Below are positions 1-64,000 of a stretch of DNA of 64,000 bases, one piece after another (the stretch's first letter is position 1; each line of letters opens with the position of its first letter). The translations under genes and the position numbers were made by a program. The notes beneath the pieces are model-generated. The model saw only the letters and a list, made by a program, of their open reading frames with translations, did no database searches and was not told where the DNA came from. Source of the stretch: an uncultured Planctomycetota bacterium (GTDB lineage Bacteria; Planctomycetota; Planctomycetia; Pirellulales; Lacipirellulaceae); NCBI GenBank assembly GCA_963847875.1, contig CAWKBR010000005.1, positions 81,635-145,634 on the forward strand, read 5' to 3'.

Positions 1-885
1 ATGGAGCTTCCCAAGATTATCGACTACGCCCGCCAACGCGGCGTCGGCATTCGTCTGTGGGTGCATTGGAAGCCGCTTAGCGAGCACCTTGACGAAGCAT
101 TCGCGCGATACGAGTCGTGGGGCATCAAGGGACTGATGGTCGACTTCCTCGACCGCGACGACCAGGAGATGAACGACTTCACCGAGCGGATGCTGGCCAG
201 TGCCGCCCGCCACCATCTGAACATTCAAATCCATGGTTCGCCCAAGCCTAGCGGCGAGGAGCGAACCTTTCCAAACCTGTTCAACCGTGAAGGGGTGATG
301 AACCTTGAATACCTCAAGTGGCACGACGACGTGACGCCGGCCCACAATGTGAACGTGGCCTATACGCGAGCGTTGGCTGGACCACTGGATTATCACCTCG
401 GCGGCTTCCGCTCCGCTGCACGAGCGGACTTTCAACCACGTGACCGTGCCCCGATGGTGATGGGCTCGCGCTGTCACAACTTGGCGCTCTATGTTGTGTA
501 CGAAAACCCGCTGCCGATGATTGCCGATGACCCGAGCGCGTACGAAGGCCAGCCGGGATTCGATTTTCTCGCTGAGGTCCCGACCACCTGGGATGAAACC
601 CGTTTCTTGATTGGTGAGCCGGGCGAGTACGTCGTCATCGCTCGCCGCCGGGGCGATGCATGGTACGTCGGCGGAATTACCAACTGGACGCCGCGCGAGA
701 TCGAAGTGCCGCTGGATTTTCTCTCGCCAGGCAAGTTTCAGGCCAAGCTGTATGTCGACGGATCACTGGACGGGTCGCAGCCAAATGCCGTTAGCAAGCA
801 ACAGCGATCCGTCGACTCGGGGGCGCCAATCCACGTCTCGATGGCGCCGGGCGGCGGCTTCGTCGCTGTGCTGCGTGCCAATTGA
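1..885 (+). CDS. Glycoside hydrolase family 97 (alpha-glucosidase-like), C-terminal 294 aa; 5' end lies outside the window
   Basis: The ORF is open at the window edge. Motifs GIKGLMVDFLDRDDQEM, NIQIHGSPKPSGEERTFPN and NREGVMNLEYLKW match the GH97 (SusB-like) catalytic and C-terminal regions. Confidence 0.8.
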   Translation: MELPKIIDYARQRGVGIRLWVHWKPLSEHLDEAFARYESWGIKGLMVDFLDRDDQEMNDFTERMLASAARHHLNIQIHGSPKPSGEERTFPNLFNREGVMNLEYLKWHDDVTPAHNVNVAYTRALAGPLDYHLGGFRSAARADFQPRDRAPMVMGSRCHNLALYVVYENPLPMIADDPSAYEGQPGFDFLAEVPTTWDETRFLIGEPGEYVVIARRRGDAWYVGGITNWTPREIEVPLDFLSPGKFQAKLYVDGSLDGSQPNAVSKQQRSVDSGAPIHVSMAPGGGFVAVLRAN

Positions 886-1077
886 GCCGATTTGGATTCG
901 GCCAATACGAGCCATACTGGCGTGTCGGACTCATCTGGCTAAATCGTTGACTTGACCGGACCGATCGCCGCATGTCGTGTGGCCAGCAAATCCGTTGGGT
1001 TACGGCGTCTCAAACTTGCGTCGTCAAATGGACGTTGAAAAGTCGCGGACAGCAGGATTCGCGGCCTCACCAACGTT

Positions 1078-2389
<1,312 letters not shown>

Positions 2390-2626
2390 GGAAAGTTCAC
2401 CTGTCGCTGCGGAGGAAGGAACGCATCAATCACGCCGTTTTTTGGCTCAGATTGATTTGCGGCGAAAATGTCACGCGGAAAAGGAGACGAAAGGGTCATA
2501 TTTTATCGGATGAAACGATCCTCCGGGAGGGGTTTTGTTGGACAGTTTTGCGGGAGACGAGTAGGCTGGAAGAAAGCTGCCATTTCGGCCCCTTGGCCGA
2601 GGCGGCGAGTCTCCCGGACGGAACAG

Positions 2627-3682
2627 ATGACTTACTTCTCGATTCTTCGGCGGCATGCTGCCGTGGCGGCGATGGCGTTATCGCGCGCGGCGGAAGTTGT
2701 TTTTGCGCAGCTCGATTATTGTCCGGCAAGGGTGCGCTTGACGGTGATTGCGATGATCGCCGCGTTGCTCTGCGCCGACCAATGCAGCGCGACGATTGTC
2801 CGATTCAGCACGGTGCTTGGAAACGTCGACGTGCGGATCTACGATCAGGCCAAACCGCTGAGCGCTGCCAACTTCTTGGGTTACGTGAATCGCGGCGACT
2901 ATCAGAATGTGCTAATTCACCGCTCAGTTCCCGGCTTCGTCATCCAAGGGGGCCGATACCGATTCGACGGTACGGCCCAGATCGAACCGAATCAGTATCC
3001 GCAAGTCCCACAGCAGGCGCCAGTACTCAATGAGCCTGGCATCTCGAATTTGCGAGGCACGATTGCGTTTGCCAAGATTGGGCCACCGACAGGGCAGCCG
3101 CCTACGCAAGAGACAATTAATAGCGCTACACGTGAATGGTTCTTCAATCTCGGCGACAATTCGGCAAACCTGGACAATCAAAACGGTGGGTTCACGGTGT
3201 TCGGCCGCGTGGTCGGCAATGGCATGTCGGTCGTCGACCAGATTGCGGCGTTGCCCACGTTCGTATTTCAGAGCCCTTGGGACCAAGGGCCGATGCGAAA
3301 CTACACGGCGGCCGAGTATAACAACTTTGTACCTGTCGATGGCGACAATGTCGTCAACATGAATGTTTCCGTTTTGAACCTGCCGGCCGGCGACTATAAC
3401 TTCGATGGCACTGTAAACGCTGCGGACTACAACGTCTGGAAGACCAATTTCGGGTCGACGACCAACGCGGCAGCCGATGGCAATGGCGACGGCGTCGTCG
3501 ATGCCGCGGACTACACGGTATGGCGGAATTCGCTCGGCCAGTCTTCGGGCAGCGGTGGCATGGCCGGCCTGGCCGTGCCGGAGCCGGCTGCGGTCTTCTT
3601 AGTCGGTGTCGCCGCGACGACTTGTTGGGTGTGCCTGCACAGGAGCTTCGGCAGTCGCCCGCGACAATGGTCGAGGGTCTAG
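2627..3682 (+). CDS. Cyclophilin-type peptidyl-prolyl isomerase with dockerin-like repeats and PEP-CTERM anchor
   Basis: The cyclophilin core reads [43 protein letters not shown]...GGFTVFGRV. The C-terminus has [21 protein letters not shown] and [21 protein letters not shown] (dockerin-type D-x-N/D-x-D-G repeats), then VPEP plus a hydrophobic helix plus a basic tail. The ATG at 2627 (MTYFSILRR..., signal-like) is preferred over the ORF-track start at 2468. Confidence 0.8.
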
Positions 3683-3694
3683 AGGTTCATTCCC

Positions 3695-5300
3695 ATGCGA
3701 CGACGGTACATTTCTTCCGACACACTTTTTTGGCCGGCACACTTAGCGGCCTTCTGTCTCGCCCTCGCGCCGCTCGCCGCCGAGGCCAATCAATTCGTCA
3801 AGCTCGACTACAACTTGACGCTCAACAGCCGCTCGCGCGACACGGTGTTCATCGAGCTTTTCGACGACAAGCCGATTACGACCAGCAACTTCATGGCTTA
3901 TGTGAACGGCGGCAAGTACAACGGAATGTTCATGCACCGCTTGTCGCACGGCTTCGTGATGCAGGGTGGGGCATTCTATCCCCAGTATCAGATCGGAGCC
4001 CGCACTGACCGACATCCCCTATTCGCTCAAATCAAGTCCCGACGTGCAGGTCGATTTGGACGGCAATCCGGCCACGCCCAATCCAGAGATTGCGAATGAA
4101 TACTCGGTCGGCACGACTCGTTCGAATCTACGGGGAACGCTGGCAATGGCCCGCCGTAGCGGTGAGCCGAACAGCGCTTCCAGCCAATGGTTCGTGAGTT
4201 ACAAGAACAACTCGTTTCTGGACAGCGTCGACGGCGGCTTCACGGTGTTCGGCGAAGTTCGCGGCGACGGTATGAATTACTTCGACGCGCTCGACATTCT
4301 GCCAACTTCTAGCGCGGACGCAATGCACATCGTCGATCTCAATCAAGACGCCAATGACAATGGAAAACGAGACGATGTAGACGGCATAAATGGTCCATTT
4401 GGGAGTGCAGCCGATCCTTTAGATGGCGTGCCATTGCTGTTCGGCTATCTGGCCAATTTGGTCATCGTGCAAAACGCCGCGCGAATCGACTACTACGGAA
4501 ACACTGGCAGCAGCACCACGCTGAATTTCCCCAGCGGCGGACTGACCATCTCCACGCGCGACGCATTCCTCGACACGGGAACGACGCTGACCGGCTCGGG
4601 TGGACTGACAATCGGCGCGGGCCGCACGCTCGGTGTCCGCGAGGGGATCTTCGTCAATCGAAACGTCAATAACTTGGGCACGCTGGCGCCCGGCCTGCAA
4701 AACGCCGCGATCACGCTGCCGAGCTATCAACAGGGCGCCGGCGGAACGCTGGCGATCGACATTCGCGGCACGGCGGTCGACACGCATTACGATCGGCTGG
4801 CCGTGGCAGGGTCGGCACAATTGAGCGGCACGCTCGCGGTCGATTTCTTGAACCAGTACTTTCCCAAAGGAGGCGATGCGTTTACCGTGCTAACGGCCAG
4901 CTCGATCAGCGGCGACTTCACCAATTACAGCCTGCCGAATCTGTATCCGAGCGCGCGTTGGGCCATTGATAAGACTTCGACTGCCGTCACGCTGCGAGTC
5001 GTTGGGGGCGACTACGACGAAGACGGCAAAGTGGACGTCGCCGACTACAATCTTTGGAAGAGTACGTTTGGCACCGTCGTCACGAACTTCTCCGGCGCGG
5101 ACGGCAACGGCAACGGCATCGTCGATGCGGCCGACTACTCGATCTGGCGGAACTTCCTTGGTTACGTGGCTCCGCCGGGCAGCGGATCGGGCGCGTTGGC
5201 AGCCGACGGCGTGCCGGAACCGTGCTCCTTGCTGCTGCTGGTGATGGCTGCCGGCGTGTTGGCGCCGTTGGCTCGGCGCCGGCGCGTGGCACGGGCATAA
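3695..5300 (+). CDS. Second cyclophilin-type PPIase paralog with a beta-helix-like passenger region, dockerin-like repeats and PEP-CTERM; one frame change around 3962-3995
   Basis: ORF 3695..4099 carries the signal peptide plus ...FIELFDDKPITTSNFMAYVNGGKYNGMFMHRLSHGFVMQGG. ORF 3966..5300 continues with ...NLRGTLAMARRSGEPNSASSQWFVSYKNN...GGFTVFGEV. After that come G/T-rich repeats (GGLTISTRD..., GGLTIGAGRTLG...), then DYDEDGKVDVADYNLWKSTFG and DGNGNGIVDAADYSIWRNFLG, and finally VPEPCSLLLLV...RRRR. Confidence 0.75.
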
Positions 5301-5564
5301 CCACGTTGGCCCGCCCCGTCCACGAATACCAGGTGGCTCGTCTCCTGGAACGCTCGGGCGAAGCGTTCAACGACTGGGGGATCATCTACAGGCTAGTGCT
5401 CCGTCAAGTTTTAACTTCAAGGCTGACAAAGCAGTAGAGCCTCATAGCCCCGTTTCTTTATCGGACCAGGCAAAGTATCACGAATCCTCGCCGCTCTCTT
5501 TCCAACTGCATCGCGCCGGTGCACAATGCAGTGGTCTCCAACACGCAGACGGGGAATTCCATCG

Positions 5565-8015
5565 ATGACAGGAGTATACACCGGCGGCTGGTTCTTTCTG
5601 GCACTCGCTGCGATTCTCAGTTCGCATCTCGAAGTCGCTGAGCCGCGGTTGTCGAGCGACCGTTATCGTCTTGAGCTGCTGGCCCAAGAGCCCGACGTCG
5701 TCACGCCGATCGGCATGACGTTCGACAGCGCGGGGCGGCTGCTCGTGGTCGAATCGCACACGCACCAGCGGAAGGCAGACTACAAGGGCCCGACGCGCGA
5801 CCGCATCCGCATGTTCGCCGATTCCGACGGCGACGGTCGGCTCGACCAGTGGAGCACGTTTGCCGAGGGGTTTCTGCACGCGATGAACGTGCTCGCCCGG
5901 CCCGACGGCGGCGTCTACGTGCTGGCCCGACATCAAGTCGTACTCGTGCGCGACACCGACGGCGACGGCCACGCCGACCAGCAGCAAGAAATCATTCACC
6001 TCGAATCGGATGACGACTATCCGCACAACGGCTTGGGCGGCATCGCGCGGATGGCCGACGGCTCGCTGCTCATTTGCCTCGGCGAGAACCACGGCTTTGC
6101 GTTTACGATCACCGGTTCCGACGGCAGCAAGCTCTCCGGCACCGGCGGTTTCGATGGCGTGATCCACGCGACGGCCGACGGCGGCCAACTCGAGTGGCTG
6201 GCCCACGGGTGTTGGAACCCGTTCAGCATTTGCGTCGATCCGCGCGGACGGATGTTTGCGGTCGACAACGATCCGGACGCCAGCCCGCCCTGCCGGCTGC
6301 TGCACATTGTGCCGGGCGGCGACTATGGCTATCTCTACCAATACGGCCGGGCCGGCACCCATCCGCTGCAAGCCTGGAACGGCGAATTGCCCGGCACGCT
6401 GCCGATGGTCTGCGGCGTCGGCGAAGCGCCGACCGCGATCGTGGCCCACGCCGGCAGCCTGTGGGTCAGCAGTTGGGGCGACCATCGCGTCGAGCGCTAC
6501 ACTCTGGTGCCCCGCGGCGCGTCGTTCGGCGCCGACCGCGAGATCGTTGTGCAGGGCAACGCCGACTTCCGCCCGACCGGCATGGCCGTCGCCCCCGACG
6601 GCTCGATCTACTTCGGCGACTGGGTGCTCCGCGACTACGAAGTCCACGGCCACGGCCGGGTTTGGCGGCTCACACTGCCAAAGGACGAGTTGGCGAAGGT
6701 GACTCCGGCATTGTCAGCCGCCGAACAACAAGTCGCAGCGCTGACGCCTGCCGAGGCGGAAAAATCACTGGCGTCCGACGATCCTTACCTACATACGGCC
6801 GGCGTTTGGCAATTGGCCAAGCACGACGGTTCGCAACTCGACGCGCGCCGACAGCCAAGTGACGCGCGAGTGCGACTCGGCCATCTCGAAGCGCTCCGGC
6901 GACGGTATTCCCAACCAGCCGATGCGATTCTGCGCAACGCACTGGCCGACCAGTCGCCCGACGTGCGGCTCTACGCGGTCCGCTGGATCGCCGACGAGCG
7001 GTTGACGGCCCTCCGCGACGACGTGGCCCAGCTCCTCGACGGACCGCTGCCGAGCCCGCGCTACTATCTCGCCGTGCTTGGTTCCGTCGACTGGTTGGAC
7101 GATGATCCCAAGCTGCGAACCGCCGGCGTCAACGACGCGCTGTTGGTGCGGGAGCTGCGCAGCGAGCGGCGCTCGCCGGCCGTCCACGCGCTCGCGCTGC
7201 AACTGATTTCGCCGGACGACAAGTTTCTCACCACCGATCGGCTCGCCGGCTACCTGCAGGATGAGTACGAGCCGCTGCGGCTCGAGGCCGTCCGCACACT
7301 GGCCCAACAAACCAATCCCGAGCGCTTTACGCTCTTGGAATCGACGGCGCGCGACACCGCTCAGTCGGATGCCGTGCGAGCGGAGGCGCTCGTCGGCCTG
7401 GCCGCGGCGGCGAATCTCGCTCACGAGGTGCTGGAGGGATTCGCGGAGGACAAGAATCCAACGCTCCGGCACGAGGCGGAGCGTCTGTTGCGGCTCGCGC
7501 GGCTGCGGCCCGTGCCAATCGAAGCCAAGCCGCCGGCCGACGATCTCGCGGCCTGGAACCGTTTGCTCGCCGAGCCGGGCGATGCACAGGTGGGACGCAG
7601 GCTGTTCTTCAGCCCGGTGGGGCCGCGGTGCAGCGTGTGCCACGAGTACGATGGCCGCGGCGGACGGGTCGGCCCCGACCTGACGCAGATCTCGCGCAGC
7701 AGTTCCCGCGAGCGGATCATCGCCTCGATCCTGCAGCCCAGTCAGGAGATTGCGCCCCACTTTCGACCCTGGGTGCTCGTGACCAAAGACGGCAAGACGC
7801 GCACCGGCCTCCGCCTTGCCAAGGCGGGCGACGACGGCATCGAGCCCTACGTCGATTCCGAAGGCCACGAGTTCACGCTCGAGAGCGACGCAGTCGAAAC
7901 GCGCAGCACCAGCACGAACTCGATCATGCCCGACGGCCTCGAGACGATGCTCTCGATCGCCGACCTCCGCGATTTGGTGACATTCCTCACCGCGCCGCCT
8001 CCATCAGCCAATTAG
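5565..8015 (+). CDS. PVC-type heme-binding CxxCH protein (membrane-bound dehydrogenase-like beta-propeller + HEAT repeats + cytochrome c domain)
   Basis: The N-terminus has a signal or TM segment. The propeller region reads VVTPIGMTFDSAGRLLVVESHTH...DSDGDGRLD...DTDGDGHAD. HEAT-like repeats follow (SPDVRLYAVRWIAD...). The C-terminus is LFFSPVGPRCSVCHEYDGRGGRVGPDL...SIMP. The start is uncertain (ORF track 5526, ATG at 5565). Confidence 0.8.
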   Translation: MTGVYTGGWFFLALAAILSSHLEVAEPRLSSDRYRLELLAQEPDVVTPIGMTFDSAGRLLVVESHTHQRKADYKGPTRDRIRMFADSDGDGRLDQWSTFAEGFLHAMNVLARPDGGVYVLARHQVVLVRDTDGDGHADQQQEIIHLESDDDYPHNGLGGIARMADGSLLICLGENHGFAFTITGSDGSKLSGTGGFDGVIHATADGGQLEWLAHGCWNPFSICVDPRGRMFAVDNDPDASPPCRLLHIVPGGDYGYLYQYGRAGTHPLQAWNGELPGTLPMVCGVGEAPTAIVAHAGSLWVSSWGDHRVERYTLVPRGASFGADREIVVQGNADFRPTGMAVAPDGSIYFGDWVLRDYEVHGHGRVWRLTLPKDELAKVTPALSAAEQQVAALTPAEAEKSLASDDPYLHTAGVWQLAKHDGSQLDARRQPSDARVRLGHLEALRRRYSQPADAILRNALADQSPDVRLYAVRWIADERLTALRDDVAQLLDGPLPSPRYYLAVLGSVDWLDDDPKLRTAGVNDALLVRELRSERRSPAVHALALQLISPDDKFLTTDRLAGYLQDEYEPLRLEAVRTLAQQTNPERFTLLESTARDTAQSDAVRAEALVGLAAAANLAHEVLEGFAEDKNPTLRHEAERLLRLARLRPVPIEAKPPADDLAAWNRLLAEPGDAQVGRRLFFSPVGPRCSVCHEYDGRGGRVGPDLTQISRSSSRERIIASILQPSQEIAPHFRPWVLVTKDGKTRTGLRLAKAGDDGIEPYVDSEGHEFTLESDAVETRSTSTNSIMPDGLETMLSIADLRDLVTFLTAPPPSAN

Positions 8016-8071
8016 CCGCGTCGCTTGCAACGCGCGGATGCGCGGTCGCGCGTCGCAAGCGACGCGGCTAA
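8012..8071. repeat. Long palindrome/hairpin overlapping the stop codon of the heme protein gene
   Basis: TTAGCCGCGTCGCTTGC (8012-8028) pairs perfectly with GCAAGCGACGCGGCTAA (8055-8071). The stem extends a further 7 of 8 bp inward, giving about 25 bp of stem and a ~10-nt loop. No U-tract follows. Confidence 0.7.
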
Positions 8072-8251
8072 CTGCGCTAGCGGTGCCAGCATCCGCGACC
8101 CACCCCACTTCGCGCCGCCTTCCCAGCATCCGCGACCGGCAAACTTTGTTGGAGCCGCGCCATGCGACCCACCGATCCATATATCTTGTACGCGAAGGGG
8201 GACGGTACGCGCCGCGGCCGAAATCGGTCGGGGCCCGGTTGAGGTTCCCCC

Positions 8252-9121
8252 ATGTCCAGCGCATCTTCCACTTCCGGCATCGACGGCTCGCCGCGCGGCC
8301 CGATCATGGCGACGGCCGGCTCGGTCGCCGACCTCGGTGCCGTGACCATCCGCTGGGTCGAGATGCTCGGCGACATTTCGCTCTTCGCGCTAAGTACCAT
8401 TTCCTGGCTGCTGTCGCGGCGGCCGCGTCGTGGCACGCTGCTCAACTCGCTCTACAACATCGGCGTGCTGAGTCTGCCGGTGGTCGCGCTCACGGGCACC
8501 TTCATCGGCATGGTGCTCGCCGTCCAATCGTACACGCAGTTCAAGCAGTTCGGCTTCGAGACGCGGCTCGGCGCGCTGATCAACATGTCGATGTGCCGCG
8601 AGCTGGGGCCCGTGCTGGCCGCGACGATGCTCGCCGGCCGCGTCGGCAGCGCGATCGCCGCCGAGCTGGGCACGATGCGGATCACCGAGCAAATCGACGC
8701 GCTGGCCAGCATGGGCGCGAACCCGGTGCACTATCTCGTCGTGCCGCGGTTCCTCGGTTGCCTGTTGATGATCCCTTCGCTCACGCTGATGGCGGTGTTC
8801 ATGGGCGTCGTCGGCGGCGGCTACTACTCGATCCACGTGCTGGGCATCGACTCCTACCACTACTGGAGCAACTCCCGCAACATCGTCAGCAATTGGGACC
8901 TGTTCTACGGCATCATCAAGAGCGTGTTCTTCGGCGCCACGATCGCCATCGTCAGCTGCTATCGCGGATTCCATTGCGATCCGGGCGCGGAGGGCGTGGG
9001 TCGGGCCGCGACCACTGCCTTCGTCATGTCGTTCGTCGTGATCCTGATCCTCGATTTCGTGCTCAGCATTCTGCTCGACAACGTACACGACATGATCTGG
9101 CCGCAGATGATCAACGGATAG
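8252..9121 (+). CDS. mlaE: MlaE-family ABC transporter permease
   Basis: This is a full-length ORF. Motifs LNSLYNIGVLSLPVVALTGTFIGMVLAVQSY, CRELGPVLAATMLAGRVGSAIAAELGTMRITEQIDAL and PRFLGCLLMIPSLT are typical of MlaE/Ttg2B. Confidence 0.85.
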   Translation: MSSASSTSGIDGSPRGPIMATAGSVADLGAVTIRWVEMLGDISLFALSTISWLLSRRPRRGTLLNSLYNIGVLSLPVVALTGTFIGMVLAVQSYTQFKQFGFETRLGALINMSMCRELGPVLAATMLAGRVGSAIAAELGTMRITEQIDALASMGANPVHYLVVPRFLGCLLMIPSLTLMAVFMGVVGGGYYSIHVLGIDSYHYWSNSRNIVSNWDLFYGIIKSVFFGATIAIVSCYRGFHCDPGAEGVGRAATTAFVMSFVVILILDFVLSILLDNVHDMIWPQMING

Positions 9122-9163
9122 CAATAATCTACTGAGGTCAGGCGGGAATGCCTGACGCAAAAG

Positions 9164-9991
9164 ATGGTCGCCGCGAATACCAACTCCACGGAACCGCTGA
9201 TCGCGCTGAGCGAGCTGAGCGTCCAGTTCGGCGCGCAGAGCGTGCTGCGCGAAATCGACCTGGTGATTCCCAGCGGCCAGACGCTGTCGATCATCGGCGA
9301 GAGCGGTTGCGGCAAGACGGTGCTCCTCAAGACGATTATCGGCCTGGTGCGGCCCAGCCGAGGCTACGTGACGTTCGACGGCCACCGGCTCGACGAACTC
9401 AACGACAAACAGATGACAGCCCAGCGGACTCGCTTTGGCTACGTGTTTCAGAACGCCGCCCTGTTCGACAGCATGACCGTCGCCGAGAACGTCGCCTTCC
9501 CGCTCGAGCAAAATCAAAACATGCGGTTCGACGCCGCTCGCGAGGCCGTGGCCGGCTATCTCGCCGAAGTCGGCCTCCCCGAAAGCGTGATGACCAAGAA
9601 ACCGGCCCAGCTATCGGGCGGCATGCGGAAGCGCGTCGGCCTCGCCCGGGCGCTGGCCATGAACCCGGAAGTGATCCTCTACGACGAGCCGACCACCGGC
9701 CTCGACCCGATCATGAGCGACGTCATCAACGAGCTGATCATCCGCACCCGCGAGCACCACGCCGTCACCAGCATCCTCGTCACGCACGACATGAAAAACG
9801 CCTTCAAAACCTCCGACCGCATCGTGATGCTCTACCCGCTCGCCCGGCTCGACGACCACGAACCGCAAATCATCTTCGACGGCACGCCGGCCGAAATCGA
9901 AACCTCGACCGACAAACGCGTCTCGCAATTCGTCCGCGGCGAAGCGGGCGAACGATTGATGGAAATGAGAGAAAAAGCTATTAGCTCTTAG
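9164..9991 (+). CDS. mlaF: MlaF-like ABC transporter ATP-binding protein
   Basis: Walker A is GESGCGKT, the ABC signature is LSGGMRKRVGLARAL, and Walker B is ILYDEPTTGLDP. It lies immediately downstream of mlaE. Confidence 0.85.
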   Translation: MVAANTNSTEPLIALSELSVQFGAQSVLREIDLVIPSGQTLSIIGESGCGKTVLLKTIIGLVRPSRGYVTFDGHRLDELNDKQMTAQRTRFGYVFQNAALFDSMTVAENVAFPLEQNQNMRFDAAREAVAGYLAEVGLPESVMTKKPAQLSGGMRKRVGLARALAMNPEVILYDEPTTGLDPIMSDVINELIIRTREHHAVTSILVTHDMKNAFKTSDRIVMLYPLARLDDHEPQIIFDGTPAEIETSTDKRVSQFVRGEAGERLMEMREKAISS

Positions 9992-10066
9992 CCGTTGGCT
10001 ATTAGCCGATCTCAACTACGCTTTGAAGAATTCCGGAGCTAAAAGCTAAGAGCTAACTGCTAATAG
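9977..10066. repeat. Array of palindrome-like 9-mers (GCTAWNAGC type) between mlaF and mlaD
   Basis: GCTATTAGC-TCTTAGC sits at 9977-9992 and overlaps the mlaF stop. GCTATTAGC recurs at 9998-10006. AGCTAAAAGCTAAGAGCTAACTGCTAATAGC runs up to 10066. The left and right halves are inverted relative to each other. Confidence 0.5.
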
Positions 10067-10076
10067 CTTCTTACCC

Positions 10077-11176
10077 ATGAACGACCGCACCAAACAATTT
10101 CGCGTCGGCGTCGTCGTGTTGGCCACGTCGATCATCGGGGGGATCCTCACGATGCTCAATGGGCCGACCTTCACCGAGTGGATTCCCGGCCTCAATCGGC
10201 ACTACCAGGTCACCATCGAGTTGCCGGAGGCCCCCGGCATCGGGCCTGACACGCCGATCCGCAAGAACGGCTTACTCATCGGCCGCGTCGCCGCCGTCGA
10301 AGATTTGCAGGACCACGTCGCGTTGAAGGCCAACATCGACGCCGGTAGCCTGCTCTACCCGAACTATCACGTGCAAGTCCGCACCACGCTGCTGGGCGAC
10401 GCCACCGTCGAGTTCGTGACGGCGCCCGTCCAGGCTGGGTACGCCGCCGGTCGGCAATGGCGCCGTTTTCACGGTCAGCAAGGGCGAAATCGCTCCCAGC
10501 CCCATGGATGCCATCGCCAATCTACAGGGCGACCTGAAGAAAATGATTGCGTCGCTGCGAAACCGCCGGCGACGAGGTCGGCAAGCTCGCCAAGACCGTC
10601 AACGAGGCCATCGGGCCCAACCCCGAGGCCGGCCGGATCCCCAAACTGCTCGACACGGCCGAAGTCTCGATGAAGAACTTGTCGCAGGCGGCCGAGACGA
10701 TGAACAAGTTCTTCGGCGATCCCGAGCTGATGAGCACCGTCCGCGAGGCCCGCATGACCATGAACGACGTCCGCGACGTCGCCCAAAAGGTCCAAGCACC
10801 CATCGACTCGATCGATCGCAACCTGAAAAACCTCGAAGGCTTCACCGAGCCGCTTGGCCGCAACGGCGAACAAGTCGCCCACTCGCTGATCGACGCCCTC
10901 AATGGCCTCAGCCGCGTCGTCGAGGAACTGACCGTGCTGACCGAAGCCCTCAACAACCGCAACGGCACGATCGGCCGGCTGATCCACGATCCCGCCGTCT
11001 ACGACAATCTCAACCGCCTGTTGTGCAATTCGAACCAGGTCGTCCTGCAGATCAGCGGCCTGACACAGCGGCTGAGGCCAGTCGTCGAAGACGCCCGCGT
11101 GTTCATGGACAAAATTGCCCGCGAACCGGGCCGCGTGGTGAGCGGCGCATTCTCGAACAGCCCCGGCATCAAATGA
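10077..11176 (+). CDS. mlaD: MlaD/MCE-family substrate-binding protein; two inferred 1-nt insertions (~10440, ~10561)
   Basis: The gene is spread over three frames. Frame 10077 holds the TM helix plus the MCE domain (YQVTIELPEAPGIGPDTPIRKNGLLIGRVAAVE...VRTTLLGDATVEF). The frame of 10504 reads TPPVGNGAVFTVSKGEIAPSPMDAIANLQGDLKKMIASL. The frame of 10547 reads TAGDEVGKLAKTVNEAI...GTIGRLIHDPAVYDNLN. The last ~10 codons and the stop lie inside a REP-like repeat. Confidence 0.75.
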
Positions 11177-11201
11177 GTTAGCGCCGGCGGTCACGCCGGA
11201 C
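11144..11201 (+). repeat. REP-like repeat, copy A
   Basis: GGCGCATTCTCGAACAGCCCCGGCATCAAATGAGTTAGCGCCGGCGGTCACGCCGGAC contains a small hairpin (CCGGCG-GTCA-CGCCGG). Related copies are at 20354, 24308 and 28141, all in the same orientation. Confidence 0.6.
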
Positions 11202-13065
11202 AATCGCGCACTTGGCCGGACCGATCTCGTCACCTGCGCCAAAAGTGTCCCGCCTTAGGGTCCCACGTCGATTTGCCCATCACAATGCTTCCTTTGTCAC
11301 AACTTTTGACGGGTTTCGACCAACGGATTTCCGGACGGTGAGTTGGGTTCCTTTTCAACTATCGGGACGCGGTTTGGGCGTTGTCAGGTCAACTGGCGGG
11401 GCATCGTCCGACCAACTTCGCGAACGCGCGCGGAGGCGACGAAGACGGTCTACTTCGTCCTCATCGGCCCAGACGATCCAGCGCCCGTGGCGGCCGTGCA
11501 GTTATCGGGAATGAACCCAGCCCCGTCGTAGCCAAACATACAGCGTCGGCTGTGGCATGGCGAGGGAACCGGCTAGGTCGCCGAACCACCACTCATGAGG
11601 GCGAAGAAGTTGATCTGATTTCAACGCAGGAGGCCGTGATTCGCGGAGACCTCGTCGCGAAAGTAGTTTTCGCACCGTGTCACTGCGGAAGTGCGTTCGG
11701 CGTCTGGGCGTCCGCCAGCCCTCAAGCGTTAATTGTTCGGCCATCTCCCGAGTAGTTTGCCCTTGGTCGCTTAGTGTGACGATTCGTTTCATCAGTCGGT
11801 CGTAATCACGCAATTGCTGGTAACTCCCGACAGGCCGGATGAGTTCGTGCTGACTGGTCATGCCGCCCTTCCAGTGGATCGTAACGTCCACGTATTCGGT
11901 GTTGTCCTGCACAGCCACGACCACTTTCTCGATCAGATATCTCAGCGTCGTTTGCCGGTCCGCCGCCGTGGTGGTTGGCAGTTGCCACAGTGCAGGGATG
12001 TCGGAGGCGAGAGCGCGGATGCGGTTCTGATTGTCGTCAGAAAGCTCTGGCGGCTGCTCAGACTGAAAACGATCGTAGTCTTCTTCGAGTTGCCGCTGGA
12101 CTCGTAGTGCTTCCTCCCAGCCCCGTTCCAGCGGCGAGCTACCAACCGGTTTTCCGGCTCGACGACGTCATACTGGCGGGCCGCCCGCTCGGCTGCATAT
12201 CGGGCTCGCTCCAGTCGGTGCTTCCAGTGGCTGTGGAGACGTTCCCGTTCCTGCTGGATCTGCCTGGCCGCGGCCACGCTCAACTCCAACGAGGCCGGCT
12301 TCAACACTTCGAGAACTTGTCGACCAACCAGTTGGTCCAAGCCTCGTCCCGCCAGTTGTTGACATAGAGGTTCGCCGTACTCGATCTGCCGCCGTTCACA
12401 CAGGTAGGTCAGTCGTTTGGCGGGCCCGTCGTAATGCACCGTCATCCGGCAGCCACAATGACCGCATTCGATCAGGCCGCCCAACAAAGAGACCCCTTCA
12501 CGGACAGGGCCCCTTGATTCGGCTCGGCAGCGATTCTCTTGGATCTGCCGTTGATTCGCCTGGTAACGCTCCCATGAGATGTAAGCTGGGCAACGGTCAC
12601 GCAGTAGCACCAAGCATTCTTCGGCCGTAACGCGGATTCGTCCGGAATGCGGATGTCCCGGCCGCTTTCGGCGAGGATCGATGGGGCGGCGGCCATAGCA
12701 GTACGCCCCCGCGTAGACCGGATGATGCAGTATATTCAGCAGCGTCGCTCGGCAAGGGGGATGCCACTCGAGTTGCCCGCGGTTGGGGCCGCTGTGCGGC
12801 CGGATGCCCAGTTGGACTTGCTGATGCACCATGTAACGCAGCACCTTGTTGACGGTGCCGTACGCTTCAAACTTGTCGAACACGAGCTGCACCGCCGCAC
12901 GCGCCTGCTCATCCGGTTCCTCCGCCAATTCGCCAGAAGGCGAGCGAATGTAGCCAATCGGCCAATGGCAAAACAGATCGCCCCGCCGCGCCTTGTTCAG
13001 CCGTCCTTGGTTCAATCGATTGCGGAGGATGTGAAGCTCTGCTTCCGACATCGTTCCCTTGTAAC

Positions 13066-13524
13066 ATGCAACATAAAACACGAGCTTTACATGACCGAGG
13101 GCAATTCATCACAATTCGCCAAAGATTCGCCGCAAGTTGGGCGGCGATCATGCTAGCGTTCACGACATTTTCTGGCGGGAGGATGAGCCATGGGTCGTGC
13201 TTCAGTTGCCCTCGGGGTGCCGGACAGCAGTACCGGCATCATGGACGGATTTGTCATCAGAATACCTTTCTTCGCGAACGGAATCAGGCCGAAGTTCACC
13301 CTTTGGCGTTGATCGGATTGGCCAACCACTGTCGCAGCCTAAGGAGTCCAAGTCGAGGCTCGGGCAGCAGCACGCGCACCAAGCGGAAAGAGCAAGTAGT
13401 ATGTCAGCAACTTTGGTTTCAGCTTTCTCTTGATGAACGAACGCAATTCGGAAGCTGCTTCTCTCGCATGATTCTGAAATGTCTCAATGAAATCGATCAA
13501 GAAGATCAGGAGGTCAGAACATGA
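13066..13524 (+). CDS. Small ORF upstream of and overlapping the inner LSR start (true start unclear, possibly frameshifted)
   Basis: The C-terminal ~45 aa (RKEQVVCQQLWFQLSLDERTQFGSCFSRMILKCLNEIDQEDQEVRT*) align with the small ORF upstream of the outer LSR (RNHRLALNRLWRVLPESAQQETLQTLARMLAQQVEQFSGRKEVPHERS*). In both cases the stop overlaps the recombinase start codon. Confidence 0.3.
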   Translation: MQHKTRALHDRGQFITIRQRFAASWAAIMLAFTTFSGGRMSHGSCFSCPRGAGQQYRHHGRICHQNTFLRERNQAEVHPLALIGLANHCRSLRSPSRGSGSSTRTKRKEQVVCQQLWFQLSLDERTQFGSCFSRMILKCLNEIDQEDQEVRT

Positions 13525-15398
13525 TCAAGGCAACATCTGATTCCAAGGTTTGCAGCGAACATCTACGTCGTCAGGCGGTCGTTTACATTCGTCAGTCCAG
13601 TGCTCAGCAGGTTCGAAGAATCAAGAGAGTCGCCGACGGCAGTATGCGTTAGTGGAACGAGCCCAGACTCTCGGCTGGCCAGTCAAGTCGATCAAGTCGA
13701 TTGACGAAGATCAAGGGCGATCCGCGACCACCAGCACGCATCGGCAAGGATTCAAGAAGCTACTCGCAGAAGTTGGCGCAGGCCAGGTCGGTGTGGTGTT
13801 AGCCTTGGAGGCATCTCGGCTGGCTCGCTCCAATGCCGATTGGCATCGACTGGTCGAGATCTGCGTGGTGACGCAAACGCTACTGGCTGATGAAAACGCC
13901 GTGTACGATCCTCGGGAGCCCAACGATAGGCTCCTCCTCGGGGTAAAAGGAACGATCTCCGAGGCAGAGCTGTTTACGCTAAGGCAACGACTGCATCAAG
14001 GACGTTGGAACAAAGCCAAGCGAGGTGAACTGGTTCGTTCACTGCCCGTTGGCTATGTGAGCACAGAGACCGGCGAGGTCACGAAGAATCCCGATCGTCA
14101 GGTTCAACGCAGGCTCGAATACGTCTTTCGACTGTTTGCAAAGTGCAAGGTCGCACGTCGCGTCGTGACACAGTTGGTCGACGAGAAGCTGAAGATTCCC
14201 ACGAAGTCTGGGGCGGCCCTCGTCACGGAGAAGTGACGTGGAAGGAACCAGACCTGGCTGCCGTGATTCGTATACTGAAGAACCCAACGTATGCAGGCGC
14301 TTACGTGTACGGCCAATATGAATACGATTCATTTCACCGTTCGCCAACCAATGGCAAGGCGAAAGTTCATGTACGTACGATCGAAGACTGGCCTGTCTGT
14401 CTCAAGGGTTTCTATCCGGCGTACATCAGTTGGAAGCAGTTTGTGGAGAATCAGCGGATTCTTCGCTCGAACTGGTATCGCCACGACAGCCAAGGTGCGC
14501 CTCGCAAGGGACAGGCTCTGCTGCAGGGCATTGTCTATTGCGGATGCTGCGGAGCGAGGATGACGATTTTCCATTATTCGACGAAAGAGAAGCGGTCACC
14601 AGGTTACGGATGCGTTTATGATTACCAGCGTAAAGGAAGTCGTTCGACGTGCCAGATGATGAGCTCAATGCCCGTCGACGAAGCCGTTGCGAATGAGTTT
14701 CTCAACGTCGTCTCACCAGCCAAGATCGATATCGCAATTCAAGCATTGGAGGAGTTCGAGTCCAATCATCAGGAAGCTTGTCGACAATGGGACCTTCAGC
14801 TTCAGCAAGCTGATTATGAAGTCGAGTTGGCACGTCGTCGTTACGAAGCGGCAGATCCAGAAAACCGACTCGTGGCTGGTGAACTTGAATCACTTTGGGA
14901 AAACGCATTGCGCCAACGCGAGAAGCTGGAGCGTGAGCGGGACGAGCATGAAAGGAAGGAGGAGCTGCCGGTTCTCGAAAAAGACCGACAACGGATCAAA
15001 GAACTGTCGAGTGACTTGAAATGTGTGTGGAATGCGAGGACTACCTCCATGGAGGACCGAAAGACGCTGTTGCGATTCTTGATCAAACGTGTTCACCTCG
15101 ATGGCGTGACTGAAGACGGAAAGATCCGCATCGATATTGAGTGGCATACCGGCGGCAGACTTCAATAAAGATCGATCGCCCACTGGTTGGTGCGTGGGCA
15201 CCGAAGACCCCCGAGAAGGCTGTCGAACGAATGCGAGAGCTGATGCCCCACTACGAATACGCGACGATTGCGGCAAGGCTCAACGAAGAGGGATTCAAAA
15301 GCGCGAAGGGGTTGCCGTTTAATGCTATGATCGTTGGCTACGTGGTTCGTCGCCGAGGCTGGAATGAAAACGGGCATAGGATGCGCAAGCCGAAGTAA
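13521..15398 (+). CDS. Large serine recombinase (inner copy); three inferred 1-nt deletions (~13616, ~14212, ~15157)
   Basis: AGGAGG lies 7 nt upstream of the ATG at 13521. The protein reads MIKATSDSKVCSEHLRRQAVVYIRQSSAQQV | KNQESRRRQYALVERAQTLGW...IDEDQG...SRLARSNADWHRLVE...NDRLLLGVKGTISEAELFTLRQRLHQGR. Later come ...ILKNPTYAGAYVYG...GIVYCGCCGARMTIFHY...YGCVY, a coiled coil, and ...IDIEWHTGG | QTSIKIDRP.... With the three missing bases restored, the 1878 nt give 627 codons. Confidence 0.85.
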
Positions 15399-15917
15399 TT
15401 CAGGTGAGTTGAACTTGTGCTTTATCAAAAGGGCCACTTGAGACCCAACAGGAGGCGGTCGTTGTAGTCAGACGGATCGTAAAGACCATCCTGGTCCGCC
15501 AAGAGCGTCTGGAAGAGGGCGCACAGTTCCAGAAGCTGATGCCAGTCTTTGCACGAACGAGCTAGGCGGCTCATCTCGATGCCCAGTACTAACCCCACAT
15601 GATCCAGGCCTACCTCGGCCAATAGACGTTGAAACCCCCTACGACCTTCGGCCGACTGGGCACTCAGGCCCTGGTCCTCGTCGATCACCAACACTCGCTC
15701 CTCCGGCCAACCTAGCGCGACGGCTCGTCGAGCCAGCGCATACTGCATCTCTGCCGATTCACGGTTTGCCAATACCTGGTGTGGAGTTGACTGGCGTACA
15801 TAGACAATGGCCAAACGATCCAAGTGTTGGGGTCGGATTTTGATTGATCCGAAGGGATTGGCGACAGGCTCAGCACTCGCCAGGCGGGGAGCGATTGGTG
15901 CGTCTGCTGTCAGGGCT

Positions 15918-16109
15918 TCAGGAGCGCTCATGCGGCACCTCCTTCCGTCCCGAGAACTGCTCGACTTGCTGAGCCAGCATCCGAGCCAGCGTCTGCAACG
16001 TCTCTTGCTGTGCCGACTCCGGCAACACTCTCCAGAGCCGATTCAGGGCTAAACGGTGATTCCGCGTTTGTGCGCGGGGGGGGACAAAGTCTTCCCTGTC
16101 GAGTGACAT
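15918..16109 (-). CDS. Small ORF (63 aa) translationally coupled to the outer LSR
   Basis: AGGAGG plus 6 nt precedes the ATG at 16109. Its 3' end contains the AAGGAGG RBS of the LSR and overlaps the LSR ATG (15929-15931) by 14 nt. It is homologous to the ORF upstream of the inner LSR. Confidence 0.45.
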   Translation of the reverse strand: MSLDREDFVPPRAQTRNHRLALNRLWRVLPESAQQETLQTLARMLAQQVEQFSGRKEVPHERS

Positions 16110-16299
16110 GACGCACCTCCTGTGCTTTCGTGATGCCGCTGCTGGCATTGCTGCCACCAGCAGGCCAGTTTCAACAACGCCTCGGCGCACACTATAGGAC
16201 GATCGGCTCCGTTGATACAAGTTGAGCCTTTCGACGTAGTGTGCCGGGTATTCTTCACCGATCCTCCGCGGCGGCCAGGCAACATAGATCGTTCCCCGG

Positions 16300-17814
16300 T
16301 CACACGCCGGCCGACGTCACTGCGCGTGCGCCGTCCCACACGCTGTCCCGCTCGCCTGTCAACAGTCGTCTGCGGAATCGCAAGTGGCGACGACGCGTAA
16401 TCTCCACGAGCGGTTTCCAAATCAAGTGCGTCAGCCGATGCCTAATCAAGAGATACCAAAACAGGTTGGAGCGTTTGTAGAGATACGACATTGCCAAATA
16501 AGGTGGCACGCTGCGCCAATCGCAGGGGCGCCGCCGCCAAATCGATTGGTGTGAAAACAACCGCCGGTAGCACCAGGCGTAGCCGGCCGCCAATTGTGCC
16601 GGCGTCATCTGCCTAGGCTGGAACACCACGTGCCCCGTGTCGTACAGGTCCCATTGCTTGTGTAGCAGCCGTCCTTCGCGCTCCATCTGTTCAAACAGCG
16701 GCGTGCCCGGGTAGGGAGTCAAAATGTGAAAAGTCGCACACTCCAGTTGCTGCCGCTCAATCCAATCGACCGTGGTGTCGAACACGTCGGGCCGGTCATG
16801 ATCGAAGCCCAGCACAAAGCTGCCGTTCACCTGCACGCCGTTGCGATGAAAGATTTCGACACGTTGGGCATATTCTTCCGTTCGAGGGCTCTTCTTGTGC
16901 GCGGCGACGAGATTGTCGTTCTGAAGCGACTCGAAGCCCACAATCACGCCGGTACAACCGGCCAGTGCCATTTCGCGAACCAAATCAGGATCGTCGGTTA
17001 CGTCAATCGACACCGCAGCGCTCCAAATCTTTTCGACCGGTCGCAGCGCATGGCATAGTCGATACAAGTATTCCGGGCGCGAACCGAGGTTGTTATCGAC
17101 AAAAACGCCGTACGGTTGCGCATCGGCCTGGAACTCTGCCACGATTTGCTCGACGTCACGCACCAAGTACGGCATCTGCAGACCCTTGGTCGACAGATAA
17201 CAAAATCCGCAACGATTGTGGCAACCGCGCGTGGCGATCAGGCTCGACGTGGTGAGGAAACTGCGGCGCGGCAATAGCTCGCGGCGCGGCGCCGGATCGT
17301 CGCGATAGGGTCACCGATAGCCGCCGTGATATTCAGGCCGCAGGCTCCCAGCCGCGACGTCCTGCAAGATCTGAGGCCAGATTTGCACGCCGTCGCCAAT
17401 TGCCAATGCGTCGGCATGCGGGGCGGCCTCCGCCGGGCACGATAGAACGTGCAACCCACCAAGAATGACCGTCGCACCGCGTTCTCGATACCAGCGCGCA
17501 AGCTCATAGGCTCGATTGGCAAACGTCAAATGCACGCTAATGCCCACAACCTGCGGGAACGGTTCGCTAGGAGGCGGGCCTTGCAGCAAGTTTTCGTCCC
17601 AATACGCAACAGTCCAGTCCGGCGGAGTCGCGCCAGCCACACTCGTCAGTGCGAGCGTCGGCGTGAGCACGTGCTTGCCGAAGCTCGCGTGTGGATCCTT
17701 GGGATAAAACGGATTGATCAAGAGTACGTGACGAGTTCGCACCGGACTTGTTCTTTGCTGGTGATCGAGTGGCGGCGCAATGCGCATCGCGCGGGGAAAC
17801 CAGCGGGAATGCAT
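16300..17814 (-). CDS. B12-binding domain radical SAM protein (DUF4070-type C-terminus) with an in-frame TGA at 17311-17313
   Basis: The B12-binding part reads VLLINPFYPKD...VVGISVHLTFANRAYELARWYRERGATVILGGLH. The radical SAM core is IATRGCHNRCGFCY...GCTGVIVGFES. ORF-track entries 17311..17856 and 16300..17274 are in the same frame and are separated only by a TGA (...YHGGYR*PYRDDPAPRRELLPRRSF...). The start is placed at the ATG at 17814, which follows GAGGAG. Confidence 0.85.
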
Positions 17815-17852
17815 GAGTCGTCTCCTCGCTTGATTTGCAGTTCGATTTTCGT

Positions 17853-19144
17853 TCAATCCAGAACTTGAATTTCAGGGTAAAGCGTAGCCGAAATCTTAAG
17901 TGGCGAATGGCCTGTTCCCTTGAGGTACTCGTCGAAAAAGGTGTGCACGCAATACGCCGTAATAGCGAGCTGGCGACGCCCGTCGATACCAACAATTCCT
18001 AACATACGGAGTGTTCGCAGCACGACATGGCTTTTCAACAGGGCTCCGTCGTCGCTAAAAAGAAAGTGGTTCGCGCCGCGAATCACTATGAGAGCCCGTC
18101 TATCCGGTGGCAGACGCTCGTAAATCGATTGGATGTTGGCCTTGACCTCACGGCTCTCCGGGTCAGACTCGCGACTGTGGTCGCTGAGAAGGAACATGAA
18201 TGGCCGATCGATTCCCGCCTGAACGACGCTGCCCAGTGGAAGGCCGTCCACATCGATGGCCGCCTTGCATCGGGAATCCTCATGGCAGAACTGTGCGGCT
18301 TGCACCCCGCCAAAGGAATGGCCAAACACCCCGACTCGCGTCATGTCGAGACGTCCCGTGAACTTGCCGGAAGGATCCGACGCGTTCAGCCGCTCCAACT
18401 GATCGAGCACGAAGCCGATGTCGGCGGTCCAGGCGGCGAGTAGCTTCTTGCCGACACGATCAAGCGCCTGACCCGAATAGAATTCCGGGTTGTTCTTTGG
18501 CTCGCGTGTGATCACTCGGCCGTCGGGGAAGACAACGACTCCGGTGCGATACGGTGCATCAAAGCCCACGACCACGTAACCGTGACTGGCCAGGTCCTCC
18601 GCAAGCGTCGAGTAATTGACCACTTCAGCGGAAGCACCCCGCGCATGACCACCACCGGATACGATCGCTGCTGCGCAGACACCTCGGAGTTACGAAGACT
18701 GTGACCATGGACCAGCGACAGATCTCGCGTCAGGAGGTTAATCAAGGCGCCGCCACGGAGTTCGAATGCCGTTCGCCACGGAGCAGGCAGGTAGTCGTCC
18801 ATCGTTGCAGCTGCGTGCCCAGGATCTGCCGGATACCAGATCCAAACAAAGAGCTCACGTTTGGTTCCCGGAACTGGGGCCAACGTGTCCGGGTGCGATT
18901 CGTCGGCCCAAACGTAGGTCGTTCGGCCAACTGCAAATGGCCCCGTGGGGGTCGGGAGTGTCAGCTCGGTCCGGTGCTCCAACCAGAGCGACCCAAGCAG
19001 CGCTCCAACCCCGAGAACGCCGAGCAGCGCCAAGATTGCGAAGCTTTTGAATAACCGACGCACGAGCCGCGATTTGAACAGCTTCTGCCACAAGGTCGAG
19101 GGCAGGGGGGCGTCGGCGCTGACGGCTTTGATTGGCTCACCCAT
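17853..19144 (-). CDS. Alpha/beta hydrolase (PAF-acetylhydrolase/dienelactone hydrolase-like), one inferred G deletion at ~18639
   Basis: The N-terminal TM segment is FKSFAILALLGVLGVGALLG. The protein continues ...YPVVVMRG | GASAEVVNYSTLAEDLASHGYVVVGFDAPY, with the nucleophile elbow at GVFGHSFGG. It is split between ORF-track entries 18512..19465 and 17853..18623. Confidence 0.7.
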
Positions 19145-19218
19145 CCGACTCTCTCTTAGCTTTGTGTTGCAAAGTAAATGGGGATGACTGGCGTCCGTGT
19201 GAATACGTTCAGATAGGC

Positions 19219-19618
19219 CTACGCTGGCGAAAAATCGGGTCTCACTTTTCCGCGCCCGACGGAAGCCTGCGGCTGGCTCGCCGCGGCGTCGGCCAACACT
19301 TGCTCCAGCACATTCAAGTACTGCTGGAACCGACGCCGACCACTGGGCGTCATCGCCACGACCGTCTGCGGCCGGCCCCGCTTGGCCGCCCGATTGGCGA
19401 CCACCAGCCGCGCCTCCTCCAGGACCGCCAAGTGCCGGTTCAAATTGCCGTCGGTCAGCGAGCAAAGCTCTTTAAGATCACTAAACAGCAACCCCTCGGG
19501 ACGCGTCATCAGCGACGTGAGAATCCCCAATCGCGACTTTCTCGTGGATGGCGCGATCGAGCCCTTCGTAGGCGAAACGGCCATCGTCGGCCGCGCTTGC
19601 TTTGCTGCGCGTGCTCAT
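19219..19618 (-). CDS. Winged-helix transcriptional regulator; one inferred 1-nt insertion at ~19535
   Basis: MSTRSKASAADDGRFAYEGLDRAIHEK (frame of 19481..19897) joins RLGILTSLMTRPEGLLFSDLKELCSLTDGNLNRHLAVLEEARLV (frame of 19219..19584). This is the typical HTH-plus-wing pattern. Confidence 0.65.
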
Positions 19619-19623
19619 TGCGT

Positions 19624-20240
19624 TCAATCCAGTCGATCTTCGAATCGCTCTAAAGTAAAGTACAAAACGACGGCATTCAAAAGTTGCCCGCCGCCAAACG
19701 CAACGCCCATGATCCACGGCGACAGCGCGGCCTCGCCTTGCCCCCATGCCAAGGCAAGAATGCCGCAAACAAGGTACCACGCGCCCACGATCGCCACAGC
19801 CCGAGGTAGCAGTCGCCACGAGGCAAAGACGCCCAGACTGAACACGAGTGCCCACAGGCCAGGCAACATCCAAACCGAATCGCTTGCGCCTCGACAATCG
19901 CGATCGTGAGCAGCCCGCCCACCACTAACGCCGGCGCGAACTGCCCGACCGCGAACATCGTCGTTTGCCGAGCGAGGGCCATTCCAGCCAATCGGGCTCG
20001 ACACCAGATTTCAACGCCGACGACGGCCAAGTTGATTGCCGCGGCAACGAACCACAACGCCAGATAGGCGTCCACCCGTTCGATCGGCCGCGGTAGCAAC
20101 GACGCCTGCAAGATCGCCGCGGTCACGCCGACCAGGCCCGTGAATGCGACGGTCGCGGACCGATAGCCGCGAAACACTTCCGTACGCGCCAAGTGCTCGC
20201 GGATTTCCGACACCTGCGCTAGCGCTTGCCGTAGCTCCAT
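19624..20240 (-). CDS. Multi-pass membrane protein of unknown function, one frame change (~19885-19900); apparently co-transcribed with the regulator
   Basis: Hydrophobic helices span both ORF-track entries (19677..20240 and 19624..20004). The stop lies 5 nt upstream of the regulator ATG. Confidence 0.5.
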
Positions 20241-20353
20241 GGGGAATACCCTGCAAAAAACCTCTCGATTCCCAACGCCGCCCGATAACTCTGTATTGCA
20301 AAGTAACGAATGCTGCTGGGTCTGTCAACAAGCAATGGTTTTTTCAATGGCAG

Positions 20354-20410
20354 GCGATCGCCGAATGCCCCCGGCATCAAATGAGTTCAGCGCCGGCGGC
20401 CACGCCGGAC
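20354..20410 (+). repeat. REP-like repeat, copy B
   Basis: GCGATCGCCGAATGCCCCCGGCATCAAATGAGTTCAGCGCCGGCGGCCACGCCGGAC aligns with copy A. The similarity continues downstream (CCCGGCCCGGCCGCTTCTC). Confidence 0.6.
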
Positions 20411-20492
20411 TTGTGCTTGCCCGGCCCGGCCGCTTCTCTCCCTCATACCCCGAACCCCCGGCCGGCAGTCTCCACCACCGCCGCCGCCCTCG

Positions 20493-22283
20493 TCACTTCT
20501 TCGGCTGATCCTCGGCCGGGCCGCCGCCGCGGGTGAGATTGCGGGCCGTGTTGATCAGCCCGACGTGCGAAAACGCCTGAGGGAAGTTGCCCAGCATCCG
20601 CCGGTCAACCGCGTCGTATTCCTCCGACAGCAAGCCGACGTCGTTGCGTAGCGCGAGCAATCGCTCGAACAGCTCGTGGGCCTCCGCCTCGCGGCCTTGC
20701 AGGGCCAAGTTGTCGGCCAGCCAAAACGTACAAATCAGGAAGGCCCCCTCGCGCGACGGTTGCCCCCCGGGGTCCGGATGATCCTCGTAGCGTTTGACGA
20801 AACCGTCGTGTGTGAGCTTCCGGCGGATATAGTCGACCGTGCCCAGCATCCGTGGATCGGTGGCCGGCAAAAAGCCTACCAGCGGCAAGAGCAGCAGGCT
20901 GGCATCTGCATCGGTCGATCCGTAGTGTTGCACAAACGAGTTCAGCTTCGAATCAAAGCCTTCGCGGCAGACCTCGTCGTGAATCTCCTGCCGCAGCTCG
21001 CGCCATTTCTTCGCGTCGCCGCTCATATTAAACTTCTCGACGGCCTTCACCGCCCGGTCGACTGCCACCCATGCCATCACCTTCGAATGGGTGAAATGTT
21101 GTCGCCCGCCGCGAACCTCCCAGATCCCATCGTCCGGCTCACGCCAATGGTCTTCGAGGAAGCGCATCATACACTGTCCGAGTTGCCACGCGTTTTCGTC
21201 CGCTTCGAGCCCCATGCGGCGGGCTACGTGCATCGCATCCATCAGCTCACCGTAGACGTCGAGCTGGAACTGCTGATGTGCCGCGTTCCCGATCCGCACC
21301 GGTCGCGAACTCTCGTAACCCACCAGCCAGTCGAGTTCCAGTTCCACCAGCCGCCGTTCACCCGACAGGCCGTACATGATCTGCAATTGGTCCGGACTGC
21401 CAGCGACGGCGTTCACCAGCCACTCGCGCCATGCGCGGGCCTCGCCGACATAGCCGCCAACCATCAGCGCGTCGAGCGTGAACGAAGCGTCGCGGACCCA
21501 GCAGTAGCGGTAGTCCCAGTTGTGAGTACCCCCCAACGCCTCGGGGAGCGAAGTCGTCGCGGCCGCGGCGATCCCGCCCGTCGGTGCGTAGGTGAGCGAC
21601 TTGAGCGTGATCAACGATCGTACGACTGCGTCGCGCCATTCCCCTTGGTAGGTGCACTGCCGGGACCAGTCTTCCCACCAGGACTGCGTCTCGCGGAGGC
21701 TTGCTTCGGGGTCGATCCCCCGCGGCTCCGGCTCGTGCGTGGGCCGCCAGGTGAGCGTGAAGGCGACTCGCTCGCCCTCACCGACCGTGAAATCGGCGAC
21801 CGTGTGCAAGTTTTCGCCGCGCTGGTCAACGCGCGAGCGGCAATACAGCGTGTCCGGCCCCGCCGTCGCGCGGATCCCATCCGGAATGCTCCGCACCCAC
21901 GGCACGATCGACCCGTAGTCGTAGCGAATGGTCAACTGCGACTGAAACGCGACCCGGCCGCGGCGGCCTTCCACGATCCGCACCACGTCCGGAAAGTCGG
22001 TACGCACCGGCATGAAGTCGATCACCGTGGCCAGGCCGCCATCGGTCTCGAAGTCGGTTTCCAACACCAGCGTGCCATCGCGATAACGCCGGCGCACGAC
22101 GCGGACGTTCTCCACCGGCGCGATCTGCCAACGACCATTCTCCGGCCCGCCCAACAGCGCGGCAAAACAGGCGGGCGAGTCGAACCGGGGAAAACAGAGC
22201 CAGTCGATCGACCCGTCGCGACCCACGAGCGCGGCCGTCTGGCAATCGCCAATGAGAGCGTAGTCTTCGATACGCGAAGTCAT
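20493..22283 (-). CDS. Glycoside hydrolase family 15 (glucoamylase/trehalase-like)
   Basis: Intact 596-aa ORF. The N-terminus IEDYALIGDCQTAALVGRDGSIDWLCFPRFDSPACFAALLG and the later ...WDYRYCWVRDASFTL... are hallmarks of bacterial GH15 enzymes. Confidence 0.9.
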   Translation of the reverse strand: MTSRIEDYALIGDCQTAALVGRDGSIDWLCFPRFDSPACFAALLGGPENGRWQIAPVENVRVVRRRYRDGTLVLETDFETDGGLATVIDFMPVRTDFPDVVRIVEGRRGRVAFQSQLTIRYDYGSIVPWVRSIPDGIRATAGPDTLYCRSRVDQRGENLHTVADFTVGEGERVAFTLTWRPTHEPEPRGIDPEASLRETQSWWEDWSRQCTYQGEWRDAVVRSLITLKSLTYAPTGGIAAAATTSLPEALGGTHNWDYRYCWVRDASFTLDALMVGGYVGEARAWREWLVNAVAGSPDQLQIMYGLSGERRLVELELDWLVGYESSRPVRIGNAAHQQFQLDVYGELMDAMHVARRMGLEADENAWQLGQCMMRFLEDHWREPDDGIWEVRGGRQHFTHSKVMAWVAVDRAVKAVEKFNMSGDAKKWRELRQEIHDEVCREGFDSKLNSFVQHYGSTDADASLLLLPLVGFLPATDPRMLGTVDYIRRKLTHDGFVKRYEDHPDPGGQPSREGAFLICTFWLADNLALQGREAEAHELFERLLALRNDVGLLSEEYDAVDRRMLGNFPQAFSHVGLINTARNLTRGGGPAEDQPKK

Positions 22284-22430
22284 CGGCGGAGAGCCTCTCG
22301 CGACTAGGACAAGCAGAATAGAACGACGAGAGGCGCTCTCGCAGTCGAGGCGACCTTCGACACACGCCCCCAGTCTATCACAGCCACCTTCACTCGGTCA
22401 AAACCGCACACGTCGGCTCCGACTGCGCTA

Positions 22431-24167
22431 CTATTGCGGCGCACTGCCAGCGGGAACTGCACCGCGGGCTTTGGCCACGACGTCGCCGATGGCCCGCAGC
22501 GTCTCGGCCGTGACAACCAATTGACCCTCGACGCCGGATGGAGACACCTTCGCCGCCATGCCAACCGGCGGACTGTCGGGAAAGTCCGGAATCGCCGCCG
22601 GCCGCGCTCCAGGAATAGCCGCGGCGAATTGCTGCACGACTTTGGCCATGCCGCCGAGGCTGACATAGGCGACGAATTGCGATCCCTCAGGCAGCATCGC
22701 CGCGACTTGGGCGACGCTGGGGTCGCTTGATAGCCCTCGCTGCTTGGACTTGTAGAAATCGATCGCCGATTTCAAACGCTCCAGCGACGTGTAGCACATG
22801 ACAATGGTGTGCCCGTCGACCGGCGCGAGAAAGATCTTCATCTGGCCGCCGGGGCCCATCATCATCTGCATCATCTTTTGCGGGTCGGGTCCGCCTGGTG
22901 TGGTGAGCTGATTCATGTACGAGAGGTCCATCGAGACTTCCAACACGTCCGTTTCACCGAGCTGGACGTGTTGGCACGTCGCCACGGGGATCGCGGAATT
23001 CTTCACTTCGTCAGCAAACTCCCGCAGCGCGGCCAGCGTCTTTTCGTAACCCTCGATCAAACGCTGGGAATCCTCGCAGGTGAACACCGCCGTCGTGTTG
23101 CCGTAGAATCCCGTTCCCGGCTCGCTGACCCCAATCACCATGCCCATCGAGGTCATGCCGCTCATCGCACCCATCGAGAGCTTGGCATACTTTTCGGCCT
23201 GCTCGGGCGTGAGCTTGTACATCGGCATCTCTTGCATCATTTGCGCCGAGTACTTTATGAATGGTTCCAACGATCCTGGCGGAACGACGCCCCCCATCGC
23301 CACGACAAACGGCCCGGCCGGCAGACCCGTCAGGAAATCCGCCGCGGCCGGCTTCACGTCCGCGGCCCATTTCGCCCAGGCGCCGTCGGGCGTGAACTGC
23401 ATCCGCTTGACGATTTCGACGTTCTGCCCCGAGTCGATCCGAAATCCGACGCTGAACTCGTCCACTTCCGGCTCGGCCACCGTAAGTAGCTGGGCGTACA
23501 TGTCCAGCGCGTGGGCCCCGGGCTGTCCCTTCTCTCCCATCTGACGCATCTGCCCTTGGATGGCGCGAATCCCCGTGATGATTTTGGGAACGGACTGCCG
23601 GATGCCGCTCGACGTCACAACGACGCTGGCCTGATTGGCGTCGAGCCACGCGGCGAGTGAGGCATCGCTCGAAAGATTCGTCGTCGCCGAGACAACCTGT
23701 TCCAAGACGTCCCGATTCGCCGAGTCAGCAATCGCGGCGTAGTTCCCTTTCCGCGCGACGAGCTTTGGCTTGCCGACCAGTTGAACTTCGACGGCCCCCG
23801 TCGCCGGTTCCGTCACGTTGAGGGCCGCGTAGAAGTCGGCGAAGTTGGCCACCGGCACCAGCAACACGCCCTTGGGTGCCGGGTCGACGCTCATTAGCAC
23901 GATCGCCATGTCGCCTTGCTCATTGACCCCTTTTTCCAGGCCGACGACCCGCTTGGCCAGATTGAGCAGTGCGGGCGCCGGCGCGTGCACGAGCTTCGCC
24001 ACCTCGTCGACGCGGCCGCTCGCATCAGCCAAGTCGTGCACGACCGCGAAACCAATCGCGTCGGCCGGGATCACGTTCAAGATGCCGTCCCGCCCGTGCG
24101 CCTCCCCGCCGACCAAACCAACGAGCAAGCACTGGGCCATCAACACGCACTGCATGGCAAGTCTCAT
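22431..24167 (-). CDS. Secreted hypothetical protein (578 aa)
   Basis: Intact ORF with a signal peptide (MRLAMQCVLMAQCLLVGLVGGEAHG). It has a Met/Gln-rich stretch (PDPQKMMQMMMGPGGQM) and no motif I can assign. Confidence 0.6.
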   Translation of the reverse strand: MRLAMQCVLMAQCLLVGLVGGEAHGRDGILNVIPADAIGFAVVHDLADASGRVDEVAKLVHAPAPALLNLAKRVVGLEKGVNEQGDMAIVLMSVDPAPKGVLLVPVANFADFYAALNVTEPATGAVEVQLVGKPKLVARKGNYAAIADSANRDVLEQVVSATTNLSSDASLAAWLDANQASVVVTSSGIRQSVPKIITGIRAIQGQMRQMGEKGQPGAHALDMYAQLLTVAEPEVDEFSVGFRIDSGQNVEIVKRMQFTPDGAWAKWAADVKPAAADFLTGLPAGPFVVAMGGVVPPGSLEPFIKYSAQMMQEMPMYKLTPEQAEKYAKLSMGAMSGMTSMGMVIGVSEPGTGFYGNTTAVFTCEDSQRLIEGYEKTLAALREFADEVKNSAIPVATCQHVQLGETDVLEVSMDLSYMNQLTTPGGPDPQKMMQMMMGPGGQMKIFLAPVDGHTIVMCYTSLERLKSAIDFYKSKQRGLSSDPSVAQVAAMLPEGSQFVAYVSLGGMAKVVQQFAAAIPGARPAAIPDFPDSPPVGMAAKVSPSGVEGQLVVTAETLRAIGDVVAKARGAVPAGSAPQ

Positions 24168-24307
24168 CGCATGATCTCCTAAGTTTGCGGGGCGCTGTTC
24201 AACAAAGCATGGTTTCGTCGCAGACGACGTCCGCTGCGAACTCGCATTCCGGAACCTACGCCAGCATAACCTGCTGGGCCGCCGAAATACAGAGTCGCGT
24301 CATCCGC

Positions 24308-24364
24308 GGATCATTCGGTAACAGCCCAGGCATCAAAGAGGTCAGCGCCGGCGGCGACGCGCAC
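24308..24364 (+). repeat. REP-like repeat, copy C (more diverged)
   Basis: GGATCATTCGGTAACAGCCCAGGCATCAAAGAGGTCAGCGCCGGCGGCGACGCGCAC. Confidence 0.5.
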
Positions 24365-24517
24365 AAAAGGCATTTGTCCCGGAGCAACGGGCCGAGAGCA
24401 ATCCTGTTCCGGCCTTCCGCCTTTGACTCTCTGCCTTCTGCTCCATAATTCTGCTCTATGAGGCGTCGAGGAAATATCTACGAATTCATCACACACTGGT
24501 AGCTGGCGACGGCGCGT

Positions 24518-24526
24518 TGCTATAAT
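24518..24526 (+). promoter_or_regulatory. Extended -10 promoter element (TGCTATAAT) upstream of the NTF2-like gene
   Basis: TGnTATAAT is a perfect match at 24518-24526, about 75 nt upstream of the ATG at 24601, which is preceded by GGAGGA. There is no good -35, which is acceptable for extended -10 promoters. Confidence 0.45.
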
Positions 24527-24600
24527 CGCCTCAATTCCGAGCCGCGATTGGTTCCGGGATCAGCCTGGTGGGAAATCTCGATTTGAATGGAGGAACGCGT

Positions 24601-25062
24601 ATGTTTCCGAAAACTGGCCGATGCATGGTTTTCACCTCGCTGGTCGCTGCGACTGCTTGCGTTGCCTTGGCCCAGGGAATCACTTCCCAGGACAAGCTGC
24701 AAGAATCTTTGGTGGCGCAGGAAACCAAGGTGTTGAATGCGATCGAAATGCAGGACAGGGCAGCACTCGCGGAACTGCTCCACGACCAGGTGATGTCGAT
24801 TTCGGTAGAGCGCGGGCGACAGATGACAGCGGACCAGATTGCCGACCTCGCGTCGGTGTCGGTCAAGGATATGAGGATGGGCGAGGCGAAGACGATTCAG
24901 GTAACGCCGGACGTTGCCATTCTCAGTTTCAAGCTGTCGTGGACGAGCGATGATGGTCAGGAAAAGCCGGCGACAACTACCGTGTACGCCACGATCGTGT
25001 GGAAGCAGGTCAACGGCCAGTGGCGATCGGTGTTCTACCAGGAGACGCCTGTAGTGAAGTGA
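24601..25062 (+). CDS. NTF2-like/DUF4440 (SnoaL-like) protein with signal peptide
   Basis: GGAGGA plus 6 nt precedes the ATG. The signal peptide is MFPKTGRCMVFTSLVAATACVALAQG. The body (...LLHDQVMSISVERGRQMTADQI...VYATIVWKQVNGQWRSVFYQETPV) fits the DUF4440 pattern. Confidence 0.7.
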   Translation: MFPKTGRCMVFTSLVAATACVALAQGITSQDKLQESLVAQETKVLNAIEMQDRAALAELLHDQVMSISVERGRQMTADQIADLASVSVKDMRMGEAKTIQVTPDVAILSFKLSWTSDDGQEKPATTTVYATIVWKQVNGQWRSVFYQETPVVK

Positions 25063-25126
25063 CGCTGCCGGAACTGGGCAAACATCGTGCGCCGATGCAG
25101 AAAGTTTGCCTGTGTCTTCGTGAGTT

Positions 25127-26197
25127 TTGTCGGCAAGCAGAACGTGCTCACCTGGGGAGCAAGTCGTGGATCCGAATCATTTACCCGTGGGCGATTCTTC
25201 GCCCTATCACCAGGCGCTCGCACAATCTGTCGATCACTGGGGGCTCGTTCCGGAGAAGACGGAGTTAATCCGCGACGGCATCAATCACGTGTTCGGCACG
25301 GAGTCCGCGGAGGGAGCCCCGGTCATTATCCGCATCAGCGATGGCGCGATTCGCCCACGCGGCGAGCTGCTAGGAGAATTGCTCTGGCTCGATCACCTGA
25401 TCCGCCATTGCTGCACGGTCACCACGCCAATCGCTTCACGCCGGGGAGAGCTGCTGGAGACGATCGAACTGGAGGAGGACACCATGCACGTCAGCTGCTT
25501 CAAGCGTTTCGGCGGTCGGGAACTCAATCCGGCGACCGATTCCCGGTGGAATGACGAGCTGTTTTTGAACCTCGGCCGCGAGATTGGCCGCATCCATCGC
25601 GCTTCGGACGATTTGCACTTACCTGCTGACCGGGATCGCTTGCCTTGGTACGAGGGAAAGCTCACGCAAATTCCCGATCCGCTTCCCAAGAGTTTCAACC
25701 CGCGCGTCACGGAAGCCATGCGGGCGTTCATCGATGAGTTGCGCGGGCGGCCGACACCGCCTCGTCACTATGGGCTCGTCCACCGAGATCTTCACGCGGG
25801 GAACTTTCTGGTCGAGGAGGGCCAGGTGGAAATCATCGACTTCGACCTCGGCTGCTACGGCTGGCGGACGATGGACTTTGCGGTTTTGCTCTTCGGGCAC
25901 TACTACTATCCCAGTTTTCGCGTGCCGCACGCATGTCCCGAGTTGGCCGGACACGTCCTGGCAATGCTGGTGCGGGGCTACCGCGTCGAATACGCTCTCG
26001 ACCGCGAACAGTTGGACACGGTTGGAGACATGATCCTACTGCACAGCATTCTCAACTACGTCGTCATCGCGCCGGCAGTCGAGCATTGGCAGATCGCCAT
26101 GGGCAACCCAGAGCCGCCCGTGACGGACAGCCTAGCGTGGATCGAACGCCTCTGGCTCGACGGCGACAAACTGCAGGTCGATCTCAGCCAGCTATAG
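25127..26197 (+). CDS. Phosphotransferase (APH/choline-kinase-like) family protein
   Basis: It has the catalytic loop LVHRDLHAGNFLV and the metal-binding IIDFDLG. An alternative GTG start at 25166 follows GGGGAG. Confidence 0.75.
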   Translation: MSASRTCSPGEQVVDPNHLPVGDSSPYHQALAQSVDHWGLVPEKTELIRDGINHVFGTESAEGAPVIIRISDGAIRPRGELLGELLWLDHLIRHCCTVTTPIASRRGELLETIELEEDTMHVSCFKRFGGRELNPATDSRWNDELFLNLGREIGRIHRASDDLHLPADRDRLPWYEGKLTQIPDPLPKSFNPRVTEAMRAFIDELRGRPTPPRHYGLVHRDLHAGNFLVEEGQVEIIDFDLGCYGWRTMDFAVLLFGHYYYPSFRVPHACPELAGHVLAMLVRGYRVEYALDREQLDTVGDMILLHSILNYVVIAPAVEHWQIAMGNPEPPVTDSLAWIERLWLDGDKLQVDLSQL

Positions 26198-26276
26198 CTG
26201 AGCGAGAAATGCTGCACAGCCGGGGAAAGCCAAGATGTGATGGAGTCCGATTTTCAGCGGATGACGCCCGTCTACT

Positions 26277-26438
26277 TTAGTTGCCATTGCTTTCGTTATT
26301 TCCCGGGTGCTCCTCAATCGCCCAAATGTCTCGGTGCAGACCAAAGCCCGTCGCCGCGTAGCTGACAAGTTGCTCAAGTGTGCGAAAGTAGCCGATATCG
26401 CCAACCGATCCGGATTTATGGACATAGCTGAGGTACAT
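26277..26438 (-). CDS. Possible small ORF (53 aa), function unknown
   Basis: GGAGGAAGG plus 1 nt precedes the ATG at 26438. The product is MYLSYVHKSGSVGDIGYFRTLEQLVSYAATGFGLHRDIWAIEEHPGNNESNGN. It is below the ORF-track size cutoff and I recognise no homolog. It lies 46 bp from the IS4 target duplication. Confidence 0.25.
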   Translation of the reverse strand: MYLSYVHKSGSVGDIGYFRTLEQLVSYAATGFGLHRDIWAIEEHPGNNESNGN

Positions 26439-26492
26439 GCCTTCCTCCGGGAGATATCGAATCGCCCATCACATTGGATTTGACTCCCGTCC

Positions 26493-27980
26493 CAATCCTG
26501 TTCGGCGCGGCGGTTGCAGTTGAGTCTGACGCGATGCTTTTGGCTTGGCCAGTGATGGGGTTGCGAGTCGACAGGCACTTCCCCGAGAGACGTCGCGGGG
26601 GAAGTTCTGGGGAGTGGGGCTGCTCTGGCGCGCAGCGTCAAGGGGCTCGTGTCCGCCGAACGTGGAGCGGCCGAGTTTTTCAAGCGTCGTGATTTTTCAG
26701 TTTGGCCAGATGAGCCAGTAGTTCGTCCTCGTCGGCCAGGCCAGAGAAGTAATAGCAGATCATCTCGTAGGTCCGCAGCGTCGGCTTGCGGCCGGTGGTG
26801 AGGCTGATCAGCATGCAAGCGATGATCGCCGCGTAGGTCTGGATTTCGATGCCGCGGCGGTCGTCGCTGAGCAAATGCCGACAGCCTAACACGTGCTTGA
26901 AGAAGCGGAAGAACAGCTCGATCGTGAAGCGGTGCTGATACAGCACGGCAATGATTTCGGCCGGCGGATCGACGAGGTTGGTGGCAATTCGCAAAATGCC
27001 GTCGCTGGGGCCTGCTCCCGTGTTGCCTTTGCGGTGGGAACGCTTCTCGTGCGGCTCGATGCGGACCATCACCAGCCGCAGCGGGTGATCGGGCCGCGCT
27101 GCGGGAGGCTTGGTGTGTCCCAATCTCACGATCTGGTCGCTCAACACGCCTGCCGAGAGTGCTTCGTCCGAGAGGGGTCGCTCTTCAACGACTTTCGGCA
27201 TCGTGTTGTCGCGGAGGCGGCAGACGTAGCTGCTGCCGGCACGATGAATGTCGTTAAACAGCGTAAACTGGGCGTACCAGCGATCCATCACGTAGCAGCG
27301 GTCGGCTGCGAGGTGTGTCCGGAGCACGGTCTTTTCGTCGGAAGGGCCGCTGTTGCGGCCGTTCGTGAGATCCATCCGTAGCGGCACGTGCTTGTCGAGT
27401 TCGAACTGCGTGTGCAATCGCCAGGCATGATGCACGGTGCCGGTGCGAGTGGTAAGCCACATCGCTTCGGTGATGCGGGGCAAGGCTTTGAGGAGTGTGC
27501 CGTCGACCAGCGTCACCGTGTGCTTGATTTCGGCGAGCCGCGTGTCGGCGGCAATCGGCTGCAATTGAGCGCCCAGCTCGCCGACGACTTCTCGGAGCAG
27601 TTCGGGGTCAAAGACATGGCTCGATTCTGAGAGCGAGCCCAAGGACGCCCGGGCACAGCCGAGCTTCTTCTGCACCTTCTTCAGCTCGCTCGCCTGCTGC
27701 AAGGAACGCAGCGAAACGACGACCGGATTGAACAGGTAGAGCAGAATCAGCGAGCAGTACTGGTCCATGGTGAGCGTACGATTGCCGGCCTTATCCCGCT
27801 CGCAGCCCACCCCGCGCAACCGCTCAAACAAGGGCAGCAGCCGCCGAAAGTACTTCAGCCCCACCACGTCCTCGTCGGTCACATCCTTCCTTCGCTGCGT
27901 CATGCAGCCTAACATGCGCTAAAACAACCGAGGGCGCAAGAGTAAAATTCAATGCGCAAATCTCGTGCCGAACAGGATTG
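26493..27980 (-). mobile_element. Intact IS4-like insertion sequence (1488 bp) with 9-bp target site duplication
   Basis: The terminal inverted repeats are CAATCCTGTTCGGC (26493-26506) and GCCGAACAGGATTG (27967-27980), 14/14 and extendable to 17 with one mismatch. The flanking direct repeat CTCCCGTCC is at 26484-26492 and 27981-27989. Confidence 0.9.
26680..27915 (-). CDS. IS4-like DDE transposase (411 aa, intact)
   Basis: It carries the DDE_Tnp_1-type signature, including the Y-x2-R-x3-E-x6-K block YQHRFTIELFFRFFK, plus ...TVTLVDGTLLKAL... and ...RCYVMDRWYAQFTLF. Confidence 0.9.
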   Translation of the reverse strand: MLGCMTQRRKDVTDEDVVGLKYFRRLLPLFERLRGVGCERDKAGNRTLTMDQYCSLILLYLFNPVVVSLRSLQQASELKKVQKKLGCARASLGSLSESSHVFDPELLREVVGELGAQLQPIAADTRLAEIKHTVTLVDGTLLKALPRITEAMWLTTRTGTVHHAWRLHTQFELDKHVPLRMDLTNGRNSGPSDEKTVLRTHLAADRCYVMDRWYAQFTLFNDIHRAGSSYVCRLRDNTMPKVVEERPLSDEALSAGVLSDQIVRLGHTKPPAARPDHPLRLVMVRIEPHEKRSHRKGNTGAGPSDGILRIATNLVDPPAEIIAVLYQHRFTIELFFRFFKHVLGCRHLLSDDRRGIEIQTYAAIIACMLISLTTGRKPTLRTYEMICYYFSGLADEDELLAHLAKLKNHDA

Positions 27981-28140
27981 CTCCCGTCCCCTTAAATTTT
28001 TCCCAAGACAAATGACGAGGGATAAAGAAAGGGCGCGAGGCGGGGCAGCCTTCAACACGTTCCAACAGTGTACCACAGTCGCTCGCGCTCGGTCAAAAAC
28101 GGCATAACAAAGTGGCGCGCCAAGCCGCCCGAGTGGTGAG

Positions 28141-28200
28141 CGGAGCATTCACCAACGGGCCGCACATCAAGTACGTTAGCGCCGTCGGCCACGACGGAAC
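28141..28200 (+). repeat. REP-like repeat, copy D (diverged)
   Basis: CGGAGCATTCACCAACGGGCCGCACATCAAGTACGTTAGCGCCGTCGGCCACGACGGAAC. The downstream CCCGGCCCGACCGCTCCC matches the tail of copy B. Confidence 0.5.
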
Positions 28201-28541
28201 AGCGCCTACCCGGCCCGACCGCTCCCAGTTTTTTTTTGCGCCGCAGGCGTGATACTCCAAAGCCCGGGGGTTCGGTCGCTTCGGCGACATATCCGAATTG
28301 CAGGTCTGTGGCGTTTGGCGGACGGCGTCTGGGAGAGCCGATTCCGACCGGGTCGAAAGAATCCCAACCGTCTCCCGGTATTTTCACAATGAAGCCGGAT
28401 TCAGCGCAACAGAGTGGCGAACGCCTTGTATTACGTCTATGCTAATTGCATCCTGACGGCTGGCGTACGCGCGTTAGAACGTTGGTCCGCAAACGACAAG
28501 TTGGCATTTCTCCCTATCTACCCGCCACGGAGATTGGAACG

Positions 28542-31500
28542 ATGTCGCCGATGAATTTGCGACGTATAACGCCGCTGGTGGAATTGTTCTTCTTGGCAGC
28601 CGCCACATTCCTGCAAACGGTTTTGACCGGCTGTGAACAACGCAGCGGCACCGCGACGCCGGTATCGACGAGTCCGTCGCCACCTTCGGTCACGCTAGGT
28701 GCCGTCGTGGGCTTGACCACGCATTGGTATCCCGACCGCGCTCAAAATGACGACGAAACCGAAAACAAACTCGTCCGCGAATTGGTGCGCCAAGGCGTGT
28801 TAATGGCCGTGCGCGAAGAATTGGGACTGGTGACGCGCGACGAAACACTAGAGGAGCCGCTTTCAAACGCGACCACGAAGACACGGGATACGGACAACGA
28901 CGCAGAATCACAGGCCGAACCGCTTGCGCTATCGCTGAACCTAGACGCAGGCGGATCTTGGGAGGCACGCTTATATGGTGCGGGAACCACGCAGGACAAC
29001 GCCGTGTGGCAGCATCAGGGCACGAGTGAGATGAACAAGCGGACGATCTATTGCCAGTTTGCGAAGCAAATGGACGAGCAATGCGCCGCCATCGCCGAAA
29101 AGTTGCGCCAGGCCGGCGCGGCGGGCGACACTCCGAAGTTGAATCCCGACAACAAACCGACGTCCGAAATCGAACAGCAGTTGGAATTGATGAACTTCGC
29201 GTCTCAATTCGCGGCGGTTCGCACAGCGCATCTGGCTATGCACAACGGCGGGCCCTCGATCGCTTGGATGGGCGTATTGGTGCGCGGCTACGCCAACTTG
29301 GCGATGCTCACCCAGCATACCTGGTCGACTCACTACGAGGCCTTCGCGGCTCGTTCGTTACTTTATGCGGAGCGGATGTGTCGCCTCAGCAACGCCGATG
29401 CGCTGGCCAGATGGCATCGCGCCTATGCGCGGGCCATCATCGGCGCACACTCAGCAGCAATTGACGAACTCGAGGGACTTGCCGGCGCGGGTGATCAGGA
29501 CGACGACATGCCACCCTGGACGCTCTTGGTCGAGCCGTACGTCCGTTTTGACAGGGCAAAACTCCCACAAATTGCCAAGGACCATCCGGAGCTAACACAA
29601 ACCGCGGCGCTCTTGAGCTGGAACCAGTGCCACTGCTACATGCATGGGCGATGGATTTACGAACAAGGCATCGCTACCGCACAAGTTTGTCCTGAGGCAT
29701 ACGGCGTCTATTCCGTAATGGCAAATTGGAACGCGCTGGGCACCAAGCGGACCGGCTCCGCGATGGGGACGAGGGCATTTGGAGAATTGCTGCCCCAGCG
29801 CGTGCTCACTCTAAAGAACCTGCCGCCCTTGGGGCTAACTCTGCATGACACCCTCCGCGACGTCGTACAACGGTTGCTGGGGTCGGAGCACGAGCGAGTG
29901 TTGAGCGACCGCCCGATCAGCATAGCTCAGGCACTGAAGATCGCTTCCGCAAGCGAACCGACACCGAGCGAATGTTCCTGGGCCATTCTCGCCGGATTGA
30001 TTGCCGAGGAACAGTTCGTCGAAGCTGCCGACATGCTTCACGTGTCCGGCGACGCGACGGAGCACTCCGACGCCTGGCTCGTCGAGGAGCTTACGCCACT
30101 GGTTGCCGGCCATCGCTACGCGGCCTACATTCGCAGTTTTGTCGCGCCGCCAAATGATCCGGAGCAGGCGGCGGAGATCCTGCGCGACATGACCGTCGTC
30201 GATCCGCGGGCACGGATGCGGCCGCTATTCAACCGCATCTGGCACACGCCGACCGCCGACGGCAAGAACGGCAACCAGTTGCAATGGCGGGCGATCTGGG
30301 AGCGGGACGCCGCGCTCCCTGATTTGCGCGACACCTACTACGGTCTCTCCGTGAGTTGGACGCAAGCGATTACGCCGGAGCACCGGCAACGATTCGCTCA
30401 AGACTTCCGTGACGTGAGCCCCGACGCTCCCAATGCGTTGCGACTGCAGTGGGAAACGGTGCCCAAACTCACTGCGGCCGACTTAGCCAAGTTTGAGCCG
30501 CAGCTCAAAGACGATCCCGTCGGATGGATGACGCTCGGCAGCTACTACTACCGACTCAACGATCTTGACTCGTCCGAGCGGTGCTTCAAACGATCCTTGG
30601 AAATCAGTCCTTGCTACGACGCGACCGTCGGCCTGGCCAACACCTAGTTACTACAAAAATAAGAAGGACCTCTGGCAATCGACACTCGAATCGTATCTCC
30701 TGGTCGAAGATTTGGGGCTAGCGCACGCCAACATTCACCTCCAAATCGCCGAACAGCACATCCGCGATCGTGCCTGGAAGAAAGCGAAGCCACATGCGGT
30801 CGCTGCGGCCGAGTCCTATTCTTGCGCGGGACTGCTGTTGGCGAGCAAGGCCTACGAAGGGCTGCAGGATTGGAAGAGATCGGAGTATTTCGCGGCCGAA
30901 GCCGCGAGAAGTTACCCGTCCTACTATAGTGGCACGAGCTGGTATTTTTGGTGCCGTCGCAACGGTCGAGGAGATTTAGACGCCGCTCGCGCCATTGCCG
31001 AACCAAGCATCAAATTGGCGTCGCAGCAAACTCGCTACGATGAAGCGTATCGCGTGTTCGTCTACCGCGTTCTCGAAGGCGACAAAGCGGCGGCGCTGGC
31101 CGGGCTCGACCAGCAGATTGCCACCTGCCTCGGCGGCGAGGCGACGTGGAATGTCCCTTGGCGGTTGCTGCACGTCATTGCTTTTGCCGCAGAGCTGCAT
31201 GACGAGGAACGCAAGCAGCAGGCGGTTGCCGAATTGAAGGCCTACGTCGAAAAAAACATCAAGCCGACGCGCCCTAATTGGGCGAACATCTACGACGATC
31301 TTAGCGCGGCATTCTGCGGCCAGCCGGTCGACGAGGAGTTCATAAGCGCGTTGGATCATGCGCTGTCAGGGGCCGCCGCCGAGTATCGCTGCAACTACTA
31401 CTACTTCCTGGGCGAGGCGCTCAATCAACTCGGCCAGACGAAGAAAGCCGAGTTCTATTGGCGGCGTGCAGCATTTGGCGGACCCTTTGACGCGCTCAAC

Positions 31501-31779
31501 GCCACGTTGGCTGGCTTTCGCTTGGTCGAACGATTCGGCCCGGATCGTGGCGGCATCCCCGAGGAATTCGCACGGCTGGAAGAAGAGCCCACCAAAGTCG
31601 ACGCACCGGACGCCAGCCAGGACGTGAACGAGGCCAACGAAAGCGCGACCGACGATCTGCGCGACGACACAGACTCCAAGGTGCACGGTGACGGCGAGTC
31701 GACCACTGGTAAAGATGGTGATGCAAGCGATTCGCCAGTCGAAGGCGCCAATCCGAAATCGCCGAGCGAGGGATCGTAG
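28542..31779 (+). CDS. Large lipoprotein with TPR-like repeats and acidic C-terminal tail, unknown function; one surplus nucleotide at ~30645
   Basis: A GGAG RBS precedes the start, and the lipobox is LQTVLTGC. ORF-track entries 28446..30647 and 30565..31779 join as ...DATVGLANT | SYYKNKKDLWQSTLESYL.... TPR-like helices are present (WMTLGSYYYRLNDLDSSERCFKRSLEISP; YYYFLGEALNQLGQTKKAEFYWRRAA). The tail is D/E-rich. Confidence 0.6.
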
Positions 31780-32655
31780 TTCTGTTCCCTTGCTATGTCG
31801 GGCATTGTTTAGTGTGGTCGGACGCAATGAGCGCCGAATTGTCAGATTTCAACCATCGCGTCGCCTAGCTCCGGACCTCTGGTTTTCCTCAGGCAGTGTC
31901 CAAAAACAATTCTTGAATTCCCCCGCATACTGGTGTAATGTACACTTCGCTAGGTCGCCGCGGATTCCTCCGGAAATCCGCCGGCGGCCGGCAAACCGAG
32001 GTTGCGTGCGAGGCCTTCCTCCGCGGGCGTTGAGGCTTATCCTCCGTCAAACGCGTGAGGCCCGATTGAAAATCCTCCGCAGTCCGGCAAGTAGGAAGAG
32101 ACAAGGAGACAAGCAGAGCCGGAGACAAGGAGACTTAAGTACCCAAGTCGTGTTGCGCCATCGATTGGATGGCTGCGCTCGCTCCGCGTCTTTGCGTCTC
32201 TGCGAGAGACATCCCCGTCGTTTGGCGGGCACGTGCTTTCGCCGAACAAACAGCCAGTGCGGAACTGACCCTTGAGGGGGCACAAACAACTTGACGCCTT
32301 CGAGAGAAACTTGACGCCTTCGCAAAAACACGAGGATTCTTCAATGCCGAAACTTGTCGCCTACACAAAAACACCGTGTTTTTGAACAAGTCAAAATGGA
32401 ACCGCCGATCGACGCAGATTCACGCGGATGGCTCCGACTCAAACCATCCACGACCATCAGCGTTCATCCGCGGTTAGCTTTTTCCCTTCCGCGATCTCGG
32501 CGGCCTCTGCGTTAAATTCTCCCATCACGAACAAAATGAAACGAATTGACCCCGAGTTTTGTCGCTTCGCAAATGTGCTTTGCTCGGATTTTCACGCTCG
32601 GATTCTCACGTTCGGGTTGGAAGTGGCGAGCGACAAAATGCAGTTGCCGAGCACG

Positions 32656-33336
32656 TCATGGCATCGGCGACGAGAACGGAGCCGGAGCCGGCGAGTAGGT
32701 CGGCGGCGGTGCGACGCTCGAGGTCGGCGGCAATGGCGTTGGCGCCGGGGTCGTCGGAGGCAGCTGCATCGGTTGGGGTGCATCGAATGGCGAGCCGATC
32801 GGGGCGGTTCCAGTCGGCGGGCCTGCGGGCACTGGGTTGAGCGGAACTGTATTGAGCGGCGTTGGGCTCAGCGGAACCGTCGCGTTGGGGATCGCCACCG
32901 ACGCCGGCGGCACCGCCGCACCCTCGAGCGTCGCTTGCCGCAACTGGTTCGCCCGGTCGAGCAACTGCTCGGTCGGCACAATCAACTGCGGCTGCATCTC
33001 GAACGAGGCGGTGCGATGATCCAGGATCTTGCCCGGCACGAGGTTCTCGCTCACGAAGTCGATCGGCGGAATCTCGTACCACGGCGTCGGGATCGGTTGG
33101 TTGACGGTCAGTGTTTCGTACCCCGGCTTCACCAGCCGAATCTCGCGCGTGCCGTAGTAGGTGAAGTCGACCGAGCAGGGTGTCGTGCCGATTTGCTGGT
33201 TGTCGACGAACACCAGCGCGCCAGGCGGATTCGAGCGCAAGGCCAGCCGCCGTCGCACGCAGCCGGTCGGCAGCAGCATCGCGGCCAGCAAGAGTGCGAG
33301 TGTTGCGCGTCGGAGAGTTGTCGGAGGAGAATTCAT
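32656..33336 (-). CDS. PEGA domain lipoprotein with Pro-rich C-terminus
   Basis: The lipobox is LLPTGC. The PEGA domain reads LALRSNPPGALVFVDNQQIGTTPCSVDFTYYGTREIRLVKPGYETLTV. Confidence 0.75.
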   Translation of the reverse strand: MNSPPTTLRRATLALLLAAMLLPTGCVRRRLALRSNPPGALVFVDNQQIGTTPCSVDFTYYGTREIRLVKPGYETLTVNQPIPTPWYEIPPIDFVSENLVPGKILDHRTASFEMQPQLIVPTEQLLDRANQLRQATLEGAAVPPASVAIPNATVPLSPTPLNTVPLNPVPAGPPTGTAPIGSPFDAPQPMQLPPTTPAPTPLPPTSSVAPPPTYSPAPAPFSSPMP

Positions 33337-33627
33337 GCGAAACGAACGCCAGAAGTGGGCCGCGGAGTATAAGCATCAGCCAGTCCTCCAGCCAGAGCGG
33401 CTTGAAGCGACTCGAATGGCCAAATCGGCGACCCAACGGCCGTATCCCGAGCGCAAAGGTCTAGCTAGAATGGAACCAGGCTGCCAACGGACCCTCCAAG
33501 ATTGGATGAACCGGTCGCTTAAGTGGATCGGTGTCGAACGAACTCGACCGGACGAGCGGCCCCGGTGCGCGGTCCGGCCGTGCTAGCGTTGCTACGATTC
33601 TTAAATCTCGTCCCCGGTCCGTTTTCG

Positions 33628-34944
33628 ATGAAACACGGCGACCATTGCCCTACGTTTGCTCTGGAGTATGCGCAACTGAGCGACCTGGGCATGCGCCGCC
33701 TGAACAACCAGGATTCGCTGGCGGTGGTCGTCACCGAAGACGCCGCGAAGTGGTCGGACCGCGGGCATTTGATGATGATCGCCGACGGGATGGGCGCGCA
33801 CGCAGCGGGCGAGCTGGCGAGCAAGCTGGCGGTGGACAACATTTCGCACGCCTATTTCAAGCTCCGCGATCTGCCGCCGCCCGCCGCTTTGCGCCAGGCG
33901 ATTCGCGACACCAACGCGCTGATCTTCGCCCGGGGCCAGAGCAACATCGGCTTCCAGGGGATGGGCACGACCTGCAGTTGCCTGGTGCTCTTGCCGCAGG
34001 GGGCGCTCGTGGCCCACGTCGGCGACAGCCGCGTCTATCGTCTGCGAGGCAACCGGCTCGCGCAGCTGACGTTCGACCACAGCCTGGTGTGGGAAATGGC
34101 CGCCGCCGGACACATGGACCAGGCCGACGTGCCCTCGTACATCCCGAAGAACGTCATCACCCGCTCGCTGGGACCGCACGAAACGGTGAACGTCGATCTC
34201 GAAGGACTGTTCGACGTGGCCGAGGGCGACGTGTTCCTCTTGTGCAGCGACGGACTCAGCGGGCAGATCAGCGACGCGGAGCTCGGCGCACTGCTCCACG
34301 CCTTGACGCCGGAGGAAGCGGTGCAAACGCTGGTCGATTTGGCGAACCTGCGGGGCGGGCCGGACAACATCTCGCTGGTCGTCGCTCGCGTGGTCGGCGG
34401 GGAAACGCCGGATGCGAAGCGGCGATCGACCGTCGGGAAAGACAGCGTCGCGGGCCAAGCGGCGCCGCCAGCTCCGAGCGTGTTATTTCAATCGCTGAGC
34501 GTTGCGGCGTTGTTTGCGCTGGTGTTGTGCCTCGTCAACCAATGGTGGGTAGCCTCGGCGATCGCCGGGGCCGCGCTCGTTGCCGGCCTGAGTTTCCTCG
34601 CCGCCGGCCGCTCGCGTCGCGGTGTCACCTCGCCGGCAGCTCTTTCGCTGGGTGGCCCCTACGGAAATGGACCCTATCGCGAAACAGACATCGAGCCAGA
34701 CGACAAGTTGATTGCCAGCTTGGCCGAGTTGGCCGAGAAACTCCGCAACCTGCCCGATGGCAAGGGGCCGAAGATCGATTGGACGCCGCTCGACGAGTCG
34801 GTCGCGGCGGGCAAGTCGGCGGCTGCGAACGGCGACTGCCACGGTGCGATCTGCCACTACGCCGCAGGTTTGCGGGCCGTGATGCAGCAACTCCGCCAAC
34901 ATCGGTTGACAGCGACCGACGATTCGGGCGTCTGCCGGCCGTGA
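33628..34944 (+). CDS. PP2C-family Ser/Thr protein phosphatase with C-terminal membrane segments
   Basis: Motifs are SDLGMRRLNNQDS, MMIADGMGAHAAGELAS, GTTCSCLVL, HVGDSRVY, FLLCSDGLSG and GGPDNISLVV, followed by two hydrophobic helices. The ATG at 33628 is preferred over the ORF-track start at 33523. Confidence 0.85.
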   Translation: MKHGDHCPTFALEYAQLSDLGMRRLNNQDSLAVVVTEDAAKWSDRGHLMMIADGMGAHAAGELASKLAVDNISHAYFKLRDLPPPAALRQAIRDTNALIFARGQSNIGFQGMGTTCSCLVLLPQGALVAHVGDSRVYRLRGNRLAQLTFDHSLVWEMAAAGHMDQADVPSYIPKNVITRSLGPHETVNVDLEGLFDVAEGDVFLLCSDGLSGQISDAELGALLHALTPEEAVQTLVDLANLRGGPDNISLVVARVVGGETPDAKRRSTVGKDSVAGQAAPPAPSVLFQSLSVAALFALVLCLVNQWWVASAIAGAALVAGLSFLAAGRSRRGVTSPAALSLGGPYGNGPYRETDIEPDDKLIASLAELAEKLRNLPDGKGPKIDWTPLDESVAAGKSAAANGDCHGAICHYAAGLRAVMQQLRQHRLTATDDSGVCRP

Positions 34945-34973
34945 GATCGGTGCGCCCCGGGCCGCTCGTTTGC

Positions 34974-35726
34974 TCAGCCGGCCCGCAGGCCGATCATGTG
35001 CATCGACCAGGCTTGAACCGCGATCAGCCCCAACACCGTTGCAATGACCGCGTTGTACTCGCGATTGTTGAGCCACTGCCGGCCGTTCCAGGGTGCAAAG
35101 GCGTCCATCGACATTCGGTACGGCAGGAACCGTGGCACTTTGCCGGCATAGGCTTGCCACCGTGGACCAAACTTGTTCGACAGCACGCGCTCTTCCTTCA
35201 GCAAATTGATCACGAAAATGAAGGCGAACGGGCCGAGCACGAACCAGATGTTTTCAACGTCGTCGATCAGAACGCAAAAGCCGATCATCATCATGAACGA
35301 ACCGACGTAGAGCGGGTGTCGAACCAACGCGTACGGTCCAATGGTCGTCAATTCCGACGTCTTGTGCAAGATCCCGGCTGCCCAGGAACGCAACGCCAGT
35401 CCCGACAAAATCACCGTCAGTCCCAACATCGCCTTCAGGTCGCCAACGTGGAACATGTTGTGTGGCTGGGTGCCGCTCAGCAGGTCTTCCGCAATCAGCG
35501 CACAGAAAACGACGACCGTGATGCGGACTCGGTATCGCACCAGGATTGCTAGGAAACGTCGCCACGGAGTTTGGGCGAGATTGGATTCCGATGCGTTGGC
35601 CGATGCGTTGGTTGGAACGGTGGTAAGCTCGGGCATCATGGCAGAATGTATCCTTGCGGAGGTGCAATAGTCGACAAGCGAATCGGCGTTGTATTCGGCA
35701 ACACTCGCATTCGTCAACATCGTCAT
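34974..35726 (-). CDS. Isoprenylcysteine carboxyl methyltransferase (ICMT/PEMT) family membrane protein
   Basis: ...LRSWAAGILHKTSELTTIGPYALVRHPLYVGSFMMMIGF...EERVLSNKFGPRWQAYAGKVPRFLP matches the ICMT family C-terminal signature. Confidence 0.75.
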   Translation of the reverse strand: MTMLTNASVAEYNADSLVDYCTSARIHSAMMPELTTVPTNASANASESNLAQTPWRRFLAILVRYRVRITVVVFCALIAEDLLSGTQPHNMFHVGDLKAMLGLTVILSGLALRSWAAGILHKTSELTTIGPYALVRHPLYVGSFMMMIGFCVLIDDVENIWFVLGPFAFIFVINLLKEERVLSNKFGPRWQAYAGKVPRFLPYRMSMDAFAPWNGRQWLNNREYNAVIATVLGLIAVQAWSMHMIGLRAG

Positions 35727-35892
35727 GCACGGTTAAGTTGATTCAGCAAAAGGCTTTTGGCAAAGACGATACCATTGCTAGCATGAGATGAAGTCGCAAT
35801 AAGCCAACTGTCATTTGTCCGAGTGGCGGTGCTTGCTAGAGTATTGTGCCGCCAAGGGGGCGGCTGTTTCGCCACCGGCTTCCATCACGTAA

Positions 35893-37075
35893 ATGCGCAT
35901 TCTCACTCGCTACGTCGTGTTCGACCTGGTGAAGGTCTTTCTGCTGATCCTCACGGGTCTGACGCTTACGATCTTCATCGGCCTGGTGGGAAAAGAAGCG
36001 GTCGAAAAGGGGCTGGGCCTTGGCCCGTTGTTGCGAATGACGCCCTATTTGCTGCCGCAAGCGATGCAATTTGCCGTGCCCGGCACGATGCTGCTGGCAA
36101 CCACGTACGTCTACGGGCGATTGTCTTCCTACAACGAGATCGTGGCCATCAAGGCGCTTGGCATTTCGCCAATGGTGCTGATTTGGCCGACGCTGGTCTT
36201 GGCCACGCTGGTGAGCTTCGCGGGCGTTTACATCAACAATCTGGCCGTGAGCTGGGGCATGCGCGGCGTGCAGCGCGTGTTCGTCGAGTCGGTCGAGGAC
36301 GTCGTTTACGGCCAGTTGCAGATGCATCGCACGTATAGCAACGATAAATTCAGCATCATCGTCCGCGGCATTGAAGGGCAAAAATTGATTCAGCCGACGC
36401 TTGTCATCGAAGCCGCAGACGACCGGCCGGCGGTGACCGTCCGGGCGAAGGAAGCGGAGCTTTCGTTCGACGCGAAAACTCGCATGCTGTACGTCCGTTC
36501 GCACAATTTTGAAGTCTCGGGTCCGTTCACGCTGACCGACCCGGGCACCTACGAACAGGCGATCTCACTGGACGAATGGACCGGCGCGTCGGACAAGACT
36601 GCGCAGCCCTTCGAATTTTGCCCTCAGCGAGATTGGCCCCGCGATCGCGGATGGATTGCATCGGCTGGAGGACGTCGAGCAGAGCATGACGGTGCAATCG
36701 TCGTTCGCGCTTCTGACCGGCGATTTCGAGGCGCTCGGCGAAACCACTTGGCAAGTCCACGAGCGCGAGCTAGCCTCCGCACGCGAGCGGCTGCAGCGCC
36801 TGCACACCGAGCCGTGGCGCCGTTGGGCGAACGGGTTCAGTTGCCTGTGCTTTGTGCTGGTCGGAGCGCCGATGGCGATTCGGCTCCGTCACGCCGAGTT
36901 CTTGGCGATTTTTTTCGTCTGTTTCCTGCCGATCTTGGTGGTCTACTACCCGCTACTGGCAGTGAGCGTCGATCAGGCCAAAGACGGAGCGTTCCCGCCG
37001 CCGGCGGTGTGGCTTGGCAACATTGTGCTAGCACTTTGGGGTGTGTGGCTGCTGCGACGCGTGATTCGTTATTAA
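35893..37075 (+). CDS. LptF/LptG (YjgP/YjgQ) family permease; one surplus nucleotide at ~36610
   Basis: The N-terminus is [30 protein letters not shown]...[42 protein letters not shown]. The C-terminal TM block is in the frame of ORF 36656..37075 (...[21 protein letters not shown]...). The single 986-aa ORF-track entry 35893..38853 is an out-of-frame read-through into the next gene. Confidence 0.8.
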
Positions 37076-37209
37076 ACCGGATCGCAAGCGGCGATTCGCG
37101 GCTCGCTGGCGTGTTTGCTTCCGCCTTCCCCCGTTCGCCTTCGCTTGCTAAACTCCGCGGCCCAATTCCGGGCGCGAGCCTGCCATCCGCCGCGACAAGG
37201 AGGTCGCAC

Positions 37210-38853
37210 TTGTTTTCGCACTGGCCGATCAGGAAGAAGCTGCAACTGGGCCTGGGACTGTTGGCAGTCTCGGTGCTCACGTTGTTTGGCAGCGCCTACT
37301 ACGGCCTCTACGCCTATCGCGGGCTGGTGAAGAGTCTCAGCGCCCGATCGGCCGAACTTCCGTTGGCGAACGAATTGAGTCAGTACGTTGCCGATCTCCG
37401 CGTCATCCTCAGCCAAGTCGAAGAACGGCACGAATACCTTCCGGGCAGCGTGCTGGCGCAAGACACGGGGCCGGATCAAAAGGAGTGGGAAGCCGATGGC
37501 TTGCTACGCCGTCACTATGCAACGCAATTCGACCTCATCCGCCAAAAGCTCAAGCAATACACCGAACAGCTCGACGACAATCGGCAGCGGGCCGATATGC
37601 GGATCGGCGACGACAGCAAAGAACGCGCAACCTTGGCCAAGATCAACGCCGTAATCGGCCGCATCGCCAAGTACGACGACGACCCGGACGGCGTCGATTG
37701 GTTGCTCGACGACCGGAGCAAAGTCGGCAAGCTGCGCGAAGAAGTGGAGGAGCTGCGCGAGCAGACGGCCGAATTGCCGAGTCACCTGCACGTCCGGCTG
37801 CACGAACTAGCGAACGAAGTTCGTAGCCAGTACCGCGTGGCGATTACGGTTGCTTGGGCCACGACGATTATCGCCACGCTGGTGTTGATCGCCGTTGTGC
37901 AGTTCTTCCGCAAGTGGGTGGCCCAACCGCTGCAGACCCTGGTGGAAGGTTCGCGTGAAGTGGCGGCCGGCAAGTTCGATCATCGCATTCGCCTCGACTC
38001 GAATGATGAGATGCGCGAGTTGGCGGAATCGATGAACGCGATGACGGCGCGCTTCCAGGAGGTCCGCGACGACCTCGATCGGCAGGTCCGAGAGCGAACC
38101 AAGCAGGTTGTGCGCAGCGAACAACTAGCCAGCGTCGGTTTTTTGGCGGCGGGCGTGGCCCACGAGATCAACAATCCGCTGCAGGCAATCGCGCTGGGCA
38201 GCGAATCGCTCGAGCGCCGCCTGCAGGAGTTGCTCGAAGACGTCGACGATTCCCGCACCGCCGATCGCGACGTGGTTCGCAGCTACCTCGCGATGATTCA
38301 GAAAGAGGCCTTTCGCTGCAAGCAGATTACCGAGAAGCTGCTCGACTTCTCGCGGAGCGGCGATCCGGAACGGCACCACACCGATTTGCGCGAGCTGGTG
38401 TCGGGCGTCATCGAAATGGTCGGCCACTTGGGGCGCAACAAGGACAAGCACGTGGAACTGTTCGCGGGTTCGCCGGTGATCGCCGAAATCTGTCCCCAAG
38501 AAATGAAGCAAGTGGTGCTCAACCTAATCACTAACGGTCTCGACAGCCTCGACCGCGGCGGCAAAGTTACCGTCCAGGTTGCCGCCCGCGGCGCGAACGC
38601 GGAGATCGTCGTCGCCGACAACGGCTGCGGCATGACCGAAGAAGTGATCCAGCACTTGTTCGAGCCGTTCTTCACGCGTCGCCGCAACGGGCAGGGCACC
38701 GGCCTCGGACTGTCGATCACATACCGCATCGTCGAGGAGCACCACGGCCAGATCGTAGCCACCAGCGACGGCATCGGCAACGGATCGCGATTCGTGCTGA
38801 CGCTGCCATTGAAACAACCCGTCCATCAACGCAATCGAACTCAAGCCGCCTAG
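37210..38853 (+). CDS. Sensor histidine kinase (TM-HAMP-HisKA-HATPase_c)
   Basis: AAGGAGG plus 6 nt precedes the TTG start at 37210. The HAMP domain is [42 protein letters not shown], the H-box is [12 protein letters not shown], the N-box is [10 protein letters not shown], and the G-boxes are DNGCGM and GTGLGLS. Confidence 0.85.
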
Positions 38854-38926
38854 TATGTCGGGCTCCGCGGCCCGACAGCAATTGAATAGGTCAGCCTGAA
38901 AAGGCTAACGTACAAAAGGGCCCACC

Positions 38927-40332
38927 ATGACCACCACCAAATCGCCCACGAAATCCGACTCCCGCGAAAGCCAAGGACTGGCTTTGCTCTTTGCCGATGA
39001 CGAACGCTCGCTTCAGGAACTGATGAAGCTCGAGATTCCGCGGATGGGCCACCGCGTGACCGTTTGCCCGGACGGCCTGACCGCCGCGGCCGCGCTCGAG
39101 ATGGAGAATTTCGACTGCATCCTGGTGGACCTCGACATGCCGGGACTCAACGGCATCGAGGTCATCGCCAAGGCCAAGGAACTTTCGCCCGACGTCGAGG
39201 CGATCGTACTGACCGGCAAGAGCTCGCTCGACACGGCAATCGCGGCGCTGCGACATGGGGCGTTCGACTATCTCACCAAGCCGTGTAAGCTGGTCGAGAT
39301 CGAAGCGATCTTGAACCGTGTGCGGGAAAAGCGGCAGCTGACGCAAAAGTACCGCGCGCTGAAACGCCGGCTCGAACGGATCGAAGGCACGCCACGCCTG
39401 GTCGGCAGTTCGCCCGGCATGGAAAAGGTCCGCGCTCTGATCACCAAAGTGGCGCCGACCCAGTCGACCGTGCTGATTCTCGGCGAGACCGGCACGGGCA
39501 AGGAACTGGTCGCCCGGGCCGTCCACGACCAGAGCTCGCGGGCCGACATGCCGTTCGTCGCGGTCAATTGCGGCGGCACTGCCCGAAACGCTGATCGAAA
39601 GCGAGCTGTTTGGCCATCGCAAGGGCTCGTTCACCGGCGCCGACGAGCACCGCGTGGGCCTGTTCGAGGTCGCCCACGGCGGCACGATCTTCCTCGACGA
39701 GATCGGCGAATTGCCCAAAGCGATGCAGGCGAAGCTGCTCCGCGTGCTTGAGAGCGGCGAAATCCGCCGCGTCGGCGAGAACAAGCCGACGATGGTCGAC
39801 GTGCGGGTCGTTTGTGCGACGCACCGCGATTTGCAGGAGATGGTCGCGGAGAGCGAGTTCCGCGAGGACCTTGTTTACCGCATCAACACGTTCGAGATCT
39901 ACCTGCCGCCGTTGCGCGAGCGGATCGACGACATTCCGGAACTGGCGACCCATTTGCTCGGCCGCCTGCGGCCCAAGAACGGCACCGGCCCGGCGCTGAC
40001 GCTCGACGCGATCGAAGCCCTGAAGTCGCACGTTTGGCCGGGCAACGTGCGCGAGCTGGCCAACGCGATCGAGCACGCCACGATTCTCTGCGACCGTCGG
40101 TCCGATCTCGGCCGACCACCTGCCGGCCCAACTCCACCGCCGGCAACTCACGGCTGCGGCCGCGGTTCGGCCCGGCCCGGTTTCGCTCCGCGATCTCGAG
40201 ATGCAGGCCATCTACCAGGCGCTCGAGCGGCACGGCGGCAGCAAGCCGAAGGCGGCCGAGGAGCTCGGCATCAGCCTCAAGACGCTCTACAACAAGCTCA
40301 ACGCGGTGAGCGAGCTGGAGAAATCGGCGTAA
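38927..40332 (+). CDS. Sigma-54-dependent (NtrC-family) response regulator; two inferred 1-nt insertions (~39575, ~40095)
   Basis: The receiver domain has [12 protein letters not shown] and the AAA+ domain has GETGTGKE. The first join reads ...VAVNCG | [22 protein letters not shown]...[10 protein letters not shown]...PLRERIDDI...[15 protein letters not shown]. The C-terminal Fis-type HTH ([18 protein letters not shown]) is in a third frame that ends at the TAA at 40330-40332. Confidence 0.9.
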
Positions 40333-40557
40333 TGCCAACCGGCTGCGTCGCTGCATTCGATGCGATCCGAACCGGTGGAACGCGCGGGCGATCGGTTTTG
40401 GTCGAGATTTCGGGTCGCACCGGCTCGTTGCAATCGGCCCCCCTGGTTCCCGGGAGGTTCTCTGCCCCGCCAAAAGTGCGCCGTACATTTCTTCTGATAG
40501 ATCGGAGAGTGGGAGCGAAGAGTCCGAATTTATTGGGCAGAGAAAGCGTCGGAACGA

Positions 40558-41546
40558 ATGCCCTCCGTTGCGGCGAAATCTCGGAGACGAGCCGATCCGC
40601 TGTACGGCTACTTGCCGGTACACGTCGATCTGCTGCGGCACGTGCGAGTCGCTGCGGTCGACGTCTTCACGCAAGCGGATAACCGCCACGTTCCCAGGCT
40701 CTATTGCCGCGCCGGGCTGCCGCTCGATAGCGGCCAATTGCTGGGGCTGGCCGAAGCCGGCGTGCGCGACGTTTACGTCCGCACGACGGATTTTCCGGAG
40801 TTCGGTGCGCAGCTGCTGAAGTCGGTGGACTCGCAGATCGAGCACCAAACCGTCTCGCCCGCCGAGCGCTATGCCGTGATGCAGCTCGCCGTGGCCGTCG
40901 AGATCGAACACGCCGCGCGGATGGTCGACTGCGGCAAACTGGTGTCGCTCTCCGACCGGGTTGGCCGCGATCTGGTCTCCATTCTGGCCGCCAGTTCGGT
41001 TTTGCCTTGCGACCTGTTCCGCATTGCCCGGCACGATTTCAACACCTTTACACACGTGACCAACGTGGCAAGCTATTGTGTAGTTTTGGCCAGGGGCATG
41101 GGTATTAGCGGCCAAACCGATTTGGAGCGGATCGCGATCGCGGCAATGCTGCACGACGTCGGCAAACGATTCATCCCGGCCAGCGTGCTCACCAAGCCTA
41201 CGCGATTGCTGCCGGCCGAGCGCGCGCTGATTGAAACGCATCCGCGCGCGGTTACGAAGAGTTGTGCGAGCGCGCGGATCTCAACTTCGGGCAATTGATG
41301 ATGGTCTACCAGCATCATGAGCGCGTGGATGGAAGCGGCTATCCGGTGGGCGTCACTGGCAGGGACATTCACCCGTGGGCCAAGATGCTCGCGGTCGTCG
41401 ACGTGTTCGACGCGATGACGGGCACGCGGCCCTATCGCAATAGCTCGTCGACGCGCGTCGCCCTGCAATACCTTAACCATAATTCAGGCTCTCAATTCGA
41501 TCCGGAGATCGTGCGATGTTGGTCGATCGCCATGAAGAACACGTAG
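40558..41546 (+). CDS. HD-GYP domain protein (putative c-di-GMP phosphodiesterase); one inferred G deletion at ~41251
   Basis: ...[17 protein letters not shown]...[14 protein letters not shown]...[11 protein letters not shown] | GYEELCERA...[13 protein letters not shown]...[16 protein letters not shown]. Confidence 0.85.
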
Positions 41547-41554
41547 TCCACGAT

Positions 41555-41895
41555 GTGTGGGAATCGGCACAGATCCAAGTCGAGCTGCCGTCCGAGATCG
41601 AGAGGACCTTCTTCACGTTTTCGGGACCGATGCGCGGCTACATCGACAGTCGCCGCATGTATCACCGCTACTATCTGCGCTGCAAGGCCCTGCTGCGCGC
41701 GGCGACGAGCTGATCGGTGCATACACGAAGGACATCTCGCGGCAGGGCGTTTGCCTGTTGTCGCCCGTGCAACTCTATCCGAAAGACCGCGTCAGAATGT
41801 TCTTGCCGAATGGGGCCGATTATTCGTTGCAGGTCGTCCGCTGCCGGCGAGTGTACGACGACTGCTTCGAATGCGGCACTCGCTTTTCGATTTAA
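41555..41895 (+). CDS. PilZ domain protein (c-di-GMP receptor candidate); one inferred G deletion at ~41702; start uncertain
   Basis: It has the RxxxR motif (RRMYHR) and the D-x-S-x-x-G motif (KDISRQGVCLL). The join is ...YYLRCKALLRA | GDELIGAYTKDISRQG.... Candidate starts are the GTG at 41555 and the TTG at 41516. Confidence 0.65.
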
Positions 41896-41926
41896 CCATT
41901 TCCGAGCCAAACATCAGGTACGAGCC

Positions 41927-42358
41927 ATGACCCAAATTCGAGACGTTATGAACAAATGCGTTGTCGCGATTCGCCCCGAGACGACGCTCGCCGAGGCCGT
42001 GCGGATTTTGGACGGCCATCACGTCGATTCGGCGCCCGTCGTGACCGCTGAGCGGACCCTCGTGGGAATGATTTCTGAACAGGAGTTGATGGACGTGCTG
42101 TTCGACCGTGCCGTTCGCGATACGCAGGTCTCGGAGTACATGGCCACCGAGTTGGTGGTGACGTCGACCGACGATCCGTTGGCGCGAGCCGCCCAACTGT
42201 TCGTGCTGCACGGATTCCGACGGCTGCCGGTGGTGGAAGACGGCGTGCTCGTCGGCATCGTTTCGCGCCGAGAGCTGCTGAATCACGCGCTCGTAAGCGA
42301 CGATCTGCTGACCGAGCCGCTGATCGACTTGGTGCCGGAACTGGCGCCGATGAGCTGA
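41927..42358 (+). CDS. CBS domain pair protein
   Basis: There are two CBS repeats: IRDVMNKCVVAIRPETTLAEAVRILDGHHVDSAPVV...LVGMISEQELM, and VSEYMATELVVTSTDDPLARAAQLFVLHGFRRLPVVEDGVLVGIVSRRELL. Confidence 0.8.
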   Translation: MTQIRDVMNKCVVAIRPETTLAEAVRILDGHHVDSAPVVTAERTLVGMISEQELMDVLFDRAVRDTQVSEYMATELVVTSTDDPLARAAQLFVLHGFRRLPVVEDGVLVGIVSRRELLNHALVSDDLLTEPLIDLVPELAPMS

Positions 42359-42455
42359 ATTGAGCCATGAGTCCGGAGTCGGGGAAGTGATCAGTGACCG
42401 ACGGCTATTAACTGGCCAACCCCAGTTCCAGCTTCTTCTGTCATCTTGGGTCTGT

Positions 42456-42526
42456 CTGTCGCCTTCGCAAAACCTCGGGGTTTTTCTCGAAGGCGACACG
42501 CCGGGCCGAAGGCGACAGGTTTTTTC
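42456..42526 (+). terminator. Rho-independent terminator-like structure downstream of the CBS gene
   Basis: GTCGCCTTCG (42458-42467) pairs with CGAAGGCGAC (42488-42497), enclosing AAAACC-TCGG-GGTTTTT. A second CGAAGGCGAC arm follows and is trailed by AGGTTTTTT. Confidence 0.5.
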
Positions 42527-42873
42527 ACCCCCGTGTAGGATGCAGGATTCAGGATGCGGGGTACAGCGATGGGACTTCGTGCTGGAGTCTGGTCGGTGCG
42601 CAGCGGTAGCGCCGCCGCCGACACTTCTTGCATCGGCAGACCCTGAGCGCTTGGCGAACGCTGACTTCGCCAGCTGCTTTGTTTCGATTTATCAAAGAAC
42701 AAGTGAGGGGGCAGGATTCGGGATGTAGGATGCAGGGGCCGAACTTCGTGCTAGTCTTGCCGCCTCACACGCGATTGGGTAGTTGCTAGGCGCTGGTCGG
42801 TAGGCGCTGGTTTCGGCGCTGCTAACCAGCGCCTAGTGCCTACAGCCTTGCGCCTGTATCTTCTCCCCCCACC

Positions 42874-44128
<1,255 letters not shown>

Positions 44129-44551
44129 CTAATTCTTGGAACATACAAGCCACGGAGGACACCGAGAAGGCTGTTAACCGCCGATGAACGCGGATGGACG
44201 CGGATGGGGAAGAATGGCCACAGAGGGCAGCGAGGACACGGAGGAAAAAGAGGAACGCTGATCGGCGCGAATCAGTGCTGATAGGATTTGGCGGAGAGCG
44301 GAAGGGGAGCAACTGGGGAAAGCGATGAACGATGAGTGATAAACGATAAGTGACGGAGTGCGGAGGGAGCAACTGAGGCCGAGCAAGTGTCGCTCGCCGA
44401 GCCGACCAATTCTGCGAATCGGTGCCCGCAGGCGCATAGCGACACGCGGTAGACATTGTCCTCCGAGTTCCGAGCTGGCGAGGATAAAGGCCGAGGGCGG
44501 TAGTGATTGGAATCAAGAAGGGCGGAGAGGCAATCCGTTGGGCAGCAATGA

Positions 44552-44579
44552 CTTGGCAAAACATCAAACCGCGGTTTGC
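44552..44579 (+). repeat. 28-nt direct repeat with palindromic core, left copy (upstream of globin gene)
   Basis: CTTGGCAAAACATCAAACCGCGGTTTGC has the palindromic core AACCGCGGTT. It matches the copy at 45385-45412 at 25 of 28 positions. Confidence 0.6.
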
Positions 44580-44796
44580 TGCTGCACCAGCCGGACTGGT
44601 CCCGGCGGGATGGGTGGCGCCGGATCTCGGCGCCGGACCGCGGCGAATGTGTTGCTGAGCGGCAGTTTGCCGAGTGGCGTACATACGCCACGTGGGCCGC
44701 AAGTATGCCGTCGGCGTGTCGAATAACGTATATAATGCCAGCGCGGTACATGGATTGTCCATCTGGCCGCCGAAGCATTTTTGCTATCTTGAATCA

Positions 44797-45228
44797 ATGA
44801 TGACGGCCCGAGACAGCCATCTGGTGGAAGCAACCTGGTCGCGCGTGATGGCGCGAGAAGCCGAAGCGGCGGCCTGTCTCTATCAATGCCTGTTTGAGTC
44901 GAAGCCAGAGTACCGACGATTGTTTTCGGTTGACATGGCGGAGCAAGGCTACAAGTTGATCCACATGATCGACGTGGCAGTCGTTGGCCTGCGAGCTTTC
45001 GATCAGGTAGTGCCGGCACTTGAGGATCTGGGCCGGGCACACGTTACATCTGGCGTAACAGCCCAGATGTACGGCCCCATGGGTGAGGCGCTGATGGGGA
45101 TGCTGCGTCAAATGCTTCAGGATGGATTCACGCCCGAGGTGGAGCATGCATGGCGTCAAGCTTATCGACACGTAGTCGACACGATGCAGCCGGCTGCCGC
45201 GGTCGGGGGACAATCATCACCCGGATGA
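44797..45228 (+). CDS. Single-domain globin family protein
   Basis: LVEATWSRVMAREAEAAACLYQCLFESKPEYRRLF...QGYKLIHMIDVAVVGL...LEDLGRAHVTSGVTAQMYGPMGEALMGML...FTPEVEHAWRQAY is a globin-fold pattern with a proximal His in GRAH. Confidence 0.75.
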   Translation: MMTARDSHLVEATWSRVMAREAEAAACLYQCLFESKPEYRRLFSVDMAEQGYKLIHMIDVAVVGLRAFDQVVPALEDLGRAHVTSGVTAQMYGPMGEALMGMLRQMLQDGFTPEVEHAWRQAYRHVVDTMQPAAAVGGQSSPG

Positions 45229-45384
45229 TCATCCGCCCCCATGACCCTAGCGGAGAGCTGAGAGTCGAGAGCCATTCCCCAACACCGCTGGGGACTGTCC
45301 CAATTCTTCGGAGCGGTCACCATGCGCAGCATGGCCGGAGGAAAATGGAACTGTTCCCCTCGCCTTTCGGTTTTGAAACTGCTG

Positions 45385-45412
45385 CTTGGCAAGAGATCAA
45401 ACCGCGGTTCGC
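45385..45412 (+). repeat. 28-nt direct repeat with palindromic core, right copy (downstream of globin gene)
   Basis: CTTGGCAAGAGATCAAACCGCGGTTCGC lies 833 bp from the left copy. Confidence 0.6.
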
Positions 45413-45506
45413 CACCCAAGGATGGCCGTGTCCAGATCGCTCCACGGAATGCCTGAATGTGGGCTGGCTCAGATGAAACGCCCTGCTTCAGCTTGACAAC
45501 ACCCGC

Positions 45507-46814
45507 TCATCTGTTCGACTTCGGCAGCAGCGACCGCGCCGCAGCTGACAGCGAGGCGGCGTCGCGTACGTTCACGATCTCTTCCATGATTCGAACTCGA
45601 CGAGCGATCTCTTCGAGATCGTTGGTCATGTTGGCCGGGCCACGCCAAGCGTCCGGGAAGAATACGTCGTCTTTTCTCCGCAGTGGGTATGCTCCGAGCC
45701 GCGTGAAGCGCGACCGCACCCATTCTTTCTGAGCCTTCTTGTGCGGGCGGAGTTCAACCTGCATTTTACGTCGGCGTATAAACACTTTGACACGCACTCC
45801 AGCACCGCCATGCTGTGGTGTGAGATCGGCTTCCACGGCAAGTTCTGCCGCGTCGAGTATTTTCGGCGGGTCGAACGCGAGGTGGGGGAATTGGGCCGCG
45901 ATCGCGAGGAGTGGGATGGCCAGACCCTTGCCGATCATTCCGTCCCTTTTATCGTTCCGGTCGGCTGCCTTGCCTGGGTCACAGACGTAAGGCAGGTCGA
46001 ACCCCCGACGGCGTTCCCAGTCGCCTTTAGCACGGAACATCTCGCCGTGGTGGCCTGCGACACGATTATCCACTGACATCAAGCCGTGGACGAACTTTAG
46101 CAGCAAGGCTTCGAGTGCGAATGCTTGCTGCTCACACTCGACCCACGCCTCGATGCGGCAGATGTCTGCCTGGCGGTAGCCATCCCCAATCAATTTCGAC
46201 AGACATCGGAGGTGACTATCGCCGAACGTGGATTCGTCCACTCTCGTCGCGTCGGTGAAGTGAGCGAACAGCCGCCGGCCAGTACCCTTGCCGACATAGA
46301 ACACGCCACCGCTATCGGGGTCGCGAAGAGTGTAGACGTAGTAGCGTCCCAATCTTGCTTCGATCTCTCGCAATTGGGCTTCAGTTGTTTCGGCGTCGAT
46401 ATCGAATCCGGCAACATAGTCGTCGCGTCCCCGAGCGCGGAACCGTTCGGCGTTTACCCCCTCAACGCGATTCGTCAAATTGCTGATGCCGTAAACACTG
46501 CGGATCAGGTACGCCTCGACGGCAAATGCCGTCCGCTCGTCCATGCGTCGAGCGACAATCCGTGCAATCTGGGTGTGGTCGAAACCCTTTTGTCTCAACT
46601 CCGCAACACGTGAGAGGCGTTTAATAAAGCGGTCGGATTCAGCGTCGTCGAGGACGGAACGCGTGTCACAACCTACGACATTTCGATCGTCCTCCACTGC
46701 AAGTCGCTCGGCCGTTCTGAAATGGCTCTGGAGGCGATTATCCAGCCCCTTCCCGATGTAGAAGGGTGTGTTATCCCGAGTAGGATCGATCAGTGCGTAA
46801 ACGTATTGCCGCAT
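45507..46814 (-). CDS. Protein with two tandem GIY-YIG-like nuclease modules plus a ~170-aa C-terminal region of unknown function
   Basis: Module 1 is YVYALIDPTRDNTPFYIGKGLDNRLQSH...ERTAFAVEAYLI...NLTNRVEG. Module 2 is YVYTLRDPDSGGVFYVGKGTGRRLFAH...EQQAFALEALLL...VDNRVAG. The ORF is intact at 435 aa, starting from the ATG at 46814. Confidence 0.7.
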   Translation of the reverse strand: MRQYVYALIDPTRDNTPFYIGKGLDNRLQSHFRTAERLAVEDDRNVVGCDTRSVLDDAESDRFIKRLSRVAELRQKGFDHTQIARIVARRMDERTAFAVEAYLIRSVYGISNLTNRVEGVNAERFRARGRDDYVAGFDIDAETTEAQLREIEARLGRYYVYTLRDPDSGGVFYVGKGTGRRLFAHFTDATRVDESTFGDSHLRCLSKLIGDGYRQADICRIEAWVECEQQAFALEALLLKFVHGLMSVDNRVAGHHGEMFRAKGDWERRRGFDLPYVCDPGKAADRNDKRDGMIGKGLAIPLLAIAAQFPHLAFDPPKILDAAELAVEADLTPQHGGAGVRVKVFIRRRKMQVELRPHKKAQKEWVRSRFTRLGAYPLRRKDDVFFPDAWRGPANMTNDLEEIARRVRIMEEIVNVRDAASLSAAARSLLPKSNR

Positions 46815-46849
46815 AAGAGGGAACCCGGGGACATTCGACTTCCACGTGG

Positions 46850-46878
46850 ATTGTAGCGTGGCTCTGGGCGGCTGGCAA
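46850..46878 (-). promoter_or_regulatory. Near-consensus sigma70-type promoter for the GIY-YIG gene
   Basis: On the minus strand, TTGCCA (46878..46873) is followed by a 17-nt spacer and TACAAT (46855..46850). This sits about 36 nt upstream of the ATG. Confidence 0.55.
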
Positions 46879-46992
46879 AGCGAGGGATGGTGTCGGCCGG
46901 CGAAGCAAAAAGAAAGGGGGAAGGGGGAAGGCGGAGTGGCGGGTGCGATGAGCAATGAACGATGATCGACGTCGGCAGCGACCACGAGTGCG

Positions 46993-47089
46993 TCACGCGT
47001 CGATGGTGACCTGGTCGTAGAACTTGACGTAGTCGTCGCGCTCGTCGCTGGCGAGGAACTGGATCGCGGCTCGCGGGTGGAGGTTCATT
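46993..47089 (-). pseudogene. Detached, diverged copy of the last ~31 codons of the aldolase-like gene
   Basis: It translates as MNLHPRAAIQFLASDERDDYVKFYDQVTIDA*, against MNLHPRAAIQFLASDEKRDYVKFYDQVAIDA* at 47383-47479. There are about 10 mismatches in 98 nt. It has no upstream coding continuation. Confidence 0.8.
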
Positions 47090-47131
47090 CCCGCGATGGC
47101 CAAAAACATGACGAAGGAAGATCAGATGCAA

Positions 47132-47350
47132 TCACGATGCGCGGACCCGCGTCGTGTGCAGCACGATCGGTTGATCGGCGGGCAAGGGCACCATTGCGTA
47201 TGTCTTTCCCTGATCGTCGGAGAATTCCACTACAAAGACGCCCGGCGATAACGTCTCGACGATTGTGCCCACCTGCCCGCGTACTAGCCCATTGGTCGGC
47301 AAATCAACACTGAGTGCGACTACGTCCAAGAGTTCGATGGGGCGGTTCAT
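47132..47350 (-). CDS. DUF4926-like small protein (72 aa)
   Basis: MNRPIELLDVVALSVDLPTNGLVRGQVGTIVETLSPGVFVVEFSDDQGKTYAMVPLPADQ fits the DUF4926 pattern (dvV.L..dLP..gL..G..GtIVe....yeVEF.d..G.t). An alternative ATG is at 47365. Confidence 0.65.
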   Translation of the reverse strand: MNRPIELLDVVALSVDLPTNGLVRGQVGTIVETLSPGVFVVEFSDDQGKTYAMVPLPADQPIVLHTTRVRAS

Positions 47351-47382
47351 GCGGTCACCTGCCATTTGCGAGTCGTCCCGTG

Positions 47383-48369
47383 TCACGCGTCGATGGCGAC
47401 CTGGTCGTAGAATTTGACGTAGTCGCGCTTCTCGTCGCTGGCGAGGAATTGGATGGCGGCGCGGGGGTGGAGGTTCATTTGGCCCGTGATGTTGTAGGGC
47501 ACGGAGGGGCCCCAATTGAGCGTGGCCTTGAGCGGCTCGATGTGGCTTTGCAGCAGCTCGATCACCGGCCGGAGGCGGAACTTTGGGTTGCGCAGGAAGC
47601 CCAGTAGCAGTTCCGTGTGGCAGTTGCCGGCGCCGCGGCCGAGGCCGCCCATCGTGGAGTCGACGCGGTTGGCGCCGAGGATGATCGCCTCGATCGTGTT
47701 GGCGAAGGCGAGCTGCAGGTTGTTGTGGGCGTGCATGCCGATGTCTTTGCCGGTGCCGGCCATCGCCTCGGAGTATTTCTTGTAGAGGCGATCGATCTGT
47801 TCGCGGAAGAGGTGGCCGAAGCTGTCGACGATGACCATCGTGCCGGCGTTGGTGGGGGCGATGGCGGTGAGCACGGTGTCGATCTCGACGTCCTCGACGT
47901 TGGTGACGGCCATCAGGTTGGCGGTGGTTTCGTAGCCGAGCTCGTGGCAGTGCTCGATCATCTCGACGGCCTCGGAGACCTGGTGGGCGTAGAAGGCGAC
48001 GCGGATCATGTCGAGCACGCTTTCGCTGCGCGGGACGATCGCGTGCTTCCAATCGCTCTTGCCGCCGGCGTCGGCCATGCAGCTGAGCTTGAGGCCGGTC
48101 GTGTCGGCGTCGTGGCCGGCGAAGACGCGGTTGAGGTCGGCCTCGTCGCAGCGCATCCAGGGGCCGTGCGTCTCCTTGGGGAACTGCTTGGCGGAGTTCT
48201 TGTAGCCGACTTCCATGTAGTCGATGCCGGCCGCGATGCAGGTATCGTAGACGGCGCGGACCAGCTCGTCGGTGAATTGATGATTGTTCACCAGGCCGCC
48301 GTCGCGGATGGTGCAATCGAGGACCTTGAGCTCGGGGCGGTAGGTGATCCAGGCAGCAGTTTCGGCCAT
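47383..48369 (-). CDS. DRE-TIM metallolyase / HMGL-like aldolase family protein
   Basis: LKVLDCTIRDGGLVNNHQF...GIDYMEVGY...MIVDSFGHL...GMHAHNNLQLAFANT...DSTMGGLGRGAGNCHTELL is the HMGL-like (pyruvate carboxyltransferase) domain signature. The ATG at 48369 is preferred to the ORF-track start at 48879. Confidence 0.75.
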   Translation of the reverse strand: MAETAAWITYRPELKVLDCTIRDGGLVNNHQFTDELVRAVYDTCIAAGIDYMEVGYKNSAKQFPKETHGPWMRCDEADLNRVFAGHDADTTGLKLSCMADAGGKSDWKHAIVPRSESVLDMIRVAFYAHQVSEAVEMIEHCHELGYETTANLMAVTNVEDVEIDTVLTAIAPTNAGTMVIVDSFGHLFREQIDRLYKKYSEAMAGTGKDIGMHAHNNLQLAFANTIEAIILGANRVDSTMGGLGRGAGNCHTELLLGFLRNPKFRLRPVIELLQSHIEPLKATLNWGPSVPYNITGQMNLHPRAAIQFLASDEKRDYVKFYDQVAIDA

Positions 48370-48757
48370 AAAAACCCTCAAGAAAGCGAAGCGACGAAGA
48401 GTCTCCGCGGCCGCCGGCGTACGGCGATCGCCTAGAAAACATAGCATAACAGCGCGACGAGGCCCACGGGCGGGCGATCGCGGCAGAAGAACTGCAAAGT
48501 CCCAAGGCGAAGGGGTCAGGTCCACGTTTTCGGCCGACGGCGGTGTGGTTGGGGCGAAGCCCGTGGGCCGAAAAATGGACCAGACCCCGACTTTGCAGTG
48601 CCAGTTGTTTGTGCCGAGTTTAGCTGTTATTGTCGAAGTTAGGTTTTCACACTGCCGCAGCGGGCCGGCCCAGGGGGTTCGATCTGGTCGAGGCGGTTCG
48701 TCGTCGAGGCGGCTCATCTCCATCTTCTTGGTCTGCACCTCAGGTGTTGCTCTACCC

Positions 48758-51193
48758 ATGCGAAACGAAATGCGACGGTCTGGATTGAATTTGCCACCGG
48801 TGTCACACTGGCTTTTTGCGGCTTTTTTGGTGGTTGGCGCGATCGCGGCGGCGCTCGTCGCGGACAGAGCTTCGGCCAAGTTGATCGGCGAATTGGTCGA
48901 CGTCAGCCAGGATTTCCAGGATCGCGATTCGACCTATTTCGTTGCCGGGCCGATCACCAAGTTCGACGCCCAGACGGGCGAGGGCGAGCTGCGTTGGCAG
49001 CGCTACGTCCGCCAGCCGAGCCTGTCGTTCAACAAGCTCGACACGCCGTTCGTCCGCGGCAAGTCGACCGAGTTTCCCGGCACGCAGTACGACCGCGATC
49101 CACAGTTGCCGTTCGCGATTTCGTTCATCGATCCGCGGACGGTGCGGCTGCGATTTGCGTCGCGCGACACTCCGTTCAAGGAGCGCGAGTCGCTGATGAT
49201 CCCCGGCAAGCTGCCGAGCGACGACAGTTGGAAGGTCGCGGAGCAGGACGGCACGATCACGTACACGTCGAGTGCCGGCCGCGTCGAAATCGTGAAGAAA
49301 CCCTGGCAGATTCGCTTCTACGACGCGAGCGGCAAACTGCTCACGCAGACGCAGACGCTCAGCGACCCGGCGACCTTCTCGGCCCCGACGCCGTTCTCGT
49401 TCGTTCGCCGGGCGCGCGACCTGGGCCGGAGCATGGCCGCCAGCTTCAAGCTCTCGCCGGATGAAAAAATCTTCGGCTGCGGCGAATCGTTCACGCGGCT
49501 CAACAAGCGGGGCCAGAAGATCGTGCTCTGCGTCCGCGACGCGATGGGCGCCCAGAGCCAGCGGATGTACAAGCCGATTCCGTTCTTCATGAGTAGCCGC
49601 GGCTACGGCATGTTCGTCCACACCAGCACGCCGACGACGTTCGACTTCGGCCAGGATTTCGACCAGTCGAACGTGATCTACACGGGCGACGATGAGCTCG
49701 ACCTGTTCGTGTTCCTCGGTTCGCCGAAGCAGGTGCTCGAAGAATACACGGCGGTGACCGGCCGCAGCCCCGTGCCGCCGCTGTGGTCGTTCGGGCTGTG
49801 GATGAGTCGGATCACTTACAACAGCGAGGCCCAGGTCCGCGACGTGGCCCAGAAACTCCGCGAGCACAAGATCCCGGCCGACGTGATTCACCTCGACACC
49901 GGTTGGTTCACGACCGACTGGCAGTGCGACTTCAAGTTCGACCCGACGCGGTTCCCCGACCCGGCGAAGATGATTTCCGATCTGGCGAAAGAGGGCTTCC
50001 ACGTCAGCATGTGGCAGCTGCCGTACTTCACGACCAAGAACGCGCTCTTTCGCCGAGGCGGCTGCGAAGGGCTACTTCGTCAAGAATGCCGGCGGCGAGT
50101 TGCCATTCGAGGATGGCATCATCGACATGAGCAATCCCCAGGCCCGGGCCTGGTACGAGGGGCTGCTCACGGGGCTCTTGAAGCTGAAGGTCGGCGCGAT
50201 CAAGGTCGACTTTGGCGAAGATGCGCCGATGGACGGCGTGTATGCCTCGGGCCGGACCGGTTGGTACGAGCACAACTTGTATCCGCTCCGCTACAACAAA
50301 TTGGTTTCCGATCTGACGGAGAAAATCACGGGCAATCGCATCATCTGGGCCCGCAGCGCGTGGGCCGGCAGCCAGCGCTATCCGCTCCACTGGGGCGGCG
50401 ACGCGGAAAACACCGATTCCGCGATGGCGGCCTCGTTGCGGGCCGGGCTGTCGTTCGGGCTCTCGGGATTCACCTATTGGAGCAACGACGCGGGCGGCTT
50501 CGTGGGCAAGCGCCGCGCGATCTATACCGCCGCTGGTTGCCGTTCTGTGCCCTCATCTCCCACACCCGCTGCCATGGCGCCCCGCCGCGCGAGCCCTGGG
50601 AATATGACGAGGCGTTTACGGACGACTTCCGCAACACGATTGACATGCGCTACCGGCTGATTCCTTATATCTATGCTCAGGCCAAGAACAGCTCCGACCA
50701 CGGCTATCCGCTCGTGCGGGCGCTGTTCTTCGAGTTTCCCGACGATCCGACGTCTTGGTTGATCGAGGACGAGTACATGCTGGGCTCCGACTTGCTGGTG
50801 GCCCCGCTGTTCGTCGAGGGGGACCAGCGCAAGGTGTACCTCCCGCCCGGCGATTGGATCGACTATCAGACCGAGAAGAAATATGAGGGCGGGCGCTGGC
50901 ACGAGATCGTGGCCGGCGAAGTGCCAATCGTGGTACTGGTCCGCAGCGGCGCGGCGATTCCGCGGGCCGCGGTCGCCCAGAGTACGGGCGACATCGATTG
51001 GGAGAATCTCGAATTGCGGGTGTTTAGCAGCGACGGCAGCCCGGCGACCGGTCTGGTGGCCCTGCCGGCCGGGAATGTGCATGAAGTGCGCGTTGCCCAG
51101 GGTGCGGACGGCAAGTTCCAGGTGCAAAACGACCCGTTGGGAGGCGATGTCGCCTGGACGATCATGGATTCATCGGCCGGCGGCGCCAAATAG
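48758..51193 (+). CDS. Glycoside hydrolase family 31 (alpha-xylosidase/alpha-glucosidase-like); compensating indels at ~50051 (insertion) and ~50511 (deletion)
   Basis: FGCGESFTRLNKRGQKIVLCVRDAMGAQSQRMYKPIPFFMSSRGYGMFVH...PLWSFGLWMSR...HLDTGWF. The segment ...ALF | AEAAAKGYFVKNAGGELPFEDG...AIKVDFGE...LHWGGD...GGFVGK | PRDLYRRWLPF... is read in the frame of ORF 50100..50660. The protein has an N-terminal TM/signal segment. Confidence 0.85.
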   Translation: MRNEMRRSGLNLPPVSHWLFAAFLVVGAIAAALVADRASAKLIGELVDVSQDFQDRDSTYFVAGPITKFDAQTGEGELRWQRYVRQPSLSFNKLDTPFVRGKSTEFPGTQYDRDPQLPFAISFIDPRTVRLRFASRDTPFKERESLMIPGKLPSDDSWKVAEQDGTITYTSSAGRVEIVKKPWQIRFYDASGKLLTQTQTLSDPATFSAPTPFSFVRRARDLGRSMAASFKLSPDEKIFGCGESFTRLNKRGQKIVLCVRDAMGAQSQRMYKPIPFFMSSRGYGMFVHTSTPTTFDFGQDFDQSNVIYTGDDELDLFVFLGSPKQVLEEYTAVTGRSPVPPLWSFGLWMSRITYNSEAQVRDVAQKLREHKIPADVIHLDTGWFTTDWQCDFKFDPTRFPDPAKMISDLAKEGFHVSMWQLPYFTTKNALFRRGGCEGLLRQECRRRVAIRGWHHRHEQSPGPGLVRGAAHGALEAEGRRDQGRLWRRCADGRRVCLGPDRLVRAQLVSAPLQQIGFRSDGENHGQSHHLGPQRVGRQPALSAPLGRRRGKHRFRDGGLVAGRAVVRALGIHLLEQRRGRLRGQAPRDLYRRWLPFCALISHTRCHGAPPREPWEYDEAFTDDFRNTIDMRYRLIPYIYAQAKNSSDHGYPLVRALFFEFPDDPTSWLIEDEYMLGSDLLVAPLFVEGDQRKVYLPPGDWIDYQTEKKYEGGRWHEIVAGEVPIVVLVRSGAAIPRAAVAQSTGDIDWENLELRVFSSDGSPATGLVALPAGNVHEVRVAQGADGKFQVQNDPLGGDVAWTIMDSSAGGAK

Positions 51194-51370
51194 TGCCGTC
51201 GGCCACGATTGCCTGCGCCGCCCTCTCAATTTGGTCTCGTCCCAACGTACTTGGGGAGAATTCACCATGGATCGCGTCGACCCGGCTCCTCGACAGTCAC
51301 CGCGACCGCATGTTACTCCCAATTCATTCTCTTGTCGCTCCGACACTCGTTTAACCAAAACATAGTTGCC

Positions 51371-53410
51371 ATGATCTCCCGGCCAATTGCGATCGCTGTG
51401 GCGCTGTTGCTGTTCACACCCCTTGTTGGTCAGGGCGTGGAAGAACATCCAGAGTGGCCAAGCAAGGGGCAGCTATTCGTCGGAACCTGCTACCAGCCGG
51501 TCGACCGTTCACCCGAGCAGGTCCGCACCGACGTCGACCTGATGAGGCAGGCGGGATTCACGATGGTCCGGATGGGCGATCTCTCCTGGGACGCGTTCGA
51601 ACCGGCGGAAGGGAAATACGAATTCGCGTGGTTCGACAACATTTTGGACCAAATGAACCAGGCGGGAATCAGGGTGATTGTCGATGTCGGCGGATCACCG
51701 GCGCCCATCTGGCTGCATCATCGCTATCCGTCGGTGAATCTTGTCGACGAGCAAGGCGCGACCGTTCACCCCGCAGAACGCTACATGGTCGACATCAGCG
51801 ATCCGATCTACAGGGAGCATCTAATCCGCTTCGCCGACGAGTTGACCAGGCACTGTGCCCACCATCCGGCACTGATCGCCATCGGTTACAACAACGAGAT
51901 TGGCGACAGCTACATGTCGTATTCCGAAGGCGTTCGCCGGCGGTTCATCGAGTGGTTGCGGGCAAAGTATGGGACGGTCGCCAAACTCAACCAGGCGTGG
52001 GCAACCCAACGCTGGTCGCGGCGGTTGAATTCGTTTGATGAGGTGCAGCTGCCGTACGTCCATGGACCTTCGCCACCGGAACGCTATCTCGATCTGCGTC
52101 GCTTTTGGTCCGACGTCGCCATTTCCGTCCTCGAAGACTTGGAAAAAGTCCGTCGGCGAAGCGTGCCCGATTTACCCGCGGTTTCCAATCTTTGGCCCAC
52201 TTCCCCGCGCATGGGTTTCGACTATCTCAGCTCCTACCGGAAATATGTCAGCTATGGAGCCGAAGGGTTCTACCCCGGTACGCCGCTGGGCGTCACGCTT
52301 GGCGCTTTGCAGATGAAGGGCGAATTGTCGCGTCCGTTGTGGTTCAACGAATTCGCGACGGGCGGACCGGGAAACTATGGGGGCCCGAAAGGCAGCATCC
52401 GCATGTGGGCCTACCTCGCTCTGTTGGATTATGGACAAACATTTCTGGCCTGGACCTTCAACACACACCGGGGCGGTGAAGAACAGGCCCTCTTCGGTTT
52501 GCTCGATCACGATGGCGCGCCCTCGTGGAAGTACGCGGAATTCAAACAAATTGCCGGCGAGTTCTCGAAACTGCAACAAATCGGATTCCCCCGCGATCGC
52601 AAGCCGGAGGTCGCCATTGCCTACTCGTTTGAAAGTTGGATAGCATCCGATCCTCCCGGACCAAAGAACTCCGTCCGCAATTACTTCACCGTCGACTACA
52701 CCGACCAGTTTGCCAATGCACTTGAGCCATTCTTTGAAGACAACATCGACGTCGCCGTCGTCAACGTCGGCCACAGCCGGCTCGAATACAAGCTCGTGGT
52801 CGTGCCGGCCGACTATCTGATGGACGCCCCCAGCGCCAAAGCGATCCGCAACTACGTCGAGGGCGGTGGCACCGTGATCATGACGGCGCTTTCCGCGAAG
52901 GTCGACGAGAACAATCAATGGTTCGATACTGCGTTGCCAGGGCGATTAAGCGATGTCTTTGGAATTCGCACCGCCGAGTTCTACCGCCAGAGTTCGCTTG
53001 AGCTGAGCCTGAACGACAAGACCATTAGGCCTCGCGACGGCTTCTACGAAGTGCTCGAACCGCGCACTGCGCAGCTCATGGCGATGTTCACGAACACCTC
53101 GGAGAAATCGCCGGCGATCACGGTCAATTACTACGGAAAAGGGCAAGCCATCTATGTCGCCGTTCCCGCCCAAATGGCCGTCCTTGCGCCGCTCGTTCGC
53201 AGCCTCTACGGACCACTTGCGATCGAAAAGGGGCCGGATACTCCGGAGGGCGTCTACGCTCGGGTGGTCAACGGAAGAACGCTCTACGTGAACACCACCG
53301 GCGAAGAGAAAACCCTGCCTATTCACGGCAGCAAACGTGGGATCGTCAGCGGCAAGTCGTATGAAAGCACGCTGCGGCTGAAACCTTACGATGCGGATCT
53401 GCTGGAGTAA
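51371..53410 (+). CDS. Glycoside hydrolase family 42 beta-galactosidase
   Basis: After a signal peptide it reads GTCYQPVDRSPEQVRTDVDLMRQAGFTMVRMGDLSWDAFEPAEGKYEFAWFDNILDQMNQAGIRVIVDVG...AIGYNNEIG...LWFNEF.... The ORF is intact. Confidence 0.85.
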   Translation: MISRPIAIAVALLLFTPLVGQGVEEHPEWPSKGQLFVGTCYQPVDRSPEQVRTDVDLMRQAGFTMVRMGDLSWDAFEPAEGKYEFAWFDNILDQMNQAGIRVIVDVGGSPAPIWLHHRYPSVNLVDEQGATVHPAERYMVDISDPIYREHLIRFADELTRHCAHHPALIAIGYNNEIGDSYMSYSEGVRRRFIEWLRAKYGTVAKLNQAWATQRWSRRLNSFDEVQLPYVHGPSPPERYLDLRRFWSDVAISVLEDLEKVRRRSVPDLPAVSNLWPTSPRMGFDYLSSYRKYVSYGAEGFYPGTPLGVTLGALQMKGELSRPLWFNEFATGGPGNYGGPKGSIRMWAYLALLDYGQTFLAWTFNTHRGGEEQALFGLLDHDGAPSWKYAEFKQIAGEFSKLQQIGFPRDRKPEVAIAYSFESWIASDPPGPKNSVRNYFTVDYTDQFANALEPFFEDNIDVAVVNVGHSRLEYKLVVVPADYLMDAPSAKAIRNYVEGGGTVIMTALSAKVDENNQWFDTALPGRLSDVFGIRTAEFYRQSSLELSLNDKTIRPRDGFYEVLEPRTAQLMAMFTNTSEKSPAITVNYYGKGQAIYVAVPAQMAVLAPLVRSLYGPLAIEKGPDTPEGVYARVVNGRTLYVNTTGEEKTLPIHGSKRGIVSGKSYESTLRLKPYDADLLE

Positions 53411-53698
53411 GGGCCGTGGCGGGCTCGGCTTTAGCCTGCCAATCCTGGCCAGTTGCCTGGATCGTTAAACACTCTGCCTACCAGTACTTTGGGCAAGAGG
53501 TCCCCCAGCTTCGCGTGCGCTCAGCAACTCTTTTCTGCGTGTTTTTCATTCGTCGAGCGACTACATTGGGGTGCGTCGGCCCGCGATGGGAGCGGCGCTC
53601 TCGCGGCCGTAGGGAATTCGCCGTCGTGAACGGCATCCGCGGCGGAGATAGTTCCGGCACTGCGGCTATCGCTACACTCAATTGGGATGCGCTCTAGT

Positions 53699-55539
53699 CC
53701 TTAAACAAGCGAACGTTAATGGGTAATTGGCGTTGTATTTTTGGGGTTGGCCAGTGCGTGCACGACCGGCCTGACGCGGTCGGCGTCGGGGGGGAGTTGT
53801 CGAATTCTGGGTTGCTTCATTTCGCGACTCGTTGACACGTCTGTGTGGTTCAGGGTGGCGGCGGACCGGAGCATCCAGACTCCGGCTTCATCGGCGGCTC
53901 CGTCAACAACGCAACGTCCGGCACAAGCGGAAGAACACCGGCAAGCGTGGGTGATAGTTCAGTACGCGGTAGATCAGCTGGCGGCCCGTGCGGACGATCT
54001 GGCAGGGAATCTTGATGAAGGCGCAGAGGAACGTCTTGAACTCCATCCGCAGCACTTCCTGTTTCTGCGCCCGATGCGCTTCGCCCCAGCGGCCATCCTC
54101 CGGCAACGACAACGCCCACCACGACTTGAGGTTCCACGCCAAGCCGGTCATCACCATGTAGGCCCAATTGCTGTAGAGATTATCGACCGGTGCCGAGAGC
54201 GCCCGCACTCCGCCGGCCAACTGAGCAATCAAGTTCTCTTGATCGCAGCGGTCGTTGGCCTCGAACACCACGTCCTCGGCATCGACGGCCCAATCGTTGG
54301 TGATGTAGAAGAAGTAGCGAATCTCGTCGAACAGCCGCGTCTCGCCCTTCTCGTGCGAAATGTTCTTGCGGAGCACGATCAGGCGGTACGACTGCTCGCA
54401 CGCCGTGGGCCTGTATTCAAACTCCGCGTAATCCTCGCTCTGGAGCCGCAGAACCTCGAACTCGCGGCGGCGGATGATCCGCTGCTTCACGTTTTTGGGT
54501 CTCTGCCGCGCTGCGGTCCGCACTTCGTAACGCGGCTCGCGGAGGAGCTTCTGCCAGGCCGTGTTCGGCAGGTTTTCCGCGATTTCCTCCAGATTGGGCA
54601 GGGCCTTGAAGCCAAAGTAGAAGCTCACCTCCTCGGCATCCCAGGCGTCGAGCTGCTCCGACTGGCTGAAGGCCGTGTCACCGCGAAGCACGATCTTGCG
54701 GAAGCCGCGCGACGGCACAAGGCGATGGCCCCGTCCGCCTCCTCGGCGGCTCCTTCGTGGCTGGGCCGATTCCCGGAGCGATTGACCACGCGGAGCACTT
54801 CGCCGGTTTCGGCCAGAGTGACCAACAAGGGATGGTAGCCCCAAGTGCCCTTGTAAGAGATGTCCATCCCGACTTTGCACTCGCCGGTGGTGACCACCAG
54901 CGTGCCGTCGAGGTCGATGGTGGCGCGGTCGAAAAACTTCTTCGGCTGCTGGGCCCAAACGTTCAGCCGCGCGTCGTCGGCTGCCCGCATCAGCGAGCGG
55001 ACGTCTCCTTCGTCGAACCGACGGCAGAAGTCGCCGGCGGTGGTGGGATCGGGGATCCGCTCCGTGCCCAAGGCGTCGAGGAAGGCCTCGTCATTGCGGC
55101 GCAACTCGACGTCTTCCAGCCGGGTGCCGTCGCACAAGGCGTTGTAGGCCAGATTCAGCACGTGGTCCGACTCGTGATAAGGCCTGTGGATTTTCAGCAG
55201 GTGCAGGCGGCGATCGATGGCCTCGATCAGCCCGATTTCCCGAGCGAGTCGATGCACCACGCCGATGCCGCCCACGCCGATCCCTCGGGTCTTGTCGGCC
55301 AGTTCGAAACGGATGTTCGACGCCGTAAACATGGGCGTTCCCTGATCGGCACGCGGCCCGGCCAACCGTTGCTCGATGCGTCGCTGGGCTTGCCGCAGAC
55401 GTTTCGGTATACTGTGTTTCACTCGAAATCCTCCTTGTGTCGTGGGGTGGGCTTGCACTGTGTGCCCATGATACCCGTAAAACAGGGGTGGTTTCGAGTA
55501 TTTTTATGCAATCAGCGTGAAAGCTTCGCTTGCTTAAGG
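53699..55539 (-). mobile_element. IS1380-family insertion sequence (1841 bp) with terminal IRs and 6-bp direct repeat
   Basis: IRL is CCTTAAACAAGCGAA (53699-53713). IRR is TTCGCTTGCTTAAGG (55525-55539), whose reverse complement CCTTAAGCAAGCGAA matches IRL at 14 of 15 positions. TCTAGT flanks both ends (53693-53698 and 55540-55545). Confidence 0.85.
53903..55422 (-). CDS. IS1380-family DDE transposase; one inferred G deletion at ~54707
   Basis: GGAGG plus 7 nt precedes the GTG start at 55422. The protein reads ...IDLDGTLVVTTGECKVGMDISYKGTWGYHPLLVTLAETGEVLRVVNRSGNRPSHEGAAE...LCRRA | GFRKIVLRGDTAFSQ...ANDRCDQENLIAQL.... It is split between ORF-track entries 54625..55458 and 53903..54958. Confidence 0.85.
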
Positions 55540-55540
55540 T

Positions 55541-57202
55541 CTAGTTGGCACCCAGCATCGGCGACGACGCGTCCGCCAACGGCAACCGATAGCAGGCGAT
55601 CTCGCGCGCATTGCGCACGAGCAGATACGGTGCCGCGAAGGCCGGAGTGTTCCAAGTCGTGTCGGCCGAATCGAGGGCCTGAGTTTTCGCCATTTCGCAG
55701 TATTCCTCCGGCGCCGCCTCGACGAGCGCGACTTCGCCCGATTCAGAAAGCACGAGGATCGCGTCGCCGACGAGCATGATCTGCCCGTGGCCGAACGCCG
55801 GGTTGCGACGCTTCTTCCACTTCACGTCGCCCGTGGCGATTTCGACGCAGCAGAGCAACACGTCGTCCAGGCCGTAGACGTAACCGTCCCGCACAACCAC
55901 GTTGGAAAACTTCGTCTTCATCACGCGCTTGATCGGCGGATCCCAAAGCGGTTCGACGACGAACTTGCCGTCGGCATCCTTCGACACGTGGAGCAGCGAC
56001 GACCCCACGCCGTAGCCCTTCGACAAGAACAGCCGGTCGCCCGCGAGCGGCATCGGCTGTGTGGTCGTCGCGTTCGAGTCGTTTTCGCTGGCCCACGGGT
56101 ACTCCCAGAGCACGGCGCCTTCGTCGACACGGTGGGCCGTGACGTACTTCTCGTTCACCATCACAATCTGCCGCTCACCGGCGAGCGTGGCCAACACCGG
56201 CGAGGCGTAACTCGCCTGCCGGTTGCCCGCCGCCCAACGCAATTTGCCGGTTTCCAAATCGTAGGCAACGAGCGAACTGTCGTAGCTCTCGCGAGCGGCC
56301 GCGTCGTTCGGCGCACCGACGTTGACGATCACCAAGTCGCCCACCACCAGCGGCGAACCGGCCTGACCCCAGACCAAGTTGTCGGCGCCGGTCTCGGCAT
56401 GCGTGTCGTGGGACCAGATCACGTCGCCGGTCCGCGCGTCGAGGCAATTGACGATGCCGGTGCCGCCCTGCGTGAGAATCCTGCCGTCGTGGATGGTCGG
56501 CGTGGCCCGCGGCCCGATGCCGCCGAGCGAGCCCTGGAAATCGGCCGGATCGAATCGCGTTTGGTCACCGTGCGCCCAGACGAGCTCACCATTGTCGACA
56601 CGATAGCAGGAGACCAGCTCCTCGTCGCCACGCTGCTCTTGCGTCACCGCATAGTTGCCAACCACCGCGATCCCCGACCAACCGGCGCCAATCTCATGAC
56701 GCCAAACTTCCTGCGGCGGATGGGACTTCCAGTTGGTTTTGAGCTCGACGCCGGGCACCTCGGCCCAGTAGCCGTTTCCCAGGAACCGCGGATAGTCGTG
56801 CGGCGTCGTGCGCCAATCCGTTGCCTCGCCGCCCCCGGTCGCTCCTGCGAGCAATTGGTCGGCGCTGGGTCCGAACCGCCACTTCCAGGCGTAGATTCCC
56901 ATGTCGCCGTTGTACACCGGCTTCAGCACCACCATCCACGCGATGAAGGCCAGCCAGCCGAGGCGGACGATCCATTGCCGCGTCCGTTTCTTTCCGCCGC
57001 CACAGCGCACAAACCACGCCGACAGCAGCCCGGCACTCACCAGGATCACCAGCACGTGTACGAGGGTGGTATAGTCCGTCGCCGCGACACGCCACAGCCA
57101 CCAGGCGGCCACCAGGCCAATCACGACAATCGGAAACCAAACGTGCCGGACGCGATCCGGCAAAGCGTCGTTCGCTGGCACAGGGGTGGAAGCGGTATCC
57201 AT
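55541..57202 (-). CDS. PQQ-like beta-propeller repeat protein with N-terminal membrane helices
   Basis: Three N-terminal hydrophobic helices are followed by repeated propeller blades (VVGNYAVTQEQ...LVSCYRVDNGELVW; ILTQGGTGIVNCLDARTGDVIW; LVAYDLETGKLRW; VTAHRVDEGAVLW; LLCCVEIATGDVKW). The ORF is intact. Confidence 0.75.
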   Translation of the reverse strand: MDTASTPVPANDALPDRVRHVWFPIVVIGLVAAWWLWRVAATDYTTLVHVLVILVSAGLLSAWFVRCGGGKKRTRQWIVRLGWLAFIAWMVVLKPVYNGDMGIYAWKWRFGPSADQLLAGATGGGEATDWRTTPHDYPRFLGNGYWAEVPGVELKTNWKSHPPQEVWRHEIGAGWSGIAVVGNYAVTQEQRGDEELVSCYRVDNGELVWAHGDQTRFDPADFQGSLGGIGPRATPTIHDGRILTQGGTGIVNCLDARTGDVIWSHDTHAETGADNLVWGQAGSPLVVGDLVIVNVGAPNDAAARESYDSSLVAYDLETGKLRWAAGNRQASYASPVLATLAGERQIVMVNEKYVTAHRVDEGAVLWEYPWASENDSNATTTQPMPLAGDRLFLSKGYGVGSSLLHVSKDADGKFVVEPLWDPPIKRVMKTKFSNVVVRDGYVYGLDDVLLCCVEIATGDVKWKKRRNPAFGHGQIMLVGDAILVLSESGEVALVEAAPEEYCEMAKTQALDSADTTWNTPAFAAPYLLVRNAREIACYRLPLADASSPMLGAN

Positions 57203-57264
57203 GGTTCGATTGTCTCAAGCGGGGCTCGGTTTCGGAAGACGAGTCTCGCGGAACTCGATTCAGC

Positions 57265-58392
57265 CTACAATCGTAGCACAGAACGATACAAGTCAATCAA
57301 GGCGCGCAGCCGCCAAATGGACGTTGAACGCCGCTTCCATGCGGCGACGGCCGGCCGCCCCCAACGCCAGGCGCTTCCCGTCGTCGCCCAACAACGCTTG
57401 CACCGCCGCCGCGAGCGCGGCCGGATCGTCCTTGGGCACGAGCACGGCACCGTCGGCGTCGCTCGGGAAAATCTCCCGTGTGCCGCCAACGTCGGTCGCC
57501 ACCACAGCTAAACCGCAAGCTGCAGCTTCCAGTAACACCCGGCCCAACGGCTCCTGCCGCGCGGCGTGAATCAACAACGCACACTCAGGCAAAATTTGCG
57601 ACACGTCGTCACGGGTCCCCAAGAAATGCACCCGCCCCGCCAGCGGCGGCTCGGCCGACGCCGCATGCAACCGCTGCTCGAGTTCGTGCGCCTCGTCCTT
57701 TTTTGAGGTCCGCTCGCCGACCAGGAGCCAATGCACGTCCGGCGATGCCGCTGCCCACCGCGTCGCCGCCGCGAGCGCCACGTCCGTCGCCTTTCGCATG
57801 CCGATCTGGCCAACCGTCGCCACCAGCCGTGCTGTCGGGCCCAAGACCCAGCTCCCGGTGCAAGTACCCCGTCGCAGCTTGCGGTCGAAAGGCTTCGAGA
57901 TCGACGCCGTTGCGGATGACGACGCATTTCGCTGTGTCGATCCCCTGGTCCACGTGAAAATCGCGCGTCGCTTGCGACACTGCGACCAGCCGATCGAGGC
58001 AGTTCACGTCGTCGATCGCCTGCCGCGAGAGCCCGACGATGTCGCGCAGATGCCCGATGCTTGGCACACGTGTCGCAGCAGTCACCGGCCCAGCAAGCCG
58101 CGCTGTCGACAGACTGTTGGCATGCACCAGATCTGGCGATAACTTGGCGACGAGATCTGCCAGGTCGCGGCGAATCTGCTCAACTGGCCGCCGAGCGCCG
58201 GCCGCATCGTGCATCGACCACGCCAGGAGCGGCACGCCCGCGTCGCGTGCGGCTTCGGCCAGCGCCGCCGACCGGCGGCGCGGCCACGTACACGTCGAAC
58301 CCAGCCGCTCGCACCGCCGCGAGCGTCGAGAGCATCGACCGCTCGCCGCCCAGCAGCGTCAGGAACTCGCAAAGGATGACAAGGCGGGGCAT
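57265..58392 (-). CDS. Glycosyltransferase family 4 (GT-B, group 1); three inferred 1-nt insertions (~58272, ~57840, ~57300)
   Basis: MPRLVILCEFLTLLGGERSMLSTL...VYVAAPP | SAALAEAARDAGVPLLAW...HANSLSTARL...IRNGVDLEAF...LGLGP | TARLVATVGQIGMRK. The E-x7-E region is QEPLGRVLLEAAACGLAVVATDVGGTREI. The likely C-terminus ...ALIDLYRSVLRL* lies in a fourth frame. Confidence 0.75.
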
Positions 58393-58461
58393 GGTACAAC
58401 TCGCGGCGGCGACACTCCACTGAGCCAGGCTCGGCGGGAGCCCCGCCCTCCCCGCGTGAGC

Positions 58462-59349
58462 TTACAGCAGCCCGTAGTTGGCCAGCGTCTTGCGGAGTTT
58501 CGCTTCGCCTTCTTTGTCGAGCGGCGTCATCGGCAGCCGCAGATCGCCCGGGTCCCGGCCGAGGAGCTTCATCGCCGCCTTGATCGGGATCGGATTCGTC
58601 GACAGGCCGAGCATGTCGCGGCAGAGGGGAAACAGCTTGTAGTGCCACCGCCGGGCTTCCGCCAGGTTGCCGGCGTCCATCGCCCTCACCAGCGCGATCA
58701 TGTCCTGCGGCACGATGTTGCCCACCACGGAAATCACGCCGCGGGCCCCCACGGCCATCAGCGGCAACGTGAGGCTGTCGTCGCCGCTGAGCACCGTGAG
58801 ATTGGTGGCCGAGCAAATCTGCGACGCCTGGTCGAGTGAGCCAGTTGCCTCCTTGACCATCGTGATGTTTTCCAGCTCGGCCAGCCGGAGGATCGTCTCC
58901 GGCTCGATATTCTTGCCGGTCCGGCCCGGGATGTTGTAGACGCACTGCGGCAGGCCGGTCTCCTCCGCCAGCAGCTTGAAGTGCTGGTAGATGCCCTCCT
59001 GGGTCGGCTTGTTGTAGTAGGGAGCGACCTGCAGGGCCGCGTCGGCCCCCGCCTTTTCGGCGAACTTTGTCAGCCGCAGGGCCTCGGCCGTATTGTTCGA
59101 ACCGGTGCCTGGCATTACTTTGCAGCGGCCCGCCACTGTGTCGACGACGAATGCGATCACCCGCTCGTGGTCGTCGTGCATGAGGGTCGGCGATTCGCCG
59201 GTAGTGCCGACCGGGCAAAGGCAGGTGGTGCCGGCCGCGATCTGGAACTCGATCTGCTGGCGGAACACGTCGTAATCGATCTTGCCGCCGGAAAACGGCG
59301 TGACCAAGGCGACCGACAGTCCGGCAAATGCTTCACCCTTCGTGCTCAT
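58462..59349 (-). CDS. dapA: 4-hydroxy-tetrahydrodipicolinate synthase
   Basis: Intact 295-aa ORF with [31 protein letters not shown] and the active-site Lys context [10 protein letters not shown]. Confidence 0.92.
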
Positions 59350-59656
59350 TCGATTTTCGCTGGCCTCAACTCACGATTTTTGCGCAAAAGAAAGTGCCCG
59401 TTGGCAAAAATGATAGACTCGCCGGTCCATACAGGCAATCGGCCGCTGGCTGGAATTACCCTATTTTTAATCTTTGTCCAGCTTCTCAACTCGCCTGCTG
59501 GCGCCGCCGGCATTGCCAAGGGCGATTATTTTGGCCGCCGTGCGGCGATACCGGGCGATTCCCCCGGGGTTGAATCTTCGGGAGCGCTTAAGGCCGCGGG
59601 TTCGCCTCGACAATGGCGTAGCGGCAGTGGGTTTAGCGGCAGTGGGCGGAGTCACG

Positions 59657-60281
59657 ATGGACGATCAAATACGAATTCGGCATGGTTTCACGCTCGTCGA
59701 GCTGTTGGTCGTGATCTCGATCATCGGCGTGCTGGTGGCGCTGCTACTCCCGGCCATCCAAGCCGCCCGAGCATCGGCCCGCCGTACCCAGTGCATCTCG
59801 AACCTCCGCCAAGTCGGCCTCGCTCTGGAACAGTACATCCAATCGCAGGGCCCCAACGGCAAGTTTCCGCTGGCCGCCGAGCTGCCGACCGATCAGCTAC
59901 CCGATCGGATTCTGCCCAGCTTGGTCGAGGTGCTCGGTCCATTCAGCGAAAACAACAACGAGATGTACCGCTGCCCGAGCGATGTCTATTACCCCAACGA
60001 AGACGAGCCGACCGATGTGTCCTACTTCCACGCGGAGGGACTGAGCTACTGGTACGACCGCCCCCGCCTGGCGCCGTGGGACTCTGAGGCGGGGCGCTGA
60101 CAAAGCGAAGACGCGGCAGCAAGCGCTCATGACCCGCGACGGCAACGAACCCCGCAGTTCGTCGCGCGTCTGGATCGCCTACGACTACAAGCCGTTCCAC
60201 GGTCCGCCCGGCGAAAACGGTTCGCAAAACTACATTTACATCGACGGCCACGTCGACGCGATCGTCGTCGCCGACGATTGA
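59657..60281 (+). CDS. DUF1559 / H-X9-DG family protein with prepilin-type N-terminal methylation motif; one surplus nucleotide at ~60095
   Basis: The N-terminus is [43 protein letters not shown]. The C-terminal part, in another frame, ends [28 protein letters not shown] (H-X9-DG), with the stop at 60279-60281. Confidence 0.8.
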
Positions 60282-60317
60282 TTGCCGTATTCAATTCATG
60301 AGCAGGAGAGTGAGATC

Positions 60318-60908
60318 GTGAAGAAGCGCACCACAATCATCGGCATAGTTGCCTTGCTGTTCTTGGCGGTTGGTGGGGTCTGGGCACTCGGCTATTTTCG
60401 CGGCGATCCGGTCGTCACTGAAATGCAGCAGCTCCGCGACCAGATGCTCCAGAACCGTGACCTCCCCGAAGCGGAGCGTCGCGCCCAGTGGGACAGTTTC
60501 CGCCAACGAATGGAAGGCCTGACGGAGACTCAGCGCACCGCGCTGTGGGATAGCGGCCGCGATCGCTTTCAGCGTTTCGGCCAGGCCCGGATGGACGAAT
60601 TCTTCCAGCTCCCGCCAGCCGAACAGAAGAAACGCCTCGACGAAATCATCGACCGCATGCAGCAGCGCCAGAAGAATCCGAATGCCGGTCGCGGCCAGGG
60701 CAGCCCCGCTGGCCCTGGCGGCTGGGGCGGCGGACGCAACATGACCGAAGCCCAGCGCGATCAGCGCCGCAAGGAGATGATCTCCCGCACCGACCCCAAG
60801 ATGCGGGCGCAATTCGATCAATTCCGCCAAAAGCTCGGTGACCGCATGAAAGAACGCGGTCTGCCGCCGGTGGAAGGCCGCGGTGGCGGCGGCCCTTGGC
60901 GCGGCTAA
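60318..60908 (+). CDS. Hypothetical periplasmic protein with LTXXQ-like motifs (Spy/CpxP-like?)
   Basis: AGGAGAG precedes the GTG at 60318. It has an N-terminal TM/signal segment. LTETQ and MTEAQ motifs sit in Arg/Gln-rich helices, and a Gly-rich linker is present. Confidence 0.4.
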   Translation: MKKRTTIIGIVALLFLAVGGVWALGYFRGDPVVTEMQQLRDQMLQNRDLPEAERRAQWDSFRQRMEGLTETQRTALWDSGRDRFQRFGQARMDEFFQLPPAEQKKRLDEIIDRMQQRQKNPNAGRGQGSPAGPGGWGGGRNMTEAQRDQRRKEMISRTDPKMRAQFDQFRQKLGDRMKERGLPPVEGRGGGGPWRG

Positions 60909-61022
60909 CCGTTCCGGCTCGCAAGCGCTGCCCTATTCGCCATTGCTGCTGTCCTCGGCCACACGCTCGGCTAGAATCCAGGGCTGAGAGTCCGCCCGAT
61001 TGTCCCGCAGCGATCGCATTCG

Positions 61023-62058
61023 ATGAAAGCTTTTCCCCTCACCGGCCTCCGCGCGATGGCGCTCGGCGACGCGCCTGATCCGCAAATCCGCCAACCGACC
61101 GACGTGCTGATCCGCATGGGCGCAGTCGGCGTCTGTGGGTCCGACATCCACTATTACACGACCGGCCGCATTGGCAGCCAGGTCGTCGGGTATCCCTTCA
61201 CGGTGGGCCATGAATGCGCCGGCATCATCGTCGAAGTCGGCCGCGGCGTCACGCGGGTCGGCCCCGGCGATCGCATCGCCATCGAGCCGGCGATGACCTG
61301 CGGCACGTGCGACCAATGCCGCGCCGGCCGCGAGAATACCTGTCGCACGAACCGCTTTCTGGGTTGCCCCGGCCAGGCCGAAGGCAGTCTCTCCGAGTTT
61401 CTCGTCATGCCCGAGAAGAACTGCTTCCAGATCGACGAGCGGCTCAGTCTTGCCGAGGCGACCGTTTCCGAGCCGCTGGCGATCGCCATCTACGCGGTTC
61501 GCCAGGCGGCCTTGGCTCACGGCGCGGATCGGCATCCTCGGTCTCGGCCCGATCGGACGCACCGTGCTGCTCGCCGCGCAAGACGCTCAGTGCGGCCAAG
61601 TTTACGCGACCGACCCGATCGTCGCCCGCGGCGCGGCGGCCCAACGTGCCGGCGCGGCCTGGGTCGGCAATCCCAGCGCGGAAAACGTCGTCGCCCAGAT
61701 TCTCGAGCGCGAACCGTTGGGCCTCGACGTCGTGTTCGAATGCTGTGGTCAGCAGGCTGGGCTCGACGACGCCGTCGAGCTCTTGCGTCCGGGCGGCACG
61801 CTTTCGATCATCGGCATTCCCGAGGTCGACGAAATCCACTTCGCCGCCGACAGAACCCGCCGCAAGGAGCTGACGATCAAGAACGTCCGCCGCCAACGCG
61901 GCTGCGTCGAGGCGGTGCTCGCCCTGATCGCTAAACAGCAGCCCGCCATTGCAGAGCTAATCACGCACCGCTTCCCTTTTGCCGAAACGAAGACGGCGTT
62001 CGAATTGGTGGCCAACTACCAAGACGGCGTCGTCAAAGCGATGATCGAATTCGAGTGA
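61023..62058 (+). CDS. Zinc-dependent medium-chain alcohol/polyol dehydrogenase; one frame change around 61495-61525
   Basis: VGVCGSDIHYY...GHECAG...structural Zn ligands CGTCDQCRAGRENTC. The Rossmann GILGLGPIG and the rest of the protein are in the frame of ORF 61450..62058. Confidence 0.85.
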
Positions 62059-62066
62059 CGCGCGCA

Positions 62067-62375
62067 TCAGTTCGGGCTGAAATCGAGCGACGGAGCGGCG
62101 CGGCGGACAAGTTGATCGAGTGAAAAACTCCGTCGGCATTCCGGGCACAGGTCGCAGATGAATTCTTCGTCTTCGTCGCCATCGAGCTCGACGTCGACAT
62201 CGCGCGCGCAAATCAACTGAATGTCGATCTCTTCCAGGTAGTCGCGGTCGTCCTCCATGCCGCGATCCGCCGCTTCGCCGCAAGCCGAGATGCGAAGCTC
62301 GTAGCGCTGATCTGTCTTGGCGTCGAGCTCGCGCCCGCAGAGATCGCATTCGTAATGACATTCACAGTGAAACAT
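62067..62375 (-). CDS. Small acidic Cys-rich (zinc-ribbon-like) hypothetical protein
   Basis: MFHCECHYECDLCGRELD... and ...FICDLCPECRR form two CxxC pairs that flank a D/E-rich segment. Confidence 0.4.
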   Translation of the reverse strand: MFHCECHYECDLCGRELDAKTDQRYELRISACGEAADRGMEDDRDYLEEIDIQLICARDVDVELDGDEDEEFICDLCPECRRSFSLDQLVRRAAPSLDFSPN

Positions 62376-62805
62376 GGGCCCAATCCTTTCCACCGATTCA
62401 CGTGGTCGCACGGCAGGCATACAAAGTGAAGGCCGTGTTAAGGTTCATCCTAGTGAAGATTTCAAGCGCGCGGCAACCCAAACCGGCAAGTTTTTTTGCC
62501 CGCCGGAATGCCAAAAAGTGTCGTAGAATGCGACAGATGTTGAGTCGCCGAGTCGGCTCGGCTGGTACGCCAATTGCAGGGTGTCGCGCTTTGAGATGAT
62601 TTCATTCGCGTGCGCCAGCAGCGACACAGGGAGCCGCTTTTGGCCGACGGGAAGCGGCGCCGTCCGCCAAACAGATCAAGAAATACAGTCTGGCCGGACG
62701 TTTGTCGCGGGATTAGAATAAAGGGTACGTCTCGCGGTCGTCCCAGCGGGGTTGCCGCGATCTTCCCATGGATCACTACGAGCCGGCAAATTCCCTTTCA
62801 CTGAG

Positions 62806-63438
62806 ATGACTGCTTTCGCAAGCTCCGCGCTGAATTCAAGCGTTTTGCTGTTGAATCGCCAATACGTCGCCATCCACGTGGTCGACGTGCGCCGCGCATT
62901 TATTCTGCTGATGCGCCGACTGGCCGAAGTGATTCACATCGAAGACGGTCAGTGGGGCAATTACGACTTTGAGTCGTGGCGCGAGGTGAGCGACCTACAA
63001 GCGGAGTTCAAGGAACCGCACCAGGACTGGATTCAGGCCGTCAATTTCGAAATCCAGGTGCCGCGCGTGCTGCGATTGTTGCACTACGATCGCGTGCCGA
63101 AGCAGCGCGTGCGATTGAACCGCCGCAACATCTTCGCCCGCGACGGCAACCACTGCCAGTATTGCGGCAAGCGATTCGCCACGAGCGAATTGAGCCTTGA
63201 CCACGTGCTGCCGACCTGCCGCGGCGGCGATACGTCGTGGGAGAACTTGGTCTGCGCCTGCGTGCGGTGCAACGTACGCAAGGGCGGTCGAACGCCAAGC
63301 GAAGCGGGCATCAAGCTCATCAAGCCACCGGTCCGCCCAAAGACCAGCCCGCTGCTGACCGTCAAGCTCGGCAGCCCCAAGTACGCCAGTTGGAAGACGT
63401 TCCTAGACAACGCCTACTGGTCGGTCGATCTGAGATAG
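62806..63438 (+). CDS. HNH endonuclease family protein
   Basis: It has the HNH/zinc motif GNHCQYCGKRFATSELSLDHVLPTCRGGDTSWENLVCACVRCNVRKG. The ATG at 62806 is preferred over the ORF-track start. Confidence 0.8.
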   Translation: MTAFASSALNSSVLLLNRQYVAIHVVDVRRAFILLMRRLAEVIHIEDGQWGNYDFESWREVSDLQAEFKEPHQDWIQAVNFEIQVPRVLRLLHYDRVPKQRVRLNRRNIFARDGNHCQYCGKRFATSELSLDHVLPTCRGGDTSWENLVCACVRCNVRKGGRTPSEAGIKLIKPPVRPKTSPLLTVKLGSPKYASWKTFLDNAYWSVDLR

Positions 63439-63504
63439 CGCGCTCATTTATTCGCTCGCGCGCCTCGCCGGACTGATCGCTTCAGCGACGAGTTCAGCAA
63501 CGCC

Positions 63505-63789
63505 CTAAGCATCCCCGCACAGCGGCTTCTCCGCCTTCTCGGTGATCACCGGGCATTGCGGCGCCATCTCCGCGTTGAGCTCAGTGAAGCCCTTCCACTC
63601 TTCCGGCACGTTGTCTTCGTGGAAGATCGCCTCGACGGGACACTCCGGCACGCACGCTTCGCAATCGATGCACTCGTCCGGATGGATGTACAGAATTTGC
63701 TCGCCTTCGTAAAAGCATTCGACCGGGCAGACCACCACACAGTCGGTGTACTTACATCCGAAGCAAGGTTCGCAAACGACGTGCGTCAT
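63505..63789 (-). CDS. fdxA: 7Fe-type (3Fe-4S/4Fe-4S) ferredoxin
   Basis: [29 protein letters not shown]...[21 protein letters not shown] shows the classic FdxA cysteine spacing. Confidence 0.85.
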
Positions 63790-64000
63790 TTCTCAGAATC
63801 TCCCTAATTGGCGAGGCACAACCTGTTGGCAAGACATCCTGTTGGCAAGACGTCGTGCGGCAAGAAACCAATTCGTGCCGCGCCAAGCGTTCGGGCACTC
63901 GTGGCGGCGTCGCTCCCGTCGTCGGACAAATGTCGGCAAGTTCTTGCCAACAAAGCACTTGGAAGCCGCCGCAGGCCCCGTTTTCGGCAATCCTAGTGCC

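Follow-up and report, generated by a model that had tools for sequence, protein, structure and literature searches.

What is the origin of a large serine recombinase (LSR) gene that lies inside another LSR gene: an error of assembly, a chance insertion, or a habit of targeting such genes? The question is raised by a locus in a 64,000-nucleotide stretch of DNA from an uncultured Planctomycetota bacterium (the window, meaning the whole stretch that was analysed). An initial annotation had described a minus-strand LSR gene split by a second LSR gene. On rechecking, the minus-strand gene was found to be interrupted at ...YNDRLLLGLK/GTMSEAEL... by a 2379-bp LSR-encoding insert flanked by CTT on both sides, and all the coordinates given for the split were confirmed. 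We consider it very probable that these are nested LSR elements, the inner one from a clade that targets LSR genes and the outer one from a sister clade that targets DDE transposase genes.

Results and discussion

The outer element and its interrupted gene comprise the following features.

11268..16256, minus strand: outer LSR mini-element, 2610 bp without the insert; ends are TC (GA on the gene strand) at 11268-69 and 16255-56
15437..15931, minus strand: N-terminal fragment of the outer LSR gene, residues 1-165, ending YNDRLLLGLK; 95% identical to residues 1-165 of the homologue P0001
11358..13060, minus strand: C-terminal fragment of the outer LSR gene, residues 165-732

The N-terminal fragment ends in the Lys codon AAG, which is CTT on the plus strand (15437-15439), and the C-terminal fragment restarts with the Lys codon at 13060-13058, followed by GTMSEAELHILRNRL. 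The joined protein is collinear with homologues of 732 aa, including the uninterrupted P0001 (732 aa, 95% identity). As P0001 is continuous across ...LGLKGTMSE..., it counters the alternative that the outer family naturally ends at ...LGLK. The empty site for which a search had been proposed was found in L001 and L002; in L001, the DNA encoding P0001, a comparison of 54 nt around the junction revealed a single 1-nt difference. The same two loci define the ends of the outer element, since their DNA similarity to the window (95.9%, 2613 bp) begins and stops exactly at 11268 and 16256, with no relation between the flanking sequences. A single nucleotide is missing from the outer gene at ~12132, and an in-frame TAG stands at 11502-11504; past this TAG the reading continues, as in the 732-aa homologues, to ~11358.

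The insert contains the following features.

13059..15439, plus strand: inner LSR mini-element, 2379 bp with one TT core counted; cores at 13059-60 and 15438-39
13521..15398, plus strand: inner LSR gene, ATG at 13521 and stop at 15396-15398; 625-626 codons after frame correction
13072..13087, no strand assigned: left subterminal inverted repeat, CATAAAACACGAGCTT, 11 nt from the core, read from the sequence
15411..15426, no strand assigned: right subterminal inverted repeat, GAACTTGTGCTTTATC, 11 nt from the core

Its boundaries come from mapping the junctions in the window and in 16 loci where both are present, and its removal restores the outer reading frame. The CTT triplets, at 13058-60 and 15437-39 with 2376 bp between them, had been suggested as a crossover core. 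Their presence at both junctions was upheld, but the core is not the whole triplet; it is the AA dinucleotide within the Lys codon, which reads TT on the plus strand. The inner gene starts at the ATG originally assigned, with 460 bp of the insert before it and 38 bp after it. Three 1-nt frame corrections are required in this gene, at ~13613, 14210 and 15153, positions that derive from protein alignment only, and the product is 98% identical to the intact P0121 (626 aa). As had been noticed at the outset, the invader's own gene contains a motif homologous to its target, NDRLLLGVKGTISEAELF. The lower GC content reported for the insert was also borne out, at 53.3% compared with 59.7% for the outer element and 61-64.5% for the flanks. 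No further copies are present in the window: tblastn and blastn searches of the region against it matched only the two LSR genes.

The reading frames of mlaD and the radical-SAM gene beside the elements are also disrupted. Since these neighbouring housekeeping genes carry 1-nt deletions too, an indel-rich assembly is suggested, and the 1-nt deletions in both window copies are likely to be assembly errors. Nevertheless, given the disrupted frames and the premature TAG in the outer gene, these particular copies may be dead.

Both reconstructed proteins, which are 38% identical to each other, carry Resolvase, Recombinase and Zn_ribbon_recom domains. The catalytic domain PF00239 was detected with E = 7e-21 (inner) and 7e-20 (outer), and PF07508 and PF13408 exceed the gathering score in both. 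The N-termini read ...VVYIRQSS and ...VYVRQST, in which R, Q and S do not vary in the alignment of either family and the nucleophilic Ser stands in a Y-x-R-x-S context. By catalytic, Recombinase and zinc-ribbon criteria, then, both enzymes belong to the LSR family.

Narrower assignments were not met. The best named NCBIfam match of both was XisF (NF041201), at 96 bits (P0121) and 92 bits (P0001), far under the 375-bit equivalog cut-off for XisF-type excision recombinases. Membership of the IS607 family was rejected on a score of 17 bits with NF033518 (cut-off 110) and on the domain order, in which the catalytic domain comes first, followed by Recombinase and zinc ribbon. The TnpX/TndX-like multi-targeting clade was rejected as no DUF4368 match was found and the targets are specific GC-rich coding motifs. 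The possibility that the C-terminal tail of the outer LSR contains a Xis-like HTH was dropped, Pfam giving only a weak second Recombinase match there. The general criteria for an insertion sequence (below ~3 kb, only mobility functions, multi-copy, varied contexts) are met: the elements are 2.38 and 2.61 kb long and contain an LSR plus one or two small ORFs, their flanks vary between loci, and contigs of relatives end at element termini, as for repeats.

The small ORFs are those below.

13140..13390, plus strand: inner ORF-A, ~100 aa in intact relatives, motif FWREDEPWVVLQLPSGxRTAVPASWTDL; frame-shifted here after ~13270
13396..13524, plus strand: inner ORF-B, motif LWFQLSLDERTQFGSCFSRMILK; its stop overlaps the LSR start codon (ATGA)
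15918..16220, minus strand: outer small ORF of ORF-B type, motif NRLWRVLPESAQQETLQTLARML, likely start Met at ~16109; overlaps the LSR start codon

The original description of the elements as cargo-free thus needs qualifying, as two conserved small ORFs occupy the 460-bp leader of the inner LSR and a single one lies upstream of the outer LSR gene. ORF-A is conserved in 16 loci with excess variation at third codon positions, and has 65 database homologues of 75-152 aa (mostly 94-109), all annotated as hypothetical. Throughout the outer clade an LWxxLPxxxRQ small ORF lies upstream of the LSR gene. None of the small ORFs gave a match in Pfam, NCBIfam or PHROG. An AlphaFold2 model of ORF-A, of moderate confidence (pLDDT 69), showed a small three-stranded sheet and a long helix; a structure search with it gave no significant match, only SH3/Tudor/KOW-like folds (best E = 0.05) that were taken as uninformative. 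No directionality factor was identified, ORF-A and ORF-B being no more than candidates.

The split could in principle be an assembly chimera, with two LSR genes from different molecules mis-joined at a shared conserved sequence; the window does look error-prone, with 1-nt deletions in several genes, and conserved motifs are common to LSR paralogues. Against this, the junctions share only CTT (2-4 bp), far under any assembler k-mer, both are reciprocal and the host frame is exactly restored. The proposed search for inner-type elements at the same codon of other LSR genes was successful, revealing an identical architecture in ~30 independent assemblies. These include multi-Mb MAG contigs (L005, L009 and L032 sit on one of 5.5 Mb) and the isolate genomes of Paludisphaera soli JC670 and Thiorhodococcus mannitoliphagus DSM 18266. 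The limited junction sharing and this recurrence exclude a chimera for practical purposes. Together with the collinearity of the joined protein, the recurrence of the junction also argues that the split gene is not due to chance.

To define the inner clade, 34 fetched loci were considered with the window, giving 35 loci whose inner-type LSRs are 47-98% identical. Fragments of a different LSR gene adjoin the element in 31 of the 35, and all mapped junctions fall at one Lys-Gly codon pair, ...LLLG[LM]K followed by G[TA]M..., the split lying between K143 and G144 wherever both junctions could be mapped. The proposal of a family of minimal LSR elements homing into LSR genes is therefore supported. 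The loci come from at least seven phyla (Planctomycetota, Chloroflexota, Acidobacteriota, Gemmatimonadota, Proteobacteria, Binatia and others) and the host LSRs are diverse, their C-terminal parts being 32-53% identical to P0001. Inner-clade LSR genes lie in either orientation relative to the host gene, according to subfamily. At L008 and L019 an LSR fragment is present on one side only, and L018 has two N-terminal fragments in opposite orientations. The wider family has thousands of members, mostly on contigs of 2.2-3 kb, as expected of repeats; no inner-clade relatives were found on IMG/VR viral contigs.

The ends of these elements have the anatomy of LSR attachment sites. All sixteen full attB/attP pairs have AA at both junctions, and the base at the third position of this Lys codon follows the right-hand arm (e.g. 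in L025, L004 and L021). The inverted repeats are conserved 11 nt from the AA crossover dinucleotide, the motif ATAA(A/G)GCAC(A/G)AG is kept at both ends across loci, and attP is near-palindromic about AA, e.g. GTCAC-AA-GTGAC in L010. All the features expected of such sites are therefore present: an attP of ~50 bp whose imperfect inverted repeats lie symmetrically around the core, an identical 2-bp core at both junctions (AA inner, GA outer), no target duplication and exact restoration of the target on removal.

An ordinary insertion of low specificity that happened upon an LSR gene, without homing, would be consistent with the relatives found outside LSR genes (L075, L022 and L026) and with the non-canonical site of the outer copy in the window. 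No host LSR fragment was seen at four loci, these three and L029, for which the flank was too short to judge. In L075 a 79%-identical LSR occupies an intergenic palindrome; the centre of this palindrome, CCC-TT-CAGGGCC, is similar to GTTCCC-TT-GAGACCC, the site in LSR genes, a similarity that points to recognition at the DNA level. The use of one codon pair wherever mappable, the 31 of 35 loci adjoining LSR fragments, the spread over at least seven phyla and the divergence of the host LSRs speak against low specificity, as does the equally sharp but different target of the sister clade, and this explanation is considered highly improbable.

That sister clade consists of the outer-type elements, of ~2.6 kb with a GA core. 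They usually target DDE transposase genes, at the codon for the catalytic Glu of the YxxRWxVE motif: of 80 metagenome loci, at least 33 terminate at Y..RW.[VI][ED], DDE transposase Pfam families are enriched among flanking ORFs, and removal of the outer element from L001 restores ...RFYNGRGTAE/QWIKEGK... of a DDE_Tnp_1_4 transposase. The compact layout first noted for the outer unit was thus correct, but LSR genes are not the usual target of its clade. L025 is a triple nest, in which an IS5-like transposase gene contains an outer-type element that in turn contains an inner-type one. In the window the outer copy lies in the intergenic region between mlaD and the radical-SAM gene, leaving gaps of only 91 and 43 bp, respectively, and no IS remnant was found around it. 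It occupies a non-canonical intergenic pseudo-site and not a transposase gene, so its canonical target is assigned from its relatives. In LSR groups that are more distantly related (L034-L074, 35-54% identity), neither LSR-fragment flanks nor RW.VE junctions were seen, except for L037, L061 and some intact IS copies nearby.

Spread by homology-dependent copying, either gene conversion or intron/intein-type homing between paralogous LSR genes without the encoded recombinase, was also considered. In its favour, the element carries a paralogue of its target, and this target is, like that of homing endonuclease genes, a conserved coding motif. However, one element (99.1% identity over 2429 bp) occurs in two different host LSR genes of a Thermoguttaceae MAG, a genome with three element copies, and the occupied sites share only ~25 bp beyond the element (2429 bp vs ~2380 bp). 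With host LSRs merely 32-53% identical, no endonuclease or splicing signature found and ends of the inverted-repeat and 2-bp-core type, such copying is very improbable. Homing-endonuclease genes, inteins and group I/II introns do share a strategy with the present elements, that of occupying the most conserved, critical codons of a widespread gene, a choice that keeps the target available at all times and makes it difficult to lose by mutation. The present elements differ in having no endonuclease, splicing or dependence on homologous repair, and in that the host gene product is lost during insertion.

LSR elements that intervene in genes are known: skin in sigK, SPbeta in spsM and the xisF element in fdxN. 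The cyanobacterial fdxN/nifK-type (XisF) elements and Bacillus skin, SPbeta and gin resemble the present ones in having an internal LSR, in interrupting a coding sequence precisely and in restoring the frame on removal. The inner element might likewise be a domesticated switch, a regulated intervening sequence whose excision turns the outer recombinase on under particular conditions. This would fit the precise, reversible interruption of the frame and XisF as the best named match, and the composite of host and inner element duplicated intact at two sites of one genome (L005/L009) implies that nested pairs can persist and move. Yet the genes interrupted by the known elements are developmental or metabolic genes of the host, and excision takes place in cells undergoing terminal differentiation, whereas here the catalytic-motif codons of other mobile elements, selfish and without known host function, are interrupted, and the targeting habit is clade-wide across many phyla. 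The occurrence of one inner element in different host LSR genes, the patchy, multi-copy distribution with contigs breaking at element ends and the low XisF score also weigh against a switch, which remains conceivable though improbable. Some cyanobacterial interruption elements barely exceed the recombinase gene in size (PMC4874684).

The nested elements were further compared with other recombinase-borne systems. Tn4451/Tn4453 (TnpX) and Tn5397 (TndX) are also moved by LSRs, with a 2-bp core at both junctions and a circular intermediate (here inferred). Their core is GA, as in the outer clade; we know of no report that they target recombinase or transposase genes. They differ in carrying cargo (catP; tet(M) and conjugation genes) and in a relaxed choice of target. 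Durrant et al. tie this multi-targeting LSR clade, in most members, to DUF4368 and relaxed AT-rich target motifs (PMC10083194). The phiC31, Bxb1, A118 and SprA integrases belong to the same three-domain enzyme family as the window LSRs, and phage and ICE integrases share the ~50-bp attP with imperfect inverted repeats, the non-palindromic central dinucleotide fixing orientation and the lack of target-site duplication. The present elements, in contrast, are of 2.4-2.6 kb without phage or conjugation genes. The target genes named in a published LSR survey are Mg-chelatase, competence, secretion and HNH genes, without recombinases or transposases among them. IS607-family elements are likewise small, use a serine recombinase for mobility and lack terminal duplication, but their enzyme, TnpA, is of the small serine recombinase type, with its DNA-binding domain at the N-terminus and minimal specificity for the target, compared with the 627-732 aa LSRs and sharp site specificity here.

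Direct observation covers the precise junctions, the conservation of the ends and core, the empty site, the recurrence from genome to genome and the occurrence of one element in different host genes of one genome. Integration by LSR-mediated attP x attB recombination is inferred from the anatomy of the sites, with no recombination assay, circle-junction or read-level evidence; catalysis by the encoded LSR, a circular intermediate and a role for ORF-A/ORF-B as directionality factor or regulator are also inferences. Most likely, the ~2.4-kb inner elements would excise as circles, their joined ends forming a putative ~56-bp attP in which 16-bp inverted repeats flank the AA core at a distance of 11 nt on each side. 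The inner LSR would then catalyse integration of this attP into an attB predicted to lie in the DNA for the most conserved LSR stretch, ...NDRLLLG(L/M)K/G(T/A)MSEAEL, at the start of the E-helix, with crossover at the AA of the Lys codon. Insertion would split and silence the recombinase of the host element, and precise excision would restore it. In the window, the outer copy most likely first inserted in the intergenic look-alike site between mlaD and the radical-SAM gene and was later invaded by the inner element.

In a subgroup of potential host LSRs the target Lys (AAG) is replaced by Arg (CGN), so that the AA core is lost, and the invaders' own genes always depart from the target at flanking codons (V for L, I/L for M). 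There may be an arms race between invaders and potential host LSRs.

Conclusions

On balance we favour, with some reserve, a broader reading in which the two sister clades are undescribed, IS-like "hyperparasitic" LSR elements whose landing sites are the catalytic-motif codons of other elements' mobility enzymes. One clade would use the E-helix Lys-Gly codons of LSR genes; the other would use the codon for the catalytic Glu in DDE transposases of the IS4/IS5/IS701/IS1380 type. The outcome is true Russian dolls (an LSR element within an LSR element within an IS), in which the invaders can silence the carrier yet ride along with it. The selective rationale, that the landing site is conserved, multi-copy, horizontally travelling and neutral for the host, is inferred. 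To our knowledge no described IS family uses an LSR, and a literature search gave no match for one. Nor did a full-text search, including Durrant 2022 and Hilton 2016, find a description of LSR elements homing into LSR or transposase genes; its coverage was incomplete and absence is not proof.

If true, this would add a new ecological layer, of site-specific elements living in the catalytic core of other elements' transposase and recombinase genes, a niche that is conserved, multi-copy, horizontally mobile and without cost to the host. The cultured carriers P. soli JC670 and T. mannitoliphagus DSM 18266 make direct testing possible. The loci also supply natural combinations of LSR, attP and attB by the dozen, in which the 2-bp cores are clearly defined and target variation has been sampled in depth. 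These can serve studies of DNA reading by LSRs and the widening of orthogonal integrase toolkits. In genomes from soil and fresh water (Planctomycetota, Chloroflexota, Acidobacteriota and others), such elements would account for many recombinase and transposase genes that look "broken", and they suggest that there are natural agents that inactivate insertion sequences and integrative elements.

The split recombinase gene and its insert

The initial annotation had described a minus-strand large serine recombinase (LSR) gene split by a second LSR gene, and this description matches the ORF map, the sequence and six-frame translations base for base. The features are as follows:

15931 to 15437, minus strand: N-terminal part of the outer LSR, from its start to the Lys codon at 15439-15437, reading ...YNDRLLLGLK
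13060-13058 onwards, minus strand: C-terminal part of the outer LSR, its frame resuming with a second Lys codon (13060-13058), then GTMSEAELHILRNRL
13521 to 15396-98, plus strand: inner LSR gene, ATG to stop, with 460 bp before it and 38 bp after it within the 2376-bp insert
13072-87: left inverted repeat of the inner element, CATAAAACACGAGCTT, 11 nt from the TT core
15411-26: right inverted repeat of the inner element, GAACTTGTGCTTTATC, 11 nt from the TT core

The 2376 bp lie between two CTT triplets, and the predicted circle junction of the inner element is AAAGGGCCA-CTT-GTAACATGC. Both reconstructed LSRs have Resolvase, Recombinase and Zn_ribbon_recom domains and they are 38% identical over 615 residues. 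The lower GC content that had been estimated for the insert was borne out by measurement: 53.3%, against 61-64.5% in the flanks, with 59.7% in the outer element. No additional copy of either element was found within the 64-kb window.

The joined outer protein has thousands of database relatives of about 732 aa. The best match, P0001 (95% identity), reads unbroken through ...YNDRLLLGLKGTMSEAELHILRNRL... and is continuous across the split point, showing that the outer gene is normally uninterrupted. The DNA encoding P0001 (loci L001/L002) was aligned with the window after removal of the insert, giving 2613 bp at 95.9% identity. The empty site that the initial annotation proposed to search for is present in L001, with a 1-nt difference from the reconstructed site over the 54 nt compared; the inferred target-side site (attB) for the inner clade in the P0001 gene is CTCCTGTTGGGGCTCAAGGGAACGATGTCGGAAGC. 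As the similarity ends exactly at window positions 16256 and 11268 and both flanks are unrelated, the outer unit is delimited as a separate mobile element of 2.61 kb. Each of its junctions has GA when read on the strand of the element (TC at 11268-69 and 16255-56), and besides the LSR gene the element has a single small ORF (15918-16220). Relatives of the outer LSR are mostly on contigs of 2.5-3.3 kb, as expected of repeats that break assemblies.

Relatives of the inner element lie in LSR genes

An intact relative of the inner LSR, P0121 (626 aa), is 98% identical to it, and among the matches listed about 120 further relatives of about 627 aa are 67-85% identical. An alignment of 21 members yielded 72 loci from one-genome-per-species contigs, to which L075 was added by exact look-up. 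The inner protein was compared with the fetched loci by tblastn, and the 34 loci having an LSR of at least 47% identity were assigned to the inner clade. Fragments of a different LSR gene, covering residues about 1-143 and about 143-613, adjoin the element in 30 of these loci (31/35 with the window). Both fragments are present in the window and in L004, L005, L007, L009-L012, L014, L016, L020, L021, L023, L025, L027, L031-L033 and L059. A single fragment is present in 12 further loci, in most of which the contig ends on the other side; in L008 and L019 the second is absent although some flank is present, and L018, also among the 12, has two N-terminal fragments. No host LSR fragment was seen at L022, L026, L075 or L029, the flank of the last being too short to judge.

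Every mappable junction is identical, host ...NDRLLLG(L/M)K(AAG) being followed by the element and then by GGN-ACN-ATG (G-T/A-M-S-E...). The proposal that LSR elements home into LSR genes is supported by 31 of 35 loci, all mappable ones sharing one junction. A diverse set of LSRs serves as host, with C-terminal parts 32-53% identical to P0001. The carriers include Planctomycetota, Chloroflexota/Ktedonobacterales, Acidobacteriota, Gemmatimonadota, Gamma- and other Proteobacteria, Binatia and Anaerolineae, with two cultured isolates, Paludisphaera soli JC670 and Thiorhodococcus mannitoliphagus DSM 18266.

In P. soli JC670 (L018:6001-9124) two N-terminal LSR fragments in opposite orientations surround an inner-type element, with CG and CA at the junctions in place of the expected AA; the arrangement resembles the outcome of an inversion, or of another rearrangement, involving two occupied sites. 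Other insertions also interrupt some LSR genes of these clades: a 1.6-kb insert within an inner-clade LSR gene (L059:6456-8051), an intact IS5-like transposase (RWVVE^RTLAW; carets mark junction or target points) inside an LSR gene (L068:7000-7923), and a further case at L071.

Attachment sites of the inner clade

In all 16 loci with both junctions, AA is found at both crossover points on the host coding strand. In L004, L021 and L025 the two junctions have different third bases in the Lys codon, and these segregate with the right-hand arms, so the crossover is at the AA dinucleotide. The CTT triplet, suggested as a crossover core or short duplication, does occur at both junctions, but the crossover itself is confined to the AA of the Lys codon. 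Every subfamily has AA in the same polarity with respect to the host gene, as a non-palindromic core demands; the LSR of the element is on the host-gene strand in L010, L011, L013, L016, L020 and L031 and on the opposite strand in most others.

The reconstructed element-side site (attP) is near-palindromic around AA, e.g. GGGTCAC-AA-GTGACAC in L010, and an inverted motif, ATAA(A/G)GCAC(A/G)AG, is found at each element end about 11 nt from the core. Judged from the sequence, the ends are arranged as one would expect for an LSR attP some 56 bp long.

One element, in L075 (LSR 79% identical, on a 12.7-Mb contig), is not within an LSR gene and occupies a perfect palindrome in intergenic DNA, ATTCTTATAGGCCC-TT-CAGGGCCTATAAGAAT (7540-7600, 9885-9950). 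The centre of this palindrome resembles the window site GTTCCC-TT-GAGACCC, and the site looks like a pseudo-attB.

Evidence of mobility, and possible self-avoidance

A Thermoguttaceae MAG has three inner-type copies (L005, L009 and L032) on a single contig of 5.5 Mb. Between L005 and L032 the shared sequence is limited to 2429 bp, at 99.1% identity, consisting of the element and about 25 bp on each side; one and the same element therefore occupies two host LSR genes that differ. A 4486-bp composite of host and invader is common to L005 and L009 (4450-8935 in each, CAXXFH010000004.1) at 99.8% identity, with unrelated flanks. Its presence at two places implies that nested pairs can be duplicated or moved as a unit, and this pair was copied or mobilised as one, perhaps in trans. 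The host LSR element of the composite carries an internal deletion. No inner-clade relatives were found in IMG/VR viral contigs.

All 32 inner-clade genes compared carry their own homologous site, NDRLLLG-V-K-GT-(I/L)-SEAE, with the Arg codon mostly AGR (GGGGTAAAAGGAACGATCTCC in the inner element), where target genes have LG(L/M)K-GTM and CGN Arg codons. No case of an inner-clade element within another was seen. In a subgroup of the outer clade (L081-L086, L090-L092, L094, L096, L135, L137) LGLK-GTMSE is replaced by LGLR-GMM(N/S)E (CTG CGN GGN ATG; CTGCGTGGTATGATG), which may be an escape variant. As the CGN Arg codon removes the AA core, LGLR-GMMNE genes should resist invasion. Immunity of inner-clade genes and escape of hosts with the Lys to Arg change are possible, by inference only.

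The outer clade targets DDE transposases

When the element is removed from L001, one continuous frame, ...VTNLTWRSKRVVRFYNGRGTAE^QWIKEGKHAVQWTKLSCRTFKDNQ..., is obtained, encoding a DDE_Tnp_1_4 transposase; the break is at the Glu of its Y-x2-R-x3-E-x6-K signature, giving CGCGGCACTGCCGAGCAATGGATCAAG as the inferred outer-clade attB. Scanning metagenomes with 21 aligned outer-clade proteins gave 80 outer-clade loci, 47-62% identical, none of which (0/80) has LSR-fragment flanks. Transposase domains are over-represented among the longest ORFs of their flanks (DDE_Tnp_1 in 19/108, also DDE_5, DDE_Tnp_1_4, DUF4096, Nterm_IS4 and Dimer_Tnp_Tn5). A transposase frame ends ...Y..RW.[VI][ED]^ exactly at the left end of the element in 15 loci; about 18 more have such a frame stopping at the right end, read from the opposite strand. 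Thus at least 33 of the 80 loci are at the Glu codon, and in many of the remainder the flank is too short for a decision. From their motifs, the putative targets are IS4-, IS5-, IS701- and IS1380-like transposases.

A complete three-level nest is present in the Ktedonobacterales MAG JBKQTH010000073.1 (L025:2100-7300). An IS5-like DDE transposase, reading ...HPKRWIVE^ before and ^RTFAWLLRNRRL... after, is split (RWIVE^RTFAW) by an outer-clade element, and an inner-clade element interrupts the LSR of the latter at LGL(K/N)^GT. The nested-element interpretation is supported and extends to a second clade and to three levels.

The outer copy in the window is not in a transposase gene and lies in a 134-bp spacer between mlaD and a radical-SAM gene. 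Its target, ...CGGAGGATCGGT-GA-CGTGGGACCC... (pseudo-site GGAGGATCGGTGACGTGGGACCC), reads R-R-I-G-E, a weak look-alike of RRWVVE. The right ends of outer elements (L087, L089, L076, L084, L090, L025) encode a look-alike of the left half of the target, for example ...WRHYGWQTE^ beside host ^LDIRSLK, and the outer attP of L025 is a near-perfect palindrome, CTGGGTCCTC-GA-AAGGACCCAG. These features are consistent with a recombinase-domain binding motif common to all half-sites.

Small ORFs and reading-frame damage

The leader of inner-clade elements, of about 450 bp, contains two conserved small ORFs:

ORF-A: about 100 aa, with motifs FWREDEPWVVLQLPSGRRTAVPASWTDLP and LLELARYC
ORF-B: about 50 aa, with motif LWFQLPxxERxRFGxCFSRMxLK, its stop overlapping the LSR start codon

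Mean entropies at codon positions 1, 2 and 3 are 0.79, 0.52 and 1.19 for ORF-A and 0.95, 0.79 and 1.37 for ORF-B, and in both this excess of third-position variation is that of real coding sequence. Neither was recognised by Pfam, NCBIfam or PHROGs. For ORF-A the databases hold 65 homologues, every one labelled hypothetical; its AlphaFold2 model (pLDDT 69), a small sheet with a long helix, had no significant PDB match. Outer-clade elements, that of the window among them, all have a gene resembling ORF-B (LWxxLPxxxRQ) ahead of their LSR gene. A directionality factor or regulator may be among the small ORFs, which are no more than candidates for such a role. The elements had been called cargo-free, which is correct in that accessory genes are absent, but they encode more than a recombinase.

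Read-through of the inner LSR requires three 1-nt insertions, near 13613, 14210 and 15153. In the outer LSR one nucleotide is missing near 12132, and the codon at 11502-04 is an in-frame TAG instead of the Gln of homologues. Homology extends past this TAG to about 11358, and window 11358-11504 still encodes the conserved 47-residue tail of the family (LHGRHGRWIVWADEDEVDRLRRLRARSRSWSDDAPPVDLTTPKPRPDS), suggesting that the TAG is recent or a base-call error. Neighbouring housekeeping genes are also disrupted: mlaD (10077-11176) has two frame changes within about 200 nt, around 10440-10560, and the B12-binding/radical-SAM gene (16300-17856) has an in-frame TGA (17311-17313) between its two domains. 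As all indels in the two LSR genes are single-base deletions and these neighbours are damaged too, the assembly is probably indel-rich here, rather than the region undergoing general pseudogenisation. The frameshifts are therefore not proof that the window copies are dead, and whether these copies are functional is uncertain.

Comparison with known systems

The enzyme and site anatomy is that of ordinary LSR integration, and the tested defining features are met. LSR-borne elements that intervene in genes include skin, SPbeta and gin. Minimal recombinase-only intervening elements are described in heterocystous cyanobacteria (PMC4874684). In all of these the interrupted genes are those of the host. 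Among named families XisF matches both window LSRs best, with a score far below its cut-off. The TnpX/TndX transposons, which have a GA core, resemble the window elements in being moved by an LSR. They differ in bearing cargo and in belonging to a multi-targeting clade with DUF4368 (PMC10083194), a domain absent from the window LSRs. IS607 has a small serine recombinase of other architecture, and scored 17 bits here against a cut-off of 110. In a large survey of LSR targets Mg-chelatase, competence, secretion and HNH genes were enriched, and neither recombinases nor transposases are among those named (PMC10083194). No published account of LSR elements homing into LSR or DDE transposase genes was found in the full-text literature, the coverage of which was incomplete.

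The mechanism is taken to be standard LSR recombination of attP with attB, without experimental or read-level proof. What appears to be undescribed is the lifestyle: clade-wide homing into the catalytic-motif codons of the mobility genes of other mobile elements.
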